Shown here: piece after piece, positions 1 through 38,639 of the stretch | How positions within the stretch are numbered: position 1 is the stretch's first letter | How the letters are laid out: each line of letters starts with the position of its first letter | Origin: a virus | Taxonomy: Duplodnaviria > Heunggongvirae > Uroviricota > Caudoviricetes | Length of the DNA: 38,639 bases | Reading direction: 5' to 3' (one strand) | IMG/VR virus record: IMGVR_UViG_2778261594_000006 | Location: 1-38,639 of that record | The notes under the pieces: model-generated | The model's database searches: none | Seen by the model: the letters and a program-made list of their open reading frames with translations, nothing else | Told to the model about the DNA's origin: nothing | Translations under genes and position numbers: made by a program

Positions 1-1248
1 ATGGCACTGAATATTCCATTCAGAAATGCGTACTATCGTTTTGCATCCAGTTACTCATTTCTCTTTTTTATTTCCTGGTCGCTGTGGTGGTCGTTATACG
101 CTATTTGGCTGAAAGGACATCTAGGGTTGACAGGGACGGAATTAGGTACACTTTATTCGGTCAACCAGTTTACCAGCATTCTATTTATGATGTTCTACGG
201 CATCGTTCAGGATAAACTCGGTCTGAAGAAACCGCTCATCTGGTGTATGAGTTTCATCCTGGTCTTGACCGGACCGTTTATGATTTACGTTTATGAACCG
301 TTACTGCAAAGCAATTTTTCTGTAGGTCTAATTCTGGGGGCGCTATTTTTTGGCTTGGGGTATCTGGCGGGATGCGGTTTGCTTGATAGCTTCACCGAAA
401 AAATGGCGCGAAATTTTCATTTCGAATATGGAACAGCGCGCGCCTGGGGATCTTTTGGCTATGCTATTGGCGCGTTCTTTGCCGGCATATTTTTTAGTAT
501 CAGTCCCCATATCAACTTCTGGTTGGTCTCGCTATTTGGCGCTGTATTTATGATGATCAACATGCGTTTTAAAGATAAGGATCACCAGTGCGTAGCGGCA
601 GATGCGGGAGGGGTAAAAAAAGAGGATTTTATCGCAGTTTTCAAGGATCGAAACTTCTGGGTTTTCGTCATATTTATTGTGGGGACGTGGTCTTTCTATA
701 ACATTTTTGATCAACAACTTTTTCCTGTCTTTTATGCAGGTTTATTCGAATCACACGATGTAGGAACGCGCCTGTATGGTTATCTCAACTCATTCCAGGT
801 GGTACTCGAAGCGCTGTGCATGGCGATTATTCCTTTCTTTGTGAATCGGGTAGGGCCAAAAAATGCATTACTTATCGGAGTTGTGATTATGGCGTTGCGT
901 ATCCTTTCCTGCGCGCTGTTCGTTAACCCCTGGATTATTTCATTAGTGAAGTTGTTACATGCCATTGAGGTTCCACTTTGTGTCATATCCGTCTTCAAAT
1001 ACAGCGTGGCAAACTTTGATAAGCGCCTGTCGTCGACGATCTTTCTGATTGGTTTTCAAATTGCCAGTTCGCTTGGGATTGTGCTGCTTTCAACGCCGAC
1101 TGGGATACTCTTTGACCACGCAGGCTACCAGACAGTTTTCTTCGCAATTTCGGGTATTGTCTGCCTGATGTTGCTATTTGGCATTTTCTTCTTGAGTAAA
1201 AAACGCGAGCAAATAGTTATGGAAACGCCTGTACCTTCAGCAATATAG
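1..1248 (+). CDS. cscB: Sucrose permease, MFS oligosaccharide:H+ symporter (LacY family); chromosomal gene flanking the prophage
   Basis: 415-aa ORF with 12-TM-like hydrophobic pattern and clear LacY-family similarity; sequence matches my recollection of E. coli CscB. The csc locus is known to sit beside argW/dsd. Confidence 0.8.
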   Translation: MALNIPFRNAYYRFASSYSFLFFISWSLWWSLYAIWLKGHLGLTGTELGTLYSVNQFTSILFMMFYGIVQDKLGLKKPLIWCMSFILVLTGPFMIYVYEPLLQSNFSVGLILGALFFGLGYLAGCGLLDSFTEKMARNFHFEYGTARAWGSFGYAIGAFFAGIFFSISPHINFWLVSLFGAVFMMINMRFKDKDHQCVAADAGGVKKEDFIAVFKDRNFWVFVIFIVGTWSFYNIFDQQLFPVFYAGLFESHDVGTRLYGYLNSFQVVLEALCMAIIPFFVNRVGPKNALLIGVVIMALRILSCALFVNPWIISLVKLLHAIEVPLCVISVFKYSVANFDKRLSSTIFLIGFQIASSLGIVLLSTPTGILFDHAGYQTVFFAISGIVCLMLLFGIFFLSKKREQIVMETPVPSAI

Positions 1249-1689
1249 ACGTAAACTTTTTCCGGTTGTTGTCGATAGCTCTATATCCCTCAACCGGAAA
1301 ATAATAATAGTAAAATGCTTAGCCCTGCTAATAATCGCCTAATCCAAACGCCTCATTCATGTTCTGGTACAGTCGCTCAAATGTACTTCAGATGCGCGGT
1401 TCGCTGATTTCCAGGACATTGTCGTCATTCAGTGACCTGTCCCGTGTATCACGGTCCTGCGAATTCATCAAGGAATGCATTGCGGAGTGAAGTATCGAGT
1501 CACGCCATATTTCGCTATCAGGATTCTGTGTGATGGTTACATCGCCCGGCCCAGGGCTGTTTAGTCATCAGCGCTTTCTGACAGTGCTGAGATTTCAACC
1601 TGTTGCAGTAAAAATGAGTAGATATAAGGCAAGTGTGCTGCCAAACCCATCTTTTACGGGGTGAAGGTAGATTTCGTTTGAAGGGTATC

Positions 1690-1704
1690 TGGTGTCCCCT
1701 GCAG
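1690..1704. other. Prophage attachment-site core (attR-type), reverse complement of an Arg-tRNA 3' end (acceptor strand + CCA)
   Basis: tggtgtcccctgcag is the reverse complement of CTGCAGGGGACACCA, the 3' end of argW tRNA as I recall it; sits at the chromosome/phage boundary beside the excisionase. Confidence 0.6.
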
Positions 1705-1777
1705 ACATCTACTTGACGCGGCAGGGGATTGATTGGAATGATGTTTTTTAGATGTGAGAAATATTTTACCCGCTATT

Positions 1778-1978
1778 TTACCCATTGGCGCGGCTTAAGA
1801 GCTTATTTTTGAATTCACAATGGTCACGATATAACCATCTTGCTCGACCGTGGATAACTTTGGCTTTTGGCAGGTCGCCGGACTTAATCCGGTCGTAGAT
1901 GAAGGTTTTACCAAAGCCAGTATCGGCCATGATGAATTTCAAATCAACCAGTGAATCAGGCTGTAGTTCGTGTTGCAT
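1778..1978 (-). CDS. torI: TorI-type excisionase / recombination directionality factor
   Basis: 66-aa ORF MQHELQPDSLVDLKFIMADTGFGKTFIYDRIKSGDLPKAKVIHGRARWLYRDH..., matching my recollection of KplE1 TorI; RBS GGAGAT 7 nt upstream; adjacent to att core. Confidence 0.75.
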   Translation of the reverse strand: MQHELQPDSLVDLKFIMADTGFGKTFIYDRIKSGDLPKAKVIHGRARWLYRDHCEFKNKLLSRANG

Positions 1979-2020
1979 GAGTGCTATCTCCGAATAGGGA
2001 ATCGAACCTGCAAATCAGGC

Positions 2021-2044
2021 AATAAAAAACCGCCATCAGGCGGC
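2021..2044 (-). terminator. Rho-independent terminator (minus strand) upstream of torI
   Basis: Minus-strand RNA GCCGCC-UGAU-GGCGG followed by UUUUUUAUU. Confidence 0.55.
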
Positions 2045-2203
2045 TTGGTGTTCTTTCAGTTCTTCAATTCGAATATTGGTTACGTCTGCATGTGCTATCT
2101 GCGCCCACAGCATCCAGTGGGCATAGCAGTCGTTGATGTCCTCTGCTTCGATAACTCTGTTGAATGGTTCTCCATTCCATTCACCTGTGACTCGGAAGTG
2201 CAT
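2036..2203 (-). CDS. Small hypothetical protein (55 aa) between early-operon terminators and torI
   Basis: ATG at 2203 with GGAG RBS 7 nt upstream; translation MHFRVTGEWNGEPFNRVIEAEDINDCYAHWMLWAQIAHADVTNIRIEELKEHQAA; below the 60-aa track threshold. Confidence 0.3.
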   Translation of the reverse strand: MHFRVTGEWNGEPFNRVIEAEDINDCYAHWMLWAQIAHADVTNIRIEELKEHQAA

Positions 2204-2209
2204 TTATCA

Positions 2210-2271
2210 TCTCCATAAAACAAAACTCGCCGTAGCGAGTTCAGATAAAAGAAATCCCCGCGAATGCGAGG
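2210..2271 (-). terminator. Tandem rho-independent terminators at the end of the leftward early operon
   Basis: Hairpin 2256-2271 (CCUCGCAUUCGCGGGG) and hairpin 2225-2240 (ACUCGC-UACG-GCGAGU), each followed by a U-rich tract on the minus strand. Confidence 0.5.
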
Positions 2272-2275
2272 ATTG

Positions 2276-2560
2276 TTATTCATTGCTGATATTCACCTTT
2301 ATCGCGTATACCTTTACCGGTTTATCGCCGAAGTGGGGATGTGTGATTGTCTTGATTTCATATCCGTCATACGGGACATCAATTCTGCGACTGAAGTCGT
2401 CGCGCTTCGGATATCCCTTTGTGATAATCAGGCGGTCATACTTACGGTTAACGAGGCGCTTTTTCCAGTAGTCATTACACAGGCGATACTCTTCCGTTTT
2501 CTCTCCGCGAATCATGGCATCGAAGTATTCACCTTTAACGGCAAGTTGCAGGTTAGCCAC
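2276..2560 (-). CDS. ASCH/DUF3850-like small protein
   Basis: GTG start at 2560 with GGAGG RBS 6 nt upstream (track ORF starts further upstream but overlaps the preceding gene); motif GEYFDAMIRGEKTEEYR typical of ASCH-fold proteins. Confidence 0.55.
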   Translation of the reverse strand: MANLQLAVKGEYFDAMIRGEKTEEYRLCNDYWKKRLVNRKYDRLIITKGYPKRDDFSRRIDVPYDGYEIKTITHPHFGDKPVKVYAIKVNISNE

Positions 2561-3101
2561 GGTTAACCTCCTGCTTCGGTGCTGCTGGCATTTCACGCCA
2601 GTGCGTAACTGAGTGCGGATCCGGATATTCGGTGCCATCATCCCAGCGATTACCATTCCACATTGCAGACCACATCTCACCGTCTTCATACATGACCATT
2701 ACCGGAATTAACTTATCCGGCATTCGCTCACTACAGCTTATCCAACCATCCGGAATTACCGGAGAGTTGCCATTCACAAGGTCAGCTCGAACATATAGCG
2801 TGTCATCATGGTGCTGATTGTGGCTGCACCACGTTAATTCGCTTAACTCGCCATCTTCTGGCCATACTCCAGCCGTTTGCAGCCAGATATGGGCTGGCGC
2901 ATCTTGGCAAGGTGTATTAACTGGCAACTTGTAAGTTTGGCTTACAGGTTCTGCACTATCAGCTTCGCGCCGCTTCTGTAGCTCTGCTGCCATCGCTCTC
3001 ACGACTTCAACTGGTGCCCTTGCAGCAAACTCTATGTTGGTGATCAGCTCATTAAGATATTGCTCGCTGGGATACTGTTTCTTATCGGTTATAGTGGTCA
3101 T
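2553..3101 (-). CDS. DUF551-domain phage protein
   Basis: 182-aa ORF; C-terminal WISCSERMPD...VTHWREMP pattern typical of DUF551 in lambdoid early-left regions. Confidence 0.6.
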   Translation of the reverse strand: MTTITDKKQYPSEQYLNELITNIEFAARAPVEVVRAMAAELQKRREADSAEPVSQTYKLPVNTPCQDAPAHIWLQTAGVWPEDGELSELTWCSHNQHHDDTLYVRADLVNGNSPVIPDGWISCSERMPDKLIPVMVMYEDGEMWSAMWNGNRWDDGTEYPDPHSVTHWREMPAAPKQEVNRG

Positions 3102-3102
3102 A

Positions 3103-3699
3103 TCACTCTCCTTTGATGCGAATGCCTGCGTCAGACATCATATGCAGATACTCAACTGCATCCTGAACCCATTGACCGCCAATCCCGTAATAGCGATGCG
3201 TAATGATGTCGATAGTTACTAACGGGTCTTGTTCGATTAACTTCCGCAGAAACTCTTCCAGGTCACCAGTGCAGTGCTTGATGACAGGAGTTTTCCCGGG
3301 GTGGCGAACAACAAGAAACTGATTTCCGTCTTCACGGACTTCGTTGCTTTCCAGTTCTGCAATACGCTTACTCCCATCCGAGATTACTCCCTCGTAATAT
3401 TCACGCTGCTCGTTGAGTTTTGATTTTGCCGACTCCAGTTGTTTTGTTAGTTCCGCAATACGGCAAACATCGTTGATACGCGTTTCCTCTAATGCGTTGA
3501 TCTCATCCAGTAGTGCCAGCACGGTTTCTGGTCCGGCCAGAAATTTGAAGGCGTTGAGCGCATCAATATCCACACCGTAATCTTTAAGTTCCTGTTCACT
3601 TAACAAATCATCATCAACTGGCAACATTAACAGGCGTTCCATTGCTGGAATTGCACGTTCCGCCGCCTCACGCAGTGCCTGATAGTCAATTTCGCTCAC
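3103..3699 (-). CDS. ead/Ea22-like family protein
   Basis: GTG start at 3699 with GGAGG RBS; PETVLALLDEINALEE motif and coiled-coil region typical of Ea22-like proteins; start overlaps lar by 14 nt. Confidence 0.6.
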   Translation of the reverse strand: MSEIDYQALREAAERAIPAMERLLMLPVDDDLLSEQELKDYGVDIDALNAFKFLAGPETVLALLDEINALEETRINDVCRIAELTKQLESAKSKLNEQREYYEGVISDGSKRIAELESNEVREDGNQFLVVRHPGKTPVIKHCTGDLEEFLRKLIEQDPLVTIDIITHRYYGIGGQWVQDAVEYLHMMSDAGIRIKGE

Positions 3700-3919
3700 T
3701 GGTTGCCTCCTTTGCTCGCTGATTCCACTCTGCTCTAACCTCTGAATAAAAAATCGCGCAGTCATTTCCAGGCGCTGCATATTTGCTACCAGATTGAGCG
3801 CGACACGTACCGCATCGAACGAAATAGAATCGACCGCCAGAGCCATATTCAGGGTGATCTGCTTCGCTGGCAACGTGCGCTGCGCCGCCACAGAATGGAC
3901 ATGGTAGTAGGTTGCTCAT
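3686..3919 (-). CDS. lar: Lar-family restriction alleviation protein (zinc ribbon)
   Basis: 77-aa [15 protein letters not shown]...CGTC; ATG at 3919 overlaps the upstream stop (ATGA); CPFCG motif of the Lar family. Confidence 0.6.
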   Translation of the reverse strand: MSNLLPCPFCGGAAHVASEADHPEYGSGGRFYFVRCGTCRAQSGSKYAAPGNDCAIFYSEVRAEWNQRAKEATSERN

Positions 3920-4416
3920 GAATGCACTCCCTCGTGAAGCTGTTCCGCACAATGCAGCAGAGCGTCAGTCGCCTCTTTCACCGTAACGCAGTCGCCATCG
4001 TCCAGCCCGGACACCGACGCGTGCTTAACGAACGCCGCGCAAAGGTCATCAAACGCCTTAGCCCGGACTTCAGCCAGGAAAGCATCGGTGGCTGGGGTTT
4101 TGATTTCGTTAAGCGCATCACTGAATCCACCACGCTCCATACCTAGCTCTGCTTCGTAATCGGCATCGAATGCAGCGTCTTTGCAGAACTTCTTCATCCC
4201 CGCACTCTCCGCTACCAGCGCCGCGCACTTGGCCTCAAGGTTATCAATCGTGATTCCAGCAGAACGACACTCCCGCAACGCCGTTTTTAGTTTTGATTCA
4301 AGTTCACCGAACTTACGGACAAGATATTCAGCGTTTGTTTCGTTAACCTTTAAATCTCGTGGGATGCATTCACCTTTCAGAAAACCATCCATCTCAATTA
4401 GTGTCATTTGTTTCAT
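3916..4416 (-). CDS. Hypothetical phage early protein (166 aa)
   Basis: ORF in operon context; first ATG at 4416 with GGAG/GGGAAG RBS, ATGA-coupled to the upstream small ORF. Confidence 0.55.
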
Positions 4417-4577
4417 TTCTTCCCACTCCGCCACATCGCATTCAGATATTTGTTTTGATTTACTGATGGAAAAGAATTTCTCTTAAGCAATTCCTCTCTC
4501 GATGGCATTGGCTTTACGCGTTGGCGAATAATCATTTCTGCCGGAAGAATGCCGGGATTGTATGCAAGTCCTCTCAT
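4413..4577 (-). CDS. Small hypothetical protein (54 aa)
   Basis: ATG at 4577 with GAGGAA RBS 7 nt upstream, immediately after the stop of the 98-aa gene. Confidence 0.35.
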
Positions 4578-4587
4578 GGTAAATTCC

Positions 4588-4884
4588 TCAGTCATTACTG
4601 ATAGCGCCATAGCGTGAGCGGTAATTACGCAGGCGCGGATCGATATATTCAGGGAAGTGGGTATATGTGGCTTTGCGGAATGGTCGGATTGATGTCTGGT
4701 AAATTCGCTCGCGTTCTTCTTTCTCTGCAAGCCATATACAATGGCGAAATTCCTTTTCCTCTTTCGTTTCCTGCGGTAGCGACATTATCAGGTCGTAGTT
4801 TTTTCTGAATTTATCCAGCACCTCCGATACGGAATTGCCGGAACAGCGGCGCGCGTCGTACGCACCATACAGAGGCGCTGGCAT
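4588..4884 (-). CDS. Hypothetical phage protein (98 aa)
   Basis: ATG at 4884 with AGGAG RBS 7 nt upstream; directly downstream of ssb. Confidence 0.5.
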
Positions 4885-4897
4885 GATTTTCTCCTGA

Positions 4898-5413
4898 TTA
4901 AATTGCGTGAATAGCGTGACGAGGGAAGGGGAGAGTTACTGGCGCAAATGGTATATCGTCGTCAAACTCCATAGGTGGTTCGCTGTGATTTCCCTGCTGC
5001 TGAGGTTGCTGTCTTTGTTGCTGACCGTTATTTCGCTGAGGTGAAGACTGTTCATTGCCTCCTTGCTTGCCACCAAGCATTTGCATGGTTCCACCAACGC
5101 CTACGATAACTTCGGTAGTGAACCGATCCTGTCCGCTTTGATCCTGCCATTTTCTTGTCCGCAATTTGCCTTCAAGATAAACCTCAGAGCCTTTTCGCAG
5201 ATACTCGCTGGCAATTTCTGCTAGTTTCCCGCTCATTACCACACGGTGCCACTCCGTCTGCTCCTTTTGCTCTCCAGTTTGCTTATCACGCCATTGTTCT
5301 GACGTAGCAACTGTAAGGTTTGCAAATGCCGTTCCTGATGGTGAATATCTGATTTCTGGATCATGCCCAAGGCGACCAATAATGATCACCTTATTTACGC
5401 CTCTGCTTGCCAT
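4898..5413 (-). CDS. ssb: Single-stranded DNA-binding protein with C-terminal extension
   Basis: OB-fold N-terminus ([18 protein letters not shown]...), Gly/Gln-rich linker, acidic DDDIPF motif followed by 15 extra residues. Confidence 0.9.
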
Positions 5414-6121
5414 TTATGCCGCCTGTTTTAGTTCGTTAACTCTGATGTTCATTACCTGAACGCATTTAGCCTGCGCCTCCTCGTTGCCAGCCATTAATTG
5501 CCAGTCACGCTGATAACGCTCGATGAGTTTTTTCTTGTCAGTTTCTGTTGACGCATAATCGCTGAAGTCTTTCAGGATTTGTTCGCAGTCAACCGATGGA
5601 GATTTCTGGTTGGTATTTTCTGGTGATGGTTTGTTATCTGATGCTGGGATTGCCCATCCCGGCAGCGATGGAGGGAGCCAGTAAAATCCTGTTCCATCCT
5701 TCAGTTTTGCCCTGTGCCACCCCTGCTTTTTATCGAGAGATGTTTGTGCGAAACCTTCCTCAAGGTTATACAGATACCGACCGATTCCCCACTGAACGGC
5801 AGCACGCTTCATTGCACCTGAACGACCACCTTTGACGGCTTCTACCTGCGTGTTTTCAGCAGCATCCCATTTGGTTACCCATTCGGAATCAATCTTGATT
5901 GATATGCCGCATTCAACTCCGCCGTTGTTGGGAATATCGCGGTATTCATTGCGCCATCCTGCTTTGCCGCAAACATCGTCCAGGCGTTTCATGATTGCCC
6001 GATTCGTGACATAAGCCAGCACCATAGCCCACACCTTGCCATCGCGTGTTTTACCGCTTTGCTGTATTCGCCATTCGATATCTTCAGGGCTGAATGGCTC
6101 ATCGAATTTGTTCAAATCCAT
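5414..6121 (-). CDS. Rad52/Rad22-family single-strand annealing protein (phage recombinase)
   Basis: Motifs AYVTNRAIMKRLDDVCGKAGWRNEY and GAMKRAAVQWGIGRYLY typical of the Rad52_Rad22 family; stop abuts ssb start. Confidence 0.75.
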   Translation of the reverse strand: MDLNKFDEPFSPEDIEWRIQQSGKTRDGKVWAMVLAYVTNRAIMKRLDDVCGKAGWRNEYRDIPNNGGVECGISIKIDSEWVTKWDAAENTQVEAVKGGRSGAMKRAAVQWGIGRYLYNLEEGFAQTSLDKKQGWHRAKLKDGTGFYWLPPSLPGWAIPASDNKPSPENTNQKSPSVDCEQILKDFSDYASTETDKKKLIERYQRDWQLMAGNEEAQAKCVQVMNIRVNELKQAA

Positions 6122-6129
6122 AATTCACC

Positions 6130-6300
6130 TCAGAATGGACACGGCCCAAGGAAATAACGCTGATTTAATACTTCGACTCGGGACAAATTAAGGCATACCC
6201 GCATTCCTTCGCGGTCACCATTATGGCGATACCAGAGAGCTTTCTGCGTGTACATGCGTCTCTGTAACTTGCTCTCCTTCACTGTGGTTGCAAGTGACAT
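6130..6300 (-). CDS. Small hypothetical protein (56 aa), candidate Arf-like accessory ORF
   Basis: ATG at 6300 with GGAGAT RBS; ends 9 nt before the recombinase start; overlaps an alternative small ORF. Confidence 0.25.
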   Translation of the reverse strand: MSLATTVKESKLQRRMYTQKALWYRHNGDREGMRVCLNLSRVEVLNQRYFLGPCPF

Positions 6301-6379
6301 GAATATCTCCTTCGTTACCGATTAATTCTTTCATCTGACGAATGAATTCTTCGTCTGACCAGTTATCTGTAAAACTCAT
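6221..6379 (-). CDS. Small acidic hypothetical protein (52 aa), alternative frame coupled to kil
   Basis: ATG at 6379 overlaps the kil stop (ATGA); translation MSFTDNWSDEEFIRQMKELIG...; overlaps ORF 6130-6300 by 80 nt, so at most one is likely real. Confidence 0.25.
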   Translation of the reverse strand: MSFTDNWSDEEFIRQMKELIGNEGDIHVTCNHSEGEQVTETHVHAESSLVSP

Positions 6380-6528
6380 TTCCTGCGATACCACGGAAGG
6401 TTGATAGCTGATTTCATCGCTTTATTTGCTTCAAGCCACATTTTTGAATCACCAATAAATCGGGCTATTACTGCTTTGTTCTGTGCAGCACGAAGCATCT
6501 GGTGATTGATGGCTATTTCATTGCGCAT
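6376..6528 (-). CDS. kil: Kil-like host cell division inhibitor peptide
   Basis: 50-aa ORF MRNEIAINHQMLRAAQNKAVIARFIGDSKMWLEA... resembling lambda Kil (IATFIGDEKMFREA); GGAGG RBS; position between cIII and the recombinase as in lambda. Confidence 0.5.
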   Translation of the reverse strand: MRNEIAINHQMLRAAQNKAVIARFIGDSKMWLEANKAMKSAINLPWYRRK

Positions 6529-6647
6529 AACGCCTCCAGTTGTTTCTTTGCTGCTCTGATTAATTGTTTAACTCGGCGTGTTAATTCAGATTCGTGCGGG
6601 TAGAAAGCGGACATGACGCCGCTACCCGCGAGCTGAAAATGCATCAT
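6513..6647 (-). CDS. cIII: CIII-like protease (FtsH) inhibitor
   Basis: 44-aa ORF MMHFQLAGSGVMSAFYPHESELTRRVKQLIRAAKKQL, comparable to lambda CIII (AIAGWPVAGCPSESLLERITRKLRDGWKRL); AAGGAG RBS 6 nt upstream. Confidence 0.6.
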   Translation of the reverse strand: MMHFQLAGSGVMSAFYPHESELTRRVKQLIRAAKKQLEALCAMK

Positions 6648-6710
6648 GGGTAACTCCTTATATTTGATTGCATAACTAAAATGCCTCTCGTGAAGCATTA
6701 TTGGTATGCA

Positions 6711-6737
6711 TATAAAAAGGCCCTCACATTGGAGGGC
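6711..6737 (-). terminator. Rho-independent terminator in the leftward operon (tL-like)
   Basis: Minus-strand RNA GCCCUCCAAUGUGAGGGC followed by CUUUUUAUA. Confidence 0.55.
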
Positions 6738-6873
6738 AAAGAAGATTTCAAATAATCAGAACAAGTCGACTCCTGTTTAGTTACGAGCGACATTGCTCCG
6801 TGTATTCACTCGTTGGAATGAATACACAGTGCAGTGTTTATTCTGTTGTTTATGCCAAAAATAAAGGCCACCA

Positions 6874-7125
6874 TCAGGCAGCCTTGTTGTAAATGTTGCA
6901 GGTATCAAGTAAGTAATTAGATGGAGCGCCATAAATTATGAATTCATCGTTTGTCGGGTCCATCTCCATCTCTTGGCCTATTGCCATTCTTGCGTCAGTG
7001 TCATCAGAGGCGAAGCATAAAACAGCCCACGCACCCATTGTTTTAAAAAGAACTGCAATTGGCTGTGGTTTTACTGAATTTGCGTTAGCGCGAAAATCAC
7101 AAATCGCACTTTCATGAAATTCCAT
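6874..7125 (-). CDS. Hypothetical early protein (83 aa)
   Basis: ORF with GAGGTGAG RBS upstream of ATG at 7125; lies in the N-to-cIII accessory slot. Confidence 0.5.
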   Translation of the reverse strand: MEFHESAICDFRANANSVKPQPIAVLFKTMGAWAVLCFASDDTDARMAIGQEMEMDPTNDEFIIYGAPSNYLLDTCNIYNKAA

Positions 7126-7258
7126 ATCTCACCTCAAATAAGTGGTTTGCTGCCTAATTTCATTTTCTGGCGACCAACACAAGTCACACCCATTTCACTG
7201 CGTGGCTTGCGGTAGTAAATAGGGTTATTTATGTCATTAAAAACCAGCATGAGCGTGG

Positions 7259-7525
7259 TTATTTTTTCTTTCCAAGAGATGGAAGCCCTCCAGAATAATC
7301 TGGACCACTTGAACGATGCATTTGATACAATATTGCGTTTTTGTTGGCGTTTAGTGGCTTTGTTGCGAAAGAAATTTTTTCTCGTTTTACATCTCTTATC
7401 ATCATCAACTCACGTTCTGATGCTTTTGGATGATAATCATTGATATGCTTCCATGCTGCCTTGGCGCTGAATTTTCTTCCACATAAAGGGCAATAGCATT
7501 TATATGATACTTGTTTGCTAGTCAT
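7259..7525 (-). CDS. Zinc-finger-like hypothetical protein (88 aa)
   Basis: CYCPLCGRKF...HINDYH (C-x2-C...H-x4-H); start 2 nt after the N stop, consistent with translational coupling. Confidence 0.5.
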   Translation of the reverse strand: MTSKQVSYKCYCPLCGRKFSAKAAWKHINDYHPKASERELMMIRDVKREKISFATKPLNANKNAILYQMHRSSGPDYSGGLPSLGKKK

Positions 7526-7527
7526 TT

Positions 7528-7836
7528 CTATCTCGCCGTAATTGATTTCATTGACCTGTAACCAGCAGCATACAGTGCAACTTCAGGCAAACAAACGCTT
7601 CCGCCATTCGCATCTGTATTTGATTTACTGATGATGCCGAGTGATATTGCTTTTTCAGAAAGACTTAAACGCTTTCTCGGTTCTTCCTGAACAGCTTCCT
7701 CACTGTCTGTGCCGAAGATCGAATCGATGATGTTGCAGATGGAATCACGCTCGATAGCCAGCTTTCTGCGCCGCTCATGACGGCGAGTTTTGGCATTTCC
7801 TGCAAATGTTGATTTTCCGTACACGATTACCGTCAT
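7528..7836 (-). CDS. N: Antitermination protein N (P22 gene 24-type)
   Basis: Arg-rich motif GNAKTRRHERRRKLAIERD near the N-terminus matches the P22 N boxB-binding peptide; first ATG at 7836 (track ORF extends upstream without RBS); nutL lies just upstream. Confidence 0.8.
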   Translation of the reverse strand: MTVIVYGKSTFAGNAKTRRHERRRKLAIERDSICNIIDSIFGTDSEEAVQEEPRKRLSLSEKAISLGIISKSNTDANGGSVCLPEVALYAAGYRSMKSITAR

Positions 7837-7955
7837 GATGTTTTCCTCATGTGAAATGGCTTTGGTGGTGATGCGCCAGGTGCTGATCTTCTGGTTGCTG
7901 TCGTTGCAGCTGCAATTCACATCACCGCCAAACCCATCTCGTTTGGTATCTGTTT

Positions 7956-7990
7956 GCGCTTTGTCAGCGCCCCATCGAAGTTAAAGAGCC
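7956..7990 (-). promoter_or_regulatory. nutL site (boxA-like + boxB hairpin)
   Basis: Minus-strand boxA-like GGCTCTTTAA (7981-7990) then boxB GCGCUGACAAAGCGC (7956-7970), between the pL candidate and N. Confidence 0.65.
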
Positions 7991-8035
7991 TGCCAATCTG
8001 TTCCGTTTGGCTTCCAGCTTCCTGCTGATGGCTAA

Positions 8036-8077
8036 ATAGTACGATGTGTACTTTATTGAGTCAATACAAAATGTTCT
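8036..8077 (-). promoter_or_regulatory. pL promoter candidate with OL operator half-site palindromes
   Basis: Minus-strand -35 TTGACT (rc of 8059-8064), 17-nt spacer, -10 TACTAT (rc of 8036-8041); palindrome AGTAC-N5-GTACT at 8038-8052 and a degenerate copy at 8063-8077. Confidence 0.4.
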
Positions 8078-8121
8078 AAATGTGGTTGGTTTTTTATAAC
8101 ACTTTGTATTTTATTGATTTA

Positions 8122-8158
8122 TATTTTGGAAAAAGAAAACCCGACGCTAAGGTCGGGT
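8122..8158 (-). terminator. Rho-independent terminator downstream of cI
   Basis: Hairpin ACCCGAC-GCUAAG-GUCGGGU (8139-8158) followed on the minus strand by a U-rich tract; 32 nt after the cI stop. Confidence 0.55.
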
Positions 8159-8189
8159 TATTGTTGTGTGTTTTAGAGTGGTGAGGCTG

Positions 8190-8849
8190 TTAACTAAATG
8201 TCTCTTCAGGCCACTGGCTGGCGATAACTTTCCCTACTACGGAACAGCTATCATTGCATGGGATCATTGGATATTGCGGGTTTAGTGGTTGTAGGAACAC
8301 CTGACCGCTATCCCTGATCAGTTTCTTGAAGGTAAACTCGTCACCGCCAAGTCTGGCTATGCAGAAATCTCCTGGCTCAACAGCCTGCTCAGGGTCAACG
8401 AGAATTAACATTCCGTCAGGAAAGCTTGGCTTGGATCCTGTTGGTGCGGTCATGGAATTACCTTCAACTTCAAGCCAAAACGCACAATCACTGGCTTTTT
8501 TGGTTGTGCTGACCCATCTCTCCGCATCACCTTTGGTAAAGGTTCTAAGCTCAGGCGAGAACATCCCGGCCTGAACATGAGAAAAAACAGGGTACTCATA
8601 TTGTTTTTTAACGGGGGCAGATGAGTATTCGCCAGCAGGTGAAAATGTACCGTCGTGGTTGAATGAGACGTTATCAATACCAAGGTATTTAAACACCACA
8701 CCAATCTCGTCAAGAGATGGATGACGAGATCCGCGCAACCAGTGACCAATTCCACCCTGCGTCATACCAAGCTCTTCAGCTAACTTCTCTTGAGTTATGC
8801 CGAGCTCTTTCATTCTGGATCTAGCCAGTTCATACCATTTCATTTTCAT
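8190..8849 (-). CDS. cI: CI-type repressor (HTH domain + LexA-like S24 autocleavage domain)
   Basis: N-terminal HTH ([20 protein letters not shown]), C-terminal S24-type region ending ...[26 protein letters not shown] resembling P22 C2/lambda CI; divergent from cro. True start may be the ATG at 8843 (better RBS spacing). Confidence 0.85.
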
Positions 8850-8960
8850 ATCCTTATTATTACGCTATGTACTAAAACCATCCATGCACAAGATGTATTT
8901 TTTGTTTGCATTCCAAAAGTACATATCGTATTATTGTTTCATGGTTACTATGGAGGGCAT
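8850..8960. promoter_or_regulatory. OR / pR / pRM divergent control region
   Basis: pR candidate -35 TTGCAT (8906-8911), 17-nt spacer, -10 TATTAT (8929-8934); operator-like AGTAC-N5-GTAtT at 8918-8932 and AtTAC-N5-GTACT at 8859-8873. Confidence 0.45.
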
Positions 8961-9176
8961 ATGAGCAACCTACGAAAATATCGAGAGTCACTGAATATCT
9001 CTCAAACAACACTTGCTAAGGCGGTTGGATGCACACAGGGAGCTATCGGACATTGGGAATCTGGTCGTCGCTTCCCAGACCTTAAAACATGCCGTGCTCT
9101 TGTTGCGTGCCTAAACAAGTTAGGCGCAAAAGTCAGTCTTGATGACGTGTTCCCGCCGGAACACAAAGCCGCTTAA
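8961..9176 (+). CDS. cro: Cro-like HTH repressor
   Basis: 71-aa ORF from ATG 8961 (GGAGGG RBS); HTH motif ISQTTLAKAVGCTQGAIGHWESG; divergent from cI. Confidence 0.75.
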   Translation: MSNLRKYRESLNISQTTLAKAVGCTQGAIGHWESGRRFPDLKTCRALVACLNKLGAKVSLDDVFPPEHKAA

Positions 9177-9186
9177 TAAGCGGATC

Positions 9187-9221
9187 CGCTCTTTATCAAT
9201 CCGCACCGCCGACAACGCGGT
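9187..9221 (+). promoter_or_regulatory. nutR site (boxA + boxB hairpin)
   Basis: boxA CGCTCTTTA (9187-9195); boxB-like hairpin ACCGCCGACAACGCGGU (9205-9221) with GACAA loop motif, as in nutL. Confidence 0.6.
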
Positions 9222-9285
9222 AACTAATTAAGCACTCATCGAAAGATGGGTATTAGTGATTATTTACCTATGGAAATAGTAAGAA

Positions 9286-9585
9286 ATGGAACAAACAAGT
9301 TACAGCAAACTATCACAGCGCGACGTTGATCGTGCAGAAACAGATTTACTTATCAACCTGTCAACGCTTACCCAGCGCGGTCTGGCAAAGATGATTGGCT
9401 GTCATGAATCGAAGATAAGCAGAACGGACTGGAGATTTATTGCTTCGGTTCTGTGTGCTTTCGGAATGGCATCAGACATCAGTCCGATTAGCAGGGCTTT
9501 TAAGTATGCGCTTGATGGACTCACCAATAAAAAACGCCCGGTGTGCAAGACCGAGCGTTCTGATCAAATACAAATGGAATTTTAA
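9286..9585 (+). CDS. cII: CII transcriptional activator
   Basis: 99-aa ORF; C-terminus LTNKKRPVCKTERSDQIQMEF closely matches lambda CII (ILTNKKRPAATERSEQIQMEF). Confidence 0.85.
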   Translation: MEQTSYSKLSQRDVDRAETDLLINLSTLTQRGLAKMIGCHESKISRTDWRFIASVLCAFGMASDISPISRAFKYALDGLTNKKRPVCKTERSDQIQMEF

Positions 9586-9607
9586 CAACATCCAACGAGG
9601 TAATTAT

Positions 9608-9880
9608 ATGCGAAACAAAGGCTTTAATCCACCTGATACACACAAAGAAGCTAAGCGTTTGCGCTTCCTTCGTTCCATTGATGAAAGAACTCAAATCTCT
9701 TTTGTGAAAGTTGCCAGAACTGAGCTTCTGAAGGCTGAGGCGAGGGCGTTGCTCCCGTCTCTACCAAAAGAGGAGGGATATACGTTCATTCCAAACGCAT
9801 TTCTGGAAAAGCTGCTCAAAGAAGACATATCCGTAAGTCAGTTTAACGATGTTCTTAAGGTCTTTCGTCAAGGCAGGTAG
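9608..9880 (+). CDS. Hypothetical protein (90 aa) between cII and the replication initiator
   Basis: ATG at 9608 with GAGG RBS; the track ORF's upstream part overlaps cII and is rejected. Confidence 0.5.
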   Translation: MRNKGFNPPDTHKEAKRLRFLRSIDERTQISFVKVARTELLKAEARALLPSLPKEEGYTFIPNAFLEKLLKEDISVSQFNDVLKVFRQGR

Positions 9881-9882
9881 TT

Positions 9883-10830
9883 ATGAGCAATACAGCAAAA
9901 ATCTACGATTTCAGCGCCGCACACGAGCGCAGGAGCAACAGGATGGAGAACCAGAAAACTGGTTACATTCCGTTGTACCGGAGCATTCTGAAACAGTCAT
10001 GGGCGAAAGATGTTTATCTTCGCACCCTGTGGGAAAACCTTCTCCTGAATGCCGCCAGAAAGCCATACAAAGCGAATTTCAAAGGTCATGAATGGCATCT
10101 GCAACCCGGTCAACTGGTTGTGACAGCAGCTGATTTAGGTCTTCAGTTATGCGACAGGCATGGCAAGCCAGCAAGCCGTGATCAGGTTGAGCGGATGCTT
10201 CAGGTTTTTGTGAAAGAGGGGATGATCTCCATTGATGGAGAGAAGCAAAAAGGTCGTGTGATAACCATCACAAATTACCATGAATATGCTCAAAAAATGG
10301 ACAATTTACCCGCACATGAAGCCGCACAAACAACCGCACATGATGCCGCACATGACGAAGCCAGTAATGGCGCGGCTTTCAGCGCACATGCCGCACATGA
10401 AAGCGCACATGAAGCCGCACAAACAACCGCACATCATGAACAAGAAGGTATTAACAAGAATATAAATAATACCCCCCTACCCCCCAATGGGGGAGGCGAT
10501 GGGCAGGTTAAACCTGAACGTCGCAAGGCAGAACGAATCGACTACGAATCCTTCCTGAACGCCTACAACACCGAAGTCGGTGACAGACTGCCACACGCTG
10601 TTGCGGTCAACGAGAAACGCAAACGCCGCCTGAAGAAAATTATCCCGCAACTGAAAACGCCAAACGTGGACGGTTTCAGAGCGTATGTCAGGGCGTTTGT
10701 GCATCAGGCCAAGCCGTTTTACTTCGGAGACAACGACACGGGCTGGACGGCTGATTTTGATTACCTGCTGAGGGAAGATTCGTTAACGGGAGTTCGGGAA
10801 GGGAAGTTTGCAGACAGGGGGATTGCATGA
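9883..10830 (+). CDS. Replication initiation protein (lambda O / P22 gene 18-like) containing the origin iterons
   Basis: N-terminus [10 protein letters not shown] resembles lambda O (MTNTAKILNF); internal DNA repeats and an AT-rich tract; followed by an ATGA-coupled helicase gene. Confidence 0.75.
10305..10470. repeat. Putative replication origin: about seven direct repeats of CGCACATGA (iterons) followed by an AT-rich tract, inside the O-like gene
   Basis: Copies at about 10311, 10335, 10346, 10382, 10392, 10403 and 10428, including a 27-bp duplicated block; AT-rich 10441-10470. Confidence 0.6.
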
Positions 10831-12203
10831 GACAGGATATCGAAGCGAGCGTTATCGGTGGCCTGCTGATTGGTGGATTAACTCCAACCGCCAGTGACGT
10901 TCTGGCAACGCTGGAGCCGGAAGCGTTTTCAATTCCGCTCTACCGGAAAGCCTTCGAGGTTATCCGCAAGCAGGCGCGAAACAGAAACCTAATCGATGCG
11001 CTGATGGTTGCCGAGGCGTGCGGAGAGGAGCATTTCACGTCAATCCTGATGACCAGCAAAAACTGCCCGAGTGCCGCAAACCTGAAGGGATATGCCGGAA
11101 TGGTCGCGGATAACTATCACCGCCGTCTGGTGCTGGAAATCATGGATGAAATGCGTGAACCAATTCAGAGCGGAACCATCGACGCATCGAGTCAGGCGAT
11201 GGATGAGCTTGTAAAGCGTCTTTCAGCCATCAGAAAGCCCCGTGACGAGGTTAAACCTGTACGGTTAGGGGAAATCATCACTGACTACACTGACACGCTT
11301 GACAGGCGTCTGAGGAACGGAGAAGAGTCAGATACCCTGAAGACCGGAATCGAAGAACTTGATGTCATCACCGGAGGGATGAACTCGGAAGACCTGGTGA
11401 TTATCGCTGCTCGTCCGGGTATGGGGAAAACCGAGCTGGCGCTGAAGATTGCCGAAGGCGTTGCAAGCCGCGTTATTCCTGGTTCTGACGTCCGGCGCGG
11501 AGTGTTGATTTTCTCGATGGAAATGAGCGCATTGCAGATTGCAGAGCGAAGCATTGCCAACGCCGGGAGGATGTCGGTTAGCGTGCTGCGAAATCCTGCT
11601 TCGATGGATGACGAAGGCTGGGCGCGCGTTGCTAATGGCATGAGTCAGCTTGCAGATTTGGATGTATGGGTAGTCGATGCCTCTCGGTTATCGGTCGAAG
11701 AAATACGCTCAATCGCAGAACGGCACAAACAGGAAAATCCAAACCTGTCACTCATCATGGTGGATTATCTTGGCCTGATTGAGAAGCCGAAAGCAGATCG
11801 CAACGACCTAGCAATTGCTCACATCTCCGGAAGCCTGAAGGCGATGGCGAAAGACCTGAAAACGCCTGTTATCTCCCTAAGTCAGCTTTCGCGAGATGTT
11901 GAGAAGCGACCAAACAAACGCCCGACAAACGCAGATTTGCGTGATTCAGGAAGCATTGAACAGGACGCAGACTCAATCATCATGCTCTATCGGGAAGCGG
12001 TATATGATGAGAACAGTAGCGCCGCGCCATTTGCTGAAATCATCGTGACGAAAAACCGTTTTGGCTCGCTTGGTACGGTTTACCAGCGGTTCTGTAACGG
12101 ACACTTTGTGGCATGTGACCAGGATGAAGCCAGACAGATTTGCACAACATCAAATGCACCTGCTGCGCGTGGCAGAAGATATGCACAAGGGGCTGACGTA
12201 TGA
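10827..12203 (+). CDS. Replicative DNA helicase (DnaB-like; P22 gene 12-type)
   Basis: 458-aa ORF with Walker A GMGKT, RecA-like core and DnaB-type N-terminal domain. Confidence 0.9.
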
Positions 12204-12228
12204 CCATCTACATCACTGAGCTAATAAC

Positions 12229-12260
12229 AGGCCTGCTGGTAATCGCAGGCCTTTTTATTT
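12229..12260 (+). terminator. Rho-independent terminator (tR2-like)
   Basis: AGGCCTGC-tggtaatc-GCAGGCCT followed by TTTTTATTT. Confidence 0.7.
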
Positions 12261-12275
12261 GGGGGAGAGTAAATC

Positions 12276-12482
12276 GTGGTTGAGTTTATGCTCGTCGCAC
12301 TCAAATGCGTTGGCGTTGGATGGATTCTTATGACGTTTTTTATTGTTCTGCATATCTACATTCGTCTTGTGAATGACGGTAAAGAACCATGGTATACGTT
12401 GTGTGGCGCTGCATTTGTCTGGGTGATTATCGGTGTTATGCCTGTCGCTGTAGCAAAAATGGCGTGGCGTTTTGTGAGTTAA
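12276..12482 (+). CDS. Small membrane protein (68 aa), nin-region accessory gene
   Basis: GTG start with GGGGGAGAG RBS; two hydrophobic segments. Confidence 0.45.
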   Translation: MVEFMLVALKCVGVGWILMTFFIVLHIYIRLVNDGKEPWYTLCGAAFVWVIIGVMPVAVAKMAWRFVS

Positions 12483-12494
12483 TCGGAGGTTAAT

Positions 12495-12917
12495 GTGAGC
12501 AAGTGCCAAAAGTGCAATAACACAGGAATGTGTGATAGCGGAGGTTCTACTCCTTGGGGAGAGCCGATTTTTATTGAATGTGACTGCCTTATGAAAGATG
12601 ACGAAAGCAGATGCCAGTTTGAAGAGAGTTGGTTACGACGTGGGGGCGAATCTTCAGACCTTATCCGTTACCCTGAAAATCACCATGAAATTGGCAGTGG
12701 TGATATTGGTGGTCAATACGTGATGGACGATGTTCAAGGCCACTGGCAAACGTGGCAGGCATCGCGATCAGCTATTGAAATAACCGCGCCAAAGTTTATC
12801 GACAGCAGAGAAGCATTAGCCAAAGGGTTTACTGTTGATTATTCCAATGGCTTCGGTGATGCAATGGAGGCTTATGAGGAAAACATCCGCGCTGCTGGAA
12901 TCAAAGTGAAGGAGTGA
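12495..12917 (+). CDS. Cysteine-rich hypothetical protein (140 aa, zinc-ribbon-like N-terminus)
   Basis: GTG start with GGAGG RBS; CQKCNNTGMC...CDC motif. Confidence 0.5.
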   Translation: MSKCQKCNNTGMCDSGGSTPWGEPIFIECDCLMKDDESRCQFEESWLRRGGESSDLIRYPENHHEIGSGDIGGQYVMDDVQGHWQTWQASRSAIEITAPKFIDSREALAKGFTVDYSNGFGDAMEAYEENIRAAGIKVKE

Positions 12918-12919
12918 GC

Positions 12920-13105
12920 ATGAGTCGACGAAGTAGCTTTTTGGGGTTTGTAATATTCCTGTCCTGCACTGGTTACATCGTAATCTGGTCAATTTCGAAC
13001 ATTGACCGTGGCGTGGCATATCTCATTGTAATGTTCTTTCCTTTGTTTCTTGGGTGGTACGCCGCAAGGTTGCTGGAAGAATGGGGTTACAGGCATAAAA
13101 AATAA
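12920..13105 (+). CDS. Small membrane protein (61 aa)
   Basis: ATG at 12920 with AAGGAG RBS 6 nt upstream; two hydrophobic helices. Confidence 0.4.
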   Translation: MSRRSSFLGFVIFLSCTGYIVIWSISNIDRGVAYLIVMFFPLFLGWYAARLLEEWGYRHKK

Positions 13106-13116
13106 AGGAGTATTCA

Positions 13117-13527
13117 GTGAAGCAAACAATCTTCCTCCGAACTAAGCAACAACAGCAAGCTGCAATAAATGCCATCCTCGCAACGCCACTCGATAAAGAC
13201 AAGCCAGTCACCATCCGCATTACTGACTACAAGCGCAACCTTGACCAGAACGCAAAATTTCACGCGATGCTGGCGGATATCGCACGTCAGGTTCAATGGT
13301 GCGATAAATGGTTAAAACCAGAACAATGGAAGGTTTTGTTGATCAGCGGTCATGCAGTGGCTACAAAGCAGGAAGCTGATGTTTTGCCCGGCCTTGAAGG
13401 CGAATACGTCAACATTCGCGAAAGTAGCGCGCAGATGAGTGTGAAGCGTATGGCAAGTCTGATTGAGTACACGACAGCATGGGCTATTGGTCAGGGCGTC
13501 AGATTTACCGACAGGAGGTACGAATGA
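13117..13527 (+). CDS. ninB: NinB (Orf-family recombination mediator)
   Basis: GTG start with AAGGAG RBS; similarity to lambda NinB (...RSLDQN.KF.A.L.D..RQV.W). Confidence 0.85.
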
Positions 13528-13700
13528 GACGACAGCGACGAAGTATCACCGACATAATCTGTGAAAACTGCAAATACCTTCCAACGAAACGCTCCAGAAA
13601 TAAACGCAAGCCAATCCCAAAAGAATCTGACGTAAAAACCTTCAATTACACGGCTCACCTGTGGGATATCCGGTGGCTAAGACATCGTGCGAGGAAATGA
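13524..13700 (+). CDS. ninE: NinE
   Basis: 58-aa [55 protein letters not shown]..., matching lambda NinE as recalled; ATGA-coupled to ninB. Confidence 0.8.
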
Positions 13701-13702
13701 CA

Positions 13703-14086
13703 ATGGATTATTCACAGTTAAGTGATTTTGAAATTAACGTGGCGGTATTCGAAGCCATTCATAACGGATCACCGGATTACAAAGAAGGTGAGAATGGCGC
13801 GATGGTGTTTATCTCATTTGAGGGAGACATTGTAAACGGAGACGCAGTTGAAGTAGAGGTTGAGCGCGGATCCTTTAACCCATGCGCAAACCCAGCAGAC
13901 GCATGGCCGATTATCACTGAAAACAACATCAGCATAATTTTAGACAATCCCTCAATGCCGTGCGCTACAGACAACGCAAGGGACTTGTTTGATGATGCCG
14001 GACCGAATGTTGGTGTCGCATATGACAATCCACTCCGTGCCGCCATGATTGTCTTTCTCATGATGCAGGACGCCAATAATGCTTAG
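13703..14086 (+). CDS. nin-region protein (DUF2591/NinX-like)
   Basis: ATG at 13703 with GAGGAA RBS; motifs FNPCANPADAWPII and NPLRAAMIVFLMMQ. Confidence 0.55.
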   Translation: MDYSQLSDFEINVAVFEAIHNGSPDYKEGENGAMVFISFEGDIVNGDAVEVEVERGSFNPCANPADAWPIITENNISIILDNPSMPCATDNARDLFDDAGPNVGVAYDNPLRAAMIVFLMMQDANNA

Positions 14087-14255
14087 CCCATCCCAATCCC
14101 TTCAATACCAGAAAGAAAGCGTCGAGCGAGCTTTAACGTGCGCTAAATGCGGTCAGAAGCTGCATGTGCTGGAAGTTCACGTGTGCTCAGATTGCTGCGC
14201 AGAACTGATGAGCGATCCGAATAGCTCAATGTACGAGGAAGAAGACGATGAATGA
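14079..14255 (+). CDS. ninF: NinF
   Basis: 58-aa ORF MLSPSQSLQYQKESVERALTCAKCGQKLHVLEVHVCSDCCAELMSDPNSSMYEEEDDE, matching lambda NinF as recalled; below the 60-aa track threshold. Confidence 0.75.
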   Translation: MLSPSQSLQYQKESVERALTCAKCGQKLHVLEVHVCSDCCAELMSDPNSSMYEEEDDE

Positions 14256-14970
14256 GTTAATAAATGGCAATGCCATCAAAATGACAAGCATTGAAATCGC
14301 TGAGTTGGTGGGAAGTCGTCATGACAAGGTGAAACAATCTATTGAACGACTGGCGGCTCGAGGTGTGATCCGAAATCCCCCAATGGTGGTTTTCGAAAAA
14401 ATCAATAACTTAGGATTACTTCGTGGCGTAGAGGCTTACGTTTTTGAGGGCGAACAAGGTAAGCGAGACAGCATCATTGTCGTCGCTCAGTTGTCGCCGG
14501 AATTCACCGCTCGTCTTGTTGACCGTTGGCGAGAGCTTGAAGAAGCTGCGGTTAATATCCCCAAAACGCTACCAGAAGCGTTGCGCCTTGCTGCTGACCT
14601 TGCTGAGCAGAAAATGCAACTGGAAAACCAGCTCGCAATTGCCGCACCTAAAGTTGAGTTTGCCGATCGCGTTGGCGAGGCCAGCGGAATTTTGATTGGA
14701 AACTTTGCAAAGGTTGTTGGAATTGGTCCAAACAAACTGTTTGCGTGGATGCGCGATCACAAAATCCTTATTGCTTCAGGTTCCCGGCGCAATGTGCCAA
14801 TGCAGGAATATATGGATCGCGGCTATTTCACAGTGAAAGAAACAGCGGTCAACACAAATCACGGAATACAGATATCGTTCACCACAAAAATCACCGGGCG
14901 TGGTCAACAGTGGCTGACCAGAAAGCTGCTCGATAACGGAATGCTGAAAGTAACAGGGGAGGCTGCTTAA
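14248..14970 (+). CDS. Rha-domain/KilA-C-domain phage antirepressor-like protein (Roi-like)
   Basis: N-terminal Rha-type region (MTSIEIAELVGSRHDKVKQSIERL), C-terminal KilAC/Ant-type region. Confidence 0.7.
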   Translation: MNELINGNAIKMTSIEIAELVGSRHDKVKQSIERLAARGVIRNPPMVVFEKINNLGLLRGVEAYVFEGEQGKRDSIIVVAQLSPEFTARLVDRWRELEEAAVNIPKTLPEALRLAADLAEQKMQLENQLAIAAPKVEFADRVGEASGILIGNFAKVVGIGPNKLFAWMRDHKILIASGSRRNVPMQEYMDRGYFTVKETAVNTNHGIQISFTTKITGRGQQWLTRKLLDNGMLKVTGEAA

Positions 14971-15260
14971 TGGCTAACCTACGCAAAGAAGCACGCGGCA
15001 GAGAATGCCAGGTACGTATTTACGGCGTATGCAATGGCAATCCTGAAACTACAGTTCTGGCACATTACCGGATGGCTGGAATTTGCGGAACGGGAATGAA
15101 GCCTGACGACCTGATCGGCGCATGGGCTTGTAGCGCGTGTCACGATGAAATCGACCGACGCACCCATAACCTCGACAACAAAGACGCCAGACTTTATCAC
15201 CTCGAAGGCGTGATCAGGACGCAGGCGATCCTGCTGAAGGAGGGGAAGATTAAGCCATGA
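14970..15260 (+). CDS. DUF1364 (YbcO-like) nin-region protein
   Basis: 96-aa ORF with RGRECQVRIYGVCNGNPETTVLAH...CSACHDEIDRRTH, similar to E. coli prophage YbcO. Confidence 0.65.
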   Translation: MANLRKEARGRECQVRIYGVCNGNPETTVLAHYRMAGICGTGMKPDDLIGAWACSACHDEIDRRTHNLDNKDARLYHLEGVIRTQAILLKEGKIKP

Positions 15261-15619
15261 ACGAATATCAGTTTGTGCTTCCTTACCCGCCGTCGGTGAA
15301 CACCTACTGGCGAAGACGGGGAAGCCAATACTACATCAGCGATAAAGGCCAGAAATACCGAAAAGACGTTCAGCAAATCATTCGCCAACTCAAGTTAGAC
15401 ATTTTCACCAAATCACGACTCCGCATCAAAGTCATCGCAGACGTTCCAGACTCCCGCCGCCGCGACCTCGATAACATCCTGAAAGGTTTACTCGACTCCC
15501 TTATCCACGCCGGATTTGCGGAAGATGACGAGCAATTCGATGACATTCGCGTAATTCGTGGCGTGAAAGTACCAGGCGGACGGCTTGGAATAAAAATCAC
15601 CGAACTGGAGAACGCATGA
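15257..15619 (+). CDS. rusA: Holliday junction resolvase RusA
   Basis: 120-aa ORF with RusA signature (LPYPPSVNTYWR...RRRDLDN). Confidence 0.9.
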   Translation: MNEYQFVLPYPPSVNTYWRRRGSQYYISDKGQKYRKDVQQIIRQLKLDIFTKSRLRIKVIADVPDSRRRDLDNILKGLLDSLIHAGFAEDDEQFDDIRVIRGVKVPGGRLGIKITELENA

Positions 15620-15804
15620 ACGCCACAATTCAAACGATACCAGAGCTTCTTATACAGACACGAGGCAATCAGACCGAAGTGGCGAGGATGCTTTCCTGCG
15701 CAAGAGGAACAGTGCTCAAGTACAACCGAGACAGCAAAGGCGAGCGTCACGTAATAGTTAACGGCGTCCTGATGGTCAAACAGGGCAAGAGGGGAAGACG
15801 ATGA
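15616..15804 (+). CDS. ninH: NinH
   Basis: 62-aa ORF ...GNQTEVARMLSCARGTVLKY...HVIVNGVLMV, similar to lambda NinH. Confidence 0.8.
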   Translation: MNATIQTIPELLIQTRGNQTEVARMLSCARGTVLKYNRDSKGERHVIVNGVLMVKQGKRGRR

Positions 15805-16289
15805 GCATAAGAGAACTAAACCTCACCAAAGAACAGCACGAGTGGCTGAATGGCTGGCTTGAACTGTGGGGCGCATGGGTTTATTCAGGTCGTCTGGAAA
15901 AGCGCATGAGCAGCGTAATAGCGAAGTTCATGGAGAGCGTAGAGCCGGGAAGAGTTATGACAAGGCCAATGTGTAATGATGATGATGGAATGTTGATTTC
16001 TCAGGTCGTCGATTCCGTCATGTACATTGACAAGAAAGCCTTTGGCATCCTCCTCAGCTACTACGCTCACGGTTCTTCCAAGCACGCCATTGCATCTTAC
16101 TATCATCGCGTCGCAAGACCTCGCAAGATGTTATGCCGGGGCGGCGGGCGCATTCAAAAACCATCGCTCGCAACCTGTCGTCGGGAAGTTGACGAAATCC
16201 TCAATGCCTCGTTGTTTATGATTTACCCGGTTCTGGATAGTGCGTTTAAAAACCGGAAACGTGTAGAGAAAATTAAACATGTAGCATAG
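15801..16289 (+). CDS. Q: Late-gene antiterminator Q
   Basis: 162-aa ORF at the end of the nin region, immediately upstream of the late promoter/terminator region and lysis cassette; Cys/His-containing C-terminal half. Confidence 0.7.
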   Translation: MSIRELNLTKEQHEWLNGWLELWGAWVYSGRLEKRMSSVIAKFMESVEPGRVMTRPMCNDDDGMLISQVVDSVMYIDKKAFGILLSYYAHGSSKHAIASYYHRVARPRKMLCRGGGRIQKPSLATCRREVDEILNASLFMIYPVLDSAFKNRKRVEKIKHVA

Positions 16290-16295
16290 AACGTG

Positions 16296-16377
16296 TTGAC
16301 ATCATTGAGCAAATGAGCAACACTATTCTCATAAGCTGCCGTTAGTGACTCTTAAGTTGCAACGGTGGCTTTTTTTG
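16296..16377 (+). promoter_or_regulatory. Late promoter region (pR'-like) with a tR'-like terminator
   Basis: TTGACA at 16296-16301; imperfect hairpin then T7 run at 16370-16377. Confidence 0.4.
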
Positions 16378-16661
16378 TTTGCACAACAGGTAAGAGCATT
16401 GAACCCGCAGACCTCGCGGAATTGGTGAAAGGTGCCGCGCAGTGCTCTTATCGTTGTGGTGAATGCACAGGCTGATGTGTAAGGGCAAGAATCTTTCGCT
16501 GGATTCGGTATGGCCACGTAGCCAGCTGTAGGCAGTTGCAGCAAACCGGAGATCAGCACCGGTCGCCACAATCCAAACTGAGCCGTAGCCACTGGATGTC
16601 CTGAATTAATCAGTGATAGTTATGCTGCGGCCTTCTACACATGATCTTCGTGAAAGCGGGC

Positions 16662-16697
16662 GGCATGAGGTTGCGCTAACAACCTCATGCCGTTTTG
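16662..16697 (+). terminator. Strong hairpin (12-bp stem) with short U-tract in the Q-S intergenic leader
   Basis: GGCATGAGGTTG-cgctaa-CAACCTCATGCC followed by GTTTTG. Confidence 0.4.
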
Positions 16698-16816
16698 CCC
16701 GTGCATATCGGTCACGAACAAATCTGATTACTAAACACAGTAGCCTGGATTTGTTCTATCAGTAATCGACCTTATTCCTAATTAAATAGAGCAAATCCCC
16801 TTACTGGGGGTAAGAC

Positions 16817-17140
16817 ATGAAGATGCCAGAAAAACATGACCTGTTAGCCGCCATTCTCGCGGCAAAGGAACAAGGCATCGGGGCAATCCTTGCGTTTGCA
16901 ATGGCGTACCTTCGCGGCAGATATAATGGCGGTGCGTTTACAAAAACAGTAATCGACGCAACGATGTGCGCCATTATCGCCTGGTTCATTCGTGACCTTC
17001 TCGACTTCGCCGGACTAAGTAGCAATCTCGCTTATATAACAAGCGTGTTTATCGGCTACATCGGCACTGACTCGATTGGTTCGCTTATCAAACGCTTCGC
17101 TGCTAAAAAAGCCGGAGTAGAAGATGGTGGAAATCAATAA
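16817..17140 (+). CDS. S: Holin, lambda S family (dual-start M-K-M)
   Basis: 107-aa ORF near-identical to my recollection of lambda S; upstream stem-loop CCCCTTACTGGGGG overlaps the RBS. Confidence 0.95.
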
Positions 17141-17600
17141 TCAACGTAAGGCGTTCCTCGATATGCTGGCGTGGTCAGAGGGAACTGATAACGGACGTCA
17201 GAAAACCAGAAATCATGGTTATGACGTCATTGTTGGCGGAGGGCTATTCACTGATTACTCCGATCACCCTCGCAAACTTGTCACGCTAAACCCCAAACTC
17301 AAATCAACAGCCGCCGGACGTTACCAGCTTCTTTCCCGTTGGTGGGATGCCTATCGTAAGCAGCTTGGCCTGAAAGACTTCTCTCCGAAAAGCCAGGACG
17401 CCGTTGCGCTGCAGCAGATTAAGGAGCGTGGCGCTTTACCGATGATTGATCGCGGTGATATTCGTCAGGCTATCGACCGTTGCAGCAATATCTGGGCTTC
17501 ACTGCCGGGCGCTGGTTATGGTCAGTTCGAGCATAAGGCTGACAGCCTGATTGCAAAATTCAAAGAAGCAGGCGGAATGGTCAGAGAGATTGAGGTATGA
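17124..17600 (+). CDS. R: Endolysin, lambda R-type lytic transglycosylase
   Basis: 158-aa [38 protein letters not shown]..., near-identical to lambda R as recalled. Confidence 0.95.
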
Positions 17601-18034
17601 GCAGAGTCACCGCGATTATCTCCGCTCTGGTTATCTGCATCATCGTCTGCCTGTCGTGGGCGGTCAATCATTACCGTGATAACGCCATCGCCTATAAAGA
17701 GCAGCGCGATAAGGCCACATCCACAATCGCTGACATGCAGAAGCGTCAACGTGATGTAGCAGAACTTGACGCCAGATACACAAAGGAGCTTGCTGATGCT
17801 AACGCGACTATCGAAAGTCTCCGTGCTGATGTTTCTGCTGGTCGTAAGCGCCTGCAAGTCGCCGCCACCTGTGCAAAGTCAACGACCGGAGCCAGCGGCA
17901 TGGGCAATGGAGAAAGCCCAAGACTTACAGCAGATGCTGAACTCAATTATTACCGTCTCCGAAGTGGAATCGACAGGATAACCGCGCAGGTTAACTACCT
18001 GCAGGAATACATCAGGACGCAATGCCTTCGATGA
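17597..18034 (+). CDS. Rz: Rz i-spanin
   Basis: 145-aa ORF with N-terminal TM and coiled-coil; N-terminal region near-identical to lambda Rz, C-terminal part diverged. Confidence 0.9.
17796..17981 (+). CDS. Rz1: Rz1 o-spanin (outer-membrane lipoprotein) embedded in the +1 frame of Rz
   Basis: ATG at 17796 with AAAGGAG RBS; signal peptide [20 protein letters not shown] with lipobox Cys; Pro-rich mature part. Confidence 0.7.
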
Positions 18035-18210
18035 TAGCGATAATTTTACTCATCATCCTTCACATCTGGCTCTGTCGGCAGGGTGGTGATCACTTCTGGA
18101 GTGAATCCAGATTAAACATCTCATTGCTGATGCTTGAAGTTAAGCATATGGCGCGCGGTAAGGGGCTGCGTGGAGATAAGAGCCAGATCATTACAAATAC
18201 CAGGATTTAG
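18022..18210 (+). CDS. Questionable small ORF (62 aa) after Rz
   Basis: Track ORF only; weak RBS; ends at the terminator hairpin. Confidence 0.2.
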
Positions 18211-18234
18211 CCTCGCATTCGCGGGGCTTTTTTA
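18210..18234 (+). terminator. Rho-independent terminator after the lysis cassette
   Basis: GCCUCGC-AUUC-GCGGGGC followed by TTTTTTA. Confidence 0.7.
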
Positions 18235-18377
18235 TATCTGAATTTCACAGCGCATCTCACGCGCATATTAACGAGAGCCTTTCAGTAAGCGAGCCTGAGA
18301 AATGCCGTTATAGGTGGCGACCTCTCTCGGGCGGCTTTTCTGTGAGACAGGTTCACTTTCTAAAAGGTAAAGACGCT

Positions 18378-18896
18378 ATGAATCATCAATTGGCTAATCT
18401 CGATTTCCGGGACATGGTGGTTGTTTCTGGTGATCGCGTGATCACAACCTCCCGCAAGGTAGCAGCTTACTTCGACAAGCAGCATCACCACATCATTCAG
18501 AAAATCGAAAAGCTAGACTGTTCGGATGAATTTCTAACCAGCAACTTTTCGCGGGTTACCTATGAACACAAGGGTAATCAGTATGTTGAATATGAAATTT
18601 CCAAAGACGGTGCGATGTACATCATCATGTCGTTTACCGGCAAAAAAGCTGCCGCCATCAAAGAGGCGTTTATCAAAGCATTTAATTGGATGCGTGACAG
18701 GCTGATGGAGATGGCTCACTCATACCAAAGAGAGCACAACGAGTTAATGCTGGAGGTCATGAAGGAAAAGGATGTTGCCAGTATGTCAGGACGCTTGCTG
18801 AACCGCTGGGGCAGGATCAAAAAACCGCAACTCATAGCAAGAATCGAAAGGCTTGAGCAGCAGGCGCAAATATCGATCCCCGGACTGCCAAAGTGA
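18378..18896 (+). CDS. rha: Rha-family phage regulatory protein
   Basis: ATG at 18378 with AAGG RBS; Rha-type N-terminal region (VVVSGDRVITTSRKVAAYFDKQHHHIIQKIEKL). Confidence 0.8.
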   Translation: MNHQLANLDFRDMVVVSGDRVITTSRKVAAYFDKQHHHIIQKIEKLDCSDEFLTSNFSRVTYEHKGNQYVEYEISKDGAMYIIMSFTGKKAAAIKEAFIKAFNWMRDRLMEMAHSYQREHNELMLEVMKEKDVASMSGRLLNRWGRIKKPQLIARIERLEQQAQISIPGLPK

Positions 18897-19354
18897 CCAT
18901 TCCAAAGCCCATCTACGGGTGGGCTTGATAATGAAACCGTGATTTACATCCCCACAATCCGGGTATGTAAAAGATAGTTCAGGCGAGAACAGATTTAACT
19001 AAATCTGTGCACCACCAGTTACGGCAGTACAGCGAAACAACCCAAGCCAGTAAGCGGGGAAATAACACTGGCAGCCACTGAAAGATGAACCTCCTGCCTT
19101 ATGGCAAAAAAGATTCTTTGTGGTGGCGGACTGATGGAAAGACATCCTAATTTCAGCCAAACATTGAAGGAGTTGTTATGTCAGCAGAAGGTTTCAATAA
19201 CCCATCAAAATTCCGGGATGAGTGGGATAGCAGCGTAAAGAGTAAGTGATGCCATCACAAAAGCCATTCCCTACAGAGTGGCTTTGATAATGGCTTATAC
19301 CCTACACGGGATAACTTAACTGATATCCCTTTTAACGGATAAACGGAGCCAACA

Positions 19355-19597
19355 ATGGCAGAGATTATTCCCATGACTGAAGAACAGAAATTCCAGTTAG
19401 AGATTTACAAACTGGTCATGAACCAGAACGCAGCCGCAGAAGAAGCATTTCAATTCATTGGCACTGACGAGCTGAAGCTTGAGCTATTCAAAATTCACTT
19501 CCAGTCAGGCGGCGCTAATTCGGATATCACGACCCGCACGATCGAAGCGGTGCGTAAATCGAAGGAAGCGTTAGACCTGTTCACCACCGGAGCATAA
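19355..19597 (+). CDS. Hypothetical small protein upstream of terminase
   Basis: 80-aa ORF directly preceding terS in the same orientation. Confidence 0.5.
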   Translation: MAEIIPMTEEQKFQLEIYKLVMNQNAAAEEAFQFIGTDELKLELFKIHFQSGGANSDITTRTIEAVRKSKEALDLFTTGA

Positions 19598-19599
19598 AC

Positions 19600-20040
19600 A
19601 TGGCGCGCCCAACAAAGTATCAAGAGGCGTATGCCGAACAGGCACGCAAACTGTGCTTGCTGGGCTACACCGATGCAGAACTTGCTGATTTCTTTGAAGT
19701 CAGTGAGTCAACTATTAACAAGTGGAAGCTTGATTATCCTAAGTTTTCGGAGTCCATAAAAAAGGGTAAGGCCGTCGCTGATGCAGAAGTTAGTGACCGT
19801 CTTTATCAACGCGCTATGGGCTTCGTGGCTCCAGACATCGATATTCGTGTTATTGAAAACAGAATTGTCGAAACTCCGCTTGAGAAGTATTACCCGCCTG
19901 ATACAACCGCTGCCATCTTCTGGCTTAAGAATCGACAGAAGGATAAATGGCGCGACAAGGTTGATCACGAGCTAACAGGCAAAGACGGCGGCGCAATCCA
20001 GATTGAAACATCACCGATGAGCACTCTATTCGGAAAATGA
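19600..20040 (+). CDS. Terminase small subunit (Sf6 gp1-like)
   Basis: 146-aa ORF; C-terminus ELTGKDGGAIQIETSPMSTLFGK matches the Sf6 TerS C-terminus as recalled; ATGA-coupled to terL. Confidence 0.8.
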   Translation: MARPTKYQEAYAEQARKLCLLGYTDAELADFFEVSESTINKWKLDYPKFSESIKKGKAVADAEVSDRLYQRAMGFVAPDIDIRVIENRIVETPLEKYYPPDTTAAIFWLKNRQKDKWRDKVDHELTGKDGGAIQIETSPMSTLFGK

Positions 20041-21452
20041 CCTCGATTAATCCTATCTTTGAACCGTTCATTGAGGCGCATCGCTACAAAGTCGCCAAAG
20101 GCGGTCGAGGTAGCGGTAAATCATGGGCAATTGCGAGGCTGCTTGTTGAAGCGGCGCGTCGGCAGCCTGTGCGTATTCTCTGCGCTCGTGAACTGCAAAA
20201 CAGTATCAGCGATTCGGTAATCCGGTTGCTTGAAGACACCATCGAGCGGGAAGGGTATTCGGCTGAGTTTGAAATTCAGCGTTCAATGATTCGTCATCTC
20301 GGAACGAATGCTGAATTCATGTTCTACGGAATCAAAAACAACCCGACGAAGATTAAATCGCTCGAAGGTATTGATATCTGCTGGGTGGAAGAAGCGGAAG
20401 CGGTAACGAAGGAATCATGGGATATCCTGATACCAACCATCCGCAAGCCGTTTTCCGAAATATGGGTGAGCTTTAACCCGAAGAACATCCTTGACGATAC
20501 CTATCAGCGATTCGTCGTAAATCCTCCAGATGATATTTGCCTGCTGACGGTGAACTACACCGACAACCCGCACTTTCCTGAAGTTCTCCGTCTGGAGATG
20601 GAAGAGTGTAAACGCAGAAACCCGACACTGTATCGTCACATCTGGCTTGGTGAGCCAGTAAGCGCAAGTGATATGGCAATCATCAAACGTGAATGGCTTG
20701 AAGCCGCAACCGATGCGCACAAGAAACTCGGATGGAAAGCGAAAGGCGCTGTTGTCTCTGCGCATGACCCGTCAGATACAGGGCCGGATGCTAAAGGTTA
20801 TGCATCGCGTCACGGTTCGGTAGTTAAGCGCATTGCCGAAGGTCTGCTGATGGATATCAACGAGGGTGCTGACTGGGCTACTTCGCTGGCAATTGAAGAC
20901 GGCGCTGACCATTACCTGTGGGATGGTGATGGTGTTGGTGCGGGGCTACGCAGACAGACAACGGAAGCGTTCTCCGGCAAGAAAATCACCGCCACGATGT
21001 TCAAGGGCAGCGAATCGCCATTCAATGAAGATGCACCGTATCAAGCCGGAGCATGGGCTGATGAAGTCGTACAGGGTGACAACGTTCGCACTATTGGCGA
21101 TGTATTCCGCAATAAGCGAGCGCAATTCTATTACGCGCTGGCTGACAGGCTGTATCTGACATATCGGGCGGTTGTTCACGGTGAGTATGCAGACCCCGAC
21201 GACATGCTGAGTTTCGACAAAGAAGCGATAGGCGAGAAGATGCTGGAGAAGCTGTTTGCAGAACTGACGCAGATTCAGCGCAAATTCAATAACAACGGGA
21301 AGCTGGAGCTTATGACTAAGGTCGAAATGAAGCAGAAGCTCGGTATTCCATCTCCTAACCTGGCTGATGCGCTGATGATGTGTATGCATTGCCCGGAGTC
21401 GGCTGCGCAACCCGACTATTCCAGTTACTCAATTCCTTGTGGTGTAGGTTGA
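20037..21452 (+). CDS. Terminase large subunit
   Basis: 471-aa ORF with Walker A GGRGSGKS and nuclease-domain acidic residues. Confidence 0.9.
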   Translation: MTSINPIFEPFIEAHRYKVAKGGRGSGKSWAIARLLVEAARRQPVRILCARELQNSISDSVIRLLEDTIEREGYSAEFEIQRSMIRHLGTNAEFMFYGIKNNPTKIKSLEGIDICWVEEAEAVTKESWDILIPTIRKPFSEIWVSFNPKNILDDTYQRFVVNPPDDICLLTVNYTDNPHFPEVLRLEMEECKRRNPTLYRHIWLGEPVSASDMAIIKREWLEAATDAHKKLGWKAKGAVVSAHDPSDTGPDAKGYASRHGSVVKRIAEGLLMDINEGADWATSLAIEDGADHYLWDGDGVGAGLRRQTTEAFSGKKITATMFKGSESPFNEDAPYQAGAWADEVVQGDNVRTIGDVFRNKRAQFYYALADRLYLTYRAVVHGEYADPDDMLSFDKEAIGEKMLEKLFAELTQIQRKFNNNGKLELMTKVEMKQKLGIPSPNLADALMMCMHCPESAAQPDYSSYSIPCGVG

Positions 21453-21453
21453 T

Positions 21454-23652
21454 ATGGCAGAAAAAAAGATGACTGACTGGCATCGCAAGGTGCTGTGCAA
21501 CTTTGATAATGCCTGGTCAGCAACGCAGGATATGCGTGAGCAGATTATTGAGGCTCAACGTTTCGTCCGGGTGTCCGGCGCACAGTGGGAAGGCAGCACA
21601 AACGCTGGTTACTCATTTGATGAAGGCAGGTTTGAGCATTACCCGCGCTTTGAACTGAATAAGATTGCCCGTGAATGTGATCGCATCATTGGCGAGTATC
21701 GGCAGAATCGCATCAGCGTTAAATTCAGGCCGAAGGACGATAAGGCATCGGAAGCGTTAGCCGAAAAGATGAACGGCAAATTCCGCGCTGACTATCAGGA
21801 AACATCCGGTGGCGAAGCGTGTGATAACGCATTTGATGATGCTGTAACGGGCGGATTCGGTTGTTTCCGCATGTGTGCCGATTACGAAGATGAAATGGAC
21901 CCAAGTAACGAGCAGCGACGCATCAGCCTTCTTCCTGTTTACGACCCGGCTACATGCGTCTTCTTCGATCAGGACAGCAAGCAATATGACCGCTCTGATG
22001 CTATGTGGGCTATGGAAATGTTCTCCATGACGCCCAAAGCATTCGAGGCTGAATACCCTGATTCCATCGCGGCAAGCCTTTCTCGTGATGACACTGGCAC
22101 TCAATATGACTGGTCAACGCCTGATGCCATCTATGTTGGACGCTACTACGAAGTTCGCATAGAGAAGGTGAAGCTCACAGCATGGCGTAACCCTGTTAGC
22201 GGAGAAACGGCAATCTATGATGAAGAGCAAATCAAAGATATTGTTGACGAGCTGACCGATGGCGCATTCGAACTGATTGGCGAGCGGACAGTGAAGAAAC
22301 GCCGCGTTTATTGCGGCCTTCTGTCTGGCGCTGAATGGCTGGAAGAACCGAAGCGTATTCCGGGCGAACATATTCCTCTCATCCCGGTATATGGGCGTCG
22401 CTCATTTGTTGATAATCAGGAGCGAATCGAAGGCCACGCTGCAAAAGCGATGGATGCACAGCGTCTTGAGAACCTGATGGTTTCCATGATTGCAGATAAC
22501 GCTACTCAGGCTGGCGGTGATGGCATTCCTATCGTGGATGTTGATTTCATTCCCGGTCCATTAATGAATCACTGGGCAGAGAGGAATAAGAAAAGACCAG
22601 CAGTTCTTCCCATGACCAGCAAGAAGGACAAAAACGGAACGGTCATTTCAGAGGCTCAGGTTGCTGGCTGGACGCCTCCGACACAAATGCCGCCAGCTCT
22701 TGCCGGGCTATTGCAGTACACCGGAACGGCTATTCAGCAAATTACAGGTGCGTCGCAGCTTGAGAACATGCCGAGCAACGTCGCCACCGATACCGTTGAT
22801 AGCATTTTTAACCGGATGGATACGCAGTCCTATATCTACATGGACAACATGGCTAAATCCATGCGTCGCGCTGGCGTCGTGTGGCTTTCTATGGCACGTG
22901 AGGTCTATGGCAGTGATACGCCGATGCGTATCGTTAATGAGGACGGCAGCGATGACGTGGCGCTGATGACTGGTGAAGTGGTTGACCGTCAGACAGGGCA
23001 GGTTATCGCGCTTAATGACCTTTCGCAGGGCAACTATGAAGTGACTGTCGATGTCGGTCAGTCGTTCGCTACTCGCCGTGATGCAACGGTTAAGTCGTTA
23101 CTTTCCATGCTGGCACTTATCCCACCAGGAACGCCGAAGCACGACCTTGTATCGTCGATGATTCTCGACAATATGGACGGAGAAGGGATGGACGATCTGA
23201 AAGAATACAACCGCAATCAGTTGCTTCTGTCTGGCGTTATCAAGCCGAGAACGCCTGAAGAACAGCAGATGGTTGAACAGGCGAAACAACAACAGGCCAG
23301 TCAGCCAGATCCGGCTATGGTTGCAGCGCAAGGTCAGCTTCTTGCTGGTCAGGCTGAATTGCAGAAAGCGCAGAACGAACAGGCAGCCATTCAGGTTAAA
23401 GCATTCCAGGCACAGACTGATGCTCAGGTTGCAGCGGCAAACGTTGTGAAAATCCTCGCATCTGCCGATAGCCAGCAGAAATCTGATATCCGCGAGGCTC
23501 TGAAACTGCTCGGACAGTTCCAGCAACAGCAAGGAGACAATGCCCGTGCTGATGCAGAGCTTGTCCTGAAAAGTCAGGCACAGGGCCATGCGCAGCGCAT
23601 GGACATCAGCAGCATCCTGCAAAAATCAACCCGGCAACAACCACAGCAGTAA
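21454..23652 (+). CDS. Portal protein (P22 gp1-type, Gln-rich C-terminal helix)
   Basis: 732-aa ORF after the terminase; long C-terminal Q/A-rich helical tail typical of P22-like portals. Confidence 0.9.
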   Translation: MAEKKMTDWHRKVLCNFDNAWSATQDMREQIIEAQRFVRVSGAQWEGSTNAGYSFDEGRFEHYPRFELNKIARECDRIIGEYRQNRISVKFRPKDDKASEALAEKMNGKFRADYQETSGGEACDNAFDDAVTGGFGCFRMCADYEDEMDPSNEQRRISLLPVYDPATCVFFDQDSKQYDRSDAMWAMEMFSMTPKAFEAEYPDSIAASLSRDDTGTQYDWSTPDAIYVGRYYEVRIEKVKLTAWRNPVSGETAIYDEEQIKDIVDELTDGAFELIGERTVKKRRVYCGLLSGAEWLEEPKRIPGEHIPLIPVYGRRSFVDNQERIEGHAAKAMDAQRLENLMVSMIADNATQAGGDGIPIVDVDFIPGPLMNHWAERNKKRPAVLPMTSKKDKNGTVISEAQVAGWTPPTQMPPALAGLLQYTGTAIQQITGASQLENMPSNVATDTVDSIFNRMDTQSYIYMDNMAKSMRRAGVVWLSMAREVYGSDTPMRIVNEDGSDDVALMTGEVVDRQTGQVIALNDLSQGNYEVTVDVGQSFATRRDATVKSLLSMLALIPPGTPKHDLVSSMILDNMDGEGMDDLKEYNRNQLLLSGVIKPRTPEEQQMVEQAKQQQASQPDPAMVAAQGQLLAGQAELQKAQNEQAAIQVKAFQAQTDAQVAAANVVKILASADSQQKSDIREALKLLGQFQQQQGDNARADAELVLKSQAQGHAQRMDISSILQKSTRQQPQQ

Positions 23653-23742
23653 TTAACCCATAACGTGCAATGGCTGTCTTTATGAGGCCTGGCACCCTAT
23701 TGCCTTCCGATGGGCTGAACATCGAGTAAACAGGGGTAACAA

Positions 23743-24636
23743 ATGGACCAGATGGCAGAAAACACACCAGAAGTTGAAATCGAAACCGACGCGTCAGAGC
23801 AGATTCCTGATGATGTCGAACTGGCTGAAGAAGTCGAAACAGAAGATGGCAGTGAGTCCTCCGGCAATGATGCAGAGGAAGCTACTGAAACTGATGACGA
23901 CGAATCAGAACAGGAATTCTACTTTGGTGATGAAAAGCTGGATTCGCCAACCAGCGAAGATAGCGCAGAGCATGGACTGGTAAAACACCTGCGCAAGACG
24001 ATTAAAGAGAAAGACCGCGAGCTGAAAGAGCTGATGCGTCAGTCTCAGAAACCCGTCGAGCAGCAGCCGGTAATCACTCAACCACCGCGAATGCCAAAAC
24101 TGGATGATGAGGACATCGGTTTCGATGAAGAAATCTATCAGCAACGCATGGCTAAGTGGGCAGAGGATAACGGCAAGTACCAGCAACAGGAGATGGCTCG
24201 CAAGCAGAAGGAGCAGGAGCTTCAGGCTGCTTATCAAGAGCGATTATCCAAATATCAGCAACGTGTTAAGGCTCTTAAGGTTCCTGGCTATCAGGAAGCA
24301 GAACAGGCCGTACTCGAGGAAATCCCCATCGAGACACAAAACGCGATCCTGTTTGAGTCAGAGAAGCCGGAAATTGTTGTTCTGGCGCTTGGTCGCAACG
24401 CTGAACTGCGCAAGCAACTGGCAGAAGCTACCAACCCCGTAGCAATTGGTCGTCTGCTGGAACGTATCGAATCTAAGGCCAGAATCATGCCAAAAGCAAA
24501 AACCACGGCAGCCACAACCCCGACAGTTAAGGGGAGCAACGGCGCAGTAATCAATAACCTCGACAAACTGAAAGCCAAGGCGCTGGAAACTGGTGACTGG
24601 ACGCCGTATTTCGCCGCTAAAAAGGCAAAAAAATAA
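23743..24636 (+). CDS. Scaffolding protein
   Basis: 297-aa acidic, highly helical ORF between portal and coat genes. Confidence 0.75.
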   Translation: MDQMAENTPEVEIETDASEQIPDDVELAEEVETEDGSESSGNDAEEATETDDDESEQEFYFGDEKLDSPTSEDSAEHGLVKHLRKTIKEKDRELKELMRQSQKPVEQQPVITQPPRMPKLDDEDIGFDEEIYQQRMAKWAEDNGKYQQQEMARKQKEQELQAAYQERLSKYQQRVKALKVPGYQEAEQAVLEEIPIETQNAILFESEKPEIVVLALGRNAELRKQLAEATNPVAIGRLLERIESKARIMPKAKTTAATTPTVKGSNGAVINNLDKLKAKALETGDWTPYFAAKKAKK

Positions 24637-24654
24637 CCTATCGGAGCATTAAGC

Positions 24655-25908
24655 ATGGCTAACCAATTAGCAAAAGACCTTGAAATCATGTTCGAAAACT
24701 ACGTTGAAGGCTTTGAGGCCGCCTGCGTAGTTTCCCGTAACGCTAAAAAATTCCGTCCCGGTGATACAGCAATGCAGCGAGCAGGTGATGTTCTGTATCG
24801 TCCGCAGCATTACCACATGAACATTGAGGAAGGCCTAGACCTCAGCGGCAAAACGCCAACAGCACTGGTTCAGCGCCTTGTTCCTTCTGTGTTCAAGGAG
24901 CCGAAAAACATTCTGTACACTCTGGATGCGCGTGAAATGCGTGACCCGGAACATAAAACTGAAGCTGGTCGCGCCGCAGGTATGCGCCTTGCTGCACAGA
25001 TTGACTCTGACCTGATTTCCATGGTTACGCAGCGTGCTACTAACGTGATCACGATGGCTGACTCAACCACAGGTTCACAGGGCCGTGATTTGTGGAACTG
25101 TGCGGCAGGTATTGATGCCACCATGACGGCGATTGGTGTACCTCAGGGTATCAACCGTCGCTCTTTCTGGAACCCCTTCAACTACAAAGACCTTGCTGGC
25201 GAGCTTGGTCACCGTGCCTATGCTCAGGGCGCAACCCTGACAGCATACGAAAAAGCGCAAATCCCTCCGGTTGCGTCCTTCGATAGCTACAAGACCGATA
25301 TTTCTGGTCGTGTTCCGAAGGGTACAGCAACTTCCATTACGCTGGCAGCAGCACCTGCGCACAAGGTTGAAGCGAAAGATGCTAACGATATGCCAGTGGA
25401 TAACCGGCAGGGGACCATTACGGTATCTGCTGAAGGTTTGCAGGTTGGCGATGCGTTTACCATCGCAGGGGTGAATTCTGTACACCAGATCACCAAAGAT
25501 ACCACCGGGCAGCCGCAGGTATTCCGCGTTCTGGCAGTAAGCGGAACGACAGTAACTATCTCCCCGAAAATTCTGCCGCCTGACAACGCGGATGCCGCCA
25601 GCCGACCATATGCAAACGTTGATGCTAATGCGGCAAGTAGCGCAGCAATCACCATTCTCAACAAAAATGCCGCACCGGCTAACCTGTTCTGGGCTGATGG
25701 TTCTGTTGAACTGATGTACGGCAAACTGGCATTTCCTACTGGTCAGGGGCCACAGGTAATGACAGCAACCACCGAGCAGGGCGCTACGCTGATCATGTCT
25801 TACGCCTTCGACCACATCAAAGGCGTAACCACTGCTCGTTTCACCACTCTGTACGGTTGCTCTGTACTTGTTCCTGAATATACGGGCATCGTTATTGCCG
25901 GGCAGTAA
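24655..25908 (+). CDS. Major capsid (coat) protein, P22 gp5-type
   Basis: 417-aa ORF at the coat position with strong RBS, followed by a canonical terminator. Confidence 0.85.
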   Translation: MANQLAKDLEIMFENYVEGFEAACVVSRNAKKFRPGDTAMQRAGDVLYRPQHYHMNIEEGLDLSGKTPTALVQRLVPSVFKEPKNILYTLDAREMRDPEHKTEAGRAAGMRLAAQIDSDLISMVTQRATNVITMADSTTGSQGRDLWNCAAGIDATMTAIGVPQGINRRSFWNPFNYKDLAGELGHRAYAQGATLTAYEKAQIPPVASFDSYKTDISGRVPKGTATSITLAAAPAHKVEAKDANDMPVDNRQGTITVSAEGLQVGDAFTIAGVNSVHQITKDTTGQPQVFRVLAVSGTTVTISPKILPPDNADAASRPYANVDANAASSAAITILNKNAAPANLFWADGSVELMYGKLAFPTGQGPQVMTATTEQGATLIMSYAFDHIKGVTTARFTTLYGCSVLVPEYTGIVIAGQ

Positions 25909-25914
25909 TTTTGG

Positions 25915-25938
25915 TGGGGCTTCGGCCCCATTTTTATT
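25915..25938 (+). terminator. Rho-independent terminator after the coat gene
   Basis: GGGGC-UUCG-GCCCC followed by TTTTTATT. Confidence 0.8.
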
Positions 25939-25949
25939 GGGAGAAGACA

Positions 25950-26138
25950 ATGGCACGAACAATGCTCTATAAGCCTGGCAACATGATCACCTGTGGTCAG
26001 TTTGCTGTCGATTACGTCATTGTTGATGACGAAGAAGTTAAATCTCACCTGAAAAAAGGCTGGGTAAAAACTCCTGAAGAAACCGCAACGAAGCAAAAAG
26101 TGGCTAAGGCGGAAGAAGATGGCGAAAACGAAGGGTGA
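25950..26138 (+). CDS. Small hypothetical protein (62 aa) between coat and gp4-like genes
   Basis: ATG at 25950 after a GGGAGAAG RBS; the TTG-initiated upstream part of the track ORF overlaps the terminator and is rejected. Confidence 0.4.
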   Translation: MARTMLYKPGNMITCGQFAVDYVIVDDEEVKSHLKKGWVKTPEETATKQKVAKAEEDGENEG

Positions 26139-26580
26139 TCTCGTTCTTAAGGCTTTACGAAAAGCCGGGCTGTATTCCAATGCCACGTTGACAGATGCCG
26201 ACCCTCAGGCAATAGAAGATGCCATTAATGACCTCGAAGACATGATGGCAGCATGGCAGGCGAAAGGTATCGAGCTTGGATATCAGTTTGCTGATACAGA
26301 AAACGGCATCATGCCGTTACCTGACGATGATTCAGGTATCCCTGCATGGGCAAATGATGGCATCGCTTTGAAACTCGCTGTGCAAGTGTGCATAGATAAC
26401 GTCATTCAGCCGTCAGATGCTCTCCTTACCGCTGCTGACAGCGCATATCAGACAATCTGCATCGCTTTAACCAAAATACCACCACTTGAGCGGCGAAATG
26501 ACATGCCTCGCGGTAGTGGTAACAAAAGCGCGTTTACGTGGAATCGGTTTTACATCGAGAAAGATGATCCGAGTACGTGA
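26119..26580 (+). CDS. Head-to-tail adaptor / head completion protein (P22 gp4-like)
   Basis: 153-aa ORF MAKTKGDLVLKALRKAGLYSNATLTDADPQAIEDAINDLEDMMAAW... resembling P22 gp4. Confidence 0.8.
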   Translation: MAKTKGDLVLKALRKAGLYSNATLTDADPQAIEDAINDLEDMMAAWQAKGIELGYQFADTENGIMPLPDDDSGIPAWANDGIALKLAVQVCIDNVIQPSDALLTAADSAYQTICIALTKIPPLERRNDMPRGSGNKSAFTWNRFYIEKDDPST

Positions 26581-26589
26581 GGTGAATAA

Positions 26590-26694
26590 ATGCCGATTCA
26601 GCAACTTCCGCTTATGAAAGGTGTCGGCAAAGACTTTAGAAACGCCGACTATATCGACTATCTGCCAGTGAATATGCTGGCAATTTTGATATAA
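26590..26694 (+). pseudogene. Remnant 5' fragment of gene 10 (tail hub gp10 N-terminus, 34 codons) displaced by the homing endonuclease insertion
   Basis: Translation [31 protein letters not shown] + ILI-stop; first 31 residues parallel the N-terminus of the full gp10 ORF at 27263 ([31 protein letters not shown]). Confidence 0.6.
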
Positions 26695-26730
26695 TAAGCA
26701 CATGAAAAATCGAAACTTTAAGGAGTAGAT

Positions 26731-27315
26731 ATGCTTTCTGAGAATGCTAAAGATATACCTGGATTTGAAGGTGTTTATGCCGTAACAGAAGATGGCAGGG
26801 TATATTCTCACTCACGTGTTGTTAAGGCTGCGCATGGCAGCACGCAACTCAGAAAGGGGCGCTGGTTAAAGCCTAAAATCAATCAGGGAAGGGTGCTTTA
26901 TAATATCGGAGCAAAATGGACTTTTGCCCATCGAATCGTTGCAATGACATTCCTGCCAAATCCTGAAAACAAGCCTCAGGTAAATCATATTGATGGCAAT
27001 CCACTCAATAATAACGTCAATAATCTTGAGTGGTGCACTCAAAGCGAAAACATCAAACATGCATACGCCACCGGATTAAAGAAACCAATCAAGTTTTTCG
27101 GAACCAAGCACCCAAAACACAAGTTGAGTGATGACGATGTTCTTGCAATCAAGTCATCAAAAGAAAGCTTGTCAGTAATTGCGGCTAAGTACGGGATATC
27201 TAAGACCTGGGCAAGTAGGCTAAAGCGTGATGCTAACTGGGTTCATATAAAGGTTGATTCCAATGGCAATACAACAACTACCACTAATGAAGGGATTGGG
27301 GAAAAGTGCGGTTAA
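26731..27315 (+). CDS. HNH homing endonuclease (NUMOD4 + HNH_3 type)
   Basis: 194-aa ORF with NUMOD4-like IPGFEGVYAVTEDGRVYS and HNH motif VNHIDGNPLNNNVNNLEWCTQSEN; AAGGAG RBS; AT-rich relative to neighbours. Confidence 0.85.
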   Translation: MLSENAKDIPGFEGVYAVTEDGRVYSHSRVVKAAHGSTQLRKGRWLKPKINQGRVLYNIGAKWTFAHRIVAMTFLPNPENKPQVNHIDGNPLNNNVNNLEWCTQSENIKHAYATGLKKPIKFFGTKHPKHKLSDDDVLAIKSSKESLSVIAAKYGISKTWASRLKRDANWVHIKVDSNGNTTTTTNEGIGEKCG

Positions 27316-28681
27316 TGCTGATTATATAGACCAACTTCCAGTCAATCTTTTAGCTACGCCCAAGGAGGTGTTGAATTCATCGGGATATCTTCGCTCATTC
27401 CCGGGCATTGCCAAACGTTCTGATGTGAATGGTGTATCGCGCGGTGTCGAGTACAACATGGCGCAGAATGCTGTTTATCGCGTTTGCGGTGGCAAGTTGT
27501 ATAAGGGTGAAAGCGAAGTCGGTGACGTCGCCGGAAGTGGTCGCGTATCAATGGCGCATGGTCGAACATCTCAGGCGGTAGGCGTTAATGGTCAACTGGT
27601 CGAGTATCGTTATGATGGCACGGTTAAAACCGTCTCAAACTGGCCTACAGACAGCGGATTCACGCAGTATGAGTTAGGCTCAGTCCGCGACATTACGCGC
27701 TTACGTGGGCGTTATGCGTGGTCAAAAGACGGAACTGATTCATGGTTTATCACTGACCTTGAAGACGAATCGCATCCTGACCGTTACAGCGCACAATATC
27801 GCGCAGAATCGCAGCCGGACGGCATCATCGGCATCGGAAGATGGCGAGACTTCATCGTCTGCTTTGGCTCATCGACGATTGAATATTTCTCCCTGACGGG
27901 TGCAACCACCGTTGGTGCCGCTTTGTATGTCGCACAGCCATCGCTGATGGTGCAGAAAGGCATTGCCGGGACTTACTGCAAAACGCCATTCGCTGATTCT
28001 TATGCGTTCATCAGCAATCCGGCAACAGGTGCGCCGTCTGTATATATCATCGGCTCCGGTCAGGTATCACCAATCGCCAGCGCGAGCATTGAGAAAATAC
28101 TACGCTCCTACACTGCTGATGAACTGGCTGATGGCGTGATGGAATCGTTGCGGTTTGATGCTCATGAGTTGCTGATTATTCACCTGCCGCGCCATGTTCT
28201 TGTTTACGACGCATCTTCAAGCGCCAATGGTCCGCAATGGTGTGTGTTGAAAACAGGCCTGTATGACGATGTGTACCGCGCTATTGACTTCATTTACGAA
28301 GGCAATCAGATAACGTGCGGCGATAAGCTGGAATCGGTGACCGGGAAATTGCAGTTCGATATCAGCAGCCAGTACGACAAGCAACAGGAACACCTTCTGT
28401 TTACTCCGTTGTTCAAAGCGGATAACGCCAGATGCTTCGATCTGGAGGTGGAATCATCCACTGGCGTAGCTCAGTACGCCGACCGCCTGTTCCTCTCTGC
28501 AACCACTGACGGCATCAATTACGGGCGTGAGCAGATGATTGAGCAGAATGAACCGTTCGTTTACGACAAACGCGTTTTGTGGAAGAAAGTAGGGCGCATC
28601 AGGAAAAACATTGGCTTCAAATTGCGCGTTATCACGAAGTCACCTGTCACTCTGTCTGGCGCTCAGATAAGGATTGAGTAA
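27263..28681 (+). CDS. Tail hub protein (P22 gp10-like)
   Basis: 472 aa from ATG 27263, the same length I recall for P22 gp10; start overlaps the HNH gene 3' end. Confidence 0.85.
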
Positions 28682-29529
28682 TGGCGGATTCGAATCTCAA
28701 TGTGCCGGTAATCATTCAGGCTACACGGCTCGACACATCAGTCCTTCCACGCAATATCTTCTCGCAGTCGTATCTGCTTTACGTTATCGCACAGGGTACT
28801 GATGTTGGTAACGTGGCTAACAAGGCCAACGAGGCCGGACAGGGCGCTTATGATGCACAAGTCAGGAACGATGAGCAGGATGTGATTCTCGCTGACCATG
28901 AGCAGCGAATTTCTGCTGCGGAAGCAACGCTTGTTAATCATGAGGAGCGAATCAGCCAGGCAGAATCAACTCTTCAGGAACATGAAACGCGAATCGCTCA
29001 GAATGAAAGCGATATTGCGTCGCTTGATACCAGAGTTCAGTCGCTGGAGTCGCAGGTTTCAGACCATGAAACGCGCATTGATGCTCTGGAGTATGCAACC
29101 ACACGCAAGAAGTCAGAGGTTGTTTACTCTGGTGTATCTGTAACCATCCCGACAGCGCCGACCAACCTTGTTAGCCTGCTGAAAACGCTCACGCCGTCAT
29201 CCGGGACGTTGGCACCATTCTTCGACACCGTTAACAACAAGATGGTTGTGTTCAACGAGAACAAAACCTTGTTCTTCAAGCTGTCGATTGTCGGGACGTG
29301 GCCCAGCGGAACCGCCAACAGATCAATGCAACTAACCTTTTCCGGCTCTGTTCCTGACACACTTGTGAGCAGTCGTAATGCGGCGACAACAACCGATAAC
29401 ATCCTGTTAGCTACGTTCTTCAGCGTGGATAAAGACGGCTTTCTTGCCACAAATGGCAGCACGTTAACCATTCAGTCAAATGGTGCGGCGTTTACTGCCA
29501 CAACCATCAAGATAATCGCGGAGCAGTGA
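28681..29529 (+). CDS. Tail needle (P22 gp26-like) with C-terminal knob domain
   Basis: N-terminus [43 protein letters not shown] resembling P22 gp26; heptad-rich trimeric coiled coil; extra C-terminal domain as in Sf6/HK620. Confidence 0.8.
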
Positions 29530-29984
29530 TGATTCAGTTCAAACCAACGCGAAACATCGACCTGATCGAAGCAGTCGGAAATCACCCTGACATTATCGCT
29601 GGTAGCAACAACGGTGATGGATACGACTACAAACCTGAATGCCGTTACTTTGAGGTGAACGTGCACGGGCAGTTTGGCGGCATTGTTTACTATCAGGAGA
29701 TTCAGCCGCTGACCTTCGATTGCCACGCCATGTACCTGCCAGAGGTTCGTGGATTCAGCAAGGAAATCGGGCTGGCGTTCTGGCGATACATTCTGACTAA
29801 CACCACCGTTCAGTGCGTCACATCGTTCGCTGCACGCAAATTCCGCCACGGTCAGATGTACTGCGCAATGATTGGCCTTAATCGTGTAGGAACCATCAAG
29901 AAATACTTCAAAGGCGTGGATGACGTGACGTTTTACAGCGCAACACGCGAAGAACTAATCGACTTCCTGAATCACGGGAGATAG
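29526..29984 (+). CDS. gp14-like protein of the ejection-protein cluster (function uncertain)
   Basis: 152-aa ORF between the needle and gp7-like genes, position equivalent to P22 gene 14. Confidence 0.55.
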
Positions 29985-29986
29985 CC

Positions 29987-30679
29987 ATGTTATATGCATT
30001 TAAGCTGGGCAGAAAACTGCGCGGCGAGGAACCTTATTGCCCTGAAAAAGGCGGGAAAGGTGGCAGCTCTGATAAAAGCGCAAAGTATGCAGCAGAAGCT
30101 CAGAAGTATGCCGCAGACCTGCAAAATCAGCAGTGGCAGACGATCATGAAAAACCTTGCTCCGTTCACGCCTCTTGCGGAGCAGTATGTTAACCAGCTTC
30201 AGAACCTTTCCAGTCTAGAAGGTCAGGGGCAGGCACTTAATCAGTATTACAACTCTCAGCAGTATAAAGACCTTGCAGGTCAGGCTCGTTACCAGAGTCT
30301 TGCTGCTGCGGAGGCGACGGGTGGACTTGGTTCGACAGCCACAAGCAATCAACTGGCTACGATCGCGCCGACACTCGGTCAGTCTTGGTTATCAAACCAG
30401 ATGAGCAATTACAACAATCTGGCAAACGTTGGGCTTGGTGCGCTGCAAGGTCAGGCAAACGCCGGGCAGACGTACGCCAACAACATGAGCAGCATTGCAC
30501 AGCAAAGCGCAGCACTTGCCGCTGCTAATGCCAATAAACCATCAAGTCTTCAGACTGCAATTAGCGGTGGCACGTCTGGTGCGATTGCCGGTGCAGGTCT
30601 TGCCAGCCTTTTGGGAACATCAACGCCTTGGGGCGCTGGCATTGGTGCTGGTATCGGATTGCTTGGCTCGTTGTTTTAA
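29987..30679 (+). CDS. Ejection (internal head) protein, P22 gp7-like
   Basis: 230-aa ORF MLYAFKLGRKLRGEEPYCPEKGGKGG...; Gly/Ala-rich C-terminus. Confidence 0.75.
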   Translation: MLYAFKLGRKLRGEEPYCPEKGGKGGSSDKSAKYAAEAQKYAADLQNQQWQTIMKNLAPFTPLAEQYVNQLQNLSSLEGQGQALNQYYNSQQYKDLAGQARYQSLAAAEATGGLGSTATSNQLATIAPTLGQSWLSNQMSNYNNLANVGLGALQGQANAGQTYANNMSSIAQQSAALAAANANKPSSLQTAISGGTSGAIAGAGLASLLGTSTPWGAGIGAGIGLLGSLF

Positions 30680-30688
30680 GGGGTAATC

Positions 30689-32095
30689 ATGGCTACTTGG
30701 CAAGGAACAAACGGCGGATTGTTGGCTGGTATCGGCGGCGTCAACTCAAACGCTCCGAGCGTAAATGACATCGGCAATACGCTTCAGCTTATCAGGCAGA
30801 ACAATGATATTGAGCGTTCAGGCGCTAACAATGTTGGGCTGACTGCTTTGCAAGGCCTTTCAGGTATTGCGGGGGTGTTTCAGCAGGAAAAGCAGGCTCA
30901 GCGGCAGAAAGAATTTCAGCAGGCATACGCTAATGCTTATGCGTCTGGTGATCGCGGTGCTTTGCGTCAGTTGGCTACTCAATATCCAGACCAGATTGAA
31001 TCCGTTCGTAAAGGCATGGGATTCATTGATGAAGAGCAGCGTAATTCTATCGGTACCTTAGCGGCTGGCGCACGCCTTGCGTCATCGTCTCCAGAAGCAA
31101 TGCAATCATGGCTGCAAAACAACGCCAAGGAGCTGGCGCGCGTCGGTGTTGATCCTAACAACGTTGCTCAGATGTATCAGCAGAACCCTTCAGGATTTGG
31201 TGAGTTTGTTGATCACCTTGGAATGGCTGCTCTTGGTCCGATTGATTACTTCAATGTTCAGGACAAGATGGCTGGTCGTGAGATTGACCGAGGCAGGCTG
31301 GCAGAGACAATCCGCAGCAATCAGGCTGGTGAAGCACTTCAGGCGAGAGGGCAAAACCTTTCCTATCAGTCAGCAATGACTGGGCACAATATCGCAGCAC
31401 AACGCTTGGCTCTGGATCAGCAAGAGTTCGGGTTTAAGATGCAGCAAGCGCAGGAAAAGGCTCAGCAGTTGATTAGCGAAGCACCTAAGCTGTCAGTAAA
31501 CATGGAAAAAGGCATCGAGACGGCTGTAAACAATGCCACAGCATCATCAAACTCAGCCAATTCCATGAGTGCGCTTGCTCAACAGTTTAGAGCAGAAAAA
31601 CCAACGACCGGCTTGTTCGGTAACGCACAGAACATGTTCGCAAAACTTACCGGAAGCGATACGACATTGCGTGATTTGCGCATTCGCCAAAATGCCCTTG
31701 TTAACAGTCAGGTTCTTAAATTCCTACCTCCCGGCCCAGCAACGGATAAAGACGTTGAGATCGTTCGACAGGGTGCGCCAACTGACATGGATAACCCTGA
31801 GACGGTCGCAAGATGGCTTGATGCAATGGCAAACCTTGAGCGACGAAACGCGCAGTTTAATGAGTTTAAAGCCGAGTGGATGAGCGCGAATGGCAATCCA
31901 GGACAATCGCGTAATGGCGGTCAGATATTGGGGTTGGATGTTAAAAAAGGTGAATCATTGGGGAGTGCCGTCAAGCGGTATATGTCAATGAATACTGACG
32001 CAGCGCCAGCACAAGATTCGACACCTTCAGGAGAACCACGGAATCAGGTTGGATCATATACCTCAAAATCAGGCATTCAATTTACGGTGGAATGA
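30689..32095 (+). CDS. Ejection protein, P22 gp20-like
   Basis: 468-aa ORF at the gene-20 position with similar size (about 470 aa). Confidence 0.7.
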   Translation: MATWQGTNGGLLAGIGGVNSNAPSVNDIGNTLQLIRQNNDIERSGANNVGLTALQGLSGIAGVFQQEKQAQRQKEFQQAYANAYASGDRGALRQLATQYPDQIESVRKGMGFIDEEQRNSIGTLAAGARLASSSPEAMQSWLQNNAKELARVGVDPNNVAQMYQQNPSGFGEFVDHLGMAALGPIDYFNVQDKMAGREIDRGRLAETIRSNQAGEALQARGQNLSYQSAMTGHNIAAQRLALDQQEFGFKMQQAQEKAQQLISEAPKLSVNMEKGIETAVNNATASSNSANSMSALAQQFRAEKPTTGLFGNAQNMFAKLTGSDTTLRDLRIRQNALVNSQVLKFLPPGPATDKDVEIVRQGAPTDMDNPETVARWLDAMANLERRNAQFNEFKAEWMSANGNPGQSRNGGQILGLDVKKGESLGSAVKRYMSMNTDAAPAQDSTPSGEPRNQVGSYTSKSGIQFTVE

Positions 32096-34098
32096 TGAAA
32101 GTAACTGCAAACGGTAAGACATTTACCTTTCCTGATGGTACTAGCACCGAAGATATTGGCACCGCCATTGATGAGTATTTTGCTGGTCAGTCAGCACCAA
32201 CACAACAAGGTGTTCAGCAATCTCCAGCAGACAACTCACTTGCATCAGGATATGCACAGCTTGCCACTCAGCAGAAGGAAGGACTAGATCGCTCTGCTGA
32301 GCAAGGGGCTGTTTTAGGTGCTGCAATGCGCGATGCCGTTACCGGTGAAAGCCGAATGACACCAGAAATGGAGAGACTGCAAAATGTTGGGTCTGCTCCA
32401 GAGCTTAATAGCTTAAGCACTGATGCGCTGCGTGCTGGACTGGGGCAGCTATTTGGTTCCGACGCTTCACAGGAGAAAATACTGCAAAGTATTGGCGGGA
32501 AAATCCGGAAGGATGAGAAGGGAAATTCCATAGTCACCCTTCCTTCAGGGGAATATGCACTTAACAAGCCTGGTTTGTCACCGCAGGATATAACGTCATT
32601 CTTGGCAAATGCTCTTGCATTCACTCCAGCAGGTAGAGCTGCGTCTGTTGTAGGTGCAACACTAAAATCAGGCGCTACTGATTTAGCTTTACAGGGTGCC
32701 ACTAAGATCGCTGGCGGTGAGAATGTTAATCCAGTTCAAACTGCAATTTCTGCTGGTCTTGGTGGGGTACTGAAGGGTGTAGAAAACACCGCAAGCGCAG
32801 TGTCTCGTTCTGCTATGGGTAAGATTGCTCCTGAAAAACAAGCTCAGATTGACTTTGCCAAGCAGAACAACTTGCCACTGATGACAACAGATCTTGTGGA
32901 ACCGGGAACAAATATTGGTAAGCAAGCACGAGCTATGGCTGAACGAATCCCAATAGCCGGAACGGGTGGGATAAGAAATGCACAGCAAAAGGCCAGGGAA
33001 GATTTAGTTAGAACATTTAGCGATAATGTTGGTGGAATATCTGACGCACAACTTTACCAATCAGCTACTCGTGGTCAGCAGCAATTTATTCAGGCTGCTG
33101 GCAAGCGGTACGACAGGATCATCAGTTTGATGGGGGATACTCCTGTTGACATCACTGGAACAGTGAAAGCAATTGATGAGCAGATTTCCAAGTTAACTCG
33201 CCCAGGAGTATCGCAAGACCGCTCAGCTGTTTCTGTCCTTCAACAGTTTAGAAATGACATCACCAGCGGTCCAAATAACCTGCAATTAGCTAGAGAAAAC
33301 CGTACAAACTTACGTAAGCGCTTTATGGCAGCACCTGACGAGGTCGATAGAGATACGCTGGAGAAAGCTGCGCAGTCTGTTTATAACGCATACACAACAG
33401 ACATGAAAAAAGCGGTTGGCGCAAAACTAGGTGCGAAGGAAGCGCAAAACATGTCGCGTGTTGATCGTTCTTGGGCAAAGTTCAACGACATGATGAGCAA
33501 TACACGTGTCCAAAAAGCTATTCAGAGTGGTAAAACAACGCCAGAAGATGTCACTAAACTAGTATTCAGCCAAAGCCCAGCGGAAAGGGCGCAACTTTAT
33601 CGATTGCTTGATGATAGTGGGCGTCAAAATGCTAGAGCAGCACTTGTTCAGCGTGCAATGGATAAGGCGACAAGCGATTCAGGAAAGCTTAGCGTTGAGA
33701 AGTTTATTAATGAAATGAAAAGGAATCGGAAGCAGGCTGAGACGTTCTTCAGAGGAGAGCATGGGAAACAGCTTGATGGGATAATGAAATATCTTGATTC
33801 CACTAGACAGGCAGCTACTGCTGCCGCAAGCCCACTAACAGGGCAAATGGTAGCTGGTCCAGCAGCGCTGATAACAGCTCTTGCGTCTGTTACAAATCCA
33901 ATGTTTGCAAAAGTTGCGGCAGTTGGAGCTGGTATCGGTATGGCTGGCAGGGGCTATGAGTCACGCGCGATGAGGAACGCATTACTAAAGTTAGCAAACA
34001 CGCCAAAAGGAAGTACTGCTTATGATAGAGCGATCAGACGGGTATCTGAAACTCTTACACCTCTAATTCAGGCTTCAAGTGAGAAAGCCCAGCAGTAA
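32092..34098 (+). CDS. Ejection protein, P22 gp16-like
   Basis: 668-aa ORF at the gene-16 position, ATGA-coupled to the gp20-like gene. Confidence 0.7.
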   Translation: MMKVTANGKTFTFPDGTSTEDIGTAIDEYFAGQSAPTQQGVQQSPADNSLASGYAQLATQQKEGLDRSAEQGAVLGAAMRDAVTGESRMTPEMERLQNVGSAPELNSLSTDALRAGLGQLFGSDASQEKILQSIGGKIRKDEKGNSIVTLPSGEYALNKPGLSPQDITSFLANALAFTPAGRAASVVGATLKSGATDLALQGATKIAGGENVNPVQTAISAGLGGVLKGVENTASAVSRSAMGKIAPEKQAQIDFAKQNNLPLMTTDLVEPGTNIGKQARAMAERIPIAGTGGIRNAQQKAREDLVRTFSDNVGGISDAQLYQSATRGQQQFIQAAGKRYDRIISLMGDTPVDITGTVKAIDEQISKLTRPGVSQDRSAVSVLQQFRNDITSGPNNLQLARENRTNLRKRFMAAPDEVDRDTLEKAAQSVYNAYTTDMKKAVGAKLGAKEAQNMSRVDRSWAKFNDMMSNTRVQKAIQSGKTTPEDVTKLVFSQSPAERAQLYRLLDDSGRQNARAALVQRAMDKATSDSGKLSVEKFINEMKRNRKQAETFFRGEHGKQLDGIMKYLDSTRQAATAAASPLTGQMVAGPAALITALASVTNPMFAKVAAVGAGIGMAGRGYESRAMRNALLKLANTPKGSTAYDRAIRRVSETLTPLIQASSEKAQQ

Positions 34099-34106
34099 AA
34101 AGTTGG

Positions 34107-34499
34107 TTAGCGGTTGATGGTTGCTTTTTTCGGGTCATACCATCTCGGCCATTCTTTCAGGAATGGGAATGAGTCGGGTGCGTGGTTCTTTTTGTACGAT
34201 TTAAGCAGCCTTAACCGCTCAATTGCACACTCATAAACCTCTTGTTGCCCTGTAGTCATCTCGGTCCATGAAAGGTGATCCATTGATAAGACAACGTTTT
34301 CAGCTTCTTTTATGAGGGCGTTTTTATTTCTCACCGCAGCAGCATGGCTGACAGAGCAATCCTGCCATATTCTTAAAAGCCAAATAGCTAAGCAGATGAA
34401 AAAAATGGTAGATAGCGATATATACACACCAACCTCTTTAGTTTTTCTAGTTACTTTGTCACGATAGGATATGCGAAATGATAAAACTAAATTGCGCAC
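34107..34499 (-). CDS. Single-TM membrane protein (130 aa), candidate superinfection-exclusion moron (sieA position)
   Basis: TM segment VYISLSTIFFICLAIWLLRIW; AT-rich; GTG start with weak RBS, so the start is uncertain. Confidence 0.45.
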   Translation of the reverse strand: MRNLVLSFRISYRDKVTRKTKEVGVYISLSTIFFICLAIWLLRIWQDCSVSHAAAVRNKNALIKEAENVVLSMDHLSWTEMTTGQQEVYECAIERLRLLKSYKKNHAPDSFPFLKEWPRWYDPKKATINR

Positions 34500-34687
34500 A
34501 TGATAACTCAGTAATAATTGTTAATGAAAACATGATCACCTATATTGCACAAGGCGAAACAGGAAGCATAATCTGGTTTCATGAGAGTGATCACGCTTGG
34601 GTAAATCAAAGTCAAGAGGAAATACTTGAAATTATCAAAAATAACTATCTAAACGTTGCACACGACTCATCTATCCATTTTTCATAA
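34478..34687 (+). CDS. Questionable small ORF (69 aa) on the opposite strand within the AT-rich cassette
   Basis: ATG with AGGA RBS; overlaps both flanking minus-strand genes. Confidence 0.2.
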   Translation: MIKLNCAHDNSVIIVNENMITYIAQGETGSIIWFHESDHAWVNQSQEEILEIIKNNYLNVAHDSSIHFS

Positions 34688-35226
34688 AATTGTATACCGA
34701 GATAGGCAAGAACAGATGGATGTATATCAACAAGCTTTTCGCCAAGATGTTCTGTTGGAGGTGGATAATCTTTGCCTTGGTTTCTTACGGTTATAGGCAT
34801 AGTTGTTGCTGGATGAAACTCAACTATCATAGGGTCGCCTTCGTATTTTGCTATTTTCCCTGTTGAATCAATGATTAACTCTTTAATATAATGGCTTCTT
34901 GCTCCCGGAAATGCCCCAAGAGTAGTATAAGGAGGTTCAAGTTTTGAGATTTCCATAGTGGAATGATGATCAGCATTTCTTGCTTGGTGAAGGTAAGCAA
35001 GTGTTTTGTCTGTTTTTCTAAGCATGAACTTTTGGTTGAAGTGGCTGCTAAATTTTCCACTAACCGGCTTTGTTGCACAGAGCAACTTACTGAAAGACTT
35101 TTCTATATGCCCAAGACATTCTCGCCAGTGCATTTCAAAATCATCATGGTTTGTAGATGATTTCATCTGCTCTAGGCACTTTTTAGCTGCGATTATTTCT
35201 TTTTTTGCTGGGTTGTAATCGATCAT
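34645..35226 (-). CDS. Hypothetical protein (193 aa) translationally coupled to mnt; candidate lysogen-expressed exclusion/defense protein
   Basis: ATG overlaps the mnt stop (ATGA); AT-rich; no recognizable domain by eye. Confidence 0.55.
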   Translation of the reverse strand: MIDYNPAKKEIIAAKKCLEQMKSSTNHDDFEMHWRECLGHIEKSFSKLLCATKPVSGKFSSHFNQKFMLRKTDKTLAYLHQARNADHHSTMEISKLEPPYTTLGAFPGARSHYIKELIIDSTGKIAKYEGDPMIVEFHPATTMPITVRNQGKDYPPPTEHLGEKLVDIHPSVLAYLGIQFYEKWIDESCATFR

Positions 35227-35480
35227 TTTGCATCCTTGCCATACATGGTTTTCAGCGTCTCAACATCGTGTTCAAGATCTATCAATCGTGATGCTATAGT
35301 TGCAAGGTCTAGTGCTTGAATGTGTTTATTTTTTTCTGTCCACGCCTCAAGTGCCGCGACCATCTCAGCATTTAATGAACGAGAATTAGCCTCAGCCAGT
35401 TCAATAAGACGTTCCTTTATCTCTACAGGAAGCCTCAGATTCACTTGAGGGTTTTTGTACTTACGATCAGACATCGGCAC
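35223..35480 (-). CDS. mnt: Mnt-like ribbon-helix-helix repressor (immI)
   Basis: 85-aa ORF; VNLRLPVEIKERLIELAEANSRSLNAEMVAAL parallels P22 Mnt (FNFRMPMEVREKLKFRAEANGRSMNSELLQIV); divergent from arc-ant. Confidence 0.75.
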   Translation of the reverse strand: MPMSDRKYKNPQVNLRLPVEIKERLIELAEANSRSLNAEMVAALEAWTEKNKHIQALDLATIASRLIDLEHDVETLKTMYGKDAK

Positions 35481-35577
35481 ATCCTGAATAATTTTTTACC
35501 ACAGGATATGTAGGTATCTATTGACTATCAATGCGTACCTAAATACTATGTATGCGTACCACATACAAAGGAGCAAA
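35481..35577. promoter_or_regulatory. immI divergent promoter/operator region (Pmnt / Pant)
   Basis: Inverted repeat ATTGA-cta-TCAAT (about 35518-35530) and two direct ATGCGTACC repeats (35530-35538, 35552-35560). Confidence 0.4.
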
Positions 35578-35724
35578 AATGAAAGTTAAGACATTAAGGA
35601 TGCCAGAATGGCTGGAAAAGGCTTTGGAGCAGTCCGCGAAAAAGGATGATCGGTCGTTCAGTAATGAAGTATTGAGGAGACTAAAGGAGTCAGTAGCTAA
35701 GGATGGAATTGTTTGTCCAGAATG
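35578..35724 (+). CDS. arc: Arc-like ribbon-helix-helix repressor
   Basis: 48-aa ORF MKVKTLRMPEWLEKALEQSAKKDDRSFSNEVLRRLKESVAKDG with AAGGAG RBS; below the track threshold; immediately upstream of ant. Confidence 0.6.
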
Positions 35725-35791
35725 AGTAAAGCCCAAGCTATTGCGAGTAGCTCGGGCTTAAATCGCCAGTAAATTTTGAGGAAAAACTGAC

Positions 35792-36721
35792 ATGAAAAGT
35801 ATAGCAACAGCAGTATCTACTATCAACGTGCCATTCCACGGCGCAGAGCTTTATGTCGTCAATCACAACGGTGAGCCGTACACCCCAATGAAACCTATCG
35901 TTGAAGGTATGGGTATGGATTGGGCTTCACAGTTTACGAAAATAAAGCAACGGTTTAAAACCTCCATTGTGAAAATCACAATGCAGCTTCCTGGTGATGA
36001 ACAGTGCCGTGAGATTATTTGTTTGGCACTTCGCAAACTTGCTGGCTGGCTGCAAACCATCAGCCCTAACAAAGTCCGCCCTGAAATCCGCGACAAGGTA
36101 ATCCAGTATCAGGAAGAGTGTGACGATGTGCTCTACGAGTACTGGACTAAAGGCCATGTAGTTAACCCACGCAAAGCTAAAAGGGCGTTGCCGGGTAAAA
36201 TCACCACTGAACAGCAGGAAGCCATTAAACAACTCGTCATGAGTCGCGGTCAGTCTCTGCCAAAAGAAAAACAGGCTAAGGCGATGATCACCATGTGGTC
36301 GTCACTGAAATCCCATTTTGGATGTTCGTACAAAGAAATCAGTGAGGAGCAGTTTACCGAAGCACTGTCACTTGCAGCTCGAGTTCCACTTGAAGGTGAG
36401 TTCATTGGCAAACAAGAGAAGAAAACCAACGAGCTTTCTGCAAAAGAAGCAAACAGCCTTGTATGGTTATGGGATTATGCTAACCGTTCACAGGCATTAT
36501 TCCGCGAACTGTATCCGGCATTAAAACAAATTCAATCGAACTATTCCGGCAGATGCTACGACTACGGTCATGAATTCTCGTATGTTATCGGAATGGCGAG
36601 AGACGTTTTAATCAATCACACACGAGATGTTGATATCAATGAGCCAGACGGACCAACGAATCTTTCCGCATGGATGAGACTTAAGAATAAAGAATTACCT
36701 CCTTCAGTACATAACTACTGA
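35792..36721 (+). CDS. ant: Antirepressor Ant
   Basis: 309-aa ORF downstream of arc in the immI arrangement; followed by a terminator. Confidence 0.7.
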
Positions 36722-36740
36722 CAGATAACCAACGCAACGA

Positions 36741-36763
36741 CCCAGCTTCGGCTGGGTTTTTTT
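36741..36763 (+). terminator. Rho-independent terminator after ant
   Basis: CCCAGC-UUCG-GCUGGG followed by TTTTTTT. Confidence 0.8.
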
Positions 36764-36821
36764 ATGCCCAAAATTCACCGTAGCCATGCTGCGGCGATTC
36801 CTTGTATCTGGAGCAAATTAA

Positions 36822-38639
36822 ATGTCAAATATCACCGCCAATGTTGTGGTAAGCATGCCTTCGCAACTCTTCACTATGGCTCGTTCTTTTAAAGCCGTAG
36901 CCAATGGCAAAATTTATATCGGTAAAATTGACACGGATCCGGTAAATCCTGAAAACCAGATTCAGGTTTATGTGGAGAACGAAGACGGCTCTCACGTTCC
37001 TGTTTCTCAACCAATCATCATTAACGCTGCTGGTTATCCGGTATATAACGGACAGATTGCCAAGTTCGTTACAGTGCAAGGCCATTCTATGGCTGTATAT
37101 GATGCATATGGCACTCAGCAGTTTTATTTTCCAAATGTATTAAAATACGATCCAGATCAGTTAAGGCAACAGCTTGAGAGTAGTTCTGGTGCTGACATAG
37201 TCATGACTGGATCAGCTCCATTCATTGTTAGAAGTGTTGGCGACATTCTAAAAGACATTCCTACCAATAAATATTTTGGTGCCAAATGTGATGGTGTAAC
37301 TGATGATACAGTAGCAAATCAAACTGCTCTTGACTGGTCTGCTGATAACAAAAGAGATATTATTTTTGTAGGTAAAAGTTGTATAACTGAAAGACTTATT
37401 CATAAATCAGGTTCACGAGTCACGCATCTCGGAGAAATAAAACCCCGTGACTTTTCAGATGATGTTGTTATTGAGGTAAAAGACGACGCGTGGAGGGATC
37501 CTTACAATGATGGAATAACGGCAATAGATACAGGTGATAGAGTTCATATTGATGGTCTATATATTGCCCCTGACTCTGTAATAGATGCTGTTGGTATTCT
37601 TGGTACTGATGGAGTGGATCCGATCATATCAAGATTAAGAACATTCAACATGAGAAGGGGAGGAATTAAGATTGTTAAGGGGTATGGATGGAACATATCA
37701 AACATTTCAATCATTGCACCTTTTGATCAAAATAACTCTCATGATTATGCAGGAATTAGACATGAAACGTCAGATTCATTTTATTCTAACGTTATAGTTT
37801 CAGGATATACTACTGGACTTGATATGCCTGGAAATGCTAATCAAGTATCAAAGGCCCACTGCTGGGGAATGTCATCACCAGATAGAACCACTCGTAATAT
37901 GTTATTCGGCCTTAAAATGAGCGGTAGTGGTAATAACGTAGTGCAATTCTATTCTGACTCACCGAAAAAAATAAACAAAACACAAGCAGCCAGTATTACA
38001 AATGGAGGGATTGGTTATGTAATTTCTGGTTTTAACAACACATTTTTATCACCTAGGAACCTATCTCATCAGGATTGTGGCTTGAAATATGGTAAGGTTT
38101 TTCTGATATCTGGTTCTGAGAATACCTTTATTAGCCCCTTAATAGGTGATTATGCATACATTGAAGATGATGGATTTTTCACATTTACAGATTCGGCAAG
38201 CCCGCTAAACAACTATGTTTATGGTGGAAATATGCAATCTACATATTTGTATCCAATCGCAAGCGGTAGCTACAAGCCAACAGTAAATATACCGTGTACA
38301 TATACAAATCAGTCATATACGCATAATATTTTACAAAAAAACGTAATTGGACGTGTAGTTATAACATGCAATATAACTAATAATTCTTCAGGAGATACAT
38401 TTTACATTCAACTACCTCCTTACCTATCAACAATAGCAGGTAGTGCTGTTGGCTCAATAACAAATAATCTTACAACCTCAATAAGATCAGATACCAATCT
38501 TTTTGCCGTAGAGCCTTATGTGGCAGATGGAAGGATATATTTCAGGAGAATATTTAGAGCTGGAGCATCAGACGATATAAAACAAAACATGTTTAATACA
38601 GGAAACGCATTCTTTGATATATCAATAAACGCAAGATAA
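36822..38639 (+). CDS. Tailspike protein: P22 gp9-type N-terminal head-binding domain fused to a divergent beta-helix receptor-binding domain
   Basis: First about 110 aa ([46 protein letters not shown]...VLKYDPDQ) match the P22 tailspike head-binding domain; the remainder is AT-rich and unrelated to the P22 endorhamnosidase domain; stop at the window end. Confidence 0.9.

Follow-up and report, generated by a model that had tools for sequence, protein, structure and literature searches.

The window (the whole stretch of 38,639 nucleotides of phage DNA that was analysed) belongs to a P22-like (Lederbergvirus) phage whose essential tail-hub gene 10 is interrupted within its 5′ end, at 26682..27382, by an insert of about 700 bp that is very probably a free-standing homing-endonuclease cassette; this and all other features described here lie on the + strand. 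The cassette, which was delimited by alignment with CUS-3, HK620, Sf6, and P22, breaks gene 10 after nt 92 (codon 31) and carries tandem stops, a TGnTATAAT box, a ribosome-binding site, an endonuclease gene, and re-coded codons 1–40 of gene 10. Because the cassette brings these stops together with its own start codon, gene 10 restarts from within it, and the native 31 codons upstream are left as a redundant stump. The nuclease activity of the encoded enzyme and the site at which it would act are both predicted. Relative to an uninterrupted gene 10, the locus has a net length gain of +673 bp, and a GC trough of 0.39–0.45 extends over 26600–27400, compared with 0.48–0.55 in the flanks. The element belongs to a known kind, of which it is a clear new example that introduces no new principle.

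The stump is found at 26590..26694, downstream of the hypervariable left neighbour, gene 4 (26119..26580; Pfam P22_Tail-4), and comprises gene-10 codons 1–31 plus three cassette codons, i.e., native sequence at 26590–26682 followed by ILI and a TAA stop; the native ribosome-binding site GAGGTG is still present upstream of it. The working hybrid gene 10 (27263..28681, 472 aa) consists of foreign codons 1–40 (27263..27382), which include the working ATG and take the functional place of their native counterparts, and native codons 41–472. Its product is the tail-hub or packaged-DNA stabilisation protein, matched by Pfam Phage_stabilise over its full length (E = 1.3e-297) and 92% identical in amino acids to P22 gp10. 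In a gap-free pairwise alignment, the stump and the working N-terminus agree at 24/31 amino acids and 59/93 nucleotides (BLASTP of the stump against gp10, E = 3e-15), and 16 of the 22 conserved residues that allow a synonymous choice are written with a different codon. GC3 amounts to 0.55 in the stump, with native late genes at 0.53 ± 0.09, to 0.41 in the endonuclease gene, and to 0.26 in the re-coded start, the last value being below that of every 31-codon window in genes 5, 4, 10, and 26. A first-pass annotation had described two copies of the gene-10 N-terminus (26590–26694 and from 27263), an HNH/NUMOD4 reading frame between them with its 3′ end over the new gene start, and a downstream copy richer in AT than a phage-like remnant; these descriptions hold, the reading frame having the corresponding Pfam domains and overlapping the gene-10 start by 53 nt in a different frame.

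Its further claim, that a homing-endonuclease cassette arrived together with a donor version of the gene-10 5′ end, is borne out by comparison with CUS-3, HK620, Sf6, and P22, all of which match the stump near-perfectly and resume their match to gene 10 only at nt 121. Against such native alleles, gene 10 of the window is 60–65% identical in nucleotides over codons 1–40 and then 93–98% from nt 121 onwards, and the stump agrees with the gene-10 start of CUS-3 at 98–100% identity and differs little from those of HK620 and Sf6. In the cassette-bearing Salmonella phage UPF_BP1, the sequence to the left of the insertion point, stump included, is 100% identical to P22, unlike the CUS-3-type stump of the window. 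Among 27 cassette-bearing loci, 19 stump variants occur that follow the host background, their SNPs tracking the gene-4 type; on these alignments, the upstream stump is each host phage’s own allele. The duplication proposed in the first-pass annotation stands, but the remnant that it had taken to be diverged is native and the working start is foreign; likewise, the foreign 5′ end is present but runs to codon 40 (27382), beyond the 31 duplicated codons. That annotation had named two observations by which it could be overturned, namely a lack of significant similarity between the two segments and a short upstream ORF in relatives without the endonuclease; the segments align significantly, and no such ORF was found in the endonuclease-less relatives examined, which comprised 22 loci and all records lacking the endonuclease in a spread sample of some 908 E. 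coli genomes. In sister prophages, the equivalent stump stretch is labelled a partial gp10 pseudogene in RefSeq. As a matter of annotation, automated procedures mis-call the gene-10 start in UPF_BP1, and they either overlook the stump or label it a pseudogene.

Diversity amounts to 0.006 in the cassette, 0.043 in the stump, and 0.041 in the first 50 nt downstream, values by which the cassette appears younger than its own flanks; the re-coded segment, at 0.0065, has the same diversity as the remaining cassette. Wherever the re-coded peptide was found in the phage collection, it adjoined the endonuclease, and a tblastn search of 50,697 phage records found the re-coded N-terminus only beside the endonuclease (UPF_BP1), all other matches being 85% or less. 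Codons 1–40 diverge at the same pace as the endonuclease: between the window and L095, the values are 0.82 in the re-coded segment, 0.81 in the endonuclease gene, and 0.69 downstream. A hunt for the donor in a large protein collection with an 82-aa query returned short fragments alone and no source lineage; the divergent lineages L091–L094 were considered as the source of the re-coded segment and were ruled out by comparison. The same data bear on a local tandem duplication of the gene-10 start, followed by in-place divergence and a later insertion of the endonuclease, which would account for two collinear 31-codon copies lying 673 nt apart. Such an origin is almost certainly wrong, since the two copies agree at only 63% of nucleotides, their synonymous differences are close to saturation, and their GC3 differs (0.26 vs 0.55), whereas the rest of gene 10 is 93–98% identical to native alleles; moreover, the re-coded copy is nearly invariant across backgrounds in which the stumps vary, and UPF_BP1 pairs a P22 stump with the same re-coded copy. 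The stump of UPF_BP1, the variation of the stumps, and the diversity of the cassette effectively refute this duplication, and the arrival of a cassette that includes the re-coded start is retained as the origin of the second copy.

The endonuclease gene (26731..27315, 194 aa) forms an ORF by itself and has a dedicated ribosome-binding site, contained in the leader AATCGAAAC...AAGGAGTAGAT at 26708..26730, which is kept in all cassette lineages and is also common to the paralogous endonuclease at the gene 10/26 junction. The protein matches Pfam NUMOD4 (E = 1.3e-8, residues 7–53) and HNH_3 (E = 1.9e-10, above the curated cut-off), and its residues N85, H86, N98, N107, and H110 are invariant in 53 endonuclease homologs. 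In phmmer, it aligns with residues 4–105 of I-HmuI (1U3E; E = 1e-8), and its AlphaFold model (pLDDT 87), which has helices at 134–142, 147–154, and 158–165, finds 1U3E as its only significant PDB match in Foldseek (197 columns, E = 1e-6, probability 1.0); the TM score is only 0.43–0.48, as expected for domains that are flexibly linked. By its HNH motif, NUMOD4 module, and three-part fold, the protein is a member of the I-HmuI-type NUMOD4/HNH family and a predicted nuclease. Residues ~176–194 are an out-of-frame read over the new gene-10 start; the tail at residues 185–193 has a pLDDT of <50, and the paralog stops before it. In strain ES5, the gene is split by a 1-nt deletion, a frameshift that represents the decay stage of the element’s life cycle.

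The endonuclease gene lies outside any intron match: an Rfam scan of 26300–27700 at E ≤ 10 returned no group I/II intron and two chance matches only (MicA 0.74, snoRNA 6.8). This result concerns the proposal that the insertion is removed at the level of RNA or translation, by a self-splicing intron or by bypass as in T4 gene 60, with the stump serving as exon 1 of gene 10. Excising 26683–27355 would indeed join stump codon 31 in frame with codon 32, and translational bypass is used by the related MobA element of T4 (bioRxiv 10.1101/2022.08.31.505936). The probability of such a removal is nonetheless negligible, given that no relevant Rfam match appeared even at this permissive threshold, that a second N-terminus with an ATG, present in six lineages, would serve no purpose alongside a spliced stump, and that the stump is terminated by tandem stops and has decayed in lineage L091. 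Restarting from the ATG of the cassette is therefore kept as the reading of gene 10.

The cassette is 97–100% identical in 26 IMG/VR loci, UPF_BP1, and 18 E. coli genomes; the IMG/VR loci may include many near-clonal prophages, so that counts of independent events are approximate. Its left edge is set by A26682, which is found in 29/29 cassette-bearing loci vs 4/22 native alleles. It occupies one exact site in 18 of ~910 gene-10-bearing E. coli genomes (~2%), the gene being uninterrupted in ~890, and this prevalence implies that any drive is weak, recent, or costly. Among 127 matching phage records, one carries the cassette and 125 have an uninterrupted gene 10; most of the copies found are prophages in bacterial chromosomes. 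Salmonella phage NM-3, which was considered as a second case on account of two matches in its record, has an ordinary uninterrupted gene 10 at this locus.

Endonuclease relatives that are 69–83% identical occupy the same junction in divergent P22-like phages, together with a stump and a restart, and the layout spacings in six lineages are 138–141 nt and exactly 532 nt. Since the same layout and spacing surround endonucleases of such low mutual identity, the stump is a stable part of an old element. The invasion footprint of the first-pass annotation was thus correctly assigned to an endonuclease cassette but is not a fresh scar in this phage, its layout recurring in distant P22-like phages. 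Recombination probably brought this copy into the phage, the crossovers falling within the stump on one side and within gene 10 on the other. In all six lineages, the cassette carries a protein-conserved second N-terminus with its own ATG, and Met29 is replaced by Leu or Cys in the working copy. An inverted repeat (TGCCAGTG-AATA-TGCTGGCA, 26663..26682), whose 3′ edge is the exact insertion point and which was reported as a hairpin in a terminator scan, is located in GTGAATATGCT, the best-conserved stretch of the native target; GTGAATATGCT is kept at the stump end in five of the six divergent lineages.

Similarly, paralogous endonuclease cassettes at the 10/26 junction adjoin an AT-rich re-coded gene-10 3′ end, with no remnant, and re-coding of the adjoining gene-10 end is a general habit of this endonuclease family. 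A tblastn search of the phage records found the AT-rich re-coded gp10 C-terminus only in E. coli phage HZ41, others being 66% or less. This junction is occupied by three different endonucleases in related loci; in the window itself, it is native, and an endonuclease is present at one gene-10 end only.

The proposed spread of the cassette would begin with the meeting of a cassette-bearing and a cassette-less phage, either by co-infection or by infection of a lysogen. The enzyme would then nick or cut the intact gene 10 at a predicted site within or beside nt 93–120 (~28 nt), adjoining the conserved GTGAATATGCTGGC; I-HmuI, for its part, is a strand-specific nickase. The break would be repaired from the cassette-bearing genome, with homology provided on the left by the 93-nt stump and on the right by gene 10 from nt 121 onwards, such that the entire cassette would be copied in, and the recipient would retain its own stump because the left crossover falls within it. 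The product would be immune at both copies of the target, the stump being truncated at the site and the working copy being altered. Within nt 81–120, the working copy differs from the native one at 14/40 positions, and these changes, together with Met29Leu, would block cleavage; because methionine has no synonymous codon, immunity would need the non-synonymous change of Met29. Recombinational loss of the cassette, in turn, would be suppressed by the 63% identity between stump and restart. Gene 4 differs too much between phages for recombination, and it is therefore the conserved stump that would let the cassette cross mosaic backgrounds. The cassette was found in at least four gene-4 backgrounds; the four gene-4 types beside it have no usable mutual nucleotide homology, the stump is 81–97% identical across them, and identical 700-bp haplotypes occur in three of these backgrounds.

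Phage homing is generally expected, from the T4 literature, to co-convert flanking markers. Hitch-hiking of such markers and long co-conversion tracts were looked for beside identical cassettes and were not found: the first flank mismatch lies at a median of 36 nt on the left and 35 nt on the right, which equals that of unrelated pairs. In UPF_BP1, ~160 nt of E. coli-type sequence lie just downstream in an otherwise P22 context, and gene 10 is patchy overall, with no simple conversion gradient. The sharp edges of the cassette could also stem from frequent later recombination. The lack of a detectable co-conversion tract, a prevalence of only about 2%, the high mosaicism of P22-like phages, among which gene 10 is patchy, and the frameshifted endonuclease in some copies would equally suit a passive passenger, i.e., a single illegitimate insertion that was spread by ordinary homologous recombination in its flanks while its endonuclease was inert or irrelevant. 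That the cassette travelled in this way is nevertheless unlikely. The ORF is intact and the catalytic residues are invariant in nearly all copies and also in lineages with as little as 69% identity, implying that the enzyme has been under selection for a long time; moreover, random crossovers in the 1.3 kb of right homology would drag along hundreds of nucleotides, whereas the observed median is 35, and the working copy of the target is systematically changed at the insertion site, including the forced replacement of Met29. Homing, with the break and repair outlined above, remains the preferred explanation.

Just inside the left edge of the cassette lies TGATATAAT (26687..26697), in which a perfect extended −10 consensus (26687–26695) overlaps the in-frame TAA TAA stops (26692–26697) that terminate the stump ORF, and TGnTATAATAA is invariant in the six divergent lineages, though the stump stops vary in frame and position. 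A two-hexamer sigma-70 scan called no + strand promoter at the locus, the TGnTATAAT box being missed because it has no good −35; a weak −35-like GTGAAT lies in the stump, about 16 nt from the extended −10. Judged by its conservation, the box may act as a promoter. It is conceivable, though rather doubtful, that the stump is selected and not a scar, serving both as the sole conserved left homology and as part of a putative prophage promoter with TGnTATAAT. If true, this left homology would let the cassette jump the mosaic boundary at the hypervariable gene 4, and a prophage-expressed endonuclease would allow a lysogen to cut and convert, or to exclude, incoming cassette-less P22-like phages.

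The HNH protein might have been domesticated, i.e., kept for a benefit to the phage or prophage such as cutting competing or superinfecting P22-like phages or other DNA handling, and not as a selfish homing element alone. The architecture is long-lived, most copies sit in bacterial chromosomes as prophages, and the conserved TGnTATAAT box could give prophage expression independent of the late operon. Nevertheless, domestication is very unlikely, as ~98% of related prophages and almost every isolated phage lack the gene, which is therefore dispensable, and the promoter is putative, none having emerged from the two-hexamer scan. Headful packaging of the P22 type is not known to require an HNH partner. 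Such a benefit is compatible with homing, and both may coexist; homing is the reading followed here.

Several known systems resemble this locus in part. The SegF of T4 is reportedly a GIY-YIG enzyme encoded between genes without a target remnant, whereas the element of the window lies inside a coding region and carries a replacement gene start. With the intronless homing reported for SegF (Belle, Landthaler & Shub 2002, PMC155333), the element has in common a free-standing endonuclease gene adjoining its target, protection of the own genome by site divergence, and a spread via break repair from the endonuclease-bearing genome, the latter two being proposed for the window. Gene hybrids with mobile ORFs have been described in fungal mitochondria, for instance in Allomyces macrogynus atp6 and in Glomus atp6, atp9, cox2, and nad3 (PMC3630166). 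As in the window, the endonuclease ORF of these hybrids travels with a foreign end of the invaded gene that is in frame with the native remainder, the displaced native remnant is unexpressed or redundant and matches element-free relatives, and the duplicates are conserved in protein and diverged in nucleotides (63.5% in Glomus atp6, PMC3630166, and 63% in the window). However, the fungal hybrids replace the 3′ end and leave the remnant downstream, whereas the 5′ end and start codon are replaced in the window, with the remnant lying upstream beside the native ribosome-binding site; their enzymes are LAGLIDADG or GIY-YIG proteins of organelle genomes (PMC3630166), in contrast to a NUMOD4/HNH protein of a temperate phage.

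The MobA element of T4-like phages, composed of an HNH endonuclease and the gene 60 bypass cassette (bioRxiv 10.1101/2022.08.31.505936), is likewise an HNH element at a single site in an essential gene; its geometry is kept across clades, sequence identity breaks off cleanly where the element begins and ends, and its ORFs overlap in different frames. In both cases, a short target stretch is replaced by an element-encoded divergent homologous region, which in MobA contains the nick site, and an old element with recent insertions undergoes progressive decay of its endonuclease (bioRxiv 10.1101/2022.08.31.505936). MobA splits its gene into two working tailed pieces, with a 50-nt translational bypass needed for immunity (bioRxiv 10.1101/2022.08.31.505936), whereas the window has neither a functional split nor a bypass; its element-encoded homologous region reaches back to the new start codon, and the upstream piece is therefore simply redundant. 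In HEG-islands (Barth, Dunham & Seed, bioRxiv 10.1101/2023.03.23.533998), endonuclease genes similarly cluster at the ends of essential structural genes and are interchangeable at a given position, and small essential-gene fragments beside them have been proposed as recombination substrates. Endonuclease genes at both ends of the cargo, as in these islands, are found around gene 10 in the related loci L013, L018, and L019 and not in the window, and the conservation of cargo typical of the islands is not seen, as the gene-10 body (diversity 0.04–0.1) is as diverse as in cassette-less loci, from which it follows that the mobile unit is the 700-bp cassette alone. The island examples are mostly from lytic phages (bioRxiv 10.1101/2023.03.23.533998), in contrast to the temperate P22-like group of the window, which was found mostly as prophages. 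At the level of the enzyme, I-HmuI of Bacillus phage SPO1 (PDB 1U3E) has the same beta NUMOD4 domain, HNH motif, and C-terminal helical DNA-binding part; it is ~25% identical to the enzyme of the window and lies within a group I intron, whereas the gene of the window is free-standing. No description of this endonuclease at the P22-like gene 4/10 junction was found in the literature collection that was searched, the HNH fusion of the epsilon34 paper being a different one in the early-left operon.

The locus is a compact and well-delimited case in which an endonuclease has probably driven the exchange of a module within an essential virion gene of the P22 group, and both ends of gene 10 are hot spots, with four or more different endonuclease genes residing there. 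The P22 group is a classic set of temperate phages amenable to genetics, whose genome mosaicism is a textbook case of modular evolution. From the comparison, a break within ~28 nt, immunity through a few changes including Met29Leu, and the use of the 93-nt stump as a portable homology arm would be predicted. Phylogenies should regard the N-terminus of the hybrid gp10 as foreign sequence. With this locus, temperate phages, in the 5′-end orientation, join fungal mitochondria and T4-like phages, in which the strategy was already known.

The window carries a P22-like (Lederbergvirus) late region in the order coat (5), 4, 10, 26, 14, in which the 5' end of the tail-hub gene 10 occurs twice. A short upstream ORF (34 codons, 26590–26694), a NUMOD4/HNH ORF (194 codons, 26731–27315) and a full-length gene 10, which starts (ATG at 27263) in a different frame within the 3' part of the HNH ORF, were all found where the first-pass annotation had placed them. 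Its description of two parallel gp10 N-termini is likewise borne out by a gapless alignment (24/31 residues, 59/93 nt; BLASTP E=3e-15), with a different codon at 16 of the 22 conserved residues for which synonymous codons exist. The downstream copy, said to be AT-richer, has a GC3 of 0.26, which is below that of every 31-codon window in genes 5, 4, 10 and 26; the upstream copy, said to resemble the rest of the phage, has a GC3 of 0.55 against 0.53 ± 0.09 for native late genes.

In many close relatives the sequence is 673 bp shorter, and the match to this region falls into two parts. In alignments with CUS-3, HK620, Sf6 and P22, all with uninterrupted gene 10, the native gene start corresponds to the upstream fragment (the stump), which is near-identical up to ...GAATATGCTGGC (26681); native similarity returns only from GGATATCTTCGC (27383, gene-10 nt 121), and the first 120 nt of the working gene 10 share only 60–65% identity with any native allele. 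Because the native match stops at 26681 and resumes at 27383, the inserted block, or cassette, is placed at about 26682–27382. From left to right, it starts with three codons and tandem TAA TAA stops that end the stump ORF; next come a TGATATAAT box and a conserved leader whose ribosome-binding site is AAGGAG; the endonuclease gene follows, and re-coded gene-10 codons 1–40 close the block. The last base of stump codon 31, A26682, is part of the cassette, as judged from its identity across loci (A in 29/29 cassette-bearing loci, T in 18/22 native alleles). Within 26663–26697, a hairpin-forming inverted repeat, TGCCAGTG/TGCTGGCA, ends precisely where the insertion begins, and ATTTTGATATAAT comes after it; this hairpin/TGnTATAAT region may serve as a promoter, act as a weak terminator, or belong to the sequence that the enzyme recognizes.

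The inserted gene encodes NUMOD4 and HNH_3 Pfam domains, and its sole sequence match in the PDB is the homing endonuclease I-HmuI (1U3E, E=1e-8). When an AlphaFold model built with 53 homologs as input (pLDDT 87) was compared with known structures, I-HmuI was again the sole significant fold match (E=1e-6, probability 1.0, full length), and the catalytic-motif residues are invariant among the 53 homologs. The C-terminal ~20 residues are an out-of-frame read over the new gene-10 start; they are missing in a paralog and are mostly modeled at low confidence (pLDDT below 50 for residues 185–193). In E. coli ES5 (L007:1549-2132, NZ_CP133871), a 1-nt deletion in an A-run (GAAAAC to GAAAC, window equivalent near 26967) breaks the gene into two ORFs, a stage of decay that elements of this kind are expected to pass through; truncated versions also occur in the protein collection (P0042, P0044).

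Several lines of evidence mark the block as a mobile unit. Salmonella phage UPF_BP1 carries the same cassette at 97–100% identity to that of the window, with a left flank and stump that are 100% P22 right up to the insertion point, whereas the flank and stump of the window are CUS-3-type. In a scan of IMG/VR, 26 loci with a 99–100% identical endonuclease all had the identical stump, cassette and gene-10 layout, distributed over at least four gene-4 backgrounds (CUS-3-type, HK620-type, a third type and P22-type). These gene-4 types share no usable nucleotide homology, whereas the 93-nt stump is 81–97% identical across them, with SNPs that track the gene-4 background (e.g., codon 2 is CCT with HK620-type gene 4). 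The cassette, re-coded 120 nt included, has a nucleotide diversity of 0.006, against 0.043 for the stump and 0.041 for the 50 nt that follow the cassette; the flank values of cassette-bearing loci are not far below the 0.065 of cassette-less alleles, and identical 700-bp haplotypes are shared by three gene-4 backgrounds. Duplication in place followed by divergence is excluded by the composition and these cross-background data. Among complete E. coli genomes, the cassette is present in 18 of ~910 with this gene-10 type, and the gene is uninterrupted in all others sampled. The gene 10 of UPF_BP1 (window equivalent 27383–28700) is a patchwork of ~160 nt of E. coli type directly after the cassette, 300 nt that are 100% P22, and ~850 nt that are HK620-like, which could reflect patchy conversion or several recombination events.

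For zero-difference cassette pairs (n=29), the median distance to the first flanking mismatch is 36 nt on the left and 35 nt on the right, compared with 30 and 28 nt, respectively, for pairs with diverged cassettes. Since flank mismatches lie so near, exchange breakpoints hug the cassette edges without scattering over the 1.3 kb of right-hand homology, a pattern that agrees better with recombination initiated by a break at the insertion site than with crossovers at random, although later recombination, if frequent, could have sharpened the edges as well. Passive spread of a cassette with an inert enzyme through ordinary recombination is the less likely reading and fits poorly with these breakpoints, with the long-term conservation of an intact enzyme, and with a target that is systematically altered. 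The prophage might gain from the enzyme, for instance in competition with incoming phages, which would be compatible with homing.

The architecture is old. A protein search returned endonuclease relatives at 83, 82, 72 and 69% identity, all between genes 4 and 10 of more divergent P22-like phages whose gp10 is only 61–70% identical to that of the window. All have a stump of 26–31 gp10 N-terminal codons ending ...LPVNML, then the endonuclease, then a second complete gp10 start overlapping its 3' end. The distance from stump ATG to endonuclease ATG is 138–141 nt across lineages, and that from endonuclease ATG to gene-10 ATG is exactly 532 nt in 6/6 lineages, even though the endonuclease genes of the five divergent lineages share only 70–81% nucleotide identity with that of the window. 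Also conserved are GTGAATATGCT at the stump end (decayed in L091), TGnTATAATAA, AATCGAAAC and GGAGTAGA; the TGnTATAAT box is invariant in the six lineages, which a need for stop codons does not explain because the stumps stop in differing frames. Within each lineage, stump and working copy are only 53–64% identical, and Met29 (VNMLA), the one position at the site without a possible synonymous change, is Leu or Cys in every working copy. In the comparison of the window with L095, the sister lineage nearest to it, gene-10 nt 1–120 (0.82) and the endonuclease (0.81) have diverged in step, and the stump (0.74) and downstream gene 10 (0.69) have diverged further. In L091 (L091:4560-6353), where the 3' end of the stump has decayed, gp10 has 597 aa against 472, with ~125 extra residues internal to the protein. 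Removal of the interruption as a self-splicing intron or by translational bypass is not supported, given that no relevant Rfam match was obtained at E<=10 and a complete second start is kept in all lineages. What the first-pass annotation read as the footprint of an invasion is thus in fact a stable design. Most likely, the window's phage acquired this design from another P22-like phage already bearing one, by an exchange whose left crossover lay within the stump and so left the resident version in place.

Sequence comparison shows the anatomy and boundaries of the locus, its enzyme family, host-specific stumps, a young cassette in old flanks and a conserved geometry; the most likely mechanism built on these is a homing route. 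The enzyme would nick or cut uninterrupted gene 10 within or beside nt 93–120; no other native stretch is replaced in every case, and this one adjoins the conserved GTGAATATGCTGGC. Repair would then copy the cassette over from the genome that carries it, with the stump on one side and gene 10 from nt 121 on the other serving as homology arms. Both resident copies would be immune, the stump by truncation and the working copy by re-coding, and the low similarity between them would prevent cassette loss by recombination. The stump may persist as the only conserved left-hand homology across gene-4 types; moreover, gene 4 of P22-type phages overlaps the first 41 nt of gene 10, and these bases would be irreplaceable there because replacement would harm gene 4.

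Related endonucleases occupy the gene 10/26 junction (native in the window) of other P22-like prophages, where paralogous NUMOD4/HNH genes of two types, 55% and 43% identical to that of the window, were found (L005:1600-2400, L006, L037-L048 and L056-L059; window equivalent near 28340–28690). Both types carry the same re-coded, AT-rich (GC 0.30–0.38) last ~340 nt of gene 10, only 52–72% identical to native and with no remnant left, and are a mirror image of the window's cassette. Three IMG/VR loci (L013, L018, L019) have endonuclease genes and re-coded sequence at both gene-10 ends, so that the tail-hub gene sits in a small HEG-island. The 10/26 junction also harbors a third HNH-type gene, unrelated to these (164 aa, L029:4954-5448), with a ~14-nt duplication of the junction sequence AGG(A/C)T(T/G)GAGTAATG at its flanks; therefore, at least three different endonuclease genes use the site. 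At the DNA level, the window's gene is ~88% identical to the 10/26-junction paralog (L005:1801-1963) over its leader and the 47 codons that encode the NUMOD4 part (26707–26870), and the proteins share only ~45% identity beyond, which suggests that endonucleases with different targets recently exchanged their N-terminal module. In a different phage context of lambdoid appearance, a 47%-identical member directly precedes a holin/lysozyme lysis cassette (L050:3001-3519); thus, the family is widespread as free-standing genes beside conserved phage modules.

A literature search found no description of this element in P22-like phages; in RefSeq, the stump already appears as a partial gp10 pseudogene, and the ORF is labeled an HNH endonuclease. 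In the deposited annotation of UPF_BP1 (L001:1501-2390, NC_047875), the stump is unannotated and gene 10 starts 108 nt too far downstream (1311 instead of 1419 nt). The closest design precedent is the mobile-ORF gene hybrids of fungal mitochondria (Allomyces atp6; Glomus atp6, atp9, cox2 and nad3), in which a foreign gene end comes with the endonuclease ORF and the native end stays as a remnant, the Glomus atp6 duplicates being 63.5% identical (PMC3630166). Those hybrids replace the 3' end in organelles, and the present cassette the 5' end in a temperate phage. MobA of T4-like phages is an HNH element of conserved geometry that deletes 55–75 nt of its target in favor of an element-encoded divergent homologous region with the nick site, splitting the target gene and requiring ribosomal bypass (bioRxiv 10.1101/2022.08.31.505936). 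Barth et al. described HEG-islands with interchangeable endonucleases around essential phage genes and proposed that gene fragments there are recombination substrates (bioRxiv 10.1101/2023.03.23.533998), a proposal to which the present data lend concrete comparative support. The first-pass observation is confirmed, and its interpretation, an endonuclease cassette arriving with a donor gene-10 5' end, is supported with refinements. The element is a 5'-end restart version, in a temperate phage, of an already known sort of element; though no surprise in principle, the locus is clear-cut, open to experiment and yields sharp predictions.

What the first reader, a model, noticed from the sequence alone, without database searches (positions are those of the whole stretch)
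34107..35480. AT-rich accessory cassette co-transcribed with the mnt repressor: candidate undescribed superinfection-exclusion or anti-phage module
Downstream of the Mnt-like repressor, on the same strand and overlapping it by ATGA, is a 193-aa protein with no recognizable domain, followed by a 130-aa single-pass membrane protein. Both are visibly AT-richer than the flanking structural genes and sit where P22 carries sieA. Coupling to mnt, which is lysogen-expressed in P22, predicts expression from the prophage, which is the signature of exclusion or defense cargo. An opposite-strand 69-aa ORF (34478-34687) overlaps both and may instead be the real gene in the middle.
Basis: inference. Interest (0 to 1): 0.7.

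Follow-up and report, generated by a model that had tools for sequence, protein, structure and literature searches.

The report
Prophage cargo: putative solo HEPN RNase
Next to the mnt repressor of this P22-like E. coli phage sit two independent accessory genes, one of which belongs to a large, never-annotated protein family that has the fold and invariant catalytic motif of HEPN ribonucleases and is probably a prophage-expressed anti-phage "suicide" enzyme.

Summary
The ORFs exist, with corrections. The window is a P22-like (Lederbergvirus) E. coli phage. The 193-aa gene (34645-35226, minus) overlaps mnt by ATGA and has no Pfam, NCBIfam, PADLOC or PDB-sequence match. It does belong to a large unnamed family (1,772 clusters at 50% identity). 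R83 and H88 (R-x4-H) are invariant in 127 diverse members, and N/D/H follows the R in 89%. A confident AlphaFold model (pLDDT 96.6) puts this motif at the end of core helix 3 of a four-helix bundle, as in HEPN RNases, with a variable beta domain inserted before helix 4. Homologues are solitary, AT-rich, opposite-strand morons in at least six phage backbones and diverge much faster than their flanks.

My best reading is a latent, solo HEPN-type abortive-infection RNase expressed from Pmnt, functionally like HepS or Tha but not detectably related to them. The function is inferred, not shown.

The "130-aa" ORF is really a 106-aa single-pass membrane protein starting at GTG 34427. It replaces the sieA ORF exactly and keeps sieA's ribosome-binding site. 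The two genes are separate mosaic units, not one cassette. The opposite-strand 69-aa ORF has no support as a gene.

The parts
35223..35474 (-). mnt-type ribbon-helix-helix repressor gene. It is 83 aa from ATG 35474; the mechanical ORF starts at GTG 35480. It is a chimera: an mnt1-type body with its last residues (GKDAK) taken from a P22-type mnt2.
   Evidence: Pfam Arc, E 3e-10. It is 95% identical to mnt1 of CUS-3 and L056. L022 carries mnt1 (...LKCMYSNNKDES) followed by mnt2 (...LKNMYGKDAK), whereas the window gene ends ...LKTMYGKDAK. The shared p193 module reaches window position 35263.
35503..35531 (-). Pmnt-like sigma-70 promoter (TTGATA-17-TATCCT), facing a Pant-like promoter at 35521-35549 on the plus strand. 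A 39-bp palindromic operator lies at 35507-35545.
   Evidence: Promoter scan, inverted repeat I1, and the same layout as the annotated Pmnt/Pant/operators of P22. These are consensus matches only.
34645..35226 (-). p193: a soluble 193-aa protein and member of a large unannotated family. It is predicted to be a HEPN-like four-helix bundle with an inserted beta domain.
34963..34980 (-). Codons R83-N84-A85-D86-H87-H88: the invariant R-x4-H motif at the C-terminal end of helix 74-88.
   Evidence: R83 and H88 are present in 127 of 127 members. Position 84 is N in 69, D in 30 and H in 14 of 127. Helix 74-88 is the most conserved segment (entropy 1.29, against 2.4-3.1 elsewhere). The motif position matches the HEPN definition in PMC3710099.
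34765..34962 (-). Residues 89-154: a beta-strand domain inserted between core helix 3 and core helix 4. It is the most variable part of the family.
   Evidence: DSSP on the model shows 8 strands. It has the highest entropy (2.86) and 44 insertion columns. A role as sensor or specificity domain is inference.
34428..34644 (-). Spacer that travels with p193. It holds no terminator or stable RNA structure. It contains a promoter-like site (TTATCA-17-TATCAT, 34478-34506) and the SD AAGAGG (34433-34438) for the sieA-slot gene.
   Evidence: fold z-score -0.45. The module boundary lies at 34424-34448. The string AAGAGGTTGGTGTG is also seen, with one mismatch, in front of P22 sieA (AGGAGGTTGGTGTG), and the same upstream module precedes sieA in L002. 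In P22, PsieA lies within 85 bp upstream of sieA (PMC10883804).
34107..34427 (-). p106: a 106-aa protein with one N-terminal transmembrane helix (residues 2-21) and a conserved basic C-terminal domain. It occupies the sieA ORF slot.
   Evidence: It matches PHROG 10450, of unknown function. It is present in phages N7 and HZ41 and in 57 of 5,426 E. coli genomes.
34478..34687 (+). 69-aa ORF convergent with p193, overlapping it by 43 nt. It is judged not to be a gene.
   Evidence: 0 synonymous against 7 non-synonymous variants, one of them in the start codon. No family hit. No tblastn hit in the phage or plasmid collections. Absent next to the 62%, 48% and 47% identical homologues. Not called by PGAP.

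Best explanation
The interval holds two separate accessory genes in the variable region between gene 16 and mnt of a P22-like E. coli phage.

(1) p193 is a member of a large, unnamed protein family. Its fold and invariant R-N/D/H-x3-H motif place it in, or next to, the HEPN ribonuclease superfamily. It is transcribed with mnt from Pmnt in the lysogen. This is inferred from the ATGA coupling and from the P22 layout, where the mnt terminator follows the gene downstream of mnt. The protein is proposed to sit in the cell as a latent RNase and to be switched on by a component of an infecting phage, possibly through its variable beta domain. It would then cut tRNA or other RNA and abort the infection. 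That makes it a single-protein abortive-infection defence of the HepS/Tha type.

(2) p106 is a small single-pass inner-membrane protein. It has replaced the sieA reading frame exactly, keeping sieA's ribosome-binding site, start codon and upstream promoter region. It is therefore probably also made in the lysogen and acts at the envelope. An exclusion role is a guess from position alone.

Shown: the gene models, the mosaic independence of the two genes, the family size, the invariant motif, the predicted topology, and the solitary AT-rich moron contexts.
Inferred: RNase activity, lysogen expression, activation by a trigger, and a defence phenotype.
For: - **Family and motif.** A profile search finds 1,772 clusters (1,296 at E<=1e-10). 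In 127 diverse members (mean column identity 28%), W34, Y78, R83, H88 and P157 are invariant. The residue after R is N, D or H in 89%.
- **Structure.** AlphaFold with the 127-sequence alignment gives pLDDT 96.6 and pTM 0.89. The elements are helices 5-23 and 27-51, an extra helix 60-72, helix 74-88 ending in R83..H88, beta strands 94-154, and helix 170-191. PMC3710099 defines HEPN as a four-helix bundle that often has an insert between helices 2 and 3. [quoted passage not shown]
- **Conservation pattern.** The motif helix is the most conserved segment and the beta domain the most variable.
- **Context.** Homologues are solitary, on the opposite strand to their neighbours, and AT-rich (GC 0.34-0.41 against flanks of 0.47-0.59). 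This holds in several unrelated phage backbones, at prophage edges and in IS-flanked islets.
- **Rate of change.** In one slot of two related phages the homologues are 46% identical, while the flanking lysis genes are 94-100% identical.
- **Coupling to mnt.** The ATGA or 1-nt-junction arrangement is seen with three different mnt alleles. P22 annotates the mnt terminator after orf59a and a separate PsieA.
- **p106.**
- **Precedents.** Prophage-encoded solo HEPN Abi proteins that are non-toxic until triggered: HepS (PMC13043305) and Tha (PMC11087260).
Against: - There is no sequence-level link to any HEPN family. Pfam hmmscan of 127 members found none. The profile against PDB sequences found nothing. 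Foldseek against PDB gave no hit below E=1. hhalign against Tha-1 gave no signal.
- I could not check that R83/H88 superpose on the catalytic R/H of solved HEPNs, nor that a dimer forms a composite site.
- A second near-invariant histidine (H160, in a PPxxH motif) is not part of the HEPN definition and might indicate a different active site.
- There are no expression or phenotype data.
- No terminator is detectable after p193, so the transcript architecture is unknown.
- For p106 there is no functional evidence at all beyond position and topology.
Confidence: 0.5

Rival explanations
1. Mnt and p193 form a type II toxin-antitoxin or addiction pair. The ribbon-helix-helix protein would neutralise the HEPN-like toxin and autoregulate the operon, stabilising the prophage.
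For: The gene order (RHH first), the 4-nt ATGA overlap and the small sizes are typical of type II TA operons. An RHH gene precedes p193 in all P22-like loci, and also precedes the 62% identical homologue in L051, which lies outside an arc-ant context.
Against: Nearly identical p193 (>=99%) is paired with two Mnt types that are only 34% identical to each other. In the window, the adjacent P22-type mnt was deleted by recombination without loss of p193. The partner is a bona fide Mnt, matching Pfam Repressor_Mnt, with its own known job of repressing Pant. Homologues at 48% identity or less are solitary in several other phage and island contexts, with no conserved neighbour.
Confidence: 0.1
2. p193 is not a nuclease or defence protein. 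It would be a helical-bundle-plus-beta-domain protein with another role, such as a regulator of lysogeny, a lysogenic-conversion factor or an anti-defence protein. The conserved R/H would then serve binding, or a different chemistry together with H160.
For: No statistical sequence link to HEPN. The fold matches are generic in score. There is an extra near-invariant PPxxH motif. No defence-catalogue hit.
Confidence: 0.27
3. One reading: p193 and the membrane protein act together as one co-transcribed two-gene exclusion or defence module.
For: They share a strand and have no detectable terminator between them. They are adjacent in the window, in L001, L011, L014 and L022, and in 2 complete E. 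coli genomes.
Against: They assort independently. A recombination boundary lies exactly at the start codon of p106. Distant p193 homologues never have a p106-like neighbour.
Confidence: 0.06
4. The 69-aa plus-strand ORF (34478-34687) is a real gene, for example a late-expressed inhibitor of p193. This would resemble Ith, which overlaps tha convergently in phage 80alpha.
For: Its ATG is preceded by AGGA at an 8-nt spacing (read directly from the sequence). It lies on the late-operon strand. Its convergent 3' overlap with p193 resembles the tha/ith arrangement (1662-2567 minus, 1525-1725 plus).
Against: 0 synonymous against 7 non-synonymous variants, including one in the start codon. No homologue anywhere. 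It is absent next to the 62%, 48% and 47% identical homologues. The small convergent ORFs found there are not significantly similar to it. It is not annotated by PGAP. Several ORFs of 58-70 codons occur by chance in this AT-rich stretch.
Confidence: 0.06

Closest known systems
HepS (Gifsy-1 prophage, Salmonella; PMC13043305; PDB 9OIJ/9OIK)
   Same: A single roughly 200-aa prophage-encoded protein with one RX4H motif (R100-H105 in HepS, R83-H88 here). It has no partner gene, sits in an accessory-gene slot and is presumably expressed constitutively in the lysogen. HepS is non-toxic until triggered, which would explain the solitary occurrence of the p193 family.
Tha-1/Tha-2 (S. aureus prophages; PMC11087260)
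   Different: Tha is 301 aa, with an N-terminal region of unknown fold, and has a cognate inhibitor (Ith) on the opposite strand. hhalign of the p193 family against Tha-1 shows no similarity. No inhibitor is supported here.
HEPN superfamily toxins (HepT/DUF86, e.g. 5YEP and 7AE2; Csm6; AbiV, AbiD/F, AbiU2)
   Same: A four-helix bundle with Rx4H at the end of helix 3 followed by N, D or H, and an insert between helices 2 and 3. Csx1 also has a beta hairpin right after the motif.
   Different: No Pfam HEPN-type model matches any of 127 members. There is no MNT or other partner. The large beta domain and the extra PPxxH motif are not described for any HEPN family I could find.
P22 immI-flanking cargo (orf59a, sieA) and the equivalents in CUS-3, N7 and HK620-type phages
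   Same: The same two slots between gene 16 and mnt. The same Pmnt/Pant/sar layout and the same SD-GTG in front of the sieA-slot gene.
   Different: The contents are unrelated proteins: p193 instead of orf59a, and p106 instead of SieA. p106 has one TM helix and lacks the SieA motif.

Membership tests
HEPN superfamily | [quoted passage not shown] | tested here: met
HEPN superfamily | Conserved Rx4-6H motif at the end of helix 3 / start of the loop to helix 4 | tested here: met
   R83 and H88 are invariant in 127 of 127 members and lie at the C-terminal end of helix 74-88. The definition is from PMC3710099.
HEPN superfamily | Residue after the conserved R is polar, mostly N, D or H | tested here: met
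   Position 84 is N in 69, D in 30, H in 14, G in 13 and S in 1 of 127 members.
HEPN superfamily | Second conserved acidic residue in helix 2 (Ex3[KR]) | tested here: inconclusive
   E42 is acidic in 66% of members and is followed by K/R43 and K47. E31 is acidic in 77%, with K/R at +4 in 44%. The spacing is not the canonical one.
HEPN superfamily | Statistically significant sequence or profile similarity to an established HEPN family | tested here: not met
   Pfam scan of 127 members found no HEPN family. PADLOC found none. The profile against PDB sequences found none. Foldseek against PDB gave E>1. hhalign against Tha-1 found none. A full HHpred search against Pfam/PDB profiles could not be run.
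HEPN superfamily | Metal-independent RNase activity dependent on R and H; dimer forms a composite active site | not testable with these tools
   No biochemistry is available.
HepS family | Sequence homology to STM14_3211 (found by PSI-BLAST in the paper) | tested here: not met
   No PDB-sequence hit at E<=10 for the family profile, although the paper gives 9OIJ and 9OIK as the deposited HepS structures. I did not check that they are held in the PDB copy searched. I could not recover the HepS sequence itself; it is not in the LT2 Gifsy-1 record.
Type II toxin-antitoxin (RHH antitoxin + toxin) | Specific, co-evolving antitoxin partner always adjacent to the toxin | tested here: not met
   Identical p193 is paired with Mnt alleles that are 34% identical to each other. 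Distant homologues are solitary.
SieA superinfection exclusion proteins | Polytopic inner-membrane protein with the FxRYPxEAxxFNK motif, in the slot between genes 16 and 9 | tested here: not met
   p106 occupies the slot but has one hydrophobic helix and lacks the motif. The L002 SieA has both features. There is no similarity by BLAST or HMM.
Known defence systems (PADLOC-DB v2.0.0) | Match to any model | tested here: not met
   0 families at E<=1 for p193, p106 and the 69-aa ORF.
P22 Mnt repressor | Arc-type RHH N-terminal domain; divergent from arc-ant, with a shared operator region | tested here: met
   Pfam Arc, E 3e-10. Divergent promoters and a 39-bp palindrome. arc, ant (P22_AR_N/C) and a sar-like RNA lie downstream. 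The C-terminal Repressor_Mnt Pfam domain is not matched by the window allele, but it is matched by the mnt2 allele of L022.

The most novel reading that the evidence does not exclude
p193 founds a new, widespread HEPN family in which the sensor is built into the catalytic domain: a hypervariable beta domain inserted directly after the catalytic helix. The P22-like phage would protect its own lytic cycle by reading the late operon antisense through the gene, or through the convergent 69-aa ORF acting as an Ith-like inhibitor. In that case the mnt-proximal slot would be a dedicated defence hotspot wired to the immI switch, on in the lysogen and silenced on induction.
Probability: 0.12. Interest if true: 0.75.

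Novelty: new variant of a known kind. Interest (0 to 1): 0.55.

Why it matters
Single-protein HEPN defences carried by prophages have only recently been worked out (Tha in 2024, HepS in 2026), and each came from one phage lineage. This work points to a family of about 1,800 sequence clusters with the same catalytic signature and a different architecture. It is found in Enterobacteria, Vibrio, Providencia, alphaproteobacteria and marine and soil metagenomes, is called 'hypothetical' everywhere, and is missing from Pfam, NCBIfam and PADLOC.

If its activity is confirmed, it would add a new entry to the defence catalogues. It would also offer a compact system for studying how a sensor domain gates a HEPN site. 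And it would identify the region between gene 16 and mnt of P22-like phages as a swap site for lysogen-expressed cargo: sieA, p106, p193, and the CUS-3 and N7 genes.

The test is simple: one 582-bp gene and two point mutants.

Tried and rejected
- **Related-locus search.** It worked with the 8-sequence alignment on viral contigs.
- **AFDB.** Foldseek against afdb50 is not installed.
- **First structure model.** The 8-sequence model was mediocre (pLDDT 80), so I repeated it with 127 sequences.
- **Phage collection.** tblastn of p193 against 50,697 phage records found nothing, although PHROG 23516 is a full-length match.
- **HepS sequence.** I looked for it in the LT2 Gifsy-1 record, but no ORF there has R100-x4-H105.
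- **Tha-1.** hhalign of the family against Tha-1 gave no signal.
- **HepT sequences from PDB.** A DUF86-like consensus written from memory returned only short fragments, so I abandoned it.
- **Convergent small ORFs.** I suspected that o69, the L004 81-aa ORF and the L008 93-aa ORF shared an 'FH' motif. phmmer with filters off finds no cross-hit at E<=10, so I rejected this.
- **Fusion proteins in the family.** These gave only a weak DUF6941 hit.
- **Spacer RNA.** Folding of the p193-p106 spacer is no better than shuffles.
- **Rfam.** The only hit is the sar-like RNA outside the interval.
Full report
**1. What is in the sequence**

The window is a P22-like (Lederbergvirus) temperate phage of E. 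coli. Its virion genes are 94-96% identical to CUS-3, Kapi1 and relatives. The region is laid out as follows:
- a gene-16-type ejection protein, 32092-34098 (+);
- a 130-aa ORF, 34107-34499 (-);
- a 193-aa ORF, 34645-35226 (-);
- an Arc/Mnt-type gene, 35223-35480 (-);
- arc (+), ant (35792-36721, +; Pfam P22_AR_N/C) and the tailspike (from 36822).

The ATGA overlap of mnt and the 193-aa ORF is real, and the ORF has its own AAGGA ribosome-binding site. Divergent promoter-like sites and a 39-bp palindrome lie between mnt and arc. A sar-like antisense RNA lies between arc and ant (29 bits, below Rfam's threshold). This is the layout annotated in P22. GC falls from about 0.47 to 0.33-0.40 across 34200-35550.

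**2. Corrected gene models**

The 130-aa ORF is over-extended. Three lines of evidence agree:
- PHROG 10450 covers only residues 25-127.
- Phage N7 annotates the same gene at 106 aa.
- Homologues 65-77% identical are 103-106 aa long and begin MYISLS.

The true start is GTG 34427, five bases after AAGAGG. The product, p106, has one N-terminal hydrophobic helix (Kyte-Doolittle 2.05) and a conserved, mildly basic 85-residue domain.

mnt most likely starts at ATG 35474, giving 83 aa.

**3. Two mosaic units, not one cassette**

Megablast against 5,426 complete E. coli genomes splits the interval into three pieces:
- up to 34448, carrying p106;
- 34424-35263, carrying the spacer, p193 and the last roughly 13 codons of mnt;
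- the rest of mnt.

The p193 unit is found next to sieA (L002), next to YobH plus a 122-aa gene (L003), or next to p106 (L001). p106 is found without p193 in phage N7 (with ORF15 and ORF16) and in L056. p193 is in 21 genomes, p106 in 57, and the two together in 2.

The boundary between the units falls at the translation start of the sieA-slot gene. The window has AAGAGGTTGGTGTG in front of p106, and P22 has AGGAGGTTGGTGTG in front of sieA. In L002 the same upstream module precedes sieA, as shown by the 86% identical 30-codon extension of its annotated ORF. p106 is therefore an ORF-precise replacement of sieA that keeps sieA's initiation signals and upstream region. In P22 the sieA promoter lies within 85 bp of the start codon (PMC10883804), and a promoter-like site lies at 34478-34506 here.

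In P22 the gene after mnt is orf59a. The mnt terminator is annotated after it, ahead of PsieA. So p193 occupies the orf59a slot, inside the mnt transcription unit. CUS-3, N7 and L056 carry unrelated genes in these slots, which makes the region a cargo swap site.

**4. The mnt gene is a recombinant**

CUS-3, L056, L011 and L022 have two mnt genes in tandem:
- mnt1, 94-95% identical to the window's gene in the three loci where it is intact (it is frameshifted in L011), ending ...LKCMY(G/S)NNKDES;
- mnt2, the P22 type, matching Pfam Repressor_Mnt. Its C-terminus varies between loci, and the L022 allele ends ...LKNMYGKDAK.

In most P22-like loci p193 follows mnt2 directly. The window's mnt ends ...LKTMYGKDAK. 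It is therefore mnt1 fused to the tail of mnt2 at the shared LKxMY codons, with the rest of mnt2 deleted. p193, at 99% identity or more, is thus coupled to Mnt proteins that are only 34% identical to each other. A 62% identical homologue is coupled to a third allele (L051). This argues for operon hitch-hiking rather than a specific toxin-antitoxin pairing.

**5. What p193 is**

The single-sequence search found only seven relatives. A profile search of 1.84 billion cluster representatives found 1,772 clusters at E<=0.001 and 1,296 at E<=1e-10, almost all 170-220 aa long.

No member carries a Pfam domain or a name in any source. Hosts include E. coli, Citrobacter, Providencia, Vibrio, Thalassospira and many metagenomes. 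The family has no hit in PADLOC, NCBIfam or PDB sequences.

Conservation in 127 diverse members (mean column identity 28%):
- W34, Y78, R83, H88 and P157 are invariant.
- R70, D73, A82 and H160 are nearly invariant.
- R83-x4-H88 is followed at position 84 by N, D or H in 89% of members.

With this alignment AlphaFold gives pLDDT 96.6 and pTM 0.89. The predicted elements are helices 5-23 and 27-51, a short helix 60-72, helix 74-88, eight beta strands over 94-154, and helix 170-191.

The published definition of the HEPN superfamily (PMC3710099) has four features:
- a four-helix bundle;
- a frequent extra element between helices 2 and 3;
- N, D or H after the R.

p193 matches all four. [quoted passage not shown]

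Three caveats apply:
- Generic bundles score equally.
- Foldseek finds nothing significant.
- No sequence-profile link to any HEPN family was obtained.

I therefore rate 'HEPN superfamily, new family' as probable, at roughly 0.65-0.7, not as proven.

**6. Context points to a lysogen-expressed, fast-evolving, self-sufficient function**

Outside P22-like phages the homologues stand alone, usually on the opposite strand to the flanking phage genes. Examples:
- between a 485-aa gene and the lysis cassette (the L029/L048 group);
- between HNH/terminase genes and the lysis genes (L037);
- beside an HNH endonuclease (L024);
- at a prophage end next to the tailspike (L004);
- beside HipBA at a prophage edge (L058);
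- next to a terminase remnant (L060) or an IS1595 element (L061).

Clustering of all neighbouring ORFs finds no partner shared across backbones.

Every homologue examined is AT-rich against its flanks, with GC 0.34-0.41 against 0.47-0.59. In one slot of two related phages the homologues are 46% identical, while the adjacent spanin and endolysin genes are 94-100% identical.

Within the family the motif helix is the most conserved segment (entropy 1.29). The beta domain is the most variable (2.86, with 44 insertion columns). A conserved catalytic core with a diversifying domain is the pattern expected for a defence protein that recognises phage components. That last step is inference.

**7. Mechanism proposed**

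p193 is made in the lysogen from Pmnt. It stays inactive, which explains why it needs no antitoxin. This is the case for HepS, which is constitutively expressed, non-toxic when overexpressed and activated by a phage tail-tip protein (PMC13043305). On infection a phage product would engage the beta domain, expose or assemble the R83/H88 site (probably across a dimer), and RNA cleavage would abort the infection.

p106 would be made from the sieA-type promoter and would act at the inner membrane. Its role is unknown, and exclusion is only a positional guess. It lacks SieA's multiple TM helices and its motif.

**8. The 69-aa ORF**

It exists and has a possible AGGA upstream. The evidence against it as a gene is as follows:
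- All 7 polymorphic sites in 17 loci are non-synonymous in its frame, against 10 synonymous and 8 non-synonymous in p193.
- It has no family or homologue.
- It is absent beside the more distant p193 homologues.
- The small convergent ORFs seen there are not significantly similar to it.

The convergent overlap of tha and its inhibitor ith in phage 80alpha is a positional analogy worth a ribosome-profiling check. I give it about 6%.

**9. Verdict**

The main result is a large, unannotated, probably HEPN-type family of solitary prophage morons. It is a new variant of a kind of system that has recently become known through HepS and Tha. Function remains to be shown experimentally.

Noticed in passing
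window 35223-35480 (compare L022 3722-4263 and L055 2210-2739): The window's mnt is a deletion chimera of two tandem mnt paralogues. It has the mnt1 body plus the last residues (GKDAK) of a P22-type mnt2, joined at shared LKxMY codons. CUS-3, L056, L011 and L022 still carry both genes.
   Followed up: yes
window 34424-34448; P22 L057 around 2831-2850: The mosaic boundary falls exactly at the SD-GTG of the sieA-slot gene. AAGAGGTTGGTGTG precedes p106 here and AGGAGGTTGGTGTG precedes P22 sieA, so unrelated ORFs are swapped behind one conserved initiation region. RefSeq start calls for sieA in L002 (188 aa) and for the p106 gene in L001 (130 aa) are probably 24 codons too long.
   Followed up: partly
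window 35725-35791 (-): A full-length match to Rfam sar RNA (RF00262) in the arc-ant spacer. It scores 29.3 bits, below the gathering score of 43 (E 0.004). It lies where P22 annotates sar.
   Followed up: no
L050 (phage N7) 4109-4949; L055 (CUS-3) 818-2167; L056 2909-3467; L003 2397-2982: The stretch between gene 16 and mnt holds different, mostly unannotated cargo in each P22-like phage: N7 ORF15/ORF16 (ORF16 also abuts mnt), CUS-3 0007/0008/hkcB, a 121-aa plus a 59-aa gene, and YobH plus a 122-aa gene. It looks like an accessory-gene hotspot that has not been surveyed for defence functions.
   Followed up: partly
window 35507-35545: A 39-bp imperfect palindrome (18-nt arms, 78% complementary) sits between the Pmnt-like and Pant-like promoters and is presumably the Mnt/Arc operator region. 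arc probably starts at ATG 35579 (48 aa) after AAAGGAG, not at 35552.
   Followed up: no
L058/L059 8001-10170: In a Thalassospira prophage a p193-family gene lies at the prophage edge, directly beside a HipA-HipB (HTH_31) toxin-antitoxin pair and an S24 peptidase. This is another accessory or defence-type neighbourhood.
   Followed up: no
L063 (phage 80alpha) 1525-2567: The HEPN defence gene tha-1 (gp03) and its inhibitor ith-1 (annotated excisionase, gp02) are convergent and overlap by 64 nt at their 3' ends. The geometry matches p193 and the 69-aa ORF (43-nt overlap).
   Followed up: partly
window 36822-38639: The tailspike gene runs off the end of the window and is as AT-rich (GC 0.33-0.38 beyond about 37200) as the cargo genes. 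Only its N-terminal roughly 120-200 residues match other P22-like tailspikes (65-91% identity), so the receptor-binding part is a separate mosaic piece.
   Followed up: no
p193 residues 156-162 (window 34741-34761): A second strongly conserved motif, P-P-x-x-H-L-G (P157 invariant, H160 in 121 of 127 members), lies between the beta domain and the last helix. It is not part of the HEPN definition and might contribute a second catalytic histidine.
   Followed up: no

Follow-up and report, generated by a model that had tools for sequence, protein, structure and literature searches.

A P22-like prophage tailspike that joins a conserved head-binding domain to a foreign beta-helix module most likely directed at the Escherichia coli O153 O-antigen

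The window, by which we mean the whole 38,639-nucleotide stretch of DNA that was analysed, begins (positions 1 to 1248, plus strand) inside the host gene cscB for sucrose permease (LacY_symp E = 1e-193), and its last three bases are the stop codon of a tailspike gene. Because it starts within cscB, the window represents a chromosomal prophage segment from the csc/argW region of E. coli rather than a packaged phage genome. Large blocks of it are 93-96% identical to CUS-3, Kapi1, phiv205-1 and other Lederbergvirus-type phages. As in P22-like genomes, the tailspike gene closes the late region, behind the genes for the ejection proteins and an immI region (mnt/arc/ant), and is preceded by genes for a gp16-like DNA transfer protein (phrog_770), two Arc/Mnt-like repressors and a P22-type antirepressor (PF10547/PF10548). 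The gene order up to the tailspike is that of P22 and HK620, and a terminator-like hairpin occupies the position of tANT, the annotations of both of these phages putting a terminator after ant or an ant remnant. Near-identical genes, annotated as phage tailspike or head-binding-domain proteins, are present in four complete E. coli genomes and are 95.8-99.5% identical over the C-terminal part. The gene is the tailspike gene of a P22-like (Lederbergvirus-type) prophage inserted in an E. coli chromosome with cscB on one side and argW on the other.

36739 to 36758, plus strand: terminator-like GC hairpin with a T run, found by pattern scan between ant and the tailspike gene
36822 to 38639, plus strand: tailspike gene, intact, with an ATG start and 605 codons plus stop, from the list of open reading frames and its translation

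The second most AT-rich stretch of the window (34107-35226, minus strand, approximately 33-40% GC) separates the gp16-like gene from the mnt/arc region, at the place that sieA occupies in P22. Its two open reading frames, at 34645-35226 (phrog_23516, 193 aa) and 34107-34499 (phrog_10450, 130 aa), returned neither a Pfam match nor a PADLOC defence-system match, and they may be superinfection-exclusion or moron genes.

Tailspikes of P22-like phages are homotrimers that sit on the tail hub, six to a virion. The polypeptide encoded here can be divided into the following parts, the last three of which are drawn from a structure model and from family alignments.

36822 to 37160, plus strand: head-binding (virion-anchor) domain, aa 1-113, PF09008, with KYDPDQ at its C-terminal end
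37161 to 37355, plus strand: neck/linker and N-terminal beta-helix cap, aa 114-178, including the [12 protein letters not shown]...ALDWS cap motif
37308 to 38270, plus strand: predicted right-handed parallel beta-helix body, approximately aa 163-483, the presumed domain for O-antigen binding and cleavage
37773 to 37958, plus strand: stretch of invariant residues, with D318 (37773-37775), N340, H346-x-W348 (37857-37865) and D379 (37956-37958)
38283 to 38636, plus strand: predicted C-terminal beta-sandwich, approximately aa 488-605 (model residues 375-492), with long antiparallel strands and pLDDT above 90

An earlier reading made from the sequence alone (hereafter the sequence-only reading) had likened residues 1 to about 110 closely to the head-binding domain of P22 gp9, and this description holds. 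The Head_binding profile PF09008 matches aa 1-113 over its full length (profile positions 1-113, E = 7e-67, 223 bits against a cut-off of 24), and BLASTP aligns the same residues with P22 gp9 at 85 identities in 113 (75%), the alignment stopping exactly at KYDPDQ. At the DNA level, HK620, N7, CUS-3 and Sf6 are 87-93% identical over gene nucleotides 1-350 only, and a megablast search against 50,697 phage records gave no DNA match past gene nucleotide 351. When sequences in the PDB were searched, P22 chains aligned at aa 1-117 only and Sf6 gp14 aligned over aa 1-174 by way of a gapped neck and the cap motif; apart from this Sf6 neck and cap, the search returned no match beyond the anchor.

The remaining 492 residues (aa 114-605) had been described as strongly AT-rich, rich in N, S, T and G, and unrelated to the P22 endorhamnosidase. 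Their coding sequence has 36.3% GC (GC3 23.8%) and the remainder of the window 47.8% (chi-square p = 4e-18), which is a significant shift; it is the lowest value among all windows of 1476 nucleotides, the minimum elsewhere being 38.4%, and the best two-segment composition change point falls at nt 37121. The enrichment in N+S+T+G is real but modest (33.9%, compared with 24.8% in the head-binding domain). As for the endorhamnosidase, a BLASTP comparison of the C-terminal part alone with aa 115-667 of P22 gp9 gave a best E-value of 2.9, and thus no detectable sequence similarity to the rest of that protein. The claim of unrelatedness stands for the sequence but not for the fold, which is predicted to be of the same right-handed beta-helix class as gp9. 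The module after aa 113 is compositionally foreign.

It could be argued that the composition shift is no sign of foreign origin and stems simply from the N, I, S and T residues that abound in a beta-helix. The C-terminal part does contain somewhat more N, S, T, G and I, and the head-binding part, itself 41.6% GC, differs from the receptor-binding part in total GC only at p = 0.076. However, the drop is greatest at third codon positions, from 38.9% GC3 in the head-binding part to 23.8%, which amino acids do not explain, and amino-acid content is therefore excluded as the sole cause. The module moreover keeps a GC content of 36-39% in every genomic context, against flanks of 46-52%, and its DNA breakpoints against four relatives are sharp. 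GC3 and the mapped breakpoints effectively refute the amino-acid reading, to which we give almost no credence.

Alignment with homologues that bear other N-termini sets the protein-level boundary at Q113/L114 (nt 37160/37161), and comparison with HK620 places a first DNA breakpoint at nt 37166. HK620 is 92-100% identical over nt 36702-37166, a stretch that also spans the terminator-like hairpin (93-98%), and is unrelated beyond. In the prophage of strain 2017.15.01CC, by contrast, the head-binding allele is only approximately 70% identical, and identity from the KYDPDQ codons on is 92-100%. Together these two patterns indicate that one module has been joined to two anchor alleles at the same point. 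A second breakpoint lies at about aa 144 (nt ~37250), since a phiV10-type protein (P0003) is near-identical only from there onward. A third lies at approximately nt 37355 (K177/R178), where prophages of the TST3 type, which are 95-98% identical over nt 37170-37355, fall to about 55%; upstream of this shared neck and cap segment, the DNA of TST3-type tailspikes is approximately 70% identical. Because aa 114-178 are so well conserved in the TST3-type prophages while the flanks on both sides diverge, the neck/cap segment is separately exchangeable. In this gene, the KYDPDQ-LR codons and the neck/cap segment serve as crossover points. The sequence-only reading had placed a single junction at about 37150-37200, and both Q113/L114 and nt 37166 fall inside that interval, but at least three nested breakpoints, from 37166 to ~37355, take the place of the single junction.

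An exhaustive phmmer search of 1.84 billion cluster representatives found 55 clusters at E <= 1e-3, only three of them at about 50% identity or more, and cluster representatives of the TSP3-type module were matched at E-values of 1e-165 to 1e-185. TSP3 itself is a tailspike of the Agtrevirus AV101 (WJJ54145.1), and it is homologous to our module throughout, from the neck through the beta-helix to the C-terminal domain (492/492 residues at 52% identity and 68% similarity, with only 2 gaps). Among deposited phages, only AV101 and EcoIv28_Lewi carry the module. Its anchors elsewhere include PF09008, PF18668 (the Ackermannviridae/G7C-type Tail_spike_N), PF03906 (the T7 tail-fibre N-terminal domain) and a phiV10-type (Uetakevirus) anchor that is 84% identical to the N-terminus of the phiV10 tail fibre. 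In a lambdoid siphovirus prophage, a related module comes after a lambda-J-like gene, and homologues occur also in Enterobacter cloacae and Proteus mirabilis. That one and the same module is attached to a number of unrelated anchors, and also to a divergent head-binding allele, demonstrates horizontal exchange of the receptor-binding part, just as the sequence-only reading had suggested. These comparisons show that the module family has moved by recombination among P22-like, phiV10-like, T7-fibre-anchored, lambdoid and Ackermannviridae phages.

Two further fusions were encountered among the homologues. A 691-aa open reading frame (P0001, locus L005 8001-10076) carries the N-terminus of a gp16 ejection protein in frame with a 100% identical module from L114 on. 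We considered it as a fifth anchor type and rejected it: its prophage is heavily deleted and decayed, and the fusion of the gp16 N-terminus to the tailspike is therefore a deletion artefact. In a protein of 437 aa encoded outside the window (P0070), a LysR-family regulator, named D-serine deaminase activator by one source, is joined to roughly half of a related tailspike module, the match covering 53% of the query at 50% identity. Presumably this is another product of prophage decay, at the dsdC/csc/argW locus.

The sequence-only reading had proposed domain and structure prediction for the C-terminal part, and this revealed a beta-helix. An AlphaFold2 monomer model of aa 114-605, built from an alignment of 45 homologues (pLDDT 84.4, pTM 0.81), consists of a neck of low confidence, a right-handed parallel beta-helix of the pectate-lyase-like superfamily, and a confident C-terminal beta-sandwich; residues 114-152 are of low confidence or disordered in this monomer. 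The modelled module is only 10-16% identical to solved tailspikes, and its fold class is that used by P22 gp9 and by most tailspikes. Structure matches do not separate hydrolase, lyase and epimerase. In Pfam, the C-terminal part gave nothing beyond a sub-threshold match of the cap motif (aa 151-183) to PF12708 (Pect-lyase_RHGA_epim; E = 1e-4, 22.7 bits against a gathering cut-off of 27), and neither Pfam nor the structural matches contained an SGNH, lipase or other esterase domain. The beta-sandwich is conserved throughout the family, AV101 TSP3 included, and probably serves trimer stabilisation or distal receptor contact.

The alignments (A3, which includes distant homologues, together with A1 and A2) show that D161 in the cap motif, D318, N340, H346, W348 and D379 are invariant down to relatives of 24-30% identity, and that D221 is nearly so. 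D318, N340, H346, W348 and D379 are candidate catalytic or substrate-binding residues, and within this group D318 and D379, possibly with H346 and the nearly invariant D221, are candidates for the active site.

Several observations bear on the receptor of this module. With purified AV101 TSP3, translucent zones form on O153 hosts and on no others, apart from small unexplained zones on an O8 strain, and the protein lowers the titre of AV101 by about 5 logs on an O153 host (PMC10791037). [quoted passage not shown] In the O-antigen cluster that we found in lysogen 2017.15.01CC, the wzy gene matches the wzy of strain CE-O153H30 at 100% identity. This wzy type is present in 80 of 5426 complete genomes, and it occurs (at 99.8-100% identity) in at least 10 of the 12 complete E. 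coli genomes with a tailspike of this family (hypergeometric p = 1.8e-17), the count being a minimum because lysogens XPFI_3_2 and Ec-U18 are absent among the wzy matches listed. By subtype, the genomes divide into 3 of 4 with the window-type module and 7 of 8 with the TST3-type module. A genome with a third subtype of the module (strain 2017C-4173W12, protein P0057) belongs to the same wzy set.

The association with O153 thus rests on lysogens with related tailspikes, the O-antigen cluster of the window's own host lying outside the window, and the O153 label is a genotypic one. NCBIfam searches with the lysogen wzy, wzx and glycosyltransferases named no serogroup and assigned only the generic polymerase family TIGR04370, and for this reason the serogroup was taken from a strain name (CE-O153H30, O153:H30) and the literature. 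One group has reported that the O153 and O178 clusters are 99.9% identical, which another group disputes. The O153 repeat has been described as Hex2HexNAc2Pent1 with D-Ribf and without uronic acid; since uronic acid is missing, beta-elimination is implausible and a glycoside hydrolase is the likely chemistry. The sequence-only reading had expected a specificity other than that of P22, and the TSP3 homology and the lysogen wzy genes bear this out in pointing to the E. coli O153 O-antigen, which the module most likely binds and cuts. Its fine specificity may differ from that of AV101 TSP3, given the 48% sequence divergence.

Two of the lysogens have unusual O-antigen loci. In 2017.15.01CC (locus L011, 41753-44142), an IS1 element adjoins gnd, the annotation gives the O-antigen flippase as a truncated pseudogene, and in lysogen TST3 (NZ_CP154406.1) only 52% of wzy was matched. 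Some lysogens may have lost expression of the O-antigen, the receptor of their own prophage.

A gene for a 342-aa protein of the Acyl_transf_3 family lies 36 nucleotides 3' of the tailspike gene, convergent to it, in all examined genomes with this module.

L001, 7496-8524; L003, 6496-7524; L005, 10112-11140; L007, 10152-11180; each convergent to the tailspike gene: 342-aa Acyl_transf_3 gene

This gene is 98.5-100% identical among P22-like prophages and 79% identical in a phiV10-like prophage. In the P22-like prophages, the acyltransferase gene is followed by intS and the tRNA-Arg gene argW. When the P22-like locus L001 is compared with the phiV10-like locus L007, DNA identity of approximately 80% extends from about nucleotide 400 of the tailspike gene to the exact end of the acyltransferase gene, and past that end there is no DNA similarity. 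The acyltransferase gene is 29% GC, lower than the module and its flanks, and the O153 biosynthesis cluster is 32%. A tblastn search found no copy of the gene anywhere in the window, and from the arrangement in the related genomes we predict that it lies just past the window's end, beside this tailspike copy.

Other subtypes of the module have other neighbours. Downstream of the TST3-type module lies a gene for a 364-aa acyltransferase unrelated to the first. The third subtype (P0057, 53% identical; locus L012 7001-11252) stands after a lambda-J-like gene in a siphovirus-type prophage, and is followed by convergent genes for a GtrB-like protein and a Glucos_trans_II protein, a different modification system in the same relative position. 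All three subtypes, mutually only 52-60% identical, are found with O153-genotype hosts. Serotype-conversion genes adjacent to tailspikes are well known, as in gtrABC of P22 and in the annotation of HK620. We tentatively raise the possibility, without favouring it, that the module and its convergent modifier form a mobile two-gene cassette that recognises a receptor and excludes competitors and is transferred as one piece between the unrelated P22-like and phiV10-like phages, with subtypes tuned to differently decorated forms of O153. If this were true, three subtypes with different modifiers could record an arms race over the decoration of O153.

Our overall reading, which we hold with considerable confidence, is that the gene encodes the tailspike of a P22-like prophage in which a head-binding domain is followed by a foreign, O153-cleaving beta-helix module linked to an acyltransferase gene. 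By analogy with P22, the protein would form trimers docked on the tail hub by the head-binding domain. After KYDPDQ, at nt 37161-37166, the gene switches to the foreign module, which is modelled to fold as neck, beta-helix and beta-sandwich. The beta-helix would bind the O-antigen of O153 (O153/O178 genotype) and, acting as an endoglycosidase (hydrolase), would cut it so that the virion could advance to the outer membrane, with D318, D379 and H346, to judge from their conservation, as the likely active-site residues. Finally, the convergent, AT-rich acyltransferase predicted beyond the window's end would modify the same O-antigen, such that lysogens would no longer be good receptors.

Two alternatives to parts of this reading deserve consideration. 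The true receptor might be something other than unmodified O153, for example an O-acetylated or glucosylated form of it, the closely related O178, or a capsule or other glycan of the cell surface. That three such divergent subtypes all occur on O153-genotype hosts leaves room for sub-specificities, each subtype is linked to a different modifier (the 342-aa acyltransferase, the 364-aa acyltransferase, or GtrB with Glucos_trans_II), and to these can be added the unexplained small zones made by AV101 TSP3 on the O8 strain and the ambiguity of the O153/O178 genotype. We nevertheless consider this unlikely, because the tie to one wzy allele is very strong (p ~ 2e-17), the only family member tested is O153-specific in infection-inhibition assays, and P22-like phages of such gene layout classically use O-antigen.

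The other alternative leaves the receptor as it is and concerns what the beta-helix does there: it might bind O-antigen without cleaving it, or might be a deacetylase or esterase rather than a glycosidase. The proposed catalytic residues are candidates drawn from alignment, the fold matches include non-enzymatic beta-helix adhesins such as PfbA, and linkage to an acyltransferase makes acetyl groups part of the biology of the receptor. Against this, no SGNH or other esterase domain appears in the Pfam and structure searches, the translucent zones of AV101 TSP3 are typical of depolymerisation, and the acidic residues D318 and D379 persist unchanged even in relatives of 24% identity, and so we judge a non-glycosidase function to be quite improbable. 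Cleavage of the O153 O-antigen by a hydrolase remains the reading that we prefer.

These results leave the current understanding of tailspike evolution and function unchanged. They add a probable O153-specific module to the catalogue of Lederbergvirus tailspikes. Such a module is useful for predicting the host range of prophages and for serotyping in silico by way of the prophages present, and it is a candidate reagent against O153 strains, among which ESBL and ETEC lineages have been reported (PMC10791037). The nested breakpoints and the co-transfer of module and acyltransferase also offer a concrete and testable case of joint inheritance of specificity and superinfection exclusion.

By its anchor and position, the gene is best classed as a P22-type tailspike, and by sequence its receptor-binding part belongs with the AV101 TSP3-type module and not with the gp9 endorhamnosidase family. 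With the tailspikes of P22 (gp9), HK620, Sf6 and CUS-3 it has in common the anchor, the gene position and the plan of anchor, neck, beta-helix and C-terminal domain. It also resembles P22 in that an O-antigen modification gene follows the tailspike (gtrABC in P22, the acyltransferase in relatives of the window). It differs in that the receptor-binding part has no detectable similarity to the endorhamnosidase, and none beyond the cap motif to the corresponding domains of HK620 and Sf6, and in that the predicted receptor is E. coli O153, whereas the P22-like relatives recognise Salmonella O:4,12, E. coli O18A1 and Shigella Y. Tailspikes of the SGNH esterase type, such as G7C gp63.1, are set apart by a domain that was not found here. 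AV101 TSP3 resembles the 492-aa module from end to end, sharing the C-terminal domain and every invariant residue, but AV101 attaches its module to an Ackermannviridae Tail_spike_N anchor and is a virulent 157-kb myovirus with four tailspikes.

The arrangement represents textbook tailspike modularity and ordinary phage mosaicism. Pas et al. (2023; PMC10408124) described a system in which the anchor follows the phage genus and the receptor-binding domain follows the O-serogroup and moves across genera, with subtypes exchanged among Lederberg-, Uetake-, Kayfuna-, Kutter- and other viruses, and they likewise used the serogroup of lysogens to assign specificity. O153 is absent from the 14 serogroups that they assigned, and the conserved flanking recombination motifs that they reported were found in lytic genera and not in Lederberg- or Uetakeviruses (PMC10408124). 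Our case differs from theirs in that the shared block takes in the downstream acyltransferase gene and has its 3' border past it, and this evidence that a tailspike module and its modifier move between genera as one block may be slightly new.
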